A DNA stretch of 63,332 nt, filler included, from Licmophora abbreviata (GCA_900291995.1; 5 parts of 5 records of this genome joined end to end with filler, not necessarily neighbours in it); one strand, 5' to 3'. Counted from the whole stretch's first letter, positions 1 through 63,332 are shown. Numbers and translations are program-made. The notes: generated by a model not told the origin, from the letters alone.

Positions 1-174
1 AATCAGTTGGGTATCCCCCTTGCCGAAGGACTTCACGCAGCAACACGGACCAACGAGGCGTACAATTATCTTTTCGCGCTCGTCATCGAAAGAAGTGAGC
101 TGCTTTCCCAATACTGCAGGCAAGGGAATGAACGTCGCGCCGACAAAGAAGAAGTTGATTCTTTAGAGATTTAG
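1..174 (+). CDS. Possible 3' end of a gene entering the window (unknown product)
   Basis: Frame 1 is open from base 1 (NQLGIPLAEGLHAA...EEVDSLEI) to TAG at 172-174; no recognisable motif. Confidence 0.3.
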   Translation, partial: NQLGIPLAEGLHAATRTNEAYNYLFALVIERSELLSQYCRQGNERRADKEEVDSLEI

Positions 175-512
175 CAAGCAATGATCTGCCAGTACAGACA
201 CTGTGGCCTAAAGTCTATGCCCATAGCTGGAGTTGAAGGTCAAAGGGTATTGCAGGCCTGGCACATACGGAACAGCACACCCGTACGGTGCTGGCGTCCA
301 AGTCATCCGACTATCTTTGGTACCCGGTACTGTCGAGGCTTAAAGTAAGTAGACCTAGAGAGTAGTTTTGTCACACGTGAAGGGAATTCCGTATTAAAGC
401 AGTGAGCGTTGCTCCTCGAACTAAACCAAGCCATGCCTGTAGACGGAAATAACAGAGACTAGAATAAGGCCCCCACCCATAACTCCAGTAACTAGTACAG
501 AGAGTGACGATA

Positions 513-2399
513 TTACGGGTTCAAGAGAAACTCAAACAGCTGCTCATCGTTCACCCAGAACTCATCCGACTGCCCGATAGACATGGAACGACTTCTATCT
601 CGCTGTCCCAATGCGCTGCTTCCACCTTCCGCCGTTTCGCCAGCGCCTTGGTACTTTTCATCGCCGTCGTCCATACCTCGCGTCTTGCTATCTTCCAAGT
701 CTGTCGTGCCGCCCTCTTGCACGTCTGCGTTTGGAGCCCACTGATGAGTCTCCGGATTTGCCGACGCGCTCCCCGTGACCTTGTTCAATTCGTGCTGTTT
801 CAGAGCACGCATTTTGTGCTGGATCTCTCGCGAACTCTGCATGTCACGCTTCATCAGGTGACTCTCTTCTAAATTTGTCCTCGTCGACGAGACTGGGTTC
901 ATGAAAGACTGTCCCTGTTGGGATACGACCACATGTTCTTGTCCCGCCATGTTTTCCGTTCGATTTATGGAATCCGGGACATACCCGCTCAGTTGCATCC
1001 CCTCAGGACTCGGCAGAAGGTTCTGAGCAACAGTCGCGCTGCCCAGTGTCACACCCGCCTCTCTCTGTGCCATGAGCTGTTGATGGAGCGAGAAGAAGAG
1101 CCCCATCATATAAGTCATAGACGCGCCGATGGGCGACTGCTTCTCTGCGTCTGTGAGCGTCGGAAGTACCAAAGTCCCGCCTTGGATCGTTGGATCGCTG
1201 GAAGCGCTAGAAGTCGCCTGAGTTGTTGGCGTCGATCCAGTGTCAGCCCCATCTTCCTTTGTAGCACTATACGTGAGATGAGCAGCTACCTCTCCTCCTG
1301 AAAGCGACTGGAGATCTCCGTCTCCTCGGACACGGAGCTTGAGCAACGAAGCCGCGTAAGCACCCATGAAGTCTTTCTTCGACTTGGATCGATGAATCCG
1401 GTACTTTTGAAGATGGCTCTTGATTCTCTCGCTAGATATCTCGTCGTACTTAGGCATCTGGCTAAGAATAGCGGATGGTGAGGAATGCTTGAGGCCGACG
1501 TCGAACACAGCAGAGACAAAATCGCGATGGAGCTCGTCAGGCCATGAGAATCGTTTCGACCAGCGCCCATCCGAGCCGCCCTTCTTTCGTGCTCTCGAGT
1601 TGCTGCCTTCACTACTCGATCTATCATCCTCTGGGTCCATTGAACGTTTTCGAAGAGATCGACCACTCCCGCTGTATGTTGTCTCAGGAGCCTTTTCGGT
1701 GATACCCTGTCGAGCGGTTGATTGACTCAAGATTGCGCCCGCGTCCTGATTTGGCGGGATAAAGTACTGCTGGTTGGAGTAGCCAAATGGTTGGCCTTGT
1801 GTAAGAGGCTGCTGCTGTTGGTACTGTGTCGAATATGGGAGCTGCTGGGTCAAGTGGCCCTGGGCCGATTCCCCGTGGGAAACCGGCGCCTGCGCAGCTG
1901 CGGCATCCATTGTTTGTGGCGTGCTACTCTGTGTCAGACTTTCGTATACTTTCATCAAGTCAGGGGTGACGCTGTTTCCAAGACTCAGTTGTGCCGGATT
2001 TGAAGAGTGTCCAAGAAGCGGATTGTAGGGGGGTGCCTGCAATTGGTTACCGGACCTCCCATGGTCCTGCGGTTGGTGCTGCTGCTGCTGCTGCTGCTCG
2101 TTGCTCATAACGATGGGTTTGAAAATGAGAGGGTTATCAGATTCGCGAGGCTCCAAGTTGTAAGTGCTCGTCCCATTCATGTGCCACGAGAAGTCTGCTG
2201 CTGTTAAAGAAGAAAGCAATTGAAGAAGACAAGGTACATAAGCTTGGGAAGGTGCGCATTGTCGCAATGTAAATGGCGCTCGTTCCGAAGAGTTTAGATT
2301 ATAGAGACGACGGTGACCCCGGCAACCAGTATCGTTTTGGTTCTTGATACGGGATCCACTGCTCCATGCGAGACACACTTTCGCTTGCGTGGTTTCCAT
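513..2399 (-). CDS. SHAQKYF-class (GARP-like) single-Myb transcription factor
   Basis: RFSWPDELHRDFVSAVFDVG...ISSERIKSHLQKYR matches the SHAQKYF Myb motif; Gln-rich N-terminal region and a basic NLS-like patch. True start may be MSNEQQQ at 2108. Confidence 0.85.
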   Translation of the reverse strand: METTQAKVCLAWSSGSRIKNQNDTGCRGHRRLYNLNSSERAPFTLRQCAPSQAYVPCLLQLLSSLTAADFSWHMNGTSTYNLEPRESDNPLIFKPIVMSNEQQQQQQHQPQDHGRSGNQLQAPPYNPLLGHSSNPAQLSLGNSVTPDLMKVYESLTQSSTPQTMDAAAAQAPVSHGESAQGHLTQQLPYSTQYQQQQPLTQGQPFGYSNQQYFIPPNQDAGAILSQSTARQGITEKAPETTYSGSGRSLRKRSMDPEDDRSSSEGSNSRARKKGGSDGRWSKRFSWPDELHRDFVSAVFDVGLKHSSPSAILSQMPKYDEISSERIKSHLQKYRIHRSKSKKDFMGAYAASLLKLRVRGDGDLQSLSGGEVAAHLTYSATKEDGADTGSTPTTQATSSASSDPTIQGGTLVLPTLTDAEKQSPIGASMTYMMGLFFSLHQQLMAQREAGVTLGSATVAQNLLPSPEGMQLSGYVPDSINRTENMAGQEHVVVSQQGQSFMNPVSSTRTNLEESHLMKRDMQSSREIQHKMRALKQHELNKVTGSASANPETHQWAPNADVQEGGTTDLEDSKTRGMDDGDEKYQGAGETAEGGSSALGQRDRSRSMSIGQSDEFWVNDEQLFEFLLNP

Positions 2400-3186
2400 G
2401 ATGTTAATCTTTCAAGACACGAAAGAATTTATTCTTTGAAAGACGTCGGCACGTACCTATCGGAACGCAAAACGATACGGTGCAAGAATCAAGACTCCGC
2501 CCCGCCGGTCACACTAGACTGTCAACTGTCAAACTTAATTTCAACTCGACTATGAATAGCACTTGACTCACAGCGATAACTATTAGCCGCAACGTAACGG
2601 CTATCAAATGCTTCCCTCCACAAGGACAATCAAATTGTTTCTCTCCCTCAAAGGACAACACAACTGGATGACAAACACGCTGCCTTCGAGATTCGCGGCG
2701 AGAGGGATCAGCGAATCTTGCGTTCTGCCTCCAGATTCAAGATGCGATCAAGATTCTTGAGTCGAGTAAGTCGAGTGAGTCGAGTGATTCGACTGTAGTC
2801 GAAGTTGTCGACCTTCTGTAAGCAGGATATACTTTCAAAGATCCATCATTCTGTCCCAATCATAGTGAAAAAAGCCTGTATGAACTGCTCGATGAGAGTG
2901 AGCCATCCACCGAAAACCTATAGTGCGTAGTGACCCACCGACTGAAGTAAAGCTTCTGAACTCTAAATCACAAACAGCAAGGATTGTATCATACGGACCA
3001 AACTTCAAGCAGCAAAATTCCACCCACACGGCCACACGCTCACCTCTCATCATATTCAATGTACGAACACTGCGGCTGCTGTCGTCCGCATACGATTCGA
3101 TCATACTGGTAAAGCATTTACTGGACAGAGACTCCGAACAACCTTGTTGCCCGCAGCCATCGCTGTGGAAGTCAGAGAGCGCAGCA

Positions 3187-4527
3187 ATGAGTCAGAGATC
3201 CCTGGACGTTGCTCCAGTAGAAACTCTGCTGGAGACAGCCGAAGGGATCGTCGAGCATGCTGCTGAAAGATGCGCGCTCTTTGATCCGGACGGAGAGGCA
3301 AGACTACCTCGCTTTGCAAAGGAAGGTACGCGAGAGTCGTAGTAACGTCTCGTGTTGACTGCAGTGTAGTCAATCGAGGAATTCATTCGCGTCCGTCTCT
3401 CTGCGATCATGTCCACTTTCTCTTCAGAAGTAAATCTCGGCCGCATAGTTGGCCGTGGCGGCTTTTCCGTCGTACAAGAAATTACCGGCTTCGTCTTGGA
3501 AGAGGACCGCAGTATACACTCGAACAAACACAAGAAGTCCAGTGGTAGAGGTCGCTCTCTCAGTAGTCTCAGGCGTATGAAGGGCTCCAGTAACAGTTTA
3601 CGAAGTGCTGATACTGTCAGTATGCCGGACCTAGCAACCAGGGAACAGATGGCTAGCAACACTCACTCCGCTACCGGGAGGAAGCCCAGGTTCGTCTGCA
3701 AGACGGTCAACAAGGCTCTTCTCGATGAGAACAAGATTACATACCTCAAGGGAGTCGTTGATTTGGCGCTAGAGGCCAAGTACCTGTCGGCTCTTTCGCA
3801 CCCACATATTCTCGAGCTCCGCGGCATGTCTTCCAGTGGCATGTTCGATTCGCATGGACCCTTTCTCATCCTCGATCGGTTGTCGGAGTCTTTTCCAAAA
3901 GTCTTGAAAAATTGGATGACTCTTGATCGATCCTGCAAGGGTGTCACTGGCGTTTTCGTTGGCGGCAAGAAGAAAGCGGCGACCCTGCTCATTGATCGCC
4001 TTCGCGTAGCCTTTGAGCTCGCAAGCGCTTTGTCCTATCTCCATGGCCTTAAGGTCATTTACCGTGATATCAAACCTGATAATATCGGTTTCGACAGCAC
4101 AGGACGAGTGAGGATATTCGACTTTGGATTGGCAAAGCAGCTACGAGAGGAAGATCGCACGGACGACGGACTTTTCAAGCTTACAGGCTTCACCGGATCG
4201 ATACGCTATATGGCGCCAGAAGTGGGAAGGAAAGAGCCGTATAACGAAAAGGCAGATGTCTACTCGTTTGGTATGCTGCTATGGTACATGATGGCGTTGG
4301 AGCCACCGTATGCCTTTTACACGGATCGCATGTTCATTGATCGCGTCTTTGGACGTGGCGCTCGTCCGGTGACCTTTGACGCATGGCCAGATCAAATCTC
4401 AAACCTCTTGAGAGAATGCTGGAACCACAACTTGAAGAAAAGGCCCACCTTTCGCGAAGTCATGGTATCGTTGCGAGACGTGGTCTCGTCGGTCAATCCT
4501 TCGGCGGCCGAACTCATGGAGCTGTAA
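3187..4527 (+). CDS. Ser/Thr protein kinase (TKL-like), 2 exons: 3187-3325, 3428-4527
   Basis: GRGGFSVV glycine loop, YRDIKPDN, DFGLAK, GSIRYMAPE, ADVYSFG; GT-AG intron 3326-3427 joins MSQRSL...FAKE in frame to EVNLGR. Confidence 0.9.
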
Positions 4528-4949
4528 CCCGAAGGAGTTCTAGTCTCACTCATATTACAGTATCGTACGAACCGGTATTTCATAAGAATCTAAGCTACGA
4601 TGAATGCAATAACAACAACATTTATTATCATGTCGACAAAGCTGCTGATCTAGAGCCAGAGGACTCGAGTTGCTGGAGATTCCGACGAGCTCCGAGCTTC
4701 GCATCATCAACATCACAGCCTAACAGCCTTACACACAAACACACACAAAAACGCGCGCGCGCAAGCTGAAATTTGAGAATTGAAAATTGGTTGAAGACAT
4801 CCTAGTAACAATCACAACAAACAGAGCCTTTCGTCTCGCGCCTCGCGGTGTTGGTGCGTGGGTGTCGCTTTCACCAATACTTTCAAGCTTCAGAGGGTCA
4901 GACGGCTGGGCATGACTGTTCAAGTCACCTCAAGTTATCAATCATCGCA

Positions 4950-7859
4950 ATGCTAAGCAGATTACATACCTCATGTCTGGTGGGGACGCGACTGCTATCG
5001 AGAAGAGTTCCAAGCGGAGCCGCCGTCAGAATTAGGGGCCAACCCTATGTTTTTCGATGGGCTCACTCGCAATTTGAGACAGGGCGGGAAACGCCCGCAT
5101 CCACAAAATCTATAGAAGAACGCTCTACAGACCAGCTGATTCATTCCACGAAGCCGGGGTCTTTGGATTCCCTCGCGTTCTGGAGGGCGGGGAAACTTTT
5201 AGTTGCATATGCTCGGGAAAGGCGAAACCCCGCACGGGCTGAAAGTCTTCTCGGGAGAATGGAGAACGAGGTCGATTGTCACGATGACTACAGTATCAGT
5301 CCCTCTATGTACGGCGTCTGCATTGATGCATGGACGAAAATACGGGATCCTCAAGCTGGCGAGAAAGCAGAGGCACTGCTGGAACGGATGCAAGCTCGAC
5401 ACAATCGAGACCCGAAGCGTTCCCCCGCACCAAACGATGCCATCTACCGCAACACTATGCTGGCGTGGGCTTACAGTTCAGATGTCAACGGACCAGAAAG
5501 GGTGGAGGCGCTACTCAGCCGAATGAAAGAGAAGAGTACCGCTGATCCCACGCTCCGCCCGGATGAATCAGCATACAACCTACTGATTCTGGCACACGCC
5601 AACCGCTCCGGCGATGAGTACGGATCGGCAAAGGCAGCGGAGGATGCCTTGTTTCGTTTATCAGAGCTTCATGTTGAAGGTATTCGTCCCAGTACTCGGA
5701 GCTTCAACATAGTTCTCAAAGCGTGGGCAGCCTCGGGCGACAGGGGAGCGCCGGAACGTGCATTGGAGATTCTTCGGCTCATGATCAAACTCTACAAAGA
5801 GGGCCATGACAACGTTGTTCCCAGCAACGTTACGTTCTCCACCGTCATCCATGCTTTCGCTCTGCAAGGATCAGGGGAGAAGGCAGAGGAAGTGTTGTCG
5901 ATGATTGACAACGTAGGGTTTTCGCCGGAGACGACCTATACGTTCTGCTTCAACGGAGCAATCGATGCATGGGCTAAGAGCGGCGCGCCTGAGGCCGGAA
6001 AACGAGCCGAATCTCTGTTCCAGCAGGGAATCGCTAGTAGAAAGCTAGTACCTGACCACGTAACGTACGAAACGTGCATCGAAGCGCATGCCAGAAGCGA
6101 TCTTCCGGAAGCTCCCGACAACGCAGAATCCTTCCTACGAGAAATGATCAAATCCTGTCGATCTGGAGACACGCGCGTCCGTCCACAAGCCAGCATGTTC
6201 AGAAGAGTCATCTCAGCATGGAGGGGATCTAAACGAGAAGAAGCCGCCGATCGGGGAGAGGCACTATTGCTACTGATGGAGAGTCTAGCCCAGAATACAC
6301 AATTTCAATATCTCAGTCCGCCAGATGTTGCTTCATACGACTTTTGCATTGATGCTTGGTGTCAAAAGCGTACACCGGACAGTGCTCGGCGAGCGCTATC
6401 ACTCCTGGAACGTCTTGAAAACTCAGCGCCAAATGGCACTGCTCAAGGGCCATCCTCGTTTGCCTATCGACGGGTCGCTTGCAATCTTGCGCGATCGAGA
6501 GGGTACGCTGACACTAGAAAAGCATTGAATGTCCTCCAGCGTATGGAAACGAAAGCCCGACTCGGGAGGCTTGATTCTCCATTGGATCATCGACCTTACA
6601 ACAGTGTTCTGTCAGCCCTTGCAAGGACGGGCAAGGCCGATGCGGTATCAGAGGCGGTGAAATTGTTGGCTCGTATGGAACGCATGTACGCAAGCGGAAA
6701 TGACTTGATGGCGCCTGACAGCCTCAGCTACGTTGCCGTTATCAATGCTTTGCGAAGGCTCAACATGCATAAGGCCACTTTAACAGCTGTAGAGATATTC
6801 GATCGAATGCGAGACCTCGAAACGGACCCTTCAAGCTCGGTAAGAATTGACGAACGGTTGTCAAGAGATATCATGGCTACGCTTGCAAAGATGGAAGGCG
6901 CATGGGCCGCAGGGAAGGCGATCGAGATCTTCACCTGGCTCGCGAACCGCTCAGAAGTCAGGGATGTCAATTACGACCCATCATGCTTTGAATCCTGCAT
7001 GGAAGCGGTTTCAAAATGTCGTGACCCGACCATGATCGCCAACGCCCACGAAATGCTCGAACGTCAGATAAGAAGATATGTCGCCGGAGAATCTCCACGT
7101 CTACCTGGTAGGGAAGCTTTTCACTCGCTGATACGTGCATGGTCAGAAATACCAAGCGAACAGTCTGTAGAGAAGGCGTTTGCGGTCTTGGAACGAATGC
7201 AGTACCTCACCAAGCATGGAACGAGGGGTGTGGCCCCGAGCTGCGCCACGTACACGGGTGTCATCGCTGTATTGACGCGACGCATGAGCGCCGAGGCAGC
7301 GCGAAAAGCAGAAGCGCTTGTATTGTCGCTTGAGAGGGACCCCTCAGCCATGCGCCACCAGTCTCGCCCAGATGCCGTTCTCTGGAACTCGGTTCTGCTT
7401 GCTTGGAGTCGAGCTGATTGTGTGGACAAAGCACAACAGGCTAAGAGAGCTCTCGATAGCATGCATGATCGATTTCGTACTGGCGAGAGCAGTGCCCGTC
7501 CTGATATCTACAGCTATAATACAGTTCTGAATGCAGCCGCCTACTCCCGAGGAGACGAAGAAACCAAAGAGGCCGCACTTCGGGTCGCAGAGGAAACTTT
7601 CAACGAGCTCAAAGCATCGCCACACCTAAAAGCGGATATGATTACCTATGGAACTATGCTAAAGATTTACAATAATCAAATGGTGAACACCGAGGAGCGC
7701 AGGATGCGGATCCGTAGCATTGCTGAGAAATGCTCTGCCGAAGGAAAGATGGGTGGATTTGTCCTAAGAGAGCTGAAGAATGCTGAGAGACTCGAGGAAG
7801 TAGCAACGGGTGTCCCGCCAGAGAGCAGGAAATCCGGCTATTTTCAAAAGGATTTTTGA
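4950..7859 (+). CDS. Pentatricopeptide-repeat (PPR-like) protein, probably mitochondrial
   Basis: Many ~35-40 aa helical repeats (PD..SYN.VL.AWA.SG...AE.LL..M); Arg/Ser/Leu-rich N-terminus MLSRLHTSCLVGTRLLSRR resembles a mitochondrial presequence. Confidence 0.85.
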   Translation: MLSRLHTSCLVGTRLLSRRVPSGAAVRIRGQPYVFRWAHSQFETGRETPASTKSIEERSTDQLIHSTKPGSLDSLAFWRAGKLLVAYARERRNPARAESLLGRMENEVDCHDDYSISPSMYGVCIDAWTKIRDPQAGEKAEALLERMQARHNRDPKRSPAPNDAIYRNTMLAWAYSSDVNGPERVEALLSRMKEKSTADPTLRPDESAYNLLILAHANRSGDEYGSAKAAEDALFRLSELHVEGIRPSTRSFNIVLKAWAASGDRGAPERALEILRLMIKLYKEGHDNVVPSNVTFSTVIHAFALQGSGEKAEEVLSMIDNVGFSPETTYTFCFNGAIDAWAKSGAPEAGKRAESLFQQGIASRKLVPDHVTYETCIEAHARSDLPEAPDNAESFLREMIKSCRSGDTRVRPQASMFRRVISAWRGSKREEAADRGEALLLLMESLAQNTQFQYLSPPDVASYDFCIDAWCQKRTPDSARRALSLLERLENSAPNGTAQGPSSFAYRRVACNLARSRGYADTRKALNVLQRMETKARLGRLDSPLDHRPYNSVLSALARTGKADAVSEAVKLLARMERMYASGNDLMAPDSLSYVAVINALRRLNMHKATLTAVEIFDRMRDLETDPSSSVRIDERLSRDIMATLAKMEGAWAAGKAIEIFTWLANRSEVRDVNYDPSCFESCMEAVSKCRDPTMIANAHEMLERQIRRYVAGESPRLPGREAFHSLIRAWSEIPSEQSVEKAFAVLERMQYLTKHGTRGVAPSCATYTGVIAVLTRRMSAEAARKAEALVLSLERDPSAMRHQSRPDAVLWNSVLLAWSRADCVDKAQQAKRALDSMHDRFRTGESSARPDIYSYNTVLNAAAYSRGDEETKEAALRVAEETFNELKASPHLKADMITYGTMLKIYNNQMVNTEERRMRIRSIAEKCSAEGKMGGFVLRELKNAERLEEVATGVPPESRKSGYFQKDF

Positions 7860-7936
7860 GATGTAAACCCTGCAAGAAACGGGGTTGGTATAGAGATGCG
7901 ATTACAAGTTGTGTAAAAAGGCATAATTGGTATGAG

Positions 7937-9628
7937 TTAGACGATCACCGAATCCAAGAGATACAATCGTCGGGATTCGTGGTTGTCTTTTTGCGGGGCA
8001 TCGCCGCCGTCTTTCTGTGGTTCGTCTTCTTCGCACGCGGTAGTGTCGTCGAGTGATTCGGCATGTTCCTCGAGGTAGTCTGGATTGTTCGTAGCACGTG
8101 CAACAAGAAAATGAAATACGTAGCCATAGTTTGTGAGAAAGCCTGTTGCGCCTTGAAATAGTTTCCGCTGTCCTGACGTCAACCACCGAATGACATGCTG
8201 GATACTCGAAACGCCGCCTTTCACATTCCCATATTGGTACATGGCGATCTTCATCGACGTCGCGTAGAATAGCACCGTGGCGGCGGCGCGACCGAGAACT
8301 AAAGCGTTTCCAGGAGTAAACAGCTGGTTATGTCGAAAAAAGCATCGCCGGCGGCGTTCCCGAGACGCATGGGGCGTTACTGCTTCACGCGACAATATTG
8401 GCAACGGAGATATTAGAGGCACGATCTTCTCTTCAACGAATCGCGTCAGCGCCCAAGAAAATTGTTCTGGAAGGCGACGATGGGGAGCGGAGCCGCCACC
8501 GAGAATAAGACAACGATTGAAGGCAAACATATCACCTGTCGCCGCCGGCTCTAATGTCGCCTCTACTCGCGTCGACGGTCGATGAGCCTCGTCCCCATTC
8601 CAGACAACTGTGTAAGGACAATGCAAGTGCCGCCACAAATACGTGTCCAAGGCACCGTTCTTCTGGTTCTTGGTCATGCGCATATCCATCTCCGCGGCGA
8701 TAGCCTTTTTCGCCATTTGCTCTACTGCCGACAAGTCGCCACATAGCACCAGTCCTGCAACACGATCCGGCGCTAGCTGTATCGCGGCTTGAATCGCCAT
8801 GGAAGCCTCGCTATCGCAGCCGACAAGAATGGCGCGATTCCACCGCAGGGCGTCGAGCACAGCTAGAATGAGATTTTTTCCTTCGTCTGGCTTTCCTTGT
8901 TGTCCATATCGCCGCCCGCCATGTTCATCGTCGACAAGTTCACATGCCATTACATTGAACCCACGAGACGCCAGTGCCTCGCCAATTGTCTTCCAGTGTT
9001 CGACGCATGGTCCGATTACGATGAAGGGGATTGAGTCTGCACTGTGCAGCCTGGAACGCGAGCGCCCAAAGTAACGATATATCACAGGAGAATGAGAAGC
9101 CGCTTCCTTCGGTGACCCGTTGGTCTCAGATCCCGTTCCAGCGCTATCGGAAGCGTCATGTCCAGGTGTGCCTCGAGAGGAGTGTCGGTTCCAAATCTGT
9201 TCCGCTTGGCCTGCAAGGTCGACTTTCGCATCTTGAAATTTGGCGTTTGTCTCGCCATGCTGGGCCGACGTCATGACATCTCCGTTATCCACGGAAGGAT
9301 CCCAGGAGTACTCAGGGAGACTCGGCTCTGGCAGGACGGCCTGCTTCTGGTGCGTTGACATGAGTTCTGCCGACTGAGCCTGCCACATCATGTCATCAAT
9401 TGGTCGACAAGATGAGCGAGAGGTCATATGCGTCGTCCGTCTCCAAGAGCGTGACTGTTCACCGCCAGGAAATCTCTGTATCCGTGTCGTGGTGCTCTTT
9501 CGAGCGTTCGAAGACGACGGCCCCTGACCAAACACGCGTCGCCCCTTTGAGCGAGAACTCGGTGTCGCGGCGGCTTGTAGCGATGTCAGAAGCAAGATTG
9601 CTAAGACAGCACCCAGCAGCACTTTCAT
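7937..9628 (-). CDS. Signal-peptide-bearing alpha/beta-hydrolase-fold protein with degenerate catalytic motif
   Basis: MKVLLGAVLAILLLTSLQAAA signal peptide; LASRGFNVMACEL, VLDALRWNRAILVG, LAPDRVAGLVLCG and GSAPHRRLPEQF are hydrolase-fold hallmarks. Confidence 0.65.
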   Translation of the reverse strand: MKVLLGAVLAILLLTSLQAAATPSSRSKGRRVFGQGPSSSNARKSTTTRIQRFPGGEQSRSWRRTTHMTSRSSCRPIDDMMWQAQSAELMSTHQKQAVLPEPSLPEYSWDPSVDNGDVMTSAQHGETNAKFQDAKVDLAGQAEQIWNRHSSRGTPGHDASDSAGTGSETNGSPKEAASHSPVIYRYFGRSRSRLHSADSIPFIVIGPCVEHWKTIGEALASRGFNVMACELVDDEHGGRRYGQQGKPDEGKNLILAVLDALRWNRAILVGCDSEASMAIQAAIQLAPDRVAGLVLCGDLSAVEQMAKKAIAAEMDMRMTKNQKNGALDTYLWRHLHCPYTVVWNGDEAHRPSTRVEATLEPAATGDMFAFNRCLILGGGSAPHRRLPEQFSWALTRFVEEKIVPLISPLPILSREAVTPHASRERRRRCFFRHNQLFTPGNALVLGRAAATVLFYATSMKIAMYQYGNVKGGVSSIQHVIRWLTSGQRKLFQGATGFLTNYGYVFHFLVARATNNPDYLEEHAESLDDTTACEEDEPQKDGGDAPQKDNHESRRLYLLDSVIV

Positions 9629-10155
9629 AGTTACTCTTTGCACATGAAGAGAGAAGAGCATATGGCGCTGGAGGAAGCGAAACGTTTGCCGGTGTCTCTC
9701 TTTACTCGTAGTCTAGTCCAGTACTACGAGTAGTATGCAGTGACTGTACATCACGTCTGTCACATCAACGAAAAGGGCGTCTCATCACACATTCAACATT
9801 GAGCAAACATTGCCATCCACCATTCACCTTGACTCAGTCGACTCAAACTTCCCCCGTACATCCCAGTACATAATCTACAGCGTGTTTGAATTACTGTACT
9901 CAACGAGTACTTCTGACTAGATACCATCTAAAAGAATATGTCAATAAGCGCCGGCCAGGTCCATCATGCACATACAGGCATAGTGAAACATTAAATAAAT
10001 TTGAATACTCAACGGAGCCTACGACAAGAATGTACCAAGGGCTACGCTAGAGTTATGATCTCAACGGATGACTCGACTGACTCGATTTTGAGATTAATGC
10101 TTCCGAATGGAAATGAAGCAAAGATTTGTCGCCGAAATTGAAAATTGCTTGAACC

Positions 10156-12528
10156 ATGGCGACGCCCGGAACGCTCACCGTCGCCACTTCTGGGACCAAC
10201 ATGCCCAGCACTGCTCGGCGGCCGGTCCTCTATCAGATCGATTTCACGGCTGTGGCCAGCGGAAAGCGCATTGCCTCGACAAAGCGGCGCGTGCGATGGT
10301 AAGCCAAGTCGTGCGGCAGCTCTCGAAGTCCGGCTCAGCTTCCTTCCGAATCTTGATTGTTCGGAGAACGAAAACTTTTGTTCTGTGACCCCCACGCGCT
10401 CATCTCAGCACTGGTCGAGAAATTTTACCGCTTTGGATGCCACAGGTGCACGTCGTCCATGGCTACCGTCGCTGAACTGGGGAGAACGATGCGAATCGAA
10501 TCCCTGCCTTCGCTTGACAATGAGTCTGTCCGGCGATGAGCACTACCGTCGTCTGCGCTAATCCTTTCCTCACAGTCTTCGTCCGCTGCCCTTTCTCGTC
10601 CCCACCAAAGGCGCTTTGGCTTTGCCAACCCCGAGGCGCTAGCTCAGGGTCGAACTGGAACGGATTGCCGCGGTGAAGAACACGATGTCACCTTGGTTTG
10701 GAGTATCACGTCGGGAAAGCGACTGCTCTTGGCCGATGGACAGGAGGTGCACTATTCCAACAGTCGCGGAAACGTCTTTGACTTTAGCTGGACTATGCGA
10801 GGCAATCATGTGCTCAAGGTCGTCGCTCATGCCTCGCCTCCGATGTCGCCAGTTCCGGGATTCCGTCAGTACGAGTTCTTTGTCGATGGCCAGAGTTTCT
10901 TCACCTTCCCCCAGCTCTTTCGCCTTGGACTTGCCCCGAACGATCCTCGTGCTGTGTCTCCTCGTTCCCCGATGGTGCTTGCTACTAGTACGCGTAGTGG
11001 CGCTGGTGCTGGCTACAGCAACTATTCCGTGGGCAGCGCCCGTGTTAACATCGCTTCAGTCGAGGCTCCCACGAACACCGATGAGGTACGCTTAGATACC
11101 GGAACTGTAGTCTACTTGGTTGCAAGAAGATCGATAGATAATGTCTCATCATTTTTCTTTTTAATTGTCGACTTCAGGAGGAAGCCTATTTGAGAGAAGC
11201 AATCAAGCAGTCGTTGGAGGACGCACCGCCGAGTGGAGCCGGCGCCCCGTCCCAGAATGGCGAAACAAATCTGATTGACTTTTTCGACGAAGCTCCTGCG
11301 CCAGCCTTTCCAATGGCGGCACCGATGCCGTGAGTTACTCTCGCATGTGTGCATGTTTTCGTCTGCTCAGTCATATGAACCACGCTGACGGTTATCTCTT
11401 TGTTCTGTCGCGGTACAGTGCCCTTTCGGCGCCGACGGACGCGTTCTCTTATCCGCCTGCTCAACCTCCTCAGCAGCCGCCCGCGTCCCAGTTCCTGTGA
11501 GTAAAGGACGACGGCATGAAACGCGAGTTGCCTATTTTTCGGATTGCCTTACTGACGATTTTCTTTTTGTCTCCCTTGCCAGCGCCTTGCCTCCTCCCGC
11601 TCCGGCCGGAGACGCGTTTGGTGCGCCACCGGCTCCGCCCACATACGACCAGTTTGCAGCACCTGCCCCGACCCAGCAATACATGTCGCAGCCACCATAC
11701 GGATTTGAAACTCCGGGGGTCCCGCCAGCCTCAGCGCCAGCTACAGTTGATTTCGCTGCTGTTCCAGCTGAGCAAACTCCCTCGAGTCTAGGATTTGCTT
11801 CGCCGCAGGTAGGTTCCTTTGCGTCACCCCCTCCACAAACGTTTGCACCTGCTCCAGAACAGACTTACGCGCCACAGGGCGCAGTTTACGGGGCACCGAG
11901 CTTTGAAGCGCCGCCTCCCGCGCCCCCCATTGCTTCTGAACCTGTTGCGGAACAAGTGAACCCGTCGCTTCTTACGATGAATGCGCTGAGTGGACAGGAG
12001 TCGCTCGTTGCTGACAGCACCGCTGCTGGTGGCTCTTTGGCTGACCAGGCCTACAACAAGTTTGCAATCATGGATAATTTCGATCTCGTATCGAAGAGCG
12101 ATGCGAAGAGGTCAAACCCATTTGATACTGCTTCGGCAGCCGTTGGGGGGACGCAGTCGCTGGCGGACATGAGGTCAACAAAGAACCCTGACGGACCGAA
12201 GAAGGAGATCATGAGATCTCCCGGAGCGATGGTTGTTTCTGGCACACAGCAAGGCAACTGGGGCGGAGCCGGATATGGTGCGCCGGCGCCCATGACTCAG
12301 CCTGCTTACGGGCAGCAGCCCCCTGTGTATGGTCAGCAACCAGCGCCTGGAGGATACGGTGCCACGCCTCAGTACGGCCAGCAGCCTCCTGCCTATGGGC
12401 AGGCACCCGTGCCGCCTGCTCAGCCACAGTATGGGCAGCCTCCTCCGCCCCAATATGGACAACCTCAGTACGGACAGCAACCGCCTCCGCAACCATATGG
12501 TGCTCCCGCTTATCAGCAAGGCTACTAG
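10156..12528 (+). CDS. FAIM-like beta domain + UIM + Pro/Gln/Tyr-rich tail protein (putative endocytic/ubiquitin adaptor), 5 exons: 10156-10298, 10611-11085, 11178-11328, 11419-11496, 11583-12528
   Basis: Canonical GT-AG introns keep one reading frame: YQIDFTAVASGKRIASTKRRVRW|RFGFAN...VWSITSGKRLLLADGQEV...DE|EEAYLREAIKQSLE...SNPFD...PQYGQ repeats. Confidence 0.75.
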
Positions 12529-12604
12529 TTACATCGTTTCATTTCGATGCGTGCAACATCTTATCGTAAGAGTAAACATTGTGTTGCGTTGTCACTTCGT
12601 CGTT

Positions 12605-13780
12605 TTATGATTTTGTTGTATCTACATGCGTCTCCCTCTCTTTGAGTCCATGGAGGAGGATGCCGGCTGCGATCGTCAGTGACAGAGAATCAACACCTTC
12701 GACCATGTCTATGCGAAGACGATGAGAGCACGACTGCTTTACATTCAGCGATATCCCGTTTGCTTCACTCCCTATGACACAACACCACGCGTCGGGCACT
12801 GTACCACTCCGCCGCTCAATTTGCTCGAGAATCAGATCCGCATCGGGGTCGATCACAGCCGCAAATGATAGAATGCCAGACACGTGAAGGTTCAACATTG
12901 TTGCCGCCAGGTTGTCCACACGAACAATTGGGAGCTGGAAGATATGACCCATGCTAACACGTACCGACCGACGATACCAGGGGTCGCAGCAATCGTTGCT
13001 GAGAATCAATGCATCAATACCAAAAGCAGCGCAGCAACGAATGATTGACCCCATATTGGCCGAGTCGGATACACAATCTAAAGCTAGCAGTCGCAACGAG
13101 CGCTGGTCCTTCGTCTTCCATCGTCGAGCGAGAAGCTCCGTCAGCCACGCTTCATCCCTATCCCTAGGAACGATGCCGCAGCCAAGTGCTCCTCGTGAAA
13201 TGTGAAAGCCAGCGATTTCACTCAGCGCCGCTTCATCGCCGACAAGTACATGAAACGATGGGGCAATTGGTGTGTCGTGGCACTGGAAGGCCCCTTCAGT
13301 CGCTTCGCCAATACCGGTATCGTAAACCTTCTCGATGTCTGCCAGTAGACGCACCGGCAGGTCAAAAAGTGAGGCTGGTTTTACCAGAATACTCTTTACC
13401 TTGACATGCGGATGGCTCTCGAAAGTATTGGACGACGTAGACTGTTGTATAAGAAGACGCACAGTTTCAGTACCTTCTGCAATGAATAATCGCTCTTCCG
13501 GCTCCTTGTTTCCCTTGCCGTGAGCGTCCTTGAGATCACGGTACGGCCGCAAAAGCATGTCGAGGTGGGGCTTTCCAGCACTTGTGCTTCTCAGTCTCTG
13601 AAGATCCTCCAAGGTCACTCTCGTGCAGAAACGAGAGTTTCTCTCAATCCACGCCGTTCGCTCTTGCTCTCGACTCTCTTCTTGTTGGATTCGTGCTTGC
13701 TTCGCTTCGTATCGTTGGCGTTTTGATGCTCGGATCTGATGGCCGTCGGCAAGGCGCGGAGTGATTTCCATTTGCTCCAT
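12605..13780 (-). CDS. SpoU/TrmH-family RNA 2'-O-methyltransferase
   Basis: FIAEG, LDCVSDSANMGSIIRCCAAFG, RRSVRVSMG, VIGSEANGIS, IDMVEGVDSLSLTIAAGI are SPOUT motifs 1-3. Confidence 0.9.
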   Translation of the reverse strand: MEQMEITPRLADGHQIRASKRQRYEAKQARIQQEESREQERTAWIERNSRFCTRVTLEDLQRLRSTSAGKPHLDMLLRPYRDLKDAHGKGNKEPEERLFIAEGTETVRLLIQQSTSSNTFESHPHVKVKSILVKPASLFDLPVRLLADIEKVYDTGIGEATEGAFQCHDTPIAPSFHVLVGDEAALSEIAGFHISRGALGCGIVPRDRDEAWLTELLARRWKTKDQRSLRLLALDCVSDSANMGSIIRCCAAFGIDALILSNDCCDPWYRRSVRVSMGHIFQLPIVRVDNLAATMLNLHVSGILSFAAVIDPDADLILEQIERRSGTVPDAWCCVIGSEANGISLNVKQSCSHRLRIDMVEGVDSLSLTIAAGILLHGLKERETHVDTTKS

Positions 13781-14135
13781 GGGAACTCTGATGCAGTTTT
13801 CGTCTACCAGTGTGGATCGTTACGACCAAATCGAAAATGCCTTTCTTGTTCGTATGACATTGAAAGTGATGGCGCAGCCGTCGTCGTTGTCGCCATTGTC
13901 GAATGAATCGCAAGGTGGATGGATGGAGGCATGTCATAGAGGCGTCTTGTTTGTGTTAAATTAGGGCTTCGCGCGTCGAACCCTTCGACTTCTCACAACC
14001 ACCCAAAATGAAATTTGGCGCGCCGCGACTTCTCGCTGCTGCGATGTCAATTTTGCAATTTTGAAATTTGACCATAGAGATGCTTGCGTCGTCGCCTTAT
14101 CTAGAGGACTTCAATCTTTCGAAGCAGTCTGACCC

Positions 14136-15170
14136 ATGCCCAAGTCCAAATCGTCGCTGCCACTCATAAAGGGCTATCTGCCAGTACGAGTTCATCTTCC
14201 TGGATGGAATGGCGAGCCAGATGAGACGTTCTTCTACACCAAGGAACACACTGGCGACAGCGATGGTAGGGGGCAAGGATCCACGCTGTTTGTGGCGAAT
14301 ACGCCCGTAGTTCCTGGGGTTCGATCTCGACTGGTACTGCAGTCGCTCTTGGGGCGGTTTGGAGATATTGATCGAGTGACGGTGGTTGAGAATCCTCGAC
14401 TTCGAAAGGAACCGAGCCAGGACGTGGCGTCCGTATTGTCATCGTGGACGACGCTCGCAAGCAAACCCAGTTTCCTCAGTACAATCCACTCCGAAGGCAG
14501 GTTTGCCCATGTAGTATTTACATCTACCAAGGAAATGAAGCGAGCTCTGAGAACTTTGGGAGATGTCATGACGGAAAAGTCAAAGTCTTCGAGTGATCAA
14601 CTACATTTATTGCCAGGTCTCTCTTTGGAAAAGCTCGAGATTCAGACATTGCGCGACGCAACAGTTCGAATAACACGTCAAGAGAAAGATATTGATAGTG
14701 ACGCGGACAGCGACCAAGAGTATCCAAATGACTCGCAAACGGGTATACTTGCTGTTGCCAAACGCTATCGACAAAGCTGCAAGGCCATGTCTCGCGAATC
14801 CCTTCTCGAAGAGTGCAACCGAGCCATGCAGGCGTACGAAGATGCCGAGGACGAGGATCGTCTGAGACGAGAAAGTACCAAGAACCAGCCTGATGACGAC
14901 GGATTTATAACTGTAACGTATGCTGCGCAGTCAGTTGGAAGCAAGCGTGACCTCGAGGAAAGTGGTGGTGTGCAACATCGAAAGCACGGCGCGAAGCGTA
15001 GTCGGAAGAAGAGACGCGCGGGTGGAAGTGAAGGAGGACTCACTGATTTTTACCGATTCCAAACGAAGGAATCTCGGAAGAAAGGCTTGCAAGACTTGCG
15101 AAAGAAATTCGAGGAGGATCTAGCGAAGGTGAAGAAGATGAAGGACGAACGACAGTACAAACCATTTTAG
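14136..15170 (+). CDS. RRP7: Ribosomal RNA-processing protein 7
   Basis: RRM-like N-terminus (TLFVAN, FAHVVF); C-terminal PDDDGFITV, DFYRFQ, LRKKFEED..K...MK..RQYKPF typical of Rrp7. Confidence 0.9.
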   Translation: MPKSKSSLPLIKGYLPVRVHLPGWNGEPDETFFYTKEHTGDSDGRGQGSTLFVANTPVVPGVRSRLVLQSLLGRFGDIDRVTVVENPRLRKEPSQDVASVLSSWTTLASKPSFLSTIHSEGRFAHVVFTSTKEMKRALRTLGDVMTEKSKSSSDQLHLLPGLSLEKLEIQTLRDATVRITRQEKDIDSDADSDQEYPNDSQTGILAVAKRYRQSCKAMSRESLLEECNRAMQAYEDAEDEDRLRRESTKNQPDDDGFITVTYAAQSVGSKRDLEESGGVQHRKHGAKRSRKKRRAGGSEGGLTDFYRFQTKESRKKGLQDLRKKFEEDLAKVKKMKDERQYKPF

Positions 15171-15676
15171 ACATAAGCAGGGGTTTGACTCACTACACCG
15201 GTGGACGGTACTTTTCGAAAGATTGAATTTGTCGACGTGTTAATGATCAAATGAAAAGGATAATAGGAATACGTACGAAGTATTTGGAAGACAATTCGAA
15301 TGATTACTGTATGACGACGATCTTCTAATTGAATGTAAAGAAAGAAAAATATTCTCATGTCGCATATTAATGCAGGTTGGCTCAAGTGCTGTAGAAGGGT
15401 GATTGTTGGACGGTGGTCATGGTGTCTTCTCTAGAGCGTAATCTAGCTAGGGTCTAGCTTTGGTAGAGACTATGATAGGTACCGGTACCTGTACCTGACG
15501 ATACCTACGTCAATCGGCTTGCCCACAACAGAGACGGCGAAGCAAAGTAGACCTAAGTATTTGCACCTGTGAATCAATCAACAAGCAACTCACGATTATT
15601 GTCTGTATATTCAAGCATGGATATGGATTACCACACTACGAGACCCCACAAAATCCTTGATTCTCGCATCACAATA

Positions 15677-16670
15677 ATGGCACCATGGTGCAACGCNNNN
15701 NNNNNNNNNNNNNNNNNNNNNNNNNNNNNNNNNNNNNNNNTTAATTAATTAANNNNNNNNNNNNNNNNNNNNNNNNNNNNNNNNNNNNNNNNNNNNGCTC
15801 GCAGTTTGCATTGAGACAACGAGGACTGCAGCATTCACGCCATGTCGACGACTCTGTTCCACTCTTCTGCCGGAAACTCGACTCTGTCTCGCATCCGAAC
15901 AAGCGAAAGAGTTCAGAGGACGGAACGACAAGTTCCAGGAACGCTCAAGCCGGTGGGTGGTTCTCGTTGACGACGAAGAGTCGATCCGAAAAGCGGTCGG
16001 GCGCTTCCTCTTTGACGAAGGGTACCAGGTGACCGCTTGCGCCGACGCCCAGTCAGCGCTTGACGTGTGCCGAAGCAAGCGAGCTACAAATCTGGACGTC
16101 GCCAACGAACGGGAACCACCGGATGCTATTGTTAGTGACATTCGCATGCCCGGTATGAACGGCTTGGAGATGTTGCGAGAGATACGAGCCACGCCTCTGC
16201 TCGTTGAAGTCCCTGTCGTACTGCTCACAGCCAAGGGCCAGACGCAAGACCGTATTGCGGGCTATAAGGCGGGAGCAGATGCTTATGTACCAAAGCCCTT
16301 CGATCCTGAGGAGCTAATTAGCATAGTCGACAATGTCATTCTACGACACGAGACATTGAATGGCGGGAATATTAAGGTCGATGACTTGAAACGAGACTTG
16401 GATGAGATCAAGTACTTACTTCTAGAGAAGGGTGGTGCGGGTGTCGGCAATGGCTGGGTAGAGGAAACGAACGTTTTTCTCACTCCCAACGAAAGACGGG
16501 TTCTAGAGCTGCTCGCTGAAGGTCAAATGACCAAGGAGATTGCAGCTGAGACGTTTCTTTCGACACGCCGAGTCGAGCAGCTAATTACTAGCATGCTTCG
16601 CAAGACCGACACTTCCAATCGAACTGAACTCGTCAGGTGGGCCGTTTCAAGTGGCAATGTACAGATATAG
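15677..16670 (+). CDS. ycf29: Plastid-targeted NarL/LuxR-type response regulator (Ycf29-like), copy 1; 5' part interrupted by the gap
   Basis: Receiver (VLVDDE, IVSDIRMPG, LLTAK, VPKPF) plus LuxR HTH (LTPNERRVLELLAEG...SNRTELVRWA); the frame is open from 15798 (LAVCIETTRTAAFTP, an AF cleavage motif). Candidate ATG (MAPWCN) lies just before the gap. Confidence 0.8.
15697..15796. other. Assembly gap spacer (N44-TTAATTAATTAA-N44)
   Basis: 100-nt N-run containing a linker with stops in all six frames. Confidence 0.97.
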
Positions 16671-17074
16671 AATATCCTTTGATCTCTTCCCGTCGCTCAT
16701 GACTCACTTAGTTGCTGCTATCCATATTATGATAACAATAGGGACTGCGTATCAAATCTTAGCATATTATCATCAATGTGAGCCACAGGTGCAGATACTA
16801 CGAGTATCTGCACCTGTTTGTGAGCGACGAGCAGACCATGAGGAATCCGGATTTCTTGTTGAAGAAGGCACGCAGACCCAGCTAGCAAAAGATACGTACA
16901 GGAAAGATTCCGTTGTCTGAATGCCGACATCTCGACATCTCGACATCTCCAAGATGGCAAATCCGAATGGGAATTATTGGAAGAAGAGTGCCAGAACTGC
17001 TCTCTATCTCTAGTCCGTTTTGACGTGGTAGAGCTGCCGATATTTGAACTGTTTGTGCTGAAGTTTGAGTGAAA

Positions 17075-19768
17075 ATGACTCAATCCTGCCGGCGGAAATG
17101 TCGACGACGTCCACTTGTTCTTTCGATGTTGACCTTGTTCGGCTTGCACGGCAGGACTCGCCTGGGCCATGGACTACAGCTTTCACATCGCCGCATCGAG
17201 ATTCGAAAAGGTTTCAGTCCTCAGCTCTCCCTGTGCAGAAAAGTATCGGATCTGAGTCTCGGACATGGCGACAAATTGACAGAGAACAACTTGAGCACGC
17301 GGCTGTGCCACAACGACGACCGCCGCCGGAGAAGACAAAACCGATGCCCGTTGTTGGATACGACGCGGAAGCCATATGCAATTTTTATGACAAACGACCT
17401 TTAGAAGTTGGCTGGCGAATCAATTCAGTCGGAATACCATTGCTGGGTAAGTTGACTCTGCTGGGATTAGCTGCTGAGTAGACGTGCACAAAGCAACGAC
17501 CGAACATATCTTACGATATACACCGTTGTTCTCTGTCTCGCGCGCGCGTGTGAATACGCTTGATATAGGTTGGTACTTGGGTTTATTGCTGGATAGGACC
17601 ATGGGAATGAAAGATGATACGAATGTACAAAGAAAGCGAGGGCGGGAGCTGAGGATGCATCTTGTCAGATCGCAAAGCGTCGCGCTCATAAAATCTGGAC
17701 AGGCGCTCAGTCTTCGGCCTGACCTCATACGCAACAAAGTTTGGGCTGAGGAACTGGGCAAACTTGTCGACGCAGTAGGGGCGTTTCCGGATTTGGAAGC
17801 AATGAGAATAATGAAGCGCGAGCTGTCGGACTTGATACCCCGCCTAAATGCCGCGGATCTACCGCGGATGGACATCGTCGACAGGAATGCGCGCTCAAGA
17901 TTGCAGAGGTTTACGCAAACGGATCCAGTACTAAGTCTTTTTGAGTTTTACAATGATGGTGTTCAAGTTGCAAGTGCATCGATTGGCCAGGTGTACAAGG
18001 CGCGAATACGAAAGGGGGCACATCTAGAAGCAGCGATTGGAAAGGAGGATGCCGAAAGATGGGGCGGCAAGGTAGTCGCCATCAAAGTTCAGCGTCCAGA
18101 TGTGGCTGCCTCAGCAGCTTTGGACATGTATCTCATTCGTCGCGCTGCCATGTGGCTCTCCACCTTTCGAGGTGGGGACCTTCCGTCTGTGGCCGATCAG
18201 TTTGGAATGCAGCTCTTTGGCGAGCTGGACTACGTTCGGGAAGCGGACAACTGTGATCGGTTTCGAGAGTTGTATGGATATTGGGAGAACGTTGAAGTTC
18301 CGAGCGCATGTGAGGGCTTGACGCGGAAACGCGTGCTTGTGATGGAATGGGTTGAGGGTGAAAAGGGGCCTTGGAAGGGCGACGCCGGAATCGACATGGT
18401 GCGAATCGGGCTGAGATGCTCTGTCGACCAGCTCATGCACACAGGTCTCTTTCACGCTGACCCTCACCGCGGGAATCTGCTGAGGACCCCTGCTGGGAAG
18501 CTTGCATTCATCGACTTCGGCATGATGGCCGATGTCGCAGGCGAAGATCGATACGGCTTGATCGGTCTCGTCATCGGACTTCAGAACAAAGACTTACCGC
18601 TTGTCACGGAAAACCTACTCAAGGTACGTCGAATGTGCAATGTGCCGGCCTTGTCTCTGGCTCGTCGTGTTTGCTAAGTTGATATTTCTATGGCGAATCG
18701 TATCCGTAGCTTGGCTTCCTTAAAGACACTACTCAGCTCGACCGGCTCATACCGCGCCTCCGGAAGGCGCTGGACAACGCTACTGGTGGGACCGGCAAGG
18801 CATCCGACGTAAACTTTGGACGTCTTCAAGCTGAACTCGACGAAATAAGCCGCGAGAACGTTCTCAAATTCGCCACGCCCCCGTTCTTTACGGTCATTAT
18901 TCGGAGCCTTACTATTCTAGAGGGCATGGCACTCAGTGTGAACCCTGACTTCCGACTAGTGAGAGGCTCCTACCCTTACGTGCTACGACAACTCTTGTCA
19001 ATAGACCGCTATGAACGTCCGCCAGTCGCTTTACAGAATTTACTGGTTCGCTTGTTGACGGTCGACGGGGAAGGTGCGTGCCAGGTGTGACTACTTCTGG
19101 AGAAAATATTGCTGCGCGTGGCTCATCTGTTTCCATCTCGTTGGCCGGTAGGACGTGAGATTGAGTGGGCTCGGCTACGAGACTTCCTCCGCTTGGCGCA
19201 GCGGGCGGCCAGCTCTTACGATCCAAGTCGAGACAAGTCGGAAGACACCGTGGCAATTTCTCGCCGAACCATTGAATTATTCTTTCGGTCCTTGACTAGT
19301 CGCACCGGTATTTTCTTAAAGAAGCCTCTCGTACATGAACTTGCAGAAACGATCGATGGGATGGCGAGTATGGGCGAAAAGAATCTCTTGCAGGCGACAC
19401 GGGGTCTATTGCCAGCGCTTCCAGGAATGAATGGCCCAATCAATATAAAACGGATGGAAGAGGTGCGGCTTCTGATGGACACTCTTCAGAACGCACTTGT
19501 GATCAACGAGGCGCAGCGTTCCAGTGGCGACCGCAATTCTGTGGATGTGGGTCAGGCTCTTACGTCTCGCGCTCAAGTGCGTGTCGAAGCCATTATGGAA
19601 TTCTTGCGTGAGCTGATATCGATTGTGAGCGACGATCGGATGCGGGAGGATGCTGGTCCGATATTGGCAGAGATCCAAAGCGTCTTTCAGATGGTGGCTG
19701 TAGAAGTACTGGAGATTCGAGGCTCCCGTGCCATGCGATCCATGCTGCGAGTGAGCCATACTAGCTAG
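17075..19768 (+). CDS. ABC1/UbiB atypical kinase (ABC1K), probably plastid; introns 17447-17568, 18624-18709, 19074-19151; 5' start uncertain
   Basis: IKSGQALSLRPD, VASASIGQVYKA, VAIKVQRP, ELDYVREA, LVMEWV, HADPHRGN, FIDFGMM are ABC1K motifs; GT-AG introns preserve the frame. Confidence 0.9.
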
Positions 19769-20085
19769 TTTCAGGTAGAAACGGATGGCTCATATCTATA
19801 AACTGTAAGCGTATTGGTATGCTTTCTACCGGCTTATACTCGTCCTCGCTTACTACAGATAAACTTCGTCTACGCCCAATCTAGAGAGCCTGTTTCCAGC
19901 TTGCCGTTTCCGGCTAGTTACTATAAGTACAAGTTCGTGCACAACGACTACACAAAACAAAAATCAATCTTCAAACAATGCAAAACAGGACGACGATTCT
20001 TTCGCGACGTCATATTGTCAGCGCCCCCATCCGATTGAGCGGCCTGATCAAAGGCTGTACGACTCTACTCGAGTCGTACCGAACA

Positions 20086-20544
20086 TCATTTGGACTGTTT
20101 CGTTTTGGCCTTGGAGAGAAGTTTGGCAATGGATTGAAGTTTGTCTTGTTTCTGTTGCGCTGCGTATCTCTTTTTATTAAAAGTCGGGTGATGGATGCGT
20201 CTCGCTATCTGACTGCTGCTATTACGTGTGTTTCCGAGGGAAGGGTCGACGGTGCTTTGGGAAGTTTGGGTGCGGCGTTTGTTTTTCCGAGAGGCGGCCA
20301 CGGACTTCAGCGCCCGTCTAGTAGTGTCCCGTCCCCGCGCTGACACGACATGGTCCATATGAATGATAGATCGAACGTGTCGGTCCAAAATAGAAGCCTC
20401 ATCGAGAAGCACCAAGGCACCTCCTGGCGTCTTTCGCTTGCGCTTTGGCGTCGTCTTGACTTGCACCTGCTGTTGTGTCGTTTCCTCCAGATCTAATTCA
20501 GCCGTCTGCTGAAGAAGACAACGGACGACTCTACTACTGGACAT
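20086..20544 (-). CDS. Small basic hypothetical protein (possibly nucleolar)
   Basis: Lys/Arg-rich ORF from MSSSRVV (or upstream Met at 20625) filling the space between ABC1K and the proteasome gene; no recognised domain. Confidence 0.5.
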   Translation of the reverse strand: MSSSRVVRCLLQQTAELDLEETTQQQVQVKTTPKRKRKTPGGALVLLDEASILDRHVRSIIHMDHVVSARGRDTTRRALKSVAASRKNKRRTQTSQSTVDPSLGNTRNSSSQIARRIHHPTFNKKRYAAQQKQDKLQSIAKLLSKAKTKQSK

Positions 20545-20954
20545 TGATGTTGTTTGCAGTGCTGTTTGGTGCTGCTGTCGACGGAAACGGGGCGATCGAC
20601 TTGGATTCACTAGACGATCCAACATAGACAGTGGTCGAGTGGGTGCCGACAGATTTGATTCAAGATCCTTCTAAAAAAGAAGTCTAAAAATTAAAAATTG
20701 GGTGGCGGAAGTGTCGGAGGGTAGATGGACAGACCCTTCTCTTCTTGGCACTTCCTCGGCATTCTTCTGTAGAGAAGTTGCGTTGGATTCTACGTAGGGA
20801 TTTTACTCAGTGAAGATCGTCTCGATGATGCCGCATTGAACCAAGACAAAGACGCCTGTGTCTTGTACTATTCTGCTGCGTTGCTTGTCTTTCTGCTTGA
20901 AGCTATCGTACCTGGTAGACCTTCCAGTAGCCTGCATATCCATCTCTCATCACC

Positions 20955-21960
20955 ATGTTTGGCACTGTGTCGATCGGAAGCGATCTGCTGGACATAGGCT
21001 CTCGCAAGGCGGAGCAACGAGCTCGACGACAACGCGGCCTCGATGCAGGTGCCATGGGTCCGTCGCCGCTTCTCGTGGGTACAGGCGCAGGTGCAGGTGC
21101 AGGTACAGGTACAGGTGCTCCCGGTGCCTTTGACGTTCCCAACGTAGAAAATGTACGTTTTCAAGTAGTCGTGATCTGCAACTACAGTGCGTCGCAGTCT
21201 CTTCTCTTACCCGGTGGCGTCGCTTCGTCTCTTGTGTCTCTTGCCGCAGCCGGCTCTCTACTGTCGCTCCCACTTTGCCTCAGCGTCGGGAAACAAGGAC
21301 GCCGCGCAAGAAGTCAAGTTCGCCAAGGGAACTACCACGCTCGCCCTCAAGTTCAACGGCGGCATCATCGTCAGTGTCGACTCTCGTAGTACCATGGGTG
21401 CCTACATTGCCTCGGGGACGGTCAAGAAGGTCATTGAGATCAATCCCTTTCTTCTCGGAACTATGGCAGGCGGAGCGGCTGACTGCTCCTTCTGGGAACG
21501 CAACCTTGGTATGCAGTGCCGTCTTTACGAACTGCGCAATGGCCGACGCATTACGGTAGCCGCCGCTTCCAAACTATTGGCCAATACAGTCTCGGCCTAC
21601 CGTGGATACGGACTCAGCATGGGAACCATGATTACCGGATGGGACGAGACAGGGCCTCAGCTCTACTATGTCGACGACGACGGCACGAGACTCAAGGGCA
21701 AATACTTTAGTGTGGGAAGTGGATCGACTTACGCCTATGGAGTCCTCGACACGCTCTGGCGTGACGACTTGTCTGTCGACGAGGCCATTGATTTGGGCAG
21801 GCGCGCCATCTACCACGCCACGCATCGTGACGCTTACAGTGGAGGCATCAACAATCTTTACCACGTCACCAAGGAGGGATGGGTCAAGATTCATGCCATC
21901 GATGTCAACGATATGCATTACGAGTTTCAAGAGGAAAAGCAGAATGCCATGACAACCTAG
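20955..21960 (+). CDS. PSMB5: 20S proteasome subunit beta5, 2 exons: 20955-21152, 21250-21960
   Basis: Propeptide then KG|TTTLA catalytic Thr, [32 protein letters not shown]. Confidence 0.95.
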
Positions 21961-22378
21961 TCTACTCGTACCGCACGTTCTGCAAAACAGATCGAGGCTG
22001 AGCTCGTGTGTCAGTTTTGGGCGTTCCATATTCTATCAGTGACTTGCAGTAGTACAAATATTGGTAGTTACTGTAGCGCATCACGATTGGTTGTATGCGG
22101 GTATCATTATACTAGCCTGCTGGTTCGGCGGGCATCGTACTATGTAGTACATACAGTGGAAGCGGAAACGGAATGGCTTGCAGATGGTGCTCACTCGTCG
22201 CCCATTTTCCATTCGGAATGAACCATGGCACCATTTTAGGGCAACACCTGCAACATGAGTCGAGTCTAGCCGGATGGCAACAAGCAACAAAGCAATTTGA
22301 AACTACGTGATGGTAAACATTGTTGCAATGTTTTTATCCAAAAGGAGATCCGATACTTATAACAGACAAACAAGCGCC

Positions 22379-22449
22379 GCACCCTTGGTGTAGTGGTAAC
22401 ATAAATGCCTTCCAAGCATTTGCCCTGGGTTCGATTCCCGGAGGGTGCA
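22379..22449 (+). tRNA. tRNA-Gly (anticodon TCC)
   Basis: Acceptor stem GCACCCT/AGGGTGC, D-arm GTGTAGTGGTAACAT, anticodon arm AATGC-CTTCCAA-GCATT, T-arm GGTTCGATTCC; T-run terminator follows. Confidence 0.95.
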
Positions 22450-22810
22450 TTATCTTTTTATTTTCGAACACACAGTCCGGCGCAAATGGCTCGACATGGA
22501 ACCCAATCTCAATTTCTGAGTGTTGCCCCCATGTTTCTATATTCACAACTCTGGAAAGAAGAAGCCGCCAAGTTTCGCGAAAGGATGTGCACACAGTATT
22601 CTCCGAGGTGATCTCCTAGTCGACATGCTCAGAGCAGCGCCAGTCTCGCAAAGTTGAGCATCCTTCTAAGTAGACAAGGGTGTACCTAGCTAGTGTCTAG
22701 AGTCCTTACTAAATATATTCGGTCGCAGCTTGGCGATGCGAGCTGCCGGAGTTGCAAAATTGCGTATCGAAAAACAGACAATGCTTACACAGCCCTCCTT
22801 TTCTCAGTTC

Positions 22811-23524
22811 TCATCGACCCCCCTCGAGAAAGAAGTCTTCGTCAAATTCAATATCATCGTCCCCTTCGTCGAGGTCAATTCCTTGAACCAGCCCTCGGGG
22901 TAGCGAGTCGTCGTCTCCTCCGTACGCGCCGATTCCTTCACGCTTATATCCGGCCGTCGATACCTTGTCGATTAGGTACATCACATCGACGGCAGCAGAA
23001 ATATCAGCTTGGGCGAAAGTGAGGTTTGGGACTGACTTCATGTGACTCAGTCGTTGCGCGAGAGTGTGTCGAATAGGCTTTGTGTTCTGTACCAGCCAAC
23101 TGTAAGCGCGGCGCCGATCAACTGCAGGATTGAAAATGCCCTCCTCTTCGTCACCCTCGTTGGGCCCTCTTTTTCGAATCGACACGGTAATTCGCGCTTG
23201 GCGTAGGTCTGGTGAGATGTCAACATTCACAATGCTAATGCGTTGTCTCAGGTCGGACTCAAGGTAGTCCGCATCGCCCTTGATGTTGCCACGGTGCAAT
23301 ATCGATGATAGTTCTCCCTGCACCAAATGTCCGACTCGTTCCTGTCTCTTGGACCTCTCCTTTCCAGTTCGTGTCCTCCCACCTTTCGAACGGTAGTCCA
23401 TGGAAAGTTGGCTTGGAGTGACTGTCGACCGTCGAGTCGGACCGGCAACAGAAGCCCTCGGACAGAACGCCAGTGTACCAGTGAGCGAGGCCGCCACCGT
23501 AACAAAAAGTCCGAATCGATACAT
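22811..23524 (-). CDS. rbfA: Plastid ribosome-binding factor A
   Basis: RQERVGHLVQGELS, VDISPDLRQARI, IRHTLAQRL..MKSVPNLTF..D; signal peptide followed by LAFCP. Confidence 0.9.
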   Translation of the reverse strand: MYRFGLFVTVAASLTGTLAFCPRASVAGPTRRSTVTPSQLSMDYRSKGGRTRTGKERSKRQERVGHLVQGELSSILHRGNIKGDADYLESDLRQRISIVNVDISPDLRQARITVSIRKRGPNEGDEEEGIFNPAVDRRRAYSWLVQNTKPIRHTLAQRLSHMKSVPNLTFAQADISAAVDVMYLIDKVSTAGYKREGIGAYGGDDDSLPRGLVQGIDLDEGDDDIEFDEDFFLEGGR

Positions 23525-23989
23525 CAGCGGTATTTGGAAGTGTGCTTAGATTCGTCCTGTCCGACGGCGTGGGACTTAAGGAATTGAATCCACAAGCCAA
23601 GCTTGTTGTAGTCTGATGTATCGTACTGATTGCAATGCTTGTTCGGAACATGGTGCCAGTAGCATCATCGCGGCCGTCCATCTTGCCATCACAGAACAAA
23701 TCAACGTCCTGTCCGTCATCTCATGAATGGGTGGCTGCAATGACGCGCGATACAACTCCTGGGGCTCGCCTACAGACACCATACATACAGGTACTGATCA
23801 CATCCTTGATTTTTGATTTTGAATGACTACAGATGAGGAGTGACGGAATTCAATGTCTTCAGTCGAACGAGTCGAAAGAGACTGAATGACGTCATCAGTG
23901 AGACCACGACTCGTGACTCGACTGAATCGGTGTCTTATGTCTTCCAACCACATTCAAGACAGCAGATAGTGATAGTCCTAGTCCACACC

Positions 23990-24949
23990 ATGGCGTGGCA
24001 CGAACTATTCCGCGTGATCCTTGTTGTTGCTGTACTCTACATCACTGAAGCGACTGCCTTTCATTTGCCAGACGCGAGTCACTTGAAAAGTAGAGGTCGC
24101 GCCATCATTCAAACGCGTTTTCCCGCCAAGTTCGAGCGTCGACATGGTTGCTGCCAGGTACTGGCGATGTCGAGTCCGGAACAAGCAGGGAACGGCGCAA
24201 TGGAGAACTACAACCGTCTGCAGGATAAGGAATTCATGGAACGGACGAAACGCTGGGTCATTCTTGTGGACGACGAAGAAGCTATACGCATGAGTGTAGG
24301 TGACTTCTTGTACGACAGCGGCTATCGGGTCACGGCATGTGCCGACGCAGACGCCATGCTTGAAGTCTCCGCCAAACCAGAAGCGGATGGCGAGCTACCC
24401 TCGATTCCCGATGTGATTGTCAGCGATGTACGTATGCCAGGAAAAGACGGACTTGAGCTGGTTGGCTTGATTCGTGCTGATGAACGACTTGCGCGGGTAC
24501 CGATTATTCTACTCACCGCAAAGGGACTGACGGAGGATCGTATTGCGGGATACAAAGTGGGTGCCGATGTATACCTTCCCAAGCCTTTTAATCCAGAGGA
24601 GCTACTGACTATCATCGATAATGCCATATTGCGGCGACAGCAAATGACTGGTCAACAGGGAAAGATGGTAGAGCTCAAAGAAGATATGTCCAATATCAAA
24701 CAACTGCTTCGGCGGAATGGTTCCAAGGTCGTCAAGGTCACCGATGTCTACTTGACCCCCGCAGAACGGGAAGTATTAGAATTATTGGCCAAGGGGTACA
24801 CCAATGGAGAAATCGCGACAGAGCGGGGCGTCAACGTCATGGGCGTCAATCGAGCGATCCAGAAGATGTACTTGTCGACGCAGACGCGGACACGTACAGA
24901 ATTGGTGCGGTGGGCAATCTCGACTGGCTACGTATCACGAAGAAGATAA
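23990..24949 (+). CDS. ycf29: Plastid-targeted NarL/LuxR-type response regulator (Ycf29-like), copy 2
   Basis: Signal peptide MAWHELFRVILVVAVLYITEATA-FHLP; receiver ILVDDE/VSDVRMPG/LLTAK/LPKPF; HTH LTPAEREVLELLAKGYTNGEIA...RTELVRWA. Confidence 0.85.
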   Translation: MAWHELFRVILVVAVLYITEATAFHLPDASHLKSRGRAIIQTRFPAKFERRHGCCQVLAMSSPEQAGNGAMENYNRLQDKEFMERTKRWVILVDDEEAIRMSVGDFLYDSGYRVTACADADAMLEVSAKPEADGELPSIPDVIVSDVRMPGKDGLELVGLIRADERLARVPIILLTAKGLTEDRIAGYKVGADVYLPKPFNPEELLTIIDNAILRRQQMTGQQGKMVELKEDMSNIKQLLRRNGSKVVKVTDVYLTPAEREVLELLAKGYTNGEIATERGVNVMGVNRAIQKMYLSTQTRTRTELVRWAISTGYVSRRR

Positions 24950-25096
24950 GAAACACAAGTCCAATAATAGGAGACAGCGATATTACTAACATTGTATACG
25001 ATGTAGCGTGGTCCACTCGAGTATCCTCCTCCAATCTTCGCTAAGCATATCAGATCGCGTCGACATGAGATGGAAGATACCTGGTCGTAGAGATGC

Positions 25097-26526
25097 TCAT
25101 CCAAACACTTGCATGTACACATCACGTGCCAGGCGTTTCCAGTTGGGGCGAACGTCCTGGTCTTCTGTCTCAGAGTCTTCTCCCTTGTCTCTGATTCCCA
25201 CTTCAAACTCTCTTGGAGTCCAGCCGCAGTGTTCCAATGCACTGCGATGGTGCTCGTCGTCTATGTGATGAATCATTCGGTACTTGTCGAGCTCGTCCTT
25301 TCGCTCTGCCAAGTACTTTGGGTGGTTCAACATATTCTGAAGAATCGCGGCGTAGCGATGATGATTCTGTTCGTTTCGCTTCTGAGTCCACAGTTCTGGA
25401 TTATCAATCTTGCCCAATGCCAACATTTCACGCTGACCTTTCAGTTTTCGTACAATGTCCCAGCTGAGTGCTGCCTTGAGTGATCTCCGAAGCATTTTTT
25501 CTCGTTGCAACAGACTCATAAGTTCATTTCGTTCCCATGCGATGACGGTGGTCGGCTCGCGTGCGACAATGCCGCAACAGGATTCGACTTTCCCACGGAG
25601 CATGAGCCCCGCGTGCAGTCCGGCCTCTGAAACAAAGCTTCCCTCCTCGAGTTGGTACGTGGGCAGTCCATCGCGAACAGCCACGAGTTCTCCCTTGACC
25701 ACGAGACGAATGTAGCGATTCGGCGTCCCCTGAAGTGTAGCGTTTGATGGTAATTTTGTAGAAGGTTGGAACCCGAACAATACTGACACATTGCCACCAT
25801 ACCTGTGGTAAGACTCACCTGTCCAACCACCAAATCACCTGGCTGGTATGTAGTTTGAGATCCACTTCGCACCAATTTGGCAAAGTCAATGGGATCCAAT
25901 ACGTAAAAGTGATCATCCCGCACTCGAATCAAGTCGTCTGACAGTTGATGAGCAAAGAATCTATCCAAATATATTTTCCCAATCCGATATGAGTTGATGG
26001 CTATGAAGAGTAAATTCCACTTGAAGGGCAGCCAAAGGACACGTCCGTGGGGATGAAAATAGGAAAAGAAGAGCATAGCAGTACTTCCCGCGACGGCAAT
26101 AATACGGAGATGCAAGAAGTCGTCCACAGCGTACGATGCAGCCACCAGAATAAAGGAAGAGTGCCCGAAGCATTCCGACAAGGTAATTGTATGGTGCTGT
26201 GGTGATATCCATCGAGGAATCGGCATTGTCCGCGGTTTGAGTAAAACTGCATTCAGGGAAGCACGGAAGCGTTGGAAAAAAGAGATTGAAGACTCGCTGG
26301 TGGCCCCCGCTGCCGTCGTCGATTCAGCTACGAAAGCAGTCGACTGCCGTCTTGGGTGTGTGGAACTGGACTGGAGGCGGTCAGTGGCAGTGTCTGCACG
26401 AGTCGTAGTTGTCGTATTGCGGCCGCGAGGGGATCCCGCAGTTGTAGTGTACCGAGTGCGAGAGAGGCGTGCGACGTGTCGGACACAGACCGCCGTTCGA
26501 GTGTTGCAGGAAATCAGCTGTATCAT
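25097..26526 (-). CDS. Popeye-like membrane protein with cyclic-nucleotide-binding-type domain; intron 25730-25818
   Basis: Three TM segments (HSSFILVAASY; LRIIAVAGSTAMLFFSY; WNLLFIAINSYRI) followed by a CAP/cNMP-like barrel (YQPGDLVVGQG..RLVVKG..GSFVSE..IAWER). Confidence 0.7.
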
Positions 26527-27168
26527 GGCTGTCGAGGAGAAAGAAGAATGTGTCAGACAGGAATGGCTGGCCTTCTGCTGTGTCAGCGCGTCCCGGCGCC
26601 TGGTACCGGGTACCTGGTACGGTCAGTCATGACAAGCGACACCGCGGGTTCGAGTAGTCTATGCCCGTGCGTCGGCGGCGAAACAATCTTTCGGCAATTC
26701 TTCTCCCCTTCCTATCCTCCGTACAGCACTCACAGAACAGATTCGGCGTTCAGGGAAAACTAGAAACCACAAGACGTCTCAATCTTAGACCATCGCCTTG
26801 GAGAGAGGCACAACGAGGTCGCAACTGATGTGAAGTTTGCAGTTTGCAGTTCCGAAGTGACGCAAAGAATTCGGAATTTGAAAAGACAAAAGACGCTGTC
26901 ACAACAAGAGCCAGCCGTCACACGTCCAGCCTGGTGGCAGGTATGACGTGGCATTGCTCGATGGTGGAGGAATTCGATTCATTCGACTTGATTCAAGATT
27001 TGACTGATTCGATTCACTCGACTTTCCAAAAAATCACGCTCGAAACTTTCCCGAGCAGTGTGCATCTCAAGGAGTGTGCAGAGTGTGTCGATTACAGATT
27101 GATCGATTGAAAGTCTCATTATTTCACCCCGTTGTTGTCCGCTCGTCCTCAGTCGAGTAAGATCCACT

Positions 27169-27798
27169 ATGCTATCTTCCAGAAAAGGATTTCCAGCTCC
27201 CTGTGTCATGGGCGACGAAAGCATCATGAGCAAAAAGGCCCATGGCACTTCCGCGACGCCGGTCCAACAGAATCTTCGCTGGGGCTGCGACCAGCAGACT
27301 GCGGATCGTATATGCAATTTCAATCGCCACTATGCAGAGCACAGGTGAGTCGAATCGCTGCATGAAAATCAAGGCTGAACTGCATGGTTTTAGTGATGAA
27401 CTGCGCCCTCACTCTGCTTTTGCCTCTTGCGTCTCCCTCTTTCTCCTCTCTCTGTCAGTGGCTACTTTGAGAAAACGTCCTTTATTCAAGACGCCAATGT
27501 GACTCCTGGTGAGATTACCTTTTACGATTCCAACACTGGTAAACCTCTCTTTGTCGCTCCCCGTGGACGTTCCCTCGACGAATTCTTGGCAGAGTCTCGC
27601 GCGCATGGATGGCCCTCCTTTCGGGATGAAGAGGTCCTTTGGGACAGTGTCCGATGCTTGCCGGATGGAGAAGCAGTCAGTGTCGATGGAACGCATCTTG
27701 GACATAATCTACCGGATCGTAAGGGGTCCCGGTACTGTATCAACCTGGTTTCTGTAGCTGGTCACTCCAACGAAAAAAGTAAAAGTGGTGCGAGGTAG
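27169..27798 (+). CDS. msrB: Peptide methionine-R-sulfoxide reductase (MsrB/SelR-like, zinc-less algal type); intron 27345-27458
   Basis: GWPSF, HLGH and RYCIN motifs; upstream exon MLSSRKGFPAPCVMGDESIMSKKAHGTS..WGCD..ADRICNFNRHYAEH splices in frame. An extra upstream exon is possible. Confidence 0.8.
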
Positions 27799-28017
27799 TG
27801 TTTATGTCGGATGCGGACATGTATTCCAGTACGAGTAGACTGCTATAGCAGTGGCTTGAGGTCTTTATGGCTCGGGGTGCTCACTGACTTCAAGGATAAG
27901 TAGTACTAGTCAAGCGGCAAGCTGCATACGATTTACTTTGCTACGATACTTAGCAAGAGATGTTATAGACTATAGAGTGCCATCTCGTATGCGGGGAACT
28001 TGTCATCTATCTCATGT

Positions 28018-28969
28018 CTACATTTCTTGAATCCGATTGATGGGGACTTCTGCCATGATATCTTCTGCCGACACTGGCTTTTCCGGCTGCTCGTCCACCT
28101 TCTTTAGAGCGATCGACTCCGCATATCGAATCGACGCGCGTTTCGTCAAGAGTTGCTCGTGTCCCAGTCTCTGTTATGTAACAAAAAACGAAGTGAGCAT
28201 CGCCGTGTCACACTAAGACTACCACAGAAGCATAAAACTCACCTTTCGAACGGCTTCGGCTTCTCCAGCTGACGCCTGTCGAGTGACGGCATCGGCAAAC
28301 TCTTGAGCTGTCTGCTTCTTTTGCGTTGTATCGAAGGAAAAGAGAAAGTCTACATCGCCGAGGCTCGTTTCCAGGGCTACAACGGTCTTCCCATTCGATT
28401 GGGGTCTCACTTTGGCCGTCATAAACGCAAGGCTGATAGCATACTTGGGAGACGATGAAGAATCATTTTGGAATACGAAGCAAAATGGACCTTTGATCAA
28501 GACGAGCATCTCCTTGGTCTACCGGCACGGGCGAATCGTACAGTCGCATGCATCGCTTCGAGTGAGAATAAATAGACACGGGCAAGATTGATACGTAAAA
28601 CAGTCTTGAGTTTCAACAGACGTACCGAGTCGCCGACTAAACATCCGCAGGACACCCCGGGGCTTGCTTCTCCTCGATGGACGATGGCGTACTCTTCAAA
28701 GTCGGCTCCCTTGTTTCCGCGCAGCATCTGAGGGCTCGCACCTCTCTCTCCACCCGCCCTGTCGGTATCCAGTGCAACTTTGAGTTAGTTCATCCTGCTC
28801 ATGCTTTCATATTGCGGGGCGTACACTACCAGATACTACGAGTACTAGTACACAGGCTGAAATTTACAATGTACCTTGCGAAGCTCATCTTGGCTCGAGC
28901 AAAAATGCTGCTCCTCCTTTTCTGCAGGCTTGCTCTTGATTTCGCTTCGCTACTATCGTCGTTCGCCAT
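28018..28969 (-). CDS. Multi-exon hypothetical protein with PH-like domain
   Basis: Fragments MANDDSSEAK.., ADFEEYAIVHRG.., LIKGPFCFVFQND..PKYAISL.., RLGHEQLLTKRASIRYA.. separated by GT-AG intron-like segments; beta-strand pattern with a C-terminal helix fits a PH fold. Confidence 0.55.
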
Positions 28970-29339
28970 GGTGTCTCTTTTCCCTTTGGTCCTCTGTTCG
29001 GGTCCGTTTAGTGAGTCGAGTCAACGCCGTCGGCTACGTAGTCGTCATCGCGTCATCGCTCCTTTCTCATTTTCGTCATGCGTCAACAGTCATTTTCAAT
29101 TTTGCACGCGGTACGCGGTTTGACCACACATCGCAGGACAGACGCAATAAGGCGTGTGGGCCATCCATCTTTGCGCCGGGGAACAAAAGATCCTGAACTG
29201 ATTTTAGATTTTGGGTGATGGCGGCGGGTTCCTGATTTCGCGATGGTCCTACAGACGATTCGATTCATTCATTCCTACACACCCCAGCGAGAAAGCATTC
29301 GTTCATTCACTCCTGTAACTTTGAATCATAGGCTTCATC

Positions 29340-32300
29340 ATGCCACCGAACGCACCATCAAGCGGCGTGAAGACGAACGCACAATCGTCACCATCAACGG
29401 AGGACTCGAACCGAAATTTGGAATGTGGTACAAGTCTGGCCGAAACTGAGCACATCATGTTGGGAAGCGACGCAAGTGCGACTCCTGCCTTGACCGACAC
29501 ACAGTCCACCAACGCTCTTGACTCAATTGAATCTTTGCAGAATGAAATTGCGTCCGATAAATTGACATCGGACGGCGGTGTCCTGGAGACCTTTACGTCG
29601 CCCTTCGAAGTACCCATTGCGATGCGAACTTCGACTACCGATCGCTTTCTTACGGTACCCATGGTGTATTGCGATCATACAGCCTCGAATCGCCCTGTCC
29701 AGAGCATTGAGCGATACATAGAAAGTGTATGTCTTCCGTTGTATGGAAATACGCATACCAACACGAGTATCACGGGCAGTCAGAGCACCGCCTTTGTCGC
29801 CGAAGCCCGCCAGATTGTCGCCGAAGCCACCAATGCTAAAGTAACTGGAAAGGCTAGTTTGGACGTCGTGCTCTTTGCGTAAGTGCTGTATTAATGCAGT
29901 TTGTATCTGAAAAGACTGTTGTGGTTACCAGTGGTTGACTCATTGATACGCTAACGATTTGTTTTCGTAGTGGCAACGGTTGCACGTCTGCCGTCGAACT
30001 TCTGATTGACTGTCTTGGATTGCAGAGCACACCAACAGAAAACTCGCAAAGACCTGTTGTCTTTGTTGGACCGCACGAGCACCACTCCAATTTGCTGCCT
30101 TGGCGAGAATCGGGGTGCGAGATCGTCATGGTACCCGAGAGTCCGTCGTCAGGGTCGGTCGATATCGATGCATTGGACCAGCTGCTGTCGCACCCGCAAT
30201 ACGCTTCGCGACTCAAAATGGGAACCTTCACGGCGGCGTCTAATGTGACGGGAGCTGTTTCGAACGTCGACGAAATCGCCGCTACACTTCATCGTCACGG
30301 CTCTCTTGCCTTTTTCGACTATGCAACGGGAGCACCGTACTTGCCCATGAATATGAATCCACCACCCTCCGAACAATACCCCTCCGTATCCATGACTTGT
30401 AAAGATGCTATTTTTCTTAGCCCACACAAAATGCTAGGAGGGGTTGGTACGCCAGGAGTCTTGATCGTAAAGAAGCATTTGGTGAATCAAGTCAATGCAC
30501 CTTCGCGAAGTGGAGGGGGCACTGTCTTTTACGTCACAAACAAGCACCATCGCTTCTTGAGCAATCGAATTGAGCGATACGAAGGTGGGACGCCAAATGT
30601 GACAGGTATTGTCAGAACAGGTCTGACGTTTCTTTTGAAGCGCAAACTCGAACAGCAGTACGCACTGATACATGACGGGGCAAATGACAACAGCGTTCCA
30701 AAAAGTCTCGTGGAGTTCGACTACAATACCTACGACCGCATCATCCAGAGACTCAAGAGGACTTCCCCGAATCTGGTCATGCTCGGGTGCAATTCTGGTG
30801 GAAGGCATCTACCTATCTTCTCGTTCCTTGTGAGATGTGGGCGTCGCTTCTTGCATTATAATTACGTCTGCGCCATTCTAAACGATGTGTTTGGGATTCA
30901 GAGTCGCGGTGGATGTCAGTGCGCTGGTCCATACTCGCAACGACTGCTCGGCCTTACAGAACGCGATTCAAACGGCAACGATGTATCCAATAGACGAAAT
31001 GAGGAGATTGAGCATGCCTTGATGCGTTTCAAGGAGAGAGCTGAGCTACTTCGTCCCGGCTTTACTAGATTGAGTTTGCCCTTCAAAGGATTGCGAGAGG
31101 ACGAGACCGAGTACGTGGTCAGCGCTATGGAATGGGTGGCAAAGAACGCGTGGTCGCTCATGTGTCAATACACATGCAACCATCGAACAGGAGAGGTACG
31201 ACGTCTTTGAAAAAGTGAGGTCGCTCGTGTTCCGAGTGCATTGTCTCACGAAATCATACGCTGTTATGTTCTGGTAGTGGCGTCATCAAAGTCGACAAGG
31301 CAAACCTCTTGGACGAAATGAACGCAGATGGCTGAGTCGCTACAACTGCCTGCAGGCTCTCCCTAGAAAGCCTTCGTCGTCGACCCTGTCAGGTACTTCG
31401 GCGGTAGCGTCCATGCAAAAGGAGGCGCTTGTAACCGCGGACTCTTTGCTTGTTGCGGCAAGGGCGGATCGACCTAGCATAGCACAAGCACTCAAGATGA
31501 GCGCCGCAGAAGCGACTCTGGGTGGCCTTGACGACTCGATGGAGCATCTTCGATGGTATATCTATCCCAAGGAGTGCGCAGTTTGGATCACTGAGGGTTT
31601 GTCACACCCACCAGACACCGAGTCTCTTGAGATTCTTGGATGTTTGCGTCCTGGAGCTGTCGAAATCCGGAAAGCCAGACAAACGGTGTTGCCGGAGATC
31701 CTCGACCCTATGGTTGTTTCTTCTCCAGATGCGCTGGCGGACAGTCGAAAGAGAAAGCTGTTTCCTACTGGTGGTTCCCTTTCGAATGGTGACGTGATCG
31801 ATACCACCGAGCAAACAATCTCTGAATCTTCCTTTGCGTTTCGTGATGGTGAACACACTGGGGAAGCTTCTCTCAACGAGATCGAGGCTGGCTATGAGGA
31901 CGGTGAGCTCTCACATTCTTGTCAGGTTTTCGACAGTACATGTGATTCATGGGTGCCTGTAAACCTTTTCTTGAGCGGGGCGCAGATCAAGCCTGCGGTG
32001 TCCACCGCTCACGAAGAAGGCGATGAAGTCGTGCGTGATGCTGTTGATGATCGCAAAAAACCCTTTCGAGACAGCTCTGCGTGGGGACAGGCGTCAGTGC
32101 CGGAGCCGCCGACGAAGCCGAAACCTCCCCTTGAGTTCTCTAGCACAACCGCTGTTTGCCCTGGAAAGAAGAACCGGAAAGGCCGGGGTATCCGACCCCC
32201 ACCAAAGATGATGCGATATATCACGCAAGCGATCTTCCAGTGGAACATGATCGAAGAGGGGGATAGGCTTCTCCTTGGCCTTTCTGGTGGAAAGGATTCT

Positions 32301-33284
32301 CTCAGTCTTCTGCACTGCTTGCTTGAGCTCAAGCGAAAGCTACCCATCAACTTTGATATTGAGGTCTGCACAATTGATCCGCTGACTCCGTCGTTCGACC
32401 CTAGCCCGTTGATTCCATATGTTGAGTCGATCGGGCTGAAGTACCACTACATTCGAGACGACATCGTAGACCGAGCAAGCAAGAGTGGTAAAAACGGTGA
32501 GACAGTCTCGTCCTTGTGCGCATACTGCGCTAGAATGAAACGAGGGAATTTGTATACATGTGCGCGTCGGAACAACTGCAATAAGCTCGTTTTGGCTCAG
32601 CACCTTGACGATCTTGCTGAGAGTTTTCTTATGAGCACGTTTCATAATGGTTTCGTGCGAACAATGAAAGCAAACTACCGTATCAACTCTGGAGATCTCT
32701 CAGTCATCCGACCGATGGTGTACTGTCGTGAGAGTCTCATGACTGAGTTCGCCAAGGCAAGCAACCTACCTGTCATTAACGAGAATTGTCCCGCTTGCTT
32801 CGAGGAACCGAAAGAAAGGGCAAGGGTGAAAAAACTTCTTTCTCGAGAAGAAACGTTGTATCCAAACATTTACGACAACATCCGCCGTTCCTTGATTCCA
32901 TTAATGCACGACGACTCAACAGCAATACTTCGCTCCTACCTTGAGGAAGCCTTGGAGAAAAGCAAGAAGGAGAACCAGATGAAATTCAAAAATGAAGTCT
33001 GGAGAAGAAAGTTGCAAGATAAGGCAATCGACGACGGACTGGAGAGTACGACCGGTGGCGCAAGAAACGTGACGGAAGTCGAACAGACTTCAAAAAGAGC
33101 AAAGCTGACGCTGTCCAACGCAAGTGAAGAGGAGCTAGTTACTGAACTCGCAAGACGTCGAGCTGAGAAATTCAGATTGGCTGGTGCGATGAAACGTCTT
33201 GGCAACGACGAAGATCCAACTGGTCAGGTCTGTACGTTGAAGGGCGGCGATGGCAGTATTCCTTGTCATGAGCTCATGGAATAA
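29340..33284 (+). CDS. Fusion of class-V aminotransferase (cysteine desulfurase-like) and TtcA-type PP-loop tRNA thiolase, 3 exons: 29340-29878, 29971-31195, 31278-33284 (about 1256 aa)
   Basis: YCDHTAS, YGNTH, EHHSN, FDYA, SPHK (PLP Lys), EGGTP, SRGGCQCAG; then LGLSGGKDS, CAYCARMKRG, AQHLDD, VIRPM, ENCPAC. Both introns are GT-AG and splice in frame (..TGE|WRH..). Confidence 0.85.
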
Positions 33285-33375
33285 AGCTAAGGGGTTTTGT
33301 AGAGGACGAAGCACTGCCTACTCTCTTTTTACTGTAGTTAACTTTGAACTTAGTTGCGATGCAAACCCAGTGTTT

Positions 33376-34086
33376 TTAAATGAACGTAATCACGAGGACG
33401 ATAAGCACAGCCGCTGAAATACCGATCAGCACCAAAAAGATGACTTCCGTCCTGGAAAAGTTAGTAAAGTAGTCAAACCAACTACTTGAAGGCGCTGCCT
33501 GCGTAACGACGTGTGCGTTCGCGCTTGTGGCTACTTTTACTCCTTGTTCCATGGCGTTGGTTAGGGCCACTTCGGTCTCGCTGACATATGTAACGTCGTC
33601 ATGTTCGGTCTCGTCGTCGTACCGGCCACCGCATAGAGTCGAAACATCCCCAGGCATGGCCTTTATGGGGATCTCTTGAGGCACAACCCGTGAGTTGAAG
33701 ACATCCCTGGCGACGTCTTTGGTTATCCTGTTGTCAACTGACGACAGATCCCCCATTCCGGAGATGGAGTCCATGCTGGTGACATACTCGACGTTGATCA
33801 GCCGATTGGCAAGGTCAACGGGAATAGGTAGTGTGGCCGGCTCGAGTACCAGCTCACCTTCACTCCCTTCTGCTGGCGGTATCACGGAGCCTCTTTCCTC
33901 TTCGTAATTTTCCAATTCTTCCACCAGCGCGTCTATTTCTGTTCCGTTGGCCCATTTGACGCTGGAGAACTCGGACGATCTATTGCTCGTACTGTCACCT
34001 CCTCCTATCAACGGAACGTGCTGTGGTGATTCAGGTGCTGTGACAACAAATCGGTTGCTCGATTTGTCCTCAGATGATTGTAGGCT
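33376..34086 (-). CDS. 3' part of an acidic hypothetical protein with C-terminal transmembrane anchor (5' end in gap)
   Basis: Open frame ending in the hydrophobic segment VIFLVLIGISAAVLIVLVITFI. Confidence 0.6.
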   Translation of the reverse strand, partial: SLQSSEDKSSNRFVVTAPESPQHVPLIGGGDSTSNRSSEFSSVKWANGTEIDALVEELENYEEERGSVIPPAEGSEGELVLEPATLPIPVDLANRLINVEYVTSMDSISGMGDLSSVDNRITKDVARDVFNSRVVPQEIPIKAMPGDVSTLCGGRYDDETEHDDVTYVSETEVALTNAMEQGVKVATSANAHVVTQAAPSSSWFDYFTNFSRTEVIFLVLIGISAAVLIVLVITFI

Positions 34087-34186
34087 NNNNNNNNNNNNNN
34101 NNNNNNNNNNNNNNNNNNNNNNNNNNNNNNTTAATTAATTAANNNNNNNNNNNNNNNNNNNNNNNNNNNNNNNNNNNNNNNNNNNN
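34087..34186. other. Assembly gap spacer
   Basis: N44-TTAATTAATTAA-N44. Confidence 0.97.
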
Positions 34187-34960
34187 GATTTCTGCGGCGG
34201 GAAAACGTCGGACCACTACCTTAGCCTATCTCGAAAGATCATTCAAGGCCTTGGTTATGTGCACGACGATCAGACGCTCGCTATGGATCACAACGTGCTG
34301 ACTATGGTGTGGGAGATGCACGACATGCTTCCGACCGCTGTGAACCTGTGCGCTGTGCTGGAGCAGCTTTTCATTCGCTTCTGCTACAACAAGACGAAGA
34401 GTTTCAAGGAAAGCGACGCCACTCAGAACGACTTTTTCTCCGTTCTGCTCCATGTCATTGACCGTGTTCCGGCCCTAGAAGGCGAAGAGAGTTTGCAGCA
34501 GCTCGTTCGAGCTGCTCCATCTACCGACGGAAGTAAGAGCATGAATGACGATGCGAAAGCGATGTGGCTTGAAACTGAAAAGGCACTTGCTGACCAGCGG
34601 AAACTTATCGATGGTCTGGACGTCGATCAGACGCAGAAAGAGCAGCTTCAACTGCCCCTTCCACCTGCAATGGAGGAAGGCGACCTCGGAATTCCGCTGG
34701 ACAAGGGCGTTTACGAAATGCTTGTTTCCAAACAGAAAGGCTTTCGTGAAGACCAGAGTACTGAGAGACGCAACGAGTTGAAGAATCGCATCGTTGCCGT
34801 CGGCCAGATTTGCCTTATCGCTCACAACAACCTCCAGCAACCGCATGGCAAATATAGTGCACTAGAAGTCCACTTTCGCCGCATGTTTAGCAACATCAAG
34901 TACAGCGTGGCTGATATGATGAGCCAGCTCACCGACCAGAACGACTTGACTGAAGTTTGA
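34187..34960 (+). CDS. 3' part of a helical hypothetical protein (5' end in gap)
   Basis: Frame open from the gap edge (DFCGGKTSDHY..) to the stop at 34960; coding-like codon usage; family not recognised. Confidence 0.65.
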   Translation, partial: DFCGGKTSDHYLSLSRKIIQGLGYVHDDQTLAMDHNVLTMVWEMHDMLPTAVNLCAVLEQLFIRFCYNKTKSFKESDATQNDFFSVLLHVIDRVPALEGEESLQQLVRAAPSTDGSKSMNDDAKAMWLETEKALADQRKLIDGLDVDQTQKEQLQLPLPPAMEEGDLGIPLDKGVYEMLVSKQKGFREDQSTERRNELKNRIVAVGQICLIAHNNLQQPHGKYSALEVHFRRMFSNIKYSVADMMSQLTDQNDLTEV

Positions 34961-35085
34961 GCGCTGTGGTCGACTGCTCAATCACGGTTGTCACAGTGAC
35001 AGCAATTTAGGTACCAACTTATCTACTAAATGGTAAGGTTTCGTTTCGCCGGACTTCAATTTAGAGTTACTAGTCGTACCGTAGG

Positions 35086-36813
35086 TCAACTCCATGGCGG
35101 TACCATCGTGCGATGGCATATTCGCGTCCCTTGCGCATCCATCATGCTGTACTGAAGTGCATGTAGCCAGATTCCGCGACTTCTTACCAAGAATTCCAAC
35201 TTGCTGCGGTGATGACCTCCGCCGCCGCTTCTTGCACACCAGACGCACGTGCGTTGAATGAAGTCATTGAGCGACTCTCGTTCGAGGCGTTCGAGTCGCG
35301 ACAATCTCACTACAGCGTCTTCTGTAGCAGACGTATTTGTAGGCGTCGCATCTGCGAGTAGAATGCGAGGTCGCTCGCAAATTGTGTCAGCGGCTGATTT
35401 CGACGATGATTCATCCAAGCTGTCGAGCAAGCATCGGGCGCGATGACACGCCTTTTCTCCTTCCGGATCGGCAAACCACATGTCACCACCGTAATTGGGG
35501 TCGTTTGCAATCGGATGTCCAAGATATTGAAGGTGAAGACGAATCTGATGAGTTCGACCAGTGATCGGACGGCAGAGAAGGATGGTCGAATCTGTCTCGG
35601 AGTCATATCTGACAACACCAAACGCCGTCTGCGACGGTTTGACAGTCTTGAGATACACGCTATCGTCAAGATCACCAAACGCCCCGGCTTCACATATCCC
35701 ATCCTTTGGCTTGGCGACGCGAGTAGGGCATGCAAGGTTGAGCCACCCTAACACTCTGTCTTCATCTTCTGCACGAACTTCCAGTTCCCGCAACCAGCTG
35801 TTGACGTCATACCGACACTCGTTGAAATAGTCCACCATCGAAGCGCTCTTCAGTACTGCTCCACTCGAGTCAGCAAACCAGAATCCCAGCGCATTCGACC
35901 TTCTAATCTCGGATGCATCTGGCTTTTGCGTGCCGGTTCCTGCAACTTTCTCTCCTGCCTCGATCCACTGGCCGTAATGGCAACGGTCGCCAGTATTCAG
36001 CCTGGTTGTTATCTCAAACGTTGAGTCGCAATTCAACGGGAACTTTCCCTTTACCCGAGCTAGATAGATCTTTTCGCATGAGCCCCGCTCCTTGAGGCAT
36101 TTTCCCCATTGTTGAGCCACAGCTGACGTTCTTCCGAGCATGACCAAGCCCGATGTGAGGCGATCGAGACGGTTGACATTGTACAAGGCGCCGAACTTTG
36201 TTTCCAGGATACGAAGCAGCGAGTTCGCATGATAGCCACCACACGGATGCACTGGCAAAGTCCCAGGCTTGTTGACCGCTACGAGATCCTCGGAAACGGA
36301 CACTATGTCAATTTCAGATCCAGCCGAAGACGACGACACCACCACTGCCGGTTCGTGGCGATGGACCGTGTGCGTCAGAAGATCGCCGCCGCGTATCTTA
36401 TAGTCTAGATTCACCTCGCTCGATGATACCTTGATGCGACCTCGCGTGATGGCGCTCTCATAGTAAGCTTTCGGATAGCTACCAAACTCGGAGTGGTACA
36501 CGTCCAGGATGGTCCGTCCAACCCATCGTGCCTTGGCGAAAGTTTCGAATGTGTACAGGTACGGCGTAACGAGCCGTATCCAAGATTCTCCAAAAAGCGC
36601 ATGTCCGTCCAGCTCGAGTCGTCGAAGCTGTGTCTGACAGACAGATTGATCGCTGGAGGATCGGGGACGCTTCCTAGTTCGTCGCGAGCGTGGGATCTTG
36701 CCTTGCGTCTTCTTCCCGCCATCATGGTCGTCGCCGTCCTTAGTCGCATCGCTGTTGTCAAGGGTCTCTATCGATTTCGAAGGGTCGCCATTCTGACCGC
36801 ACGAGTGTGACAT
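35086..36813 (-). CDS. RluA-family pseudouridine synthase (Pus9/Rib2/RPUSD2-like)
   Basis: FAKARWVGRTI, HTVHRHEP, VNKPGTLPVHP, NRLDRLTSGL (catalytic Asp), GRTHQIRLHL, HPIANDPNY. Start may be 36813 or 36930. Confidence 0.9.
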   Translation of the reverse strand: MSHSCGQNGDPSKSIETLDNSDATKDGDDHDGGKKTQGKIPRSRRTRKRPRSSSDQSVCQTQLRRLELDGHALFGESWIRLVTPYLYTFETFAKARWVGRTILDVYHSEFGSYPKAYYESAITRGRIKVSSSEVNLDYKIRGGDLLTHTVHRHEPAVVVSSSSAGSEIDIVSVSEDLVAVNKPGTLPVHPCGGYHANSLLRILETKFGALYNVNRLDRLTSGLVMLGRTSAVAQQWGKCLKERGSCEKIYLARVKGKFPLNCDSTFEITTRLNTGDRCHYGQWIEAGEKVAGTGTQKPDASEIRRSNALGFWFADSSGAVLKSASMVDYFNECRYDVNSWLRELEVRAEDEDRVLGWLNLACPTRVAKPKDGICEAGAFGDLDDSVYLKTVKPSQTAFGVVRYDSETDSTILLCRPITGRTHQIRLHLQYLGHPIANDPNYGGDMWFADPEGEKACHRARCLLDSLDESSSKSAADTICERPRILLADATPTNTSATEDAVVRLSRLERLERESLNDFIQRTCVWCARSGGGGHHRSKLEFLVRSRGIWLHALQYSMMDAQGTRICHRTMVPPWS

Positions 36814-37137
36814 CGAGTCAGTCTCGGCAAAAGCGAGCGCAGACTTCGTCGTCGTCGAAGCAACCTTCGTCTCTGTCGGCAGAAGCAGCAGGGTGCAAAG
36901 GTGCAATGAAAAATGAATGCATGAATGCAAGAATGCGGCTTGCGGTTCGGCGAAAGAAAAGATACAGCTTTTGCTGCGTGTACTCGTAGTCAGTCAGTCA
37001 GTCAGTCGCTGACCGGAGTGCAAAATGGTCAGCACTTTCAACTTCTACCAGGTATTCATACTGCCTGGTACCAGCACTCTCGTTCATATTTCGACGGCGG
37101 GCATTGGATCAGAGGTTAATGGCTCCTAGCAACTTAA

Positions 37138-38794
37138 CTAAACGATGACATCGATCTCAGGAGGTTGGTGTATTGCTCCATGCTGACGAAGCACTTGCAC
37201 AACCGGATGATCGTCATCGAAATATTGCTGTGCCCACCAAAGAGAGTTTCCCCCTTTGCCTTTGTTAGTTCGCTCGTTCACGTCCGCTCCTTTTTTGATG
37301 AGGTACTCGACCGCAGCTGCTCTTCCTGCTCGTGATGCTTCATGTATTGGTCTCCATCCATTGTGGTCTGGCGCGAGAATTACGTCCGGTCGTGTCCTTG
37401 CAAGTTCCTTCAACCGCTTCACGTCTCCCAAGGCAGCTGCTTCGTGAGCATCCGCCTTCTTGGGTCGATTATTTCCTTGTGGCTCCTTTTCGATATCATG
37501 CTTGTTCCCAACTGGTTTCTATCGGCGTGGGGTCCATTACATTTTCCATTTGCACAGAATACCGTGAGACGAGACAAGATGACGAATGAATGGAAGCGAC
37601 ACAGCGCACGGTGCATGCGACGGCCTTACCTCTTTCGGAAGCTGGAATGCGTATAACTGCTTCCACATCTTTTCCTCGTCCGATCCTTCTTCAATATAAT
37701 CCGGAAGAAGCAGTGATCGATCAGTTACCGAGGCGGAAACACCACGTTGGAGCGTCTGATGAAATAGGTCGTCAACGCTGTTGAGAAAGCTCGTCCTATC
37801 GTCAGCACCCTTCCGTTGTGTGTGTCCAACAGGTTCGAAATGTACAAAGACGTTCGCGAGGAAGCGCCCCTTCAATGGGAACGGCCTCCCATGAATAACG
37901 GAGTGGCTCTCGTACAGAATCATCTCGCCCGGGGCCAAAGTGAGATTGTGGGCCATACCGTCATGTCCAATTACTTCAAGCGGCCAAGGCTCGTCAACGT
38001 CTTGAGCCACATTGATAATCGCGGACGACACCAAAGGCAGACGATCCACGTGACTAGCCAACACGGCCCCTTCCTTGTAAATACGGATGCCATAGAGGGA
38101 GGTAAAAACCAACTGCTTTCCTGTCCACGCCTGAAGCGTTTCCTGAGCAAAGTCGACAATCTTTTGTTTCAGAATACGGCCGCCCCCGTACAGTTGGGAA
38201 TTTTCAACCGACAACATGGCCGTATCGGCGTCCCAGTGATTGACAAAGGTGCTTCCGACACCCCATCTTTCTGGATGTCGTTGGTCCGCGTTGTCGTCGT
38301 AAAAATTGACGAGAAGTGTCGTGAGCGCTTTGGGAAGCTTGACCTTGGCATAGCCAGCAGCTGTATAGTTCTGTAGAGAGGAATAGAGATTTTGGAATGG
38401 CGCGTGAGAATTCAGGGCCATTCCAGGATGAAGCAGGATACGAGGCGAGTCTGCAGTTGCATACCTGCATGTTGCTCGGCTGCTGGACGTTCATCGAAAT
38501 GCGTTCGCGTTCGTTCACGTCACAGCGATCAGCAAGTTTTCCATAGTGCTTTCGACAGGTGTCCATGAACTGTTGATAACGCTGCTGTGGCCCTTCTCCC
38601 AACGGCGAATGCGTCGCTGAGAAGCCATGATTCTGCATGGGAAAAGATACATCGGCTCCGTACCGGTTTTGGTTCTCCGCTTCAGCGACAGGATCCTGAG
38701 AGACAGCAGCAGCAGCCAGATAACAAAGTCCTAACTCAAGGAGCAATAGCATCCACCATGCGCAAGACGGCTTGGAACTTCGATTCGTCCTCAT
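37138..38794 (-). CDS. Secreted 2OG-Fe(II) oxygenase-like protein with C-terminal ankyrin repeats, 3 exons: 38794-38465, 38370-37630, 37518-37138
   Basis: Signal peptide; YGIRIY..GAVLASHVD (HxD), YESHSVIHGRP (distal His); ankyrin GWRPIHEASRAG..VEYLIKKGADVN. Confidence 0.75.
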
Positions 38795-39159
38795 TGCTGC
38801 TCTGGAGCGGCGAGAGTGGTTCTAAATCTGCTCCCTGACCTGTTCTATTCTACTTTTGAGCTTGGTAGATCCGCTGTCGATGTGATACTCTAGATCGCCG
38901 CTGTCTTCGTCATGTTTTATGGTCGCGAGAGAGTGAATGGCGAGTTCATCGCGACATGCATTCGCAAGGGCATATATATCATAGTCACAGTCTTGTCTCA
39001 TTAATGTCGTACCAACGTCATTCTACTTATTTGATGACGTTTTGGTAAAACCAGGCTCACATTTTGAAACGAAATCGGCGATCGTAGAAATCGCCATCTG
39101 GTCTTGATGACGAGTGTTTGTTGTCAGGACCGGTTCACGGTATGATACACACAACCAGG

Positions 39160-41160
39160 ATGGCAGATTTTCATTACCGGTATACTGGACGAGTGTTAGT
39201 CCAAGGAAGAGCATCAAGGGACCCAACTGGCGCTCCCGTTTTGCTCTCCGATGTTCCTCTCTCATTTTGGGGCGGGATCGACCCAGATTCGGGCGAGGTG
39301 GTAGATCGCCTGCATCCTTTGTTTGGCGAGCAGGTTCAGGATACCGTATTGTGTCTTCCGTCGGGACGGGGGTCCTGTACGGCGTCACAGGTCCTATTGG
39401 AGTTGATTTTGCGAGGGAAATCGCCGAAAGCCATCGTTCTAAGGGATCTTGATGGACTTGTCTGTGTTGGAGCGTTGGTTGCGCAAGAAGTATTTCGGGA
39501 CGAATGCAATGGCAGTGTGCCCGACATAATTTGTCTTGAAAGGGGAGAGTTTGAAAGACTTACAGCACAAGCACCAAAATATGCCTGTATCGCGGCGGAT
39601 GGAAGCATCACCGCGGGCGAGACTGTCTTGCATGCGCAAAACAAAGAAAGGCAGCTCGATGTTCTTTACACGTCGGTTCCCCCGCTGACCAAGCCCCCGC
39701 TGACTGATGAAGAGCAGTCGATGCTGGACGCATGTGTAACAGAAGCAGAGAAAATGGCACTCGGTGTCGTGATGAGATATGCCCGTGTTATTACTGCCCC
39801 AGAATCATCGACCGCCTATCTCGACGTGACAAAGGCACACATTGATGGATGTACATATATTGGAAATGGAGGACTCGAGTTTGTACAGCGTCTCGTAAAA
39901 ACAGGGGGCAATGTCAAAATTCCTACAACTCTCAACTCTGTCTCGGTAGATCGAAGGCGATGGCAAAGTTTAGGAGTTCCATCGGAGCGAGCGCTCGCGT
40001 CTATTGCGGTTGGCGACTCGTATCTGGCGCTGGGGTGTCACTCGCATTCATTTACGTGTGCACCCTATCTACTCGACGATCCACCCCAGCTCAAAGAAAA
40101 CATTGTCTGGGGGGAAAGCAATGCTGTAGTATATGCAAACTCGGTGCTGGGGGCAAGAACGGAAAAGTATGCTGATTATTTGGACATTTGTTGTGCACTA
40201 GTCGGCAAAGTTCCATCCTCAGGTGTTCATCTCGATGAAAATCGTCGACCACGTATCATCTTGGATGCCACGGACGCACTGCAACAAGTGTGGGATGAGA
40301 ACGTAGATTTGGAATCCCTATTTCCTACGCTTGGACACTTATGCGGGACATTGTCGGGTGGGAAATTGCCTATTCTTTTCGGCTTCGATGAGTCGCCCTG
40401 GCGTGAGTTTGTCACAAGAGATCACTTGAAAGCTCTCTGCGCTGCATACGGTACCACCGGCACGTCACCACTTATCCATATTGCTGGTATTACTCCGGAG
40501 GCGAAAGTATCGAATAAAATTGCGGAACTCATCAAGGACTGTGAAGAGCGCTGTGATGTGACGATCGAGAGTTTGTCCAAGACACATGCATCGTTGGACG
40601 CTTCCGCAGATGCGCAGGATCTTGATGTCAGTCTGATCGCGCTGGGAAACCCGCATTTATCAATTACTGAATGCCAACAGCTAGCAGAGCTCGTCGAGGC
40701 ACTCGATATTTCGACAAAGCATCCTGACGTTCGAATCATGGCATGCATGTCAAGAACGCTGTACGATCAAGCCGTGAGGCGCGGCTACATACAGAAGCTC
40801 GAGTCATTCGGTGTCGAGTTTGTAAATGACACATGCTGGTGCATGCTGCTTGACAGCCCCGTTATTCCGTCTCACCCAGACGCATTGATAATGACGAATA
40901 GTGGCAAGTATGCCCATTATGGACCAGCTCTGACAGGAAAATTCTTCCGCTTTGGCAGCATGGCAGATTGCGTACATGCCGCAACAACAAAATCCTATCC
41001 CGAGAGATTGATGCGCGGCGCCAACGTGTCAGGCCCTCCATGGCTATCGCCTTTTCTGCATGGCACGCAGCGGCGAATGCATTCGACTGTAGGTACAGGG
41101 CGCTTTCGTCAGCAGCGGGTGATGTGGTCTATTCTTTCGTGTGCGAGACGTTGCTGTTGA
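39160..41160 (+). CDS. Aconitase X, single-chain type I (cis-3-hydroxy-L-proline dehydratase-like; swivel DUF126 + DUF521 domains)
   Basis: LSFWGGIDP, LPSGRGSCTAS, AHIDGCTY, FTCAPY, WGESNAVVYANSVLGART, LGNPH, DTCWCM, TNSGKYAHY; no introns needed. Confidence 0.88.
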   Translation: MADFHYRYTGRVLVQGRASRDPTGAPVLLSDVPLSFWGGIDPDSGEVVDRLHPLFGEQVQDTVLCLPSGRGSCTASQVLLELILRGKSPKAIVLRDLDGLVCVGALVAQEVFRDECNGSVPDIICLERGEFERLTAQAPKYACIAADGSITAGETVLHAQNKERQLDVLYTSVPPLTKPPLTDEEQSMLDACVTEAEKMALGVVMRYARVITAPESSTAYLDVTKAHIDGCTYIGNGGLEFVQRLVKTGGNVKIPTTLNSVSVDRRRWQSLGVPSERALASIAVGDSYLALGCHSHSFTCAPYLLDDPPQLKENIVWGESNAVVYANSVLGARTEKYADYLDICCALVGKVPSSGVHLDENRRPRIILDATDALQQVWDENVDLESLFPTLGHLCGTLSGGKLPILFGFDESPWREFVTRDHLKALCAAYGTTGTSPLIHIAGITPEAKVSNKIAELIKDCEERCDVTIESLSKTHASLDASADAQDLDVSLIALGNPHLSITECQQLAELVEALDISTKHPDVRIMACMSRTLYDQAVRRGYIQKLESFGVEFVNDTCWCMLLDSPVIPSHPDALIMTNSGKYAHYGPALTGKFFRFGSMADCVHAATTKSYPERLMRGANVSGPPWLSPFLHGTQRRMHSTVGTGRFRQQRVMWSILSCARRCC

Positions 41161-41380
41161 CTGACGTGACATGGCTCACCATAGCGTGTCCGATATTCGT
41201 TATTTAATAGCTACTTGCATTTTTTTAACTTTTTCCCTGATGACGAACGTAGTTGCTCAAGGTCGTTCCTGACGATGAGTTAAACTCATTTGGAGTAAAT
41301 TATCTGTCGTTTGTGTCCCGGTTCGGCATCTTCTGCGGCGTATCGTACAGCGTGAAGCGAGTGTACGCTGAAATGGGAAC

Positions 41381-42789
41381 TCACATTGCCCACGGCAATC
41401 TCACGGCCTCAACTCTGCCCTTCTTTTCGAGAAGAAGGTCAATTCGATCTCCCTTGACGATTGCAGAGCTGACCTTACGGTCAAGAAGGATTTTCGGCGT
41501 CTCGTCAGCACTCGAGACAGATAGTCGACCGCCTCCTCCAGAGGTGAGCTTCCAGCTCACAATTGTTCGAAGCCTATCTCCACAAATTTGAAAAGCCTCT
41601 TCCTTCACACTCGCCGGTGCCCACCACGGAGCCTCCCAGGTGCCTTCCTTGTCGAGTCGCGTTCCCGCCATGATGGGCGAGCAGATCGCATCCATCGACA
41701 ATCCCGTCACCTGGTAGAATGCTGCAAACAAAACCTGAGATATGCGTGCAAGCACAAGCAACGGCTTGGTTAGGGTTGAAGAGCGAAGACATGTACCTCT
41801 GGGGTCTACACGTACCACGAAGCCCGCCAGTATATAGCGTTGCCAGCGAGCAGCCTGTCGAGGCTCGTATCTATAATCTACTGGGGCATAATCCATTCCC
41901 CCCATGGCGGTCTCCGCGATCCGTTCGGCTTCCTTGACTTCAAGCTTCACAAGCTTTGAGCGAAGGCGATCCGAATCCTGTGCCGATGAGCTAAGTTGAC
42001 GACGCAGGCTTTCGATTTCGGATGCATGGTTCCGGGTCAACTCGGCGAGTCGGGCATCATGGGTTCGGCATGCATCTCGGTACTTTCGCTCCGCTTCATG
42101 GAGTGCTCCCTCGTGGGTTCGCTGCTGCTCTCCTTTGCTTGCGACGCGCTCTTCGAGCTCGAGACGCGTTGCCGCAAGCTTGGTGTCCATCGTTGCCTTG
42201 TTGGATCGAAGCTGGGTCCGGCAAAGGAGAATGACAGGAGACAGGGTTCCGGTGAGACTGCAGTATCGGCTAAGCGATTCCAGTAGCACTCCCAAAGAGT
42301 AAAAGTTGAAAGTAGGGCGCAAAAACTGAAAACACGAATGAGCCTTACCTCAGCAAGCTCCTGATCCCGCTCCACCTCATCTCCCTGACGCTTCTTGAGC
42401 TCTTTTGCGAGCTTGACAAGATTTCGCTCCTTCTTCTTTCGGAGAGTTTTTTCGGCGGATAGGTCAATCTGCGCTTGAGAAAGGTCCATTTCCAGTCTGT
42501 GGATCTTACTGAGGAGTTCATCGCGGTCCTTGTCCATGTCGCTCCGGGAGGTAGAGGGCGAGTCTCCGATTCCCGCAAAGCTAACTTTCTGCGGGACCGG
42601 CGTCCCGGGCGTGTCGCTCACATACTCATCAGCGTGGTACTCCTCTTCCGAGTCATACATGGGGTCAGCTGTGGCAGGCATCTTCTTGCTTGAATTCTTC
42701 TTTCGAATGATGCCTGGAGGAGTCGGCGGTGTCGCGCCAGAGTCAGTTTTCTCGCCAGACCAAATCCCGGACAGGAGACTCTTGCTCAT
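41381..42789 (-). CDS. Coiled-coil, single-pass membrane hypothetical protein, 3 exons: 42789-42349, 42211-41816, 41734-41381
   Basis: Heptad-rich segments, TM-like YILAGFV|VLFAAFY, C-terminal CSP...EAPWWAP..K..AF..CG; in-frame GT-AG introns. Confidence 0.65.
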
Positions 42790-43351
42790 CGCCTATTGTA
42801 GCGCGAAAGAAGAATCGAATTGAAGCAGTTCCAAAGGTACACTTCAATGCCTGATCAGAACTTGGAAAACTCCAGATTGATTTTTGATTTCACTCCATCA
42901 GTGCGAGATCTGTGTCGGTGGTGCCGGGCATCCAATGGATTCAATTCCCATTCCCAATGACGTCGGTCCACGAGGATCTTGTGTGCTCGTAGAACTCTAC
43001 CAGGTTCATCACAACGTGAGCTTCAAGCTCGCTCTGGAAGTTTTGGAGGGAAAGATTAAACAGGAAGCAGTCGAGTGAGTCGAAACCAATCGAACGAGTC
43101 AAGCCTGCGTTGAGACCCGGATCTGAAAAGTGGCGCGCCGGCAAAAGAGGTCCGCGTTGAGATTTCTACAGATTTCAGATTGCCCATTGCTTCCAGCCAA
43201 TTTCTGAAATCTCATTTGAAAGTGGTTGTTGTGGTTTATTTTTGTTGATGTGCCTAGACTACGGCTCAGGCCTCAGCATCGAAAGGTCTTTCGAAAGATT
43301 CAATCAGTTTGGATCGACCTTTGTCTCCAGTTTGCTCTGAATTGAAAAAAT

Positions 43352-46300
43352 ATGGACGAGAAAGCCGCCAAGAAAGTCAAATTGGCGAGCAGCAATGACA
43401 AGGAAAACTCCTCCACTGATGCCGCGCCACTCATTGGCTACCAACAGTACAGGCACCGGTATCGAGACCCGATTCCAGATTTCGCGTCTATGCTTCGCAA
43501 CGGAGCCATAATGAATTCCGCCGACAAACGAGAAAGCTCCTCTTCCTCCTCCACGGCCGCTCGTTCCTATTCTTCTCATTTCGATACACGCAGTGAGCCC
43601 GACTCGCCGCTCCTACAACGAGGAGGTGGAAAACAGACCAAGGATATGCGTATTACTGAAGTCTTGGCTGCCAATTTACAGCGAACCCTCGCTATCAAAG
43701 AGGCCAGCGGTCCAAAGGAGCGTAAAATGGAAGGTGACATACCCACGCTTTGTCTGCACCGTTCATTCTTCGTCGAGGGAGTACGTATTGGTTGGCCATT
43801 TCCCGCCATCATGCCGCCACAGCGACAGGTAAATCTCTATCGTCGACAAAAACTACTATTACTCGTTCCACAATACTCCGACTTACGAAATTCATTTTCT
43901 CTCTTCCTTCCAGATGGCTCTGCATCTCGTCAAGGCACTCAAGAATCGTCGTCACGTCGTCTTGGAGTCTCCGACGGGTACTGGAAAGTCAGCCGCTATT
44001 CTCTGCTCGGTGTTGGCATGGCAGCGTTGGCACCAAAAGACGCAAGCTGGCAACAATCCATCGACTGCTACCAAGTCCAGCACTTCATCGACTCCCCGTA
44101 TTTTTTACTGCAGTCGTACACACAGTCAAGTTGCCCAGATGATTGCGTCTCTCCGTAAGACGCCCTATCGTCCCAAAATGGCAGTCTTGGGATCTCGCGA
44201 TCGCCTTTGTATTCACAAGGGAATCATCGATCGCACTCATCTTGCACACGATGCCGAACGAGCTCCTGGGCGTCCTGCTAACGTCAGCAACGAGTGTCGC
44301 TCGCGCGTCAACAATACGGAAAAGCAACGCAAGTATATGCTCAAGAATCCGCGCGCCTCTTACGACGATGAAAATCCTCCCGAGGACACGGAACGTGACA
44401 ATGCTGACGCTCCTCCGCCACTGCAACACGACGACCAAGACAGTGAATGGACTGAAGCGAAAAGATCTAGCAAACCTTGCTGTCCGCACTATCGCGAGCT
44501 CACCACAACCCGCGTAGCCGATCTGGCCAACGAGCAGTTTGTACCTCAGCCGCATGTCGTCAACTGTTGCCAGCAGGGTGGAGAATCGACAAAGATGGGA
44601 TCACACGACATTGAAGACCTCGTGCGATTCGGGATGGATCCTCACGTCCGCCGGGGTGTCGCCTTGTATCGCGATCCGCAAGTGGAGTCGTTTGGCATGA
44701 CGCTGGGGCAAATTCCTGGGAAAGCCGACGTCAGCATCAACAGCATCCAGCCCGGGGGTGCGGCTGCTCAAGAAGGCTCACTTAAGTCGATGGAAAGTCT
44801 TGTTCGAATTAATGGTTTAGACGTCGATGGGCAGACTATAACGCAGCTGGCTCAAGAAATCCGTCTTACAGAGGATCCACTGTTGCTCGATGTGACACAG
44901 GACATGGGGTTCGTGTCGGACGAGACAGGTTATTCGACTCATGCTGCATGTCCCTACTATCTTTCTCGCGCAATTTCCAAACAGGCAGAACTCGTGTTCG
45001 CCCCGTATAACTACGTTTTGGATCCATTCATTCGAAAGTCGCTCGATATCGACCTTTCTGGTACTGTCGTTGTTTTGGACGAAGCGCACAATGTGGAAGA
45101 TACGTTGCGTGACGGTGGCTCGGGAACGTACGGCGAGTTTGAACTCTGCGAGATCATTGTCATGCTGTGTCACTTCTCGGCCGCACAACGAGGAAAGAAC
45201 AATCTTGTTGAAGTCGAAAACGGTTCTTGTGAATGGGGCGTCGAGAAGAGAGACCTTTCGGATGTGGCACATGATCTCTTGGTGTTTGTGGAGAAGCTCG
45301 TGATCTCACTAATTGCTTCGAAGACTCGATTCGAAGGAAATCCAGGTGCGTTGCTGAATTTATTGAGGGTTGTAAGCGTTAGGAGGTCGTTCAACTTGTT
45401 CGAGTCTGACCAGGTCCCTCGGCTCGGCACAGGAGGCGGCGGTGCAAAGAAAGCTCTCGCCGACTGGGCTAAGTTCCACACTCCTGACGAAACGGAGTTT
45501 GAGATGACGTACGACGGGCCAACTGGCAATGGAGTACGGGGAAAAGCCATGGGGTGCCAAACATTCTTTGACAAACTTGGCTTGACACTGGGCCAGTCAG
45601 AGAATCTGCGAAAGAACGGTGAGGCTCTGGATTCACACATTCGGTCGAAAGAAACATACGAACAAGACAAGTTTTCAAACTCTCTTGACAGGATGAATGA
45701 ACTGATTGTTCGATTCTCATACGCGCTGGAACATCCAGAGTAAGTTCCGTCCTAGGGGGGATATTCGTCGATTTCGCCAATACGTCGAACTCACTCTTCT
45801 TGTGCGCTCATGTCTGCTGCAGAGACTACTACATCGCATCTGTTGCAAGAGCCAACGGCAACCTCGAGTACGCCGCTGGGATGTCTAGTGGGGGGCTGCG
45901 TCAACAACGCGACAGCGCTTTCAAGAGAAAACCTAAGCGTATGCCTTTGGTTCCACCCCGGACGGCCGAATGTCCGAATGCTCTGGCTGCACTGTGTCTG
46001 CACAAGGAGTGCCGACAGAACAGTAGTCCTCGCCTTGAAGAGGGTAGAAGGCACGGGGAGTACTGCAACGGCACCATTCCGCCATGGGAAGCCTGCCTAG
46101 TACTGAAGCTTCTTACTCCGGCTCGATTCATGAAAGATCTTGCAGAGCAGTGTCACACCGTTGTCCTTGCAAGCGGATCGCTGTCGCCAATCCCGTCCCT
46201 GTGCGGCGAGCTTGGTCTTCAGGACGACTCGACCGCAACGACAGCATCACCGAAACCAACATCAAAGACATCCTCCAACTCTATGGAATCGAAGAACATA

Positions 46301-47443
46301 GCTGCTCGGCTACAAACGCAACCCCGCCCGCTTGAGGCCTCGCATGTCATCGATCTAGAAAAGCAATTGCTTGCCATCTCGATTGGTGTGTTCCCAGACG
46401 GAAGTCCGCTTACGGTCAACTACCAGAGTTACTCCAAGCCCGACTTCATTCCGAAGCTTGGAGATGCCATTGCCTCGGTCATCGAATCTATCCCTACAGG
46501 CGGTGTACTAGTCTTCATGCCGAGCTATACCTTCTTGAAAAGATGCGTGAGGAGCTGGAACCCGTACGGCGCACGAGATGGGCGCTTTGGGTTTAACAAC
46601 TCAGCGCGATCTGACGCCTGGGAACGGATTGTACGCAGCAAAGGGAAAGTGATAGTTGAACCAACTGGAAGTCAAGTCAAGTTTGAAGAAGCGCGTGACG
46701 AGTATGGGACAGCAATTCGTGAGAAGGGCTGCTGCGTCTTGCTGGCTGTTTTCAGAGGCAAGATGAGTGAGGGCATTTCGTTTAACGATGCTCACGCCCG
46801 CGGAGTAATTTGTGTTGGTGTTCCTTTCCCGAACTCACACGACCGCACTGTGTCGGCCAAGATGAGCTACAACGATGAGCAGCGGCGTCTCCACCACCGA
46901 ACCGAGCTTCTTCCTGGAAGTGAGTGGTACTCTCAGCAAGCCTATAGAGCGATTGGGCAAGCGCTCGGTCGCTGCATACGCCATGCCGCCGACTTTGGAA
47001 CTGTGGTTCTGATGGACTCTCGACACTGCGATGACGGTGAACCTGTTGATGGAGTTTGCCATGCACATCGGCAACTCCCGAAATGGATGCGCATGCACGT
47101 CCGCAATCTCTCTAGAAGAAGCTTGGGTGATCCTTTCGAAAAGGCGATCCCTGGAGGTTGGAATGGGCTGAGGAGCGAAATGGGTCGTTTCTTTCAGCAC
47201 GCGCCCATTTATGCTGGTTCGGTCCTGAAAGAGCAGGAAGAAAATCTACGCCTGTCGAAGAAGCAGGATCAGATGTCCTCGCACCATTTCAATCGTAAGA
47301 GAGGTTGCTGGACTGCGGACGAGGGTCAAGATGGAAATTCGAATGTGCTTTCCGGTGCACAAGTAACTTCGACTGAAAGGTTAATCTCGCAAGCTGATTT
47401 TTCAACAATATCAGAAAAGGAAAATGGCGATGACTCCACCTAA
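43352..47443 (+). CDS. BRIP1: Rad3/XPD-family Fe-S DNA helicase, FANCJ/RTEL1-like; introns 43829-43913, probable 45346-45432, 45740-45822
   Basis: Q-motif WPF..MPPQ, LESPTGTGKS, YCSRTHSQ, LGSRDRLCIH, ACPYY, LDEAHN, LASGSLSP, FRGKMSEGISF, QALGRCIRH. FANCJ versus RTEL1 assignment is not certain. Confidence 0.85.
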
Positions 47444-47600
47444 GTGCTGTTTGCCTACAGCATCGATAGCCCGGATTGAACGCATGCAGTCAGAAAGGCT
47501 AGAGATGAAGATGAGAGGTAGAAGAAGAAACGAACCCAAGAACTCCGAACATGTCATTCATCCGACCAGCTGCGCGTTTATAAATTATTATTAAGGCCCA

Positions 47601-50600
47601 CTATGTCAAATCCATTGCTTCCGAGGGTGCTTCACGATCCGCAACTACCCTCGGAAAGGGCATCCTAAACCAAGTAAGAAACGCCCCGAACAAACCTTCG
47701 GCGTCTTTTGAGTTCCGTAGCTCACCAGATTTCATGTATATGAGAACGTCTTTCTCGTCCACGTTGCTGTCCGAGATAAAGCGCTCCACCCGTTCAGCAA
47801 ACAAAGCAGCGAGGTTAGGGCTAACCAATTGCGGGGTTGTGGCTTCGGAGCTCACAAATCGATGCCGCTCCTCGTAGTAGCTTTGAATGAGGCGAACGTC
47901 CCAGACGATCCTGGCTGAGGTCTTCACGCCATACTCCATGTCCTCAAGCGCACCGAGAAGCGACAAGAACATTGGCAAGCCTTCGACTCTGTCATGAGCT
48001 AGACAATCATCAAGAAGCCGCGCCACACAGTCGGGAAAGCAAGAACCATAATTTGAGTCAGGGTGGCGCCACCCAGATAAGCCTGGGTCGCATAGATACT
48101 GGGCGTAAGCGACTATTGTCGAGTCTTCCGCGAACGCTTTTGCCAAATCCACCGCCGACATACCGCTACCCTTTCTCATCCGCAGAGGCCTCGTTCGACG
48201 GCATTCGGTGTTTTGCGAGGGGGCGAGGCCGCCGCCACGCTTTTTTACGAAGAATATCCTTCCCGAACTACCACCATTCAAGTCGAGCGATAGAGGATAG
48301 TACTGGTCTGACACAACGCGCAGCTGTCGAGCAACTGAACTGGTATTCAGAAGCAAACCCGGGACTGTCAGGCTCTGGGGAGCGATTTCCTGATCCTCAA
48401 AATAAATCTGAGTCAACAAAAGGAGGCACAGTACCTAGAACATTGAGCACCTGATCTTTAAAAAGTAAATTGAAAAAGACAATCCAACTTACCTCGACAG
48501 GGAGAACCGCAGCTTTGCCGGTATCAGCGTCGACTGCTTCGACAACACGGTGTTTCACAGCAAGTGCGTAGCAATGACGAAGAGCCTGTAGATGGTACTG
48601 GTTATCCGTAGTTTTCGAGGGGAAGCGAGGAAATAAGGACATGATCAGAAACGCGATGTCTTCTGCTTCCCTGCCCACGGTGCATGTGCCGCCACCTAAA
48701 AACAGAAGCCCGATTGCCGCACCATAAGCCATGTGATCCCCGTGTCTAACAGTTTCGTCGCATCTCCAGCGAATCATCTTTAAAACGCGGAGCGCTTCGA
48801 GATCGCCTGTACCTGCATTAACGAGTCCAAGACCAAGCGAGGCGCAACCCAGACACATTCCGAGAGTCGATTGTTCCGGCTTGAGAGCAGTCGATACAGG
48901 GTCAACTTCGTCACGAAGCGTTCGGAGCTCAATCAATCGTCTGATGATCGTCCTCGACGCAATTGTGTCACCTGTTCCCGCATAGCGTAGACCAATGGAG
49001 AAGCACGCGCCCGCAACGGTGTATGCATACATCTGACGCACTGCTTTTTTATCAACGTCTGGTCCGAACTGGGAAGCCAGCCTCCCTGCTTTGCTCTCGG
49101 GGTCGACTGGCGTTGTCGCTGAGTCGAGGTTCGCATAGTCGCGGATTTTTTCGGCAGTCCTCCGCATATTGCCGTATACGTTCGTCACAACTGGAGGTAA
49201 TTGGTCTTCAGTCCATTCGAAGGACGAACTGACGTCATCCCAGAGTATCATAGACTTCGCCACCACTCGGAGAAGGAGCAGATCCGGTCGCACGTTCTCA
49301 AGCAAGAAATGGGTATCCGGGAGGGATACGCTAGACGCTACCGCCTGGTTTCTGCGTGAGTTAGACAAAATCGTTGACGCGGGTCAGCCGATGCAGTGAA
49401 GTGGAATATCTCTTTAGACGCACCAGTAGAAATCAACTCACCCTGACTTCAGGTACATCAGAGCCAATGCGAGTATCGCAGCTGGCGCGGTAACATCTAC
49501 ATTGATCGCGTTTCCTTCAAACACACGCGAGCAACGTTCCATCTCACCGGTGCCAATACCTGGACCATTGGCTCGATCCGCCGCCTCCTGTCGACGACCG
49601 TATTCGGAGAAATCCACTCCACCGACGACGAAACGGTGCAATCTCGACTCCAGGTCTAAGTCCGATAAACCGGCACCGACACCGTCACCCACATGATCAA
49701 TCGAAGTGCCTCGTTTGCCCTTGGCAAGATTGACCATGCCTAAGGCTATTCCACAAGAGAGCGTGTAGGCCTCTCTGTCACCTGGATCAATCTCACTTTC
49801 TGGTCGTCTCCCTATTTCTTCCAGAAGGAACTCTGTCATCATTCTGTGCGATGAACCGAGGTAGAGTAAACCTATTCCCGACACAGCCGCAGTCTGCGCT
49901 GGTTTGGAAACATCATAGGATGCAAAACTCTGAGGGAAGAGAGATGGAATATGAAGGCAGAGCATTTTCGTCACCGATGTGTCACAAGTACCCCGCTTCT
50001 CCGCCGCCAGGCCCAGGAGCATGCCCACTGTCGTCGTCGCGTTGTTGTCAGTTGTCAAGTAATCATAGATATCCGTCAGCGCCAACCTAGACAAATGACC
50101 CCGAAGCCCCAACGCCATGAGGAGTCCGCCGAATGCATGAGATGGCTGTCGATCCGTGTCTCCAGCGTCAGCGTTTCCTTGTGTTGTAGTCCCTTCTGAT
50201 GGAGAAGCCTCTTGGCCCGACGACCTGTTGTATGCAATCCAGGTTCGGGTGATCTGGCCAATTGTACCAAAGACTCTTTCGTTGTAGCTCGGAAGGCGAA
50301 GTCCAGCAGCGACGGCGTTATGAAACTCCGGCCATACTTTGAATTCTGTAGGACAGTTCGATGAATCGACAGCAACAGTTGCATCATGTGGAGGGAATCG
50401 ACCCGACAAGGATAGCTCGGGAAGCGGCAGTGGCTCGGCAGGTACAGGCTTGAGCGATCCAAATGTCAGCATTCCACGACCGAGAGGGAGTGCAAGTGTT
50501 CGACGGACCAGTAGGAGTAGCTCTTCCTGTTTGAGACGTTCGTAGTCATGATCAGAAACCTCCACAGCTCGCGGAACTTTCAAGAATACTGGCCGCGACG

Positions 50601-53600
50601 ACCTCAGTAGTCTTCCGACTTCATGCATTCGATTGTCTTTCGGGAAGAGCAAGGAGGAAGACGTTTCCGCAGGCACGAGTCCATCGCTATCCTTATCCTC
50701 GGCGGCGGACAACAATGATCCGATAAGAGTACCGTCCATCGGCTGCTTGTCCAGATCTTGCCGGTCGATCAGCGACCACGCATTCCGAGACCACGAAGAT
50801 TGAGAATTTTTAATGGCCGGTTCTTCTCTGCAACGATGCAGCACCTCAAGCAAGGGGATACAAAGTCCAATCGGAAGTTCGTTGCAAAGATCTGCGGTCG
50901 TTTCTATGCCTTCCTGAACTAGAATGTCGACGACAGCCCTGTCCTTTTCGATCTGGCTCTTGTTTGCGATGGAAGAAAACAGCACAGAGAATGACCTATG
51001 CAGCGCCCGGATCATTTTGCACGAAGCATTGAGATCCGATGATTTTACTCCTGCGAAAAAGCTATGAGTGCCAGTGTCGCTGTCGCTGTGCTTCATTAGC
51101 ATATCAACCCAAGACCTGAAGCACGGAGGGCTCACAAACGATGTCAGGGCGGAGCGAAAGTCTACGTCGCGACGACTTGCCAGGTCCATCGCTGCTACCA
51201 CATCCTTCGCGTTGTCGACCCTTTTGATACCGATGTCACGTCTGTAATGATCAAGGAAATCTCTCATGTTTGGAAGACTATCCTTGTCCGCTATGGAGCT
51301 GCATGCAATCGCTCCGTCGATCTGGAAGCAAATTTCAACAAGAAGAATCCCAATTCTATCCAGCCATGATTCAGTCATCGAGCGCCGAGAGAGTTTCGAT
51401 TCCTCGTACAAGAGATGAAGCGAATCAAATATCAGAGAAGATAACGGAGTAAACGCCTCTCCGGGCCTCGCTCCGTTTACTGTGCTTCTGAGTGGAAGTG
51501 ATTCGGGCTCAAGAGTCGTGAGTAGTCCAGACGCCCATTCAGAATTCCGGCAACACGGCAGTACATTCCTGTTGTGGAAGGGTTTCAGATACATGTTGTC
51601 TTCGTTTCCGGCGAGGAAGCTGCGGTGATATTCGGATTGCAACAGTGCTGACCAGGCGCCATCGCCGTGAAAGCTCTTCGTAGAGATTTCACTAAAAGAG
51701 CTTCGCTTACCGAACAACTCAAGCTGAATGGTCGCGGACAGGATAGCAACAAGCCCTTCCCAGCTCACGCTCTCGGCGTGAGACTGGTCACCGTACGCAA
51801 CCATTTCCTGTACGAGTCGCGCGCAATCGGCACGCAGCTTCAGCACGCGTTCAATCGTACCAGTTTTCGTTTCATGCGGTCCGAGCACTGATGCATCAAT
51901 AGCGGCGAGAGCTGCATCCGTCAGAGGGTCATCGGGGAACTGGAGACTCAGGCTCGTGCGAACGCACGCCTGTTCACCGGTCGCTTCAACAATGACGTCC
52001 ACACGATCGCGGACAGGATTAGCTATATCCAGAACTTTCACTCCAACAGAATCGTTGATCCCCCATCGAAAAGCGCATTCCACCACAGGCACGGTTTCGC
52101 GATAGAGAACAAGTTGTGTACGGTCATCTCCAGCGGGGCACCGAGTAAGAACCAGGATATCTGTGGCATTCAGCTGAGATAAGATTCTTCGCTTTTGACG
52201 AGAGGGAAGCGGGAGGAAGCATGTTGGGATCGGGGTCGACTGTAAAGGCTTTGCAGACATGCAGTGAACCGTATCGCAGATCGCAGCGGTCAAGCGATGG
52301 CCGTCCGTGCGACCAAGGCGGGATGAGCTCCTCATTGACCCCGCTGGTGACTCCACTCGCCTTGGGCAAAGGGACAGCCATCGGAGTAGCATCGGATTTG
52401 CTGCGTCACCTGAAGGGGACAAAAGGCACAATGACAATGTCCCTGAACCGGCCCTATCCGACGCGAGGAACGCATCAATCGCTTCCGCTCCAGTACACTC
52501 GCGTAAGTCCTCCTCGTAGATAAGTCTCCGAGAAAGCAAGGTGTGCAAAGTTGAAAACTTCGTATAATGCCTCGACTCTGCAACTTTGGTCGTTCGAGAA
52601 GCGTCGGCTAGCGATCCATCCACAATCGTCGAGCTCAGGTCGTTCTTTTCGGATTCCTTCTCAGAAAGGCTTGCTCTCGACTTCTTGGAGCCCGGAGGGG
52701 GCGTCAGGTACGACGATGGCGCCACTCCACTGAGACGAGACCTGCGACGGCCAGTATTTCCAGCGTCTTCTTTCTTTCGCGAAGACGTTCGTACCCCCAG
52801 GGCATCGGCCAGCGCCTCATTGCGGCTCGCCTCGGCGTGTCGGGCCGTTTCAGAGTCAATCACTCCCAGAAGCTCGAGGTCGTCGTGGTCAACAATGTGA
52901 GGGTCGTGCATAAGGCCAAGCGTATCGTCCCACTCACCCCGCTTCCTCTGTTTTTCACTTATCTTCCAAAGCGGTAGAGTAAGAGGCGGAGGAGGCGCCT
53001 CCTCGAGTGCCCATACCGCATGCCTGTTTTTGAGTGGACGTGAGCGTGCCGACCACCAACTGTAAGTGCTGAAGGAGCAAGTCCTCAGAATGAAAAAAAT
53101 AACTCCCCATGAAGCACTTACCGTTTGAGTTGCGTATGAAACGTAACGCATATTGTTTGCGCGTATTCCAGCTTTTCTTGTGGAACATCCTCTCGGTCTG
53201 TCCACTTCGCAGTCCCAACGAAGATAAGTTTCTCGTGGGCGTCGGATAATATGTTTGGAGACAGGCCCCGTCGCGAGACAGACACTGGCAGCGCCTCCTC
53301 GAGTGGGTGATGCAAGGAATAACATGATGCGATTGGCGCTGGCAGCGAAGCGAGCTGCGGCGACGGGGGTTCAATTATGTCCACCGACGACGGTGAAGTC
53401 ATTTTGGTGCCGAGTCGGACAGGCTTCGGTGGGTTTGTCAAGACAAAATCATCATCGTCATCGTCTTGAGAAGAACTTTGCATAAACCAGTTGGAGTGCT
53501 TGGCTGCTTCATACTGCAGAATATCTTCGACGGTTTCCTGGCGCTGCAGCAGCACTCCATTCCCTTCTCCAAGTGGAAAGACGGCGCGTGCCTCGAATGG

Positions 53601-54098
53601 GAGTGCGACCGAGTGACCTTCGCCTCCACCGAACGACTCAGTCTGCCCTTCCTCATTTTCAGGGTACACGTCCCAGAAATTTAAGACTTCAGGACTCGAC
53701 AGGAAGAAAAGCATCTTGTGATGAGGTCTGTCAGGAAAGGCCGCCCAGCAAAGAACGGGGTCGTTTGCGTTGCCTTTCGCACTTCCGCTTTCTCCATTTT
53801 CGGTCGCAGCTTCGTCTGGAATACGAAATGACCCGTGCAAGACGCCCTCTGGGATTCCCCGGACTGCTATGTGCCTCCACAGTACTCTCTCATCCTCGAC
53901 AAATTCCTCGAGACAAGTCTCAATTTCCCCGTAAGTCGAATCTGCCAAATTTGGAGACGAGCAGACAAGGCGTTTTCGCGTTCTGTAGTATCGTTCGGCG
54001 GGTTTTTTGGTATCAGACGTTTTTGCCGTCTCGGATAGGGGGGTAATCCATAGGGGAGGTCCGATAGATCCCCCAGGCTCTGCCGTTTTATCCGTCAT
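47601..54098 (-). CDS. ANAPC1: Anaphase-promoting complex subunit 1, 4 exons: 54098-53122, 53059-49442, 49351-48493, 48407-47601
   Basis: WPEFHNAVAAGL, GGLLMALGLRGHL, KMLCLHIP, GIGLLYLGSSHRMMTEFLL.EIGR, NVDVTAPAA..AL.LMYL, DNQYHLQALRH (PC repeats). Confidence 0.93.
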
Positions 54099-54640
54099 TG
54101 TACCGACGACGAGGTTAGCCTCTCAATCTGAAATCTGGACTCTTGGTTTTTGTCGTCGAGACTGAGAGCAAAAAATGAAGATGACGTGTCTCCGACAGCT
54201 TCGACTACTACGACTAATAGAACAGACACACTTCTTGCTTGAACGCCACCTGCAGACGTGTCCGCAGATCACAGACGCACGAGAGGTCAGCTGGTCGTTG
54301 AAGTCGGATATCGGTGCGACATAGTGACGTACTAAATGGACTGGCCCAGAATAAGCTTCTTCGTCAAAGAGGACATTTTATGACACTTTCTGCATTATGG
54401 TGACGTTATAGTACTTAAGGGTAGTCCAGTAGCATGTGCCCGGGTTAGGGCAAGCCAGCTTGAAATGAATTCTTGCGCTCACAAAGTCAATACCACGCAA
54501 ACCGAAAAAGCGAAGGCGCTGTTTCAGTACCACTCTTTCCCGACGCGACGCAACATGGACGATTACGGCGAAAACCGAGAGCCTCATACAGTACCAATCA
54601 TCACAGACTAGCCTGACGTCTCCAAGTTGCCGTATACGTC

Positions 54641-56781
54641 ATGAGTGGCTCTCCCCCCGGAGACCACTCGAAACGAGACGCAGTTCCAGGCAAAAAGCGC
54701 ACGATTGCTCAAGTAACCAATTCGGACCTTGACGCGGGCGACAGCTCCGACCCTTCGAGTCTAGATGCATCGTCTCGAGGGAAGGAATACGCCGGGGGAT
54801 CTTATGGGCAAGACTCACTGGCCAGGAAACGCCCCATGTTGGAAGACCCGACAAGCTCACTTGGTGGCCCCGTCACCGCAGGAGTCGTCGGCCTGTCGTA
54901 CGCCAACAAGACACGGAGCGACGAAGTCGAGGAGCATAGGGAAGCCTCTACGGACGTGGGAACAGAAACCGAGGATGTCTCGTCTGCACGAACCGATGAT
55001 GGCGGCTCGAGCTCACATCAAGGCGTCGAAGTCTCATCTTTTGGGACTGCCATGCCCTTTGCTACCGGTGGTCNNNNNNNNNNNNNNNNNNNNNNNNNNN
55101 NNNNNNNNNNNNNNNNNTTAATTAATTAANNNNNNNNNNNNNNNNNNNNNNNNNNNNNNNNNNNNNNNNNNNNCAGGATCGCAGGTCGCAGTTTCAAGTT
55201 GATGAACGCCGACGACGATGGGATCATTGACGGACACGGAAGCCTCACTACAGACTTGCTTGCGATCCAATATTGACATTCAAGCCAAAATCGCGTGTGA
55301 GCTACGGTCGGTGGCGCAAAAGAAGGCTGAAAACAGACGCATGGCGACGCGCATCAATCAAGTCCTGGAAAGTACGTGGGACCAACTAGATGTGCTGACA
55401 ACTCCTCCTCCGGTGCCACTGCCCACTCCGCCATCTCCCACCGAGAACCGCTTATCCATAGTAGACGAAAAATTGCTTCAGAAACGTCGCTTCTCGCAGT
55501 GGCAGTCCAGGTGGCAATATGATCCATACCGCAAATGGAATCGAAGATTCTTTGTCGACCCAGTCGGTTCTATTCCCGAGCCCAATCGGGATACTTCCAA
55601 GAGACGCAAACTCGAAGAAAACCGATTTTTTCATCACAATTCCCCTCCTTGGTCTAGAAAAGAACTTAAACAATTGACAACGATTGTCGATCAACTCAAG
55701 ACGGACAACCAAGCGCCTTCAACCGACGTCACCAACATTGACTTTTACAGGGTAGCAAATCTATTGTCATCACGCACAGACAGTGCAAATGACCATGGTC
55801 GGCAAAGATCAACGCTTCCTTCCAGAAATCCTCTCGAATGCCGTCTTTGCTATCTCGATTCGCTCCCTACCAAGCCATTTACCAAACAAGACTCCTTGCA
55901 GATTGTCGAACATGTACACATGCATGACGAACCCTCGTGGCCTGATATTTGTCAGGGCCGAACGGGATGGCAATCCTTGGTCACCTATCAAACGAAACTG
56001 GTGCCCCCAAAGACAACATCGTGGACTGCAGCAGAGGATGAGCTCTTGCTCAAGTACGCTGCTGCCATGGGACCTCAGTTTGTACTTGATCGGGCAGCCG
56101 CCGCCGACATGGCCTCTCGTATGCTGCCCCATCGCACGCCCAAACAGATACTCGCTCGTGCCAATGCATCCCTTGTCAATCCAAATCTTGTGCGTGACCT
56201 ATGGACTGACGACGAAGAGCGGCGACTCCTTCTCTGTATGAGACTCTACCGTGATGCTCCGTCCTCGTTGGTCCAGTCATCGGTGTGTCGTGTCGATTGT
56301 TCTTGTTGAATGGGTTGATATTGAATATATTGTGCTCAATCTTTGTCTCGTTATTTATGTATAGAACCATTTTTCGAATAGGGCGTCGAGTTCAGTATCG
56401 CAGAAGTGGAACCGATCTCTGAGTCCCGAGTACTCGATGCGGCCCTTTTCCAAGGAAGAGGACAAGAAATTGTTGGAGGCACTCAACTCATCCAGTGACG
56501 CTCGATGGATACATGTCGCGTCACAATTCTCGAGTCGACATCCACAGACGCTACACAAGCGATGGAGGGAGTTGGCGAGTCAGGATGATGTCGTCAGACG
56601 TTACCGACGCAGTCTCAAGTCGCAGTCCAAGGGGAGGGGCTGTAATGCTGCATTGAGCCCAGACGACTTTGTCATTCGAGTGAAATATCCGGGAAACGAA
56701 CATGGAAAATATGATACTCGTGAGCAAGAACATGAGGATGCAGCTGACAATAAGGCGATTGTCACTTCGGTGTCACTGTAA
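54641..56781 (+). CDS. Multi-repeat Myb protein (SNAPC4/SNAP190-like), spans the gap; intron 56283-56364
   Basis: Repeats WSRKE.., FTKQD.., WTAAEDELLL, WTDDEERRLL, FSKEEDKKLL..WIHVA..R..KRW preceded by a coiled-coil segment. Confidence 0.7.
55074..55173. other. Assembly gap spacer
   Basis: N44-TTAATTAATTAA-N44. Confidence 0.97.
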
Positions 56782-57552
56782 TGCTTTTTCTGGTAGGGTA
56801 TGCCTATGTCTGCGACGACCAACCATTTAGCGGCCATCTATGTAAATGCTTTCACCACAATATATCTACTCATAATATGATACATTTTGTAGCGATCTTA
56901 CATGGATCGTTTCCATTGCGGTTGACGACCCTGCCGCATTGGTAGCCGCGTGATCAACCACGAGACGGTGCTCGTGGTCAATTGGATCGGTATGTTTGGT
57001 GTCCGCTTGTAGGGGAGGCTCAACAGAGGTGATGGTATAACTGAAGGGATCAACTCGCGAGGACTCGAAATGGGGGTTTGAAGGCCATCGGTTCTTTTGC
57101 CAGTGTCAAGGGGCTTATCCGCACTCTTTCAGCCTTCGTGAAGCCAGAACGACAAACAAGCTGCATTCTTGAGGTCAATCATCAGCTCAACCTCGACGTC
57201 GTGTCGCTGTGGAGGTCTGCGTGGTACAGTCGCATCATCCAGATATTTCTTCGATTCGTTCGTTTCTACAGTCTGTTACAATTCTTTCGCTACGTGCTAA
57301 GATTCCTTTGCACGGTAAAAGTGTTTCTCTTTCGGTAGAATATGAGAGCGCACTACGTCACGAGGGACAATCACGTTGCAAAGGGAAGCAACGCCCATTT
57401 TTGGCTCGAGGCTGATATTGCTTCCCTGTGAGTGGTGTCTTGATTAAACCCTCCTTCAGGGCGCAGGGCTCTTGTTTTGCTCGCATTCTACTGAGCCCAT
57501 ACGAAACCTCTAGCGTATTGTGACACGTTGAGCTCGGGCCGGCAGAGTCTTG

Positions 57553-60500
57553 TCATCGACCAGTGTCCTTCGTCTGTCGCGCGGCGCTACTTTGACAGAT
57601 CGATTCAAGAGCGTTCCATATTTTGTCCAATCCATAGCAGTTGGAATGGTTCTCTTCACAATGTCCTCTGATTGAATCCAATGCGGCTTTCGGCTGAAGC
57701 GTTGCTTCAGCACGATACTCGCTGGTTGGATTACCGCCCAGGGATTCTAGAAGGATTTTCGAATCGGCAACCTGCGCTATCTTCCTCGCAGCTTCAGACA
57801 TTCGTTTCTTGCTGAGCTCAACTACCAACTCGAGAGATGCTGAGCATCTCATGAGTTGCGCCCTGAGATCTCCAGCTGGGGGATTGTTGTCCGTTGGACC
57901 TCTAGACGAAGATGTCGTCTCGATATTCCACGGCAGAGACTGGAGCACACGCTCCGGAGTAACAGCATAAGACAACCTCGCCGATTTCTCGCCCAGTCGT
58001 CTAGTGGGAGGCTCAGCAACTGAATTGAGAGAATCTGTGGGTTTCGTGTCATCATCTGTTTCCATTGCGATAGACGCATTCTGCCTTCTGAGGGCCGACA
58101 GTCGACTGCTTTCAGCTGTGCGCCGGTGTGTTTTGCTCGTTTCGCTCTCATGCATGCAACCGTATGAATCTATTGAGACTCTGACACCAGAATTGACCTG
58201 TTGAGGATTGACGGCTGGTGAAGTCACTGTTGACTCATTTCCGTTTCGATGTTTCTTCTGGCGAGCACATCCATGTTCAGCAATGATGGACTGTCTATCG
58301 CTGAGACGCAGAGATTCCCCCCCGTTCGGGGTATGGTCAGTTAGCAATGTTCGCTTTCCTGACGTTGAAGTTTGCCGGGCCACATGTAAGCAGCAACTCA
58401 CGCATGTGGTAGTATGAGCTAGTCTAGCGGTCGGATGTTCCACTGTCAAAACGATCTCTCCCACGGGCATCGGCGCCGCAGGCTGCGCTCCACCAAGGAA
58501 AAATGGATCATTCACCTGATCAATGAGATCATCCTTAGTGGCACATATCCAGCCTATCAGCGCGCTCGTCGGTCTGTTGCTGTCTTCCGAGGAAAGTTTC
58601 GAGCCCGTCAAATCAGGTCTTGTTTCCGTGAGATCGCGCTTTTTGTTGCCATTCAGTTCAGGAGAAGATGAAGACACAACTGATGAAACAACCCCGTCAC
58701 TATTCTCCATCTCAATTTCAGATCCTTCTTCCTCCCATTGGTCCATCGGTAACTTGGCGTTCCTGGCAGATACATTGTGCCAAAAGCAACTCGCCAAGTC
58801 GTCTTTCCATTCAATCAGATTTTTGGGCCGTCTATCTGAATACATTACCGAGAACCAAATATTCCTTGTCGATTCTCTCGTGGCTGCTTTTGATTCGCGC
58901 TTCCGCTGCTCCTCTAGTGCTTTGACTATGCAAGCATGCTTTTCCTCTTTTATCAGAATTTCTTTACTGATGCAAACGTAGATTACGTTCATTCTGGGGG
59001 TTGCATTTGCTGTATTATCAAATCGATCATGGATGGGCTCGCCATGGGTAATGGCTGACTCCAATACAGCTGTGTTGTTGACACGAGAAGAAGTAGCTAA
59101 CTTGCTCCCATGTTGTGGAGCCCAATTCTGCACGCCGAAAGGGAGCGGGGGCATATTTCGGAGCTGTCCAACTTGCTCTCGAGTCGTTTCTGGGATGTTG
59201 TATTCATCGACGTGCAATGGCAACCGCCCATTCCAACAGATTTGAGCTGAGACATCGTTCGATGTTTCAAAGTTATCGATCTCCTCTAGACATGCTGACG
59301 CAATGGGCCCTCCATTGTCTGTAGCGGCATTCATGTCTGCATGGAGAGAGAACGCGGAGGGCTTACAAGCCAACAAGCTGATCAGGAAAGCGAGCGCTGC
59401 CGCTCGAGATTCAATTCTTCGCCGCTCTGCAAGCTCGGCCGCAATTCGAGTGCGTTTTTCATCTTCCTGTCGCGTCTTTTGCTGAATATCAGAATGGATC
59501 TCGTCCAGTCTAGGGGCCTCGCCGCCGGCACATCTGGTGTCAAAAGGGTCAGCGAGATTGCCTTCCTGGGCCATGCGTGTTTCCACGATTGGCGCTTCGT
59601 CAACTCGGGGTGGCATGTACACACTTCCCTTGTTCTGGGGTGAAGAAAGCACCGTAAACATCGGCACAGAAGACTTTGACTCTTCTCTCAGTTGTTTCCG
59701 AGACACCAAGCACTTCTCCTTGTCTCCGTCGTAATAACTTCTTGCACCACGGCTCTTCCGGAACTCCAATAGCGTTGCCCTGGGACTGCAAGCATTGAGG
59801 AGTTCAAGGGGAGTCAATAGGCCGATCTCTTCAAGAATGGTGTTGCTTTCGTATTGCATTGAGTTGTCCTCTGACAAAAGCCCTACGCCGAGCGCCGAGC
59901 AAAGATATGGTTCTTCGACGCTTTCACTCTCATCACGAAAATTGATCGATGAAGAGTTTCTTATCAGGTCTTGTTTCTCATCTAAAGGGTCGGAGAGTTG
60001 TCGGGAGCATAAATTTAAGGTAGCGAAGCCGTTGGTAGAGTGTCGTGCAAGAAAGAAGGGGCCGCACTGTCGCTCGTCGGAGGGGCGTCCCATCACACTA
60101 TCGTTGTAGAGACTTCTCAGTTGCATCGTTTCGAAACTACTCGTAGACCCGGTATCGAAACTAGTCCCTGTATCGAATCCAGACCCGGTATCACAACTAG
60201 ACGCTGCAGCGGTATCGAAACTAGTCCCAGACGTGTATTCGTCGGTGAGATTTTCGTCGGTGGAACAAAGAAGCAGCAAGTCCACATCCATGTTTGAGTT
60301 TGAGTTGTGCTTGTCGCCTTCGTGCAGGGGGGAAAGCTCGTCACTGATTAATTCGTCGGTCGGGCAACGGTGCCGGACGCCGGGTGAGGCTCCTCTCCTG
60401 AGAGTCTCAATCTCGTCTCGTGCATCAGCCGAGGACGCCGATTCTGACTTCAGCGTTCCTAAGAAGGTCGAAATAAAAAGATCTTTCTCGACTTGAGATT

Positions 60501-60759
60501 CTTGTTGAGGAACAACCACAAATTGTACTGGAGCGTCCTTCGAAGATTTGGCTGGTCGAATAGGAATTTCAGCTGCCTCCTTGTTTCCGACCTGATCATT
60601 TCTCTTGGTGCACATCTTTTTGCCTTTCATCTTTAAGGCATGCCTCAGAGAATGGTTCTTGCGAGGGAGAACTGAACCCTTTCTCGTGAAAGGAGCGGCG
60701 AATCTGTGATATTGTCTGGTGTTTGATGGATAGATCGCCAGTGAGCGCTTTTGCCACAT
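57553..60759 (-). CDS. Large low-complexity hypothetical protein
   Basis: 1068-codon uninterrupted ORF, Ser/Glu-rich, with short GTSFDT-like repeats and coiled-coil patches; no recognised domain. Confidence 0.55.
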   Translation of the reverse strand: MWQKRSLAIYPSNTRQYHRFAAPFTRKGSVLPRKNHSLRHALKMKGKKMCTKRNDQVGNKEAAEIPIRPAKSSKDAPVQFVVVPQQESQVEKDLFISTFLGTLKSESASSADARDEIETLRRGASPGVRHRCPTDELISDELSPLHEGDKHNSNSNMDVDLLLLCSTDENLTDEYTSGTSFDTAAASSCDTGSGFDTGTSFDTGSTSSFETMQLRSLYNDSVMGRPSDERQCGPFFLARHSTNGFATLNLCSRQLSDPLDEKQDLIRNSSSINFRDESESVEEPYLCSALGVGLLSEDNSMQYESNTILEEIGLLTPLELLNACSPRATLLEFRKSRGARSYYDGDKEKCLVSRKQLREESKSSVPMFTVLSSPQNKGSVYMPPRVDEAPIVETRMAQEGNLADPFDTRCAGGEAPRLDEIHSDIQQKTRQEDEKRTRIAAELAERRRIESRAAALAFLISLLACKPSAFSLHADMNAATDNGGPIASACLEEIDNFETSNDVSAQICWNGRLPLHVDEYNIPETTREQVGQLRNMPPLPFGVQNWAPQHGSKLATSSRVNNTAVLESAITHGEPIHDRFDNTANATPRMNVIYVCISKEILIKEEKHACIVKALEEQRKRESKAATRESTRNIWFSVMYSDRRPKNLIEWKDDLASCFWHNVSARNAKLPMDQWEEEGSEIEMENSDGVVSSVVSSSSPELNGNKKRDLTETRPDLTGSKLSSEDSNRPTSALIGWICATKDDLIDQVNDPFFLGGAQPAAPMPVGEIVLTVEHPTARLAHTTTCVSCCLHVARQTSTSGKRTLLTDHTPNGGESLRLSDRQSIIAEHGCARQKKHRNGNESTVTSPAVNPQQVNSGVRVSIDSYGCMHESETSKTHRRTAESSRLSALRRQNASIAMETDDDTKPTDSLNSVAEPPTRRLGEKSARLSYAVTPERVLQSLPWNIETTSSSRGPTDNNPPAGDLRAQLMRCSASLELVVELSKKRMSEAARKIAQVADSKILLESLGGNPTSEYRAEATLQPKAALDSIRGHCEENHSNCYGLDKIWNALESICQSSAARQTKDTGR

Positions 60760-61133
60760 CGAACATGAAACATTGGGCGATTCTTGTGAGCGGGCAAAGC
60801 GAAGTTTCGCTGAAACGTCCTTTCAGACTACCGGTAATGTGATGTACTTTATTCGAAATGTTACTTTATGTGTATCATAGTATGTAAAGCGCACCGGCGC
60901 TGGGCGTGTGGTGAGCAGACGACGACGATGACGTATTCCGTCCGGCACTTTCATGAGGCCTGCACAACGTCCAAGAACCAAGAACCCCTCGTTTCATTGG
61001 TGTCTCGCTGTCCTCACTCTCGTGGCATCCCATGAAAACCACCGTGTCGTTCTGCTGGAAAATACATTTTGTTCTCGTCCTGCTTTGGTTTGGATCGACG
61101 AACGCCGTTTCGATGCCGAGCGACACCCAGATG

Positions 61134-61233
61134 NNNNNNNNNNNNNNNNNNNNNNNNNNNNNNNNNNNNNNNNNNNNTTAATTAATTAANNNNNNNNNNN
61201 NNNNNNNNNNNNNNNNNNNNNNNNNNNNNNNNN
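61134..61233. other. Assembly gap spacer
   Basis: N44-TTAATTAATTAA-N44. Confidence 0.97.
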
Positions 61234-62023
61234 AAGCGGCATTGGCAAGGCTGTCTGCGAATTGCTGTTGGAGAAGTACCCTGGAGTCCATGTATTGTTG
61301 GGATCTCGAGATCGGGCTCGCGGTGAAGAAGCAGTGCATGCCATTCAAGCTGCTATGGGGTCGGAGGCGTCAGACCGGATCGAACTTGTTGAAATCGACA
61401 CGTCGTCTGACGCGTCAGTGAAGCAAGCCGCCGACTACGTGTCCAAGGGAGGTCCGCTCTATGGTATTGTGAATAATGCAGGTCTTGGCCCTGGAAACCC
61501 TCTGAAGGAATCCATGAACACCAACTACTTTGGACCGCGACGAGTCAATGATGCCTTTTTAGAACTGCTTCAGAAACCGGGCGGACGTATTGTGAACGTA
61601 GCGTCAGCGTCCGGACCCAACTTTGTCAGTGGATGCCAGGATGCTGATCTTCGGATGAAGTTTGCAGACCCTTTGACAATTGCTGGAGGAATCAAAGAGC
61701 TGGACGACATTGCGAAAACCGTAGAATCCGACAACCCATACGGCATCAGCAAAGCGGCTTTGAACGCGTACTCGATGCTCCATGCAAAAGAGGAGCCAGA
61801 CCTCATCATCAACGCATGCACACCAGGCTTCATTGCTACAGATATGGGTGTTCCTCTTGGTGCCAGTAACCCCCCGTCTAAGGGAGCTGTGCCTCCCGTT
61901 TACCTTCTCATGTCGGATGAGATTGGCAAGCTGCCGACCGGACGCTACTACGGCAGTGACTGTGTCCGCAGCCCGATTGACAGATATCGAAGCCCCGGAG
62001 ATCCACCGTACGAAGGGCTCTAA
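61234..62023 (+). CDS. Short-chain dehydrogenase/reductase (carbonyl-reductase-like), 5' end in gap
   Basis: SGIG (end of the Gly-rich NAD(P) motif), VNNAG, GRIVNVAS, YGISK (YxxxK), CTPGFIATDM. Confidence 0.9.
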
Positions 62024-62642
62024 TGGCAGGATACATTGAGACGAACCTTCTGGTTATTGCTGCCCACGATGGAAGGGGACCAAATCTACCTGCAGATACA
62101 GTATGTAGCTTCTATGTGATGCAACGCACACACGAATTAGACTGTTTGGGCGCGATGAGTACTGTAGCTGACCCCGTCTGCTCCCCAGTGCATAGCGATT
62201 GGGTATCACCGTACTTGTACCTGTAGACTAGCAAAAGGTGGGACAAAACCGGGAGAAAATTGCCACGGCTGAATTGAATCGAATCTAGAATCGTATGATG
62301 GCAGATCATATCGTACTCGTACACCGTACAGTACCTAGCTAGTACGTCAGTCATCCGGAGCTCGCGAAACGAACTTGAAACGCAAACGCCGTCACACTTC
62401 CATGACGCGGAGTGTTGTGATCGAGTTGCCGACGCTGACGGGATGCCAACCACATCATCAATTAGCCGGACAGCACATGCATTCTCCGAACGCGTAGTTT
62501 CGTCGAGACGTCCCCGGTCACCGCTGCGTCCCATCTTCTTCACGGGTAGAGGGAAAGGAAGAGACTCTCCGGATTTGCGACGTGAAAGAAATTAAATTGA
62601 ACAGCCGCACCTGTAGACGTGTAGACCTAAACTGTACCCAGA

Positions 62643-63332
<690 letters not shown>

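Follow-up and report, generated by a model that had tools for sequence, protein, structure and literature searches.

A single nuclear gene of the diatom Licmophora abbreviata probably encodes a bifunctional enzyme of 1256 aa that belongs to a eukaryotic family in which a cysteine desulfurase is fused to TtcA. The window analyzed here is a stretch of 63,332 nucleotides, filler included, made of 5 parts of 5 records of GCA_900291995.1 joined end to end, and the coordinates of the features discussed are counted from its first letter (Table 1). From the sequence features described below we infer that the protein acts in the diatom as a desulfurase and in tRNA thiolation. The details that are new here are a GYF-like insert and a C-terminal tail with two cysteines, in diatoms and close relatives.

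Gene structure

The initial annotation had proposed that three ORFs are spliced through two GT-AG introns into one protein of about 1256 aa. This proposal is borne out by the open frame, since the joined coding sequence of 3771 nt translates into 1256 aa with 0 internal stops, and by splice junctions that are kept in homologues. The joined sequence at intron 1, VVLFAGNGCT (VVLFA/GNG, with the slash at the junction), aligns without gaps to the homologues. All of the motifs named in that annotation were also found in the spliced protein, with EHHSN at aa 216, SPHK at 330, RGGCQCAG at 492, SGGKDS at 924, CAYC at 1002, QHLDD at 1029, and CPAC at 1092.

There is very little probability that this locus contains two genes, a PLP enzyme ending at a stop codon and a TtcA gene whose start would be a Met inside the third ORF. 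Such an arrangement would draw on the frame stop at 31210 that is encountered if intron 2 is retained, on the internal Met codons that the third ORF contains ahead of the TtcA domain, and on the many short database models that have one domain only. Most of these short models, however, stem from short contigs or carry a partial label, and the sequence across the junction of intron 2, HRTGE/WRH..RRWLS, is kept in 9 of the 10 homologues aligned, which range from protists to animals, the exception being Octopus, which has only the first half of the motif. The same junction is unbroken, as H[RK][TS]GEWRH, in five MMETSP transcript-derived diatom proteins, and in a second diatom contig (L001) the site matching intron 2 is likewise occupied by an intron, one that contains an in-frame stop. 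Over its first 115 residues, the third ORF furthermore continues the conserved region of the PLP family, an invariant Trp included, and both domains are present in all 120 of the listed long relatives, which again argues for one gene.

The N-terminus is poorly conserved among diatom homologues, with identities of 0.21-0.24 over aa 1-100 and 0.70-0.77 over aa 101-200. Its first 40 aa contain 2 K/R versus 5 D/E, and a search of the N-terminus for a hydrophobic stretch resembling a signal peptide found none. The earlier statement that it carries no presequence therefore stands in the sense that a signal-like hydrophobic segment is missing, which makes cytosolic tRNAs the likely substrates.

Table 1. 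Features of the fusion gene in the window
Feature	Position	Strand	Description
Exon 1	29340..29878	+	ATG at 29340; acidic/Ser-Thr N-terminus, then PLP domain start
PLP domain start within exon 1	from about 29658	+	PMVYCDHTASNRP
Intron 1	29879..29970	+	92 nt, GTAAGT...TAG; codon split after second base
Exon 2	29971..31195	+	Main body of class-V PLP domain (SufS/CsdA-like) and its C-terminal extension
K333 codon in SPHK	30428..30430	+	Predicted PLP Schiff-base lysine; aligns with SGHK lysine of bacterial SufS and NifS
C495-Q-C497 in RGGCQCAGP	30914..30922	+	C497, predicted persulfide-forming cysteine
Intron 2	31196..31277	+	82 nt, GTACGA...TAG; falls between codons
Exon 3	31278..33284	+	End of PLP-family extension, linker, TtcA-type domain, tail; stop codon included
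LRW of LRWYIYP	31548..31556	+	Conserved motif in helical region between the two catalytic domains
Beta-beta-alpha-beta-beta-alpha module, 56 aa	31824..31991	+	GYF-like by fold; only in diatom homologues
TtcA-type PP-loop domain	32205..32915	+	Predicted [4Fe-4S] thiolase, from TtcA model, identity, fold, and tree
PP-loop SGGKDS	32283..32300	+	Predicted ATP binding/adenylation
C1002-A-Y-C1005	32517..32528	+	Predicted ligands 1 and 2 of [4Fe-4S] cluster
C1092-P-A-C1095	32787..32798	+	C1095, predicted ligand 3
C-terminal tail	33213..33281	+	DPTGQVCTLKGGDGSIPCHELME; two conserved cysteines

The PLP domain is SufS/CsdA-like

Pfam assigns Aminotran_5 (PF00266) to exon 2 with an E value of 3e-25. The best NCBIfam model for this exon is sufS (TIGR01979) at 89.4 bits, below the cut-off of 475.1, a score that comes from exon 2 alone and so from a query without the ~75 N-terminal residues of the domain that are encoded in exon 1. 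A PDB sequence search matched 41 sequences, every one a cysteine desulfurase or closely related to one, with SufS/CsdA predominating. The domain is a distant relative of these enzymes, SufS-like rather than SufS. Shorter matches to it are mostly unnamed or partial models, and apparently stand-alone PLP relatives of 618-657 aa occur, for example in Aphanomyces.

The bacterial SufS used as the alignment reference scores 537 bits with TIGR01979, over its cut-off, and the EHHSN motif of the diatom protein aligns with the EHHSN of this reference. C497 aligns with the Cys of RTGHHC in SufS and with that of SGSAC in NifS. Among the fused relatives listed, S.HK is found in 120 of 120 and C.C[AS]GP in 119 of 120. 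The N half had been likened to the group-II desulfurases on the basis of motifs, and the alignment of the second Cys of RGGCQCAG with the catalytic Cys of SufS supports this SufS/CsdA-like, desulfurase-type assignment. SufS/CsdA and the diatom domain thus have in common EHHSN, the SxHK lysine, and the R-x-G-x-x-C-A-x-P loop at the matching place, while the diatom domain differs in having C-x-C in place of H-H-C and a C-terminal extension of ~200 aa that includes LRW. Group-II desulfurases usually depend on a sulfur acceptor, for instance SufE, SufU, or CsdE, and no acceptor domain of these types was detected by Pfam in the three exon translations.

The C-terminal half is a TtcA-type domain

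Exon 3 carries PF01171 and matches the TtcA model NF007972 with 198.6 bits (E 1.3e-58), below the equivalog cut-off of 272. The short type of bacterial protein named TtcA scores 217-223 bits with this model, likewise below the cut-off, so we file the diatom domain as TtcA-type (short clade) and not as the E. coli equivalog. To our knowledge the E. coli type is the only TtcA type that has been characterized. The C half shares 52-58% identity with bacterial proteins that bear the name TtcA, and its modelled fold matches NcsA, TtuA, and TilS.

Other members of this fold class gave much lower scores: TilS_N 57.4 bits (cut-off 93.6), TtuA 33.5, and NcsA (NF047749) 29 (cut-off 500). A TilS identity was rejected on this score and because the two TilS rows of the alignment lack the cysteines of both CxxC and CPAC. 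Ctu1/Ncs6/NcsA was rejected on its score and on the absence of the zinc-finger pairs, there being no Cys pair within the 45 residues before the PP-loop and therefore no N-terminal zinc finger of the Ncs6/TtuA type. Over these 45 residues preceding SGGKDS, which contain no Cys at all, the earlier observation that the Zn-finger Cys pairs of Ncs6/Ctu1 are missing is confirmed. The [4Fe-4S] s2U thiolases Ctu1/Ncs6/NcsA and TtuA share with the C half the fold class and the logic of a cluster combined with a PP-loop, and they differ from it in these cysteine pairs and in the HMM scores of 29-33.5 bits. They take their sulfur from thiocarboxylates of the Urm1/TtuB type and not from a fused desulfurase.

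Phylogenetic analysis with TilS as the outgroup grouped the C half with short TtcA-like proteins of Gammaproteobacteria, at a great distance from TilS, while TtuA and Ctu1/NcsA were set apart by the HMM scores only. The initial assignment of the C half to TtcA, and not to Ctu1/NcsA, TtuA, or TilS, is thus upheld by the HMM scores and, for TilS, by the tree as well. Long branches (1.25 and 2.18) separate the eukaryotic and short gammaproteobacterial group from 15 canonical TtcA of the E. coli type, with moderate support at the deeper nodes (66/86 and 65/91). The nearest prokaryotic sequences are short proteins of about 245-270 aa from Chromatiaceae, Thiotrichaceae, and Sedimenticolaceae that are 47-58% identical over the greater part of the domain. 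They form the sister group (support 65/91) and share the motifs CAYC.RMKRG and CPAC, but in these sulfur-oxidizing Gammaproteobacteria the protein is stand-alone. The bacterial sampling leaned to close matches, so that no donor can be named.

The residues expected to bind ATP and the cluster are widely conserved. SGGKDS is present in 120 of 120 listed fused relatives, and none of the 43 TtcA-type rows of the alignment departs from its S, K, or D. The columns of C1002 and C1005 are Cys in 15/15 canonical, 12/12 short bacterial, and 16/16 eukaryotic rows, the column of C1095 is Cys in 43/43 TtcA-type rows, and that of C1092 in 14/15 canonical rows. According to the accessible text of the E. coli work, TtcA needs a [4Fe-4S] cluster on Cys122/125/222, ATP, and, in vitro, cysteine with a desulfurase; Cys122 and Cys125 are needed for both activity and the cluster, and activity is lost in the C222A variant but retained in C219A (PMC4081106). 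The E. coli/Salmonella TtcA and the diatom domain have the PP-loop, the central and distal CxxC, and the three cluster cysteines in common, and presumably also an ATP-dependent, [4Fe-4S]-dependent, non-redox chemistry. The bacterial enzyme differs in being stand-alone, in needing a separate IscS, and in belonging to a different clade.

Linker, GYF-like insert, and C-terminal tail

In two alignments of fused homologues, each of 56 rows and spanning diatoms to animals, the Trp of the LRW motif never varies, and in the predicted structure the motif sits just past a helical stretch at aa 38-89 of exon 3 (block pLDDT 47-89). The 56-aa insert that follows in the linker is predicted with pLDDT values of 93-95 in the exon 3 model and 88.8 when folded alone. 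GYF domains were its top matches in two fold searches, weak in both the case of 1wh2 (Z 5.3, rmsd 2.9, 56 aligned) and that of GIGYF2 in Foldseek (E 0.075), and Pfam returned no GYF match to the insert at E <= 0.01. Neither Seminavis nor the non-diatom rows of the homologue alignment have the insert. A separate alignment of the 56-aa piece covered all but 4 of 44 homologues (P0015, P0017, P0051, and P0058), the rows with the lowest identity in a prior alignment of the insert. A reading of the insert as a ubiquitin-like (beta-grasp) sulfur carrier is unsupported, with no such structure among the fold matches listed.

Most diatom rows shown retain the C-terminal tail, which is altered in Epithemia and lacking in Seminavis. 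A similar tail is found in the brown alga Pylaiella, the animal rows are without it, and the tail pattern was matched in 44 of the 120 listed fused relatives. The insert, confined to diatoms, and the cysteine tail of diatoms and a brown alga mark the window protein and its close relatives.

The fusion is widespread in eukaryotes

Among the matches listed, relatives of at least 1170 aa carry both PF00266 and PF01171 in 120 of 120 cases, and the PLP motif lies ahead of the PP-loop in 119 of 120. These relatives include diatoms, oomycetes, Naegleria, and animals, and their database names include "cytidine(32) 2-sulfurtransferase". The PLP lysine, C-x-C, SGGKDS, CxxC, and CPAC are all present in the window protein and in 17 aligned homologues, 6 of them animals, and relatives from animals, molluscs such as Octopus among them, align along both domains of the diatom protein.

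2-Thiocytidine (s2C) has long been listed as a tRNA mark of bacteria and archaea. A September 2026 preprint, in its accessible text, reports s2C32 on tRNA-Lys-UUU of Aplysia, whose only TtcA match is a 1177-aa CsdA-TtcA fusion, and the link it draws between the two is one of co-occurrence, not genetics (bioRxiv 10.64898/2026.09.27.754811). With this fusion described alongside s2C32, and with s2C also listed in a 2025 oil-palm paper, the modification can no longer be regarded as purely prokaryotic, as the initial annotation had it. Nor does the architecture hold up as new, because it is common in eukaryotes and already in print for the sea slug, and the diatom gene is another member of a known family. 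The accessible text of the preprint names only animals, and our literature searches turned up no printed report of the fusion for diatoms or other protists.

As described in the preprint, and not by alignment, the Aplysia californica "IscS-TtcA" (1177 aa) has the same order of a CsdA/SufS-like PLP domain, a long linker, and a TtcA-like domain, together with the PLP lysine, C-x-C, SGGKDS, CxxC, and CPAC. Its Cys448/Cys450 most likely correspond to C495/C497 of the diatom protein, judging by the motif. In its accessible text the preprint leaves the catalytic Cys unnamed because its comparison was with IscS; here, in contrast, the second Cys of C-x-C has been aligned with the SufS-type catalytic Cys. 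The diatom protein also differs from the animal rows in having the GYF-like linker insert and the two-cysteine C-terminal tail.

Proposed mechanism and alternatives

In the mechanism that we propose on the basis of homology, the SufS/CsdA-type PLP domain, with its Schiff base on K333, would take sulfur from free L-cysteine and hold it as a persulfide on C497. The TtcA-type domain would bind ATP at SGGKDS and, in some tRNAs, adenylate cytidine 32 at O2. The [4Fe-4S] cluster that C1002, C1005, and C1095 are predicted to bind would then accept the sulfur at its free iron, as hydrosulfide or persulfide, and deliver it, yielding s2C32 and AMP. With donor and user of the sulfur in one polypeptide, the inserted sulfur need not pass through the Nfs1-Urm1 relay. 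A TtcA domain in the cytosol would still receive its [4Fe-4S] cluster through the ISC/CIA route, so that the independence from the Nfs1/Urm1/Uba4 relay claimed in the initial annotation applies at most to the inserted sulfur atom and, from what is generally known of Fe-S biogenesis, would not extend to the supply of the cluster.

A broader reading, which we regard as rather doubtful when taken as a whole, is that s2C32 could be widespread and overlooked in cytosolic tRNA across the supergroups of eukaryotes. Its synthesis would fall to a self-sufficient enzyme with a TtcA half related to the one in sulfur-oxidizing Gammaproteobacteria, and the inserted sulfur would come straight from free cysteine, bypassing Nfs1-Urm1. 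The two-cysteine tail of diatoms and a brown alga might then serve as a swinging persulfide carrier like bacterial SufE/CsdE, and the GYF-like insert found in diatoms only might dock a proline-rich partner. 

Should the diatom enzyme work by the mechanism proposed above, a major group of marine primary producers would have 2-thiocytidine in its cytosolic tRNA, made by a route without a separate sulfur relay. A diatom, being unicellular, may be better suited than the sea slug for testing the link between gene and modification, and the SufS-like second Cys of C-x-C, the LRW motif, the GYF-like insert, and the cysteine tail offer guides for later work.

The proposed mechanism has to be weighed against other roles for each of the two domains. 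It is unlikely that the TtcA-like domain has a thiolation target different from C32 of tRNA, such as another position, another base, or another RNA. The long branches between canonical TtcA and the group containing the eukaryotic and short gammaproteobacterial proteins would leave room for such a change of target, as would the scores of the window protein and the bacterial short type, all under the TtcA cut-off. The TtcA model is nevertheless by far the best match, the catalytic and cluster residues are all common to canonical TtcA, and Aplysia, the owner of a fused relative, has s2C at position 32 according to the accessible text of the preprint.

We also see a small chance that the PLP domain is not the sulfur donor for tRNA but builds or repairs the TtcA [4Fe-4S] cluster, or acts on a substrate such as selenocysteine, with the sulfur for thiolation coming from elsewhere. 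The domain scores far below every curated desulfurase cut-off, and stand-alone relatives such as that of Aphanomyces suggest additional roles of the PLP family apart from the fusion. Dependence of s2C32 in E. coli on IscU as well as IscS, which the accessible text reads as a need for cluster assembly, points in the same direction, but the same source gives cysteine and a desulfurase as the sulfur source of TtcA in vitro (PMC4081106). Donor and cluster-building roles are, moreover, compatible with each other, and conservation of the SufS-type catalytic Cys, of the PLP Lys, and of EHHSN extends over the entire fusion family, which favors a PLP domain that would supply sulfur to the TtcA-type domain.

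Gene structure

Comparison with its relatives confirms the prediction that 29340-33284 is one fused gene. The three ORFs named in the initial annotation join through two introns into a coding sequence of 3771 nt, whose 1256-aa translation has no stop before the terminal one. All of the motifs claimed for this protein were recovered: EHHSN at residue 216, SPHK at 330, RGGCQCAG at 492, SGGKDS at 924, CAYC at 1002, QHLDD at 1029, and CPAC at 1092. Pfam searches with the three exon translations placed Aminotran_5 in exon 2 (E 3e-25) and ATP_bind_3 in exon 3 (E 4.5e-13), and found no other domain.

Coordinates of the fusion gene, its parts, and neighboring ORFs in the window
Feature	Position	Strand	Evidence
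RbfA-like ORF	22811-23545	-	
Response-regulator receiver + LuxR/GerE helix-turn-helix ORF, 370 aa	23837-24949	+	PF00072 E 5e-24, PF00196 E 7e-6
Three ORFs of the fusion gene	29325-29882, 29939-31210, 31278-33284	+	
Spliced coding sequence	29340-29878, 29971-31195, 31278-33284	+	
Intron 1, GTAAGT...TAG, 92 nt, codon split	29879-29970	+	Junction sequence
Intron 2, GTACGA...TAG, 82 nt, between codons	31196-31277	+	Junction sequence
56-aa interdomain module	31824-31991	+	Structure prediction
RNA pseudouridylate synthase ORF, 635 aa	35086-36993	-	PF00849 E 4e-23
Aconitase X ORF, 690 aa, swivel + catalytic domains joined	39088-41160	+	PF01989 + PF04412, E 1e-120

The alternative, that there are two separate genes, is very improbable in light of the homologs. 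A search with exon 3 against proteins of at least 1170 aa gave 210 matches from 7999 scored candidates, and both catalytic families (PF01171 and PF00266) occur together in every one of the 120 matches listed, with the PLP active-site motif preceding the PP-loop in 119. Among these fused relatives are proteins of diatoms, oomycetes, a brown alga, Cafeteria, Naegleria, and such animals as sea urchin, mayfly, octopus, fluke, and hemichordates, and several of the diatom ones derive from MMETSP transcript assemblies and are labeled "type:complete". The second splice also falls within a conserved motif, HRTGE/WRH...RRWLS (slash at the junction), which argues against two genes as well. Its first half is kept in 10 of 10 aligned homologs from diatoms to animals and its second half (R+WL) in 9 of 10, Octopus being the exception, and the motif is uninterrupted in five transcript-derived diatom proteins. 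Furthermore, at the very same position the homologous diatom-type locus L001 carries an intron that contains an in-frame stop. The first splice (VVLFA/GNG) is likewise gap-free in the homolog alignment.

The desulfurase-type domain

A PDB sequence search with the N-terminal half returned 41 matches, all of them cysteine desulfurases or their close kin and mostly SufS/CsdA, and the top NCBIfam model was sufS, with 89.4 bits, far under the cut-off. We aligned this half with a NifS and with a bacterial SufS-SufE that scores above the sufS cut-off. EHHSN is identical in the SufS, K333 aligns with the lysine of SGHK, and C497, the second cysteine of RGGCQCAGP, aligns with the cysteine of the SufS "RTGHHC" and the NifS "SGSAC". 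The C-x-C pair is retained in 119 of the 120 fused relatives listed. The family of this PLP domain is large (761 representative clusters at E <= 1e-30) and includes apparently stand-alone proteins of ~620-657 aa. The SufS reference, encoded at L085:1381-3204 (+) in a Halochromatium genome (G001), is itself a fusion (608 aa; sufS 537 bits, SufE 104 bits) and an instance of a desulfurase joined to its own acceptor.

The TtcA-type domain

Among NCBIfam models, the C-terminal half scored highest against TtcA (NF007972, 198.6 bits with a cut-off of 272), followed by TilS_N (57.4 bits), TtuA (33.5 bits), and NcsA (29 bits). It shares 52-58% identity with proteins that are named TtcA and stand alone in Thiotrichales-like and Chromatiales-like bacteria; short-type proteins from these bacteria score 217-223 bits, likewise under the TtcA cut-off. 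Among 80 retained genome loci, such Gammaproteobacteria account for 79 (47-53% identity), and the remaining one is L001. In a phylogenetic tree (45 rows, 265 columns, LG+C20, TilS as outgroup), the window sequence is nested in a diatom clade with 100/100 support, all 16 eukaryotic domains group together with L001 (66/86), the short gammaproteobacterial group adjoins them (65/91), and 15 canonical E. coli-type TtcA sequences lie apart (93/95). Support for the deep nodes is only moderate, and since the bacterial sample is biased to close matches, a donor cannot be named.

At the positions of C1002, C1005, and C1095, all 43 TtcA-type rows have cysteine, and the S, K, and D of the PP-loop are likewise conserved. 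E. coli TtcA is reported to need Cys122, Cys125, and Cys222 both to be active and to carry its [4Fe-4S] cluster, whereas a C219A variant was still active (PMC4081106). In an AlphaFold model of exon 3, most of the TtcA domain has pLDDT 82-98, and the PDB folds that match this domain best belong to NcsA and TtuA, both [4Fe-4S] thiolases, and to TilS (E 3e-11 to 2e-9, TM 0.61-0.65). No TtcA structure was among the matches of the PDB sequence and fold searches.

Interdomain region and C-terminal tail

The ~310 aa separating the two domains are not linker throughout. A helical stretch is followed by LRWYIYP, the tryptophan of which is invariant across two 56-row alignments reaching from diatoms to animals. 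The 56-aa module is predicted confidently (pLDDT 93-95 within exon 3, 88.8 when folded on its own). It was seen in the 40 aligned diatom-type homologs and is missing in Seminavis and in every non-diatom row. GYF domains ranked first in two fold searches with this module, though with weak scores (Z 5.3; Foldseek E 0.075), so a GYF identity is tentative. At its C-terminus the protein has a tail with two cysteines, DPTGQVC..GG.G.IPC.ELME. Among the diatom rows displayed, most retain this tail; Epithemia has an altered version and Seminavis none. A brown alga has a similar tail, and the animal rows have none. These extras seen in diatoms and close relatives may merit testing.

Other relatives carry additions of their own, namely a Kelch motif (PF01344) in the close diatom-type proteins P0001 (1450 aa) and P0005 (1407 aa), thioredoxin (PF00085) in P0098 and P0109, and NYN (PF01936) in P0059. 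Such additions could be genuine accretions, or they could come from gene models that were merged.

Family context, proposed function, and location

The initial annotation's structural interpretation is supported by the domain matches, conserved motifs, and relatives, while the possible novelty it raised is not, as the fusion appears in a preprint and in databases. The directly relevant preprint, posted on bioRxiv and dated 28 September 2026, describes a 1177-aa "IscS-TtcA" with CsdA and TtcA-like domains in molluscs, and mentions it in birds and insects as data not shown; its authors state that they did not identify the catalytic cysteine and propose the conserved Cys448 and Cys450 as candidates (10.64898/2026.09.27.754811). 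A 2025 oil palm study that analyzed total tRNA by oligonucleotide MS lists s2C at position 32 (PMC11954249). Some family members already carry the database name "cytidine(32) 2-sulfurtransferase". The window gene is thus a diatom addition to a recently described eukaryotic fusion family.

The function predicted from homology is plausible for the diatom enzyme. Most likely, with each step taken from homologous enzymes, a persulfide would form on C497 of the PLP domain, C32 would be adenylated by the PP-loop domain, and the free iron of the three-Cys [4Fe-4S] cluster would pass on the sulfur, a route proposed for both TtcA and TtuA. For the fusion family, experiment offers a single link, the co-occurrence of the protein with s2C32 in Aplysia, and the TtcA-type domain of the window lies outside the clade of characterized TtcA. 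Group-II desulfurases usually depend on an acceptor protein, and none is fused in the window protein.

Residues 1-110 contain no hydrophobic stretch (highest 15-aa Kyte-Doolittle mean 0.91), residues 1-40 hold 2 K/R versus 5 D/E, and no mitochondrial presequence is evident in the N-terminus. Since plastid import in diatoms requires an ER-type signal peptide, the lack of a hydrophobic stretch makes a plastid location unlikely, and we infer that the protein is cytosolic. A cytosolic enzyme would still rely on the ISC/CIA pathway for its cluster, so the independence from Nfs1 claimed initially could hold, at most, for the inserted sulfur only.

Genomic surroundings

The neighbors look like ordinary nuclear genes, and a functional tie to the fusion gene is not evident. 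The pairing of a bacterial-type receiver with a LuxR/GerE helix-turn-helix is odd for a eukaryotic nuclear gene. The pseudouridine synthase ORF, another RNA-modification gene, is ~1.8 kb downstream in window coordinates on the opposite strand, and its closeness is probably coincidence. A run of N at about 34090-34185, just downstream of the gene, breaks ORFs of both strands, so the 3' neighbor models are incomplete.

L001:1-3905 (CALNYA010000072.1) belongs to a record for an uncultured Verrucomicrobiota MAG and holds a whole fused gene with introns at the contig end; its tblastn match spans residues 29-1153 of the window protein. Since L001 is nested in the diatom clade (100/100), this 133-kb contig probably comes from a diatom and was placed in a bacterial MAG during binning.
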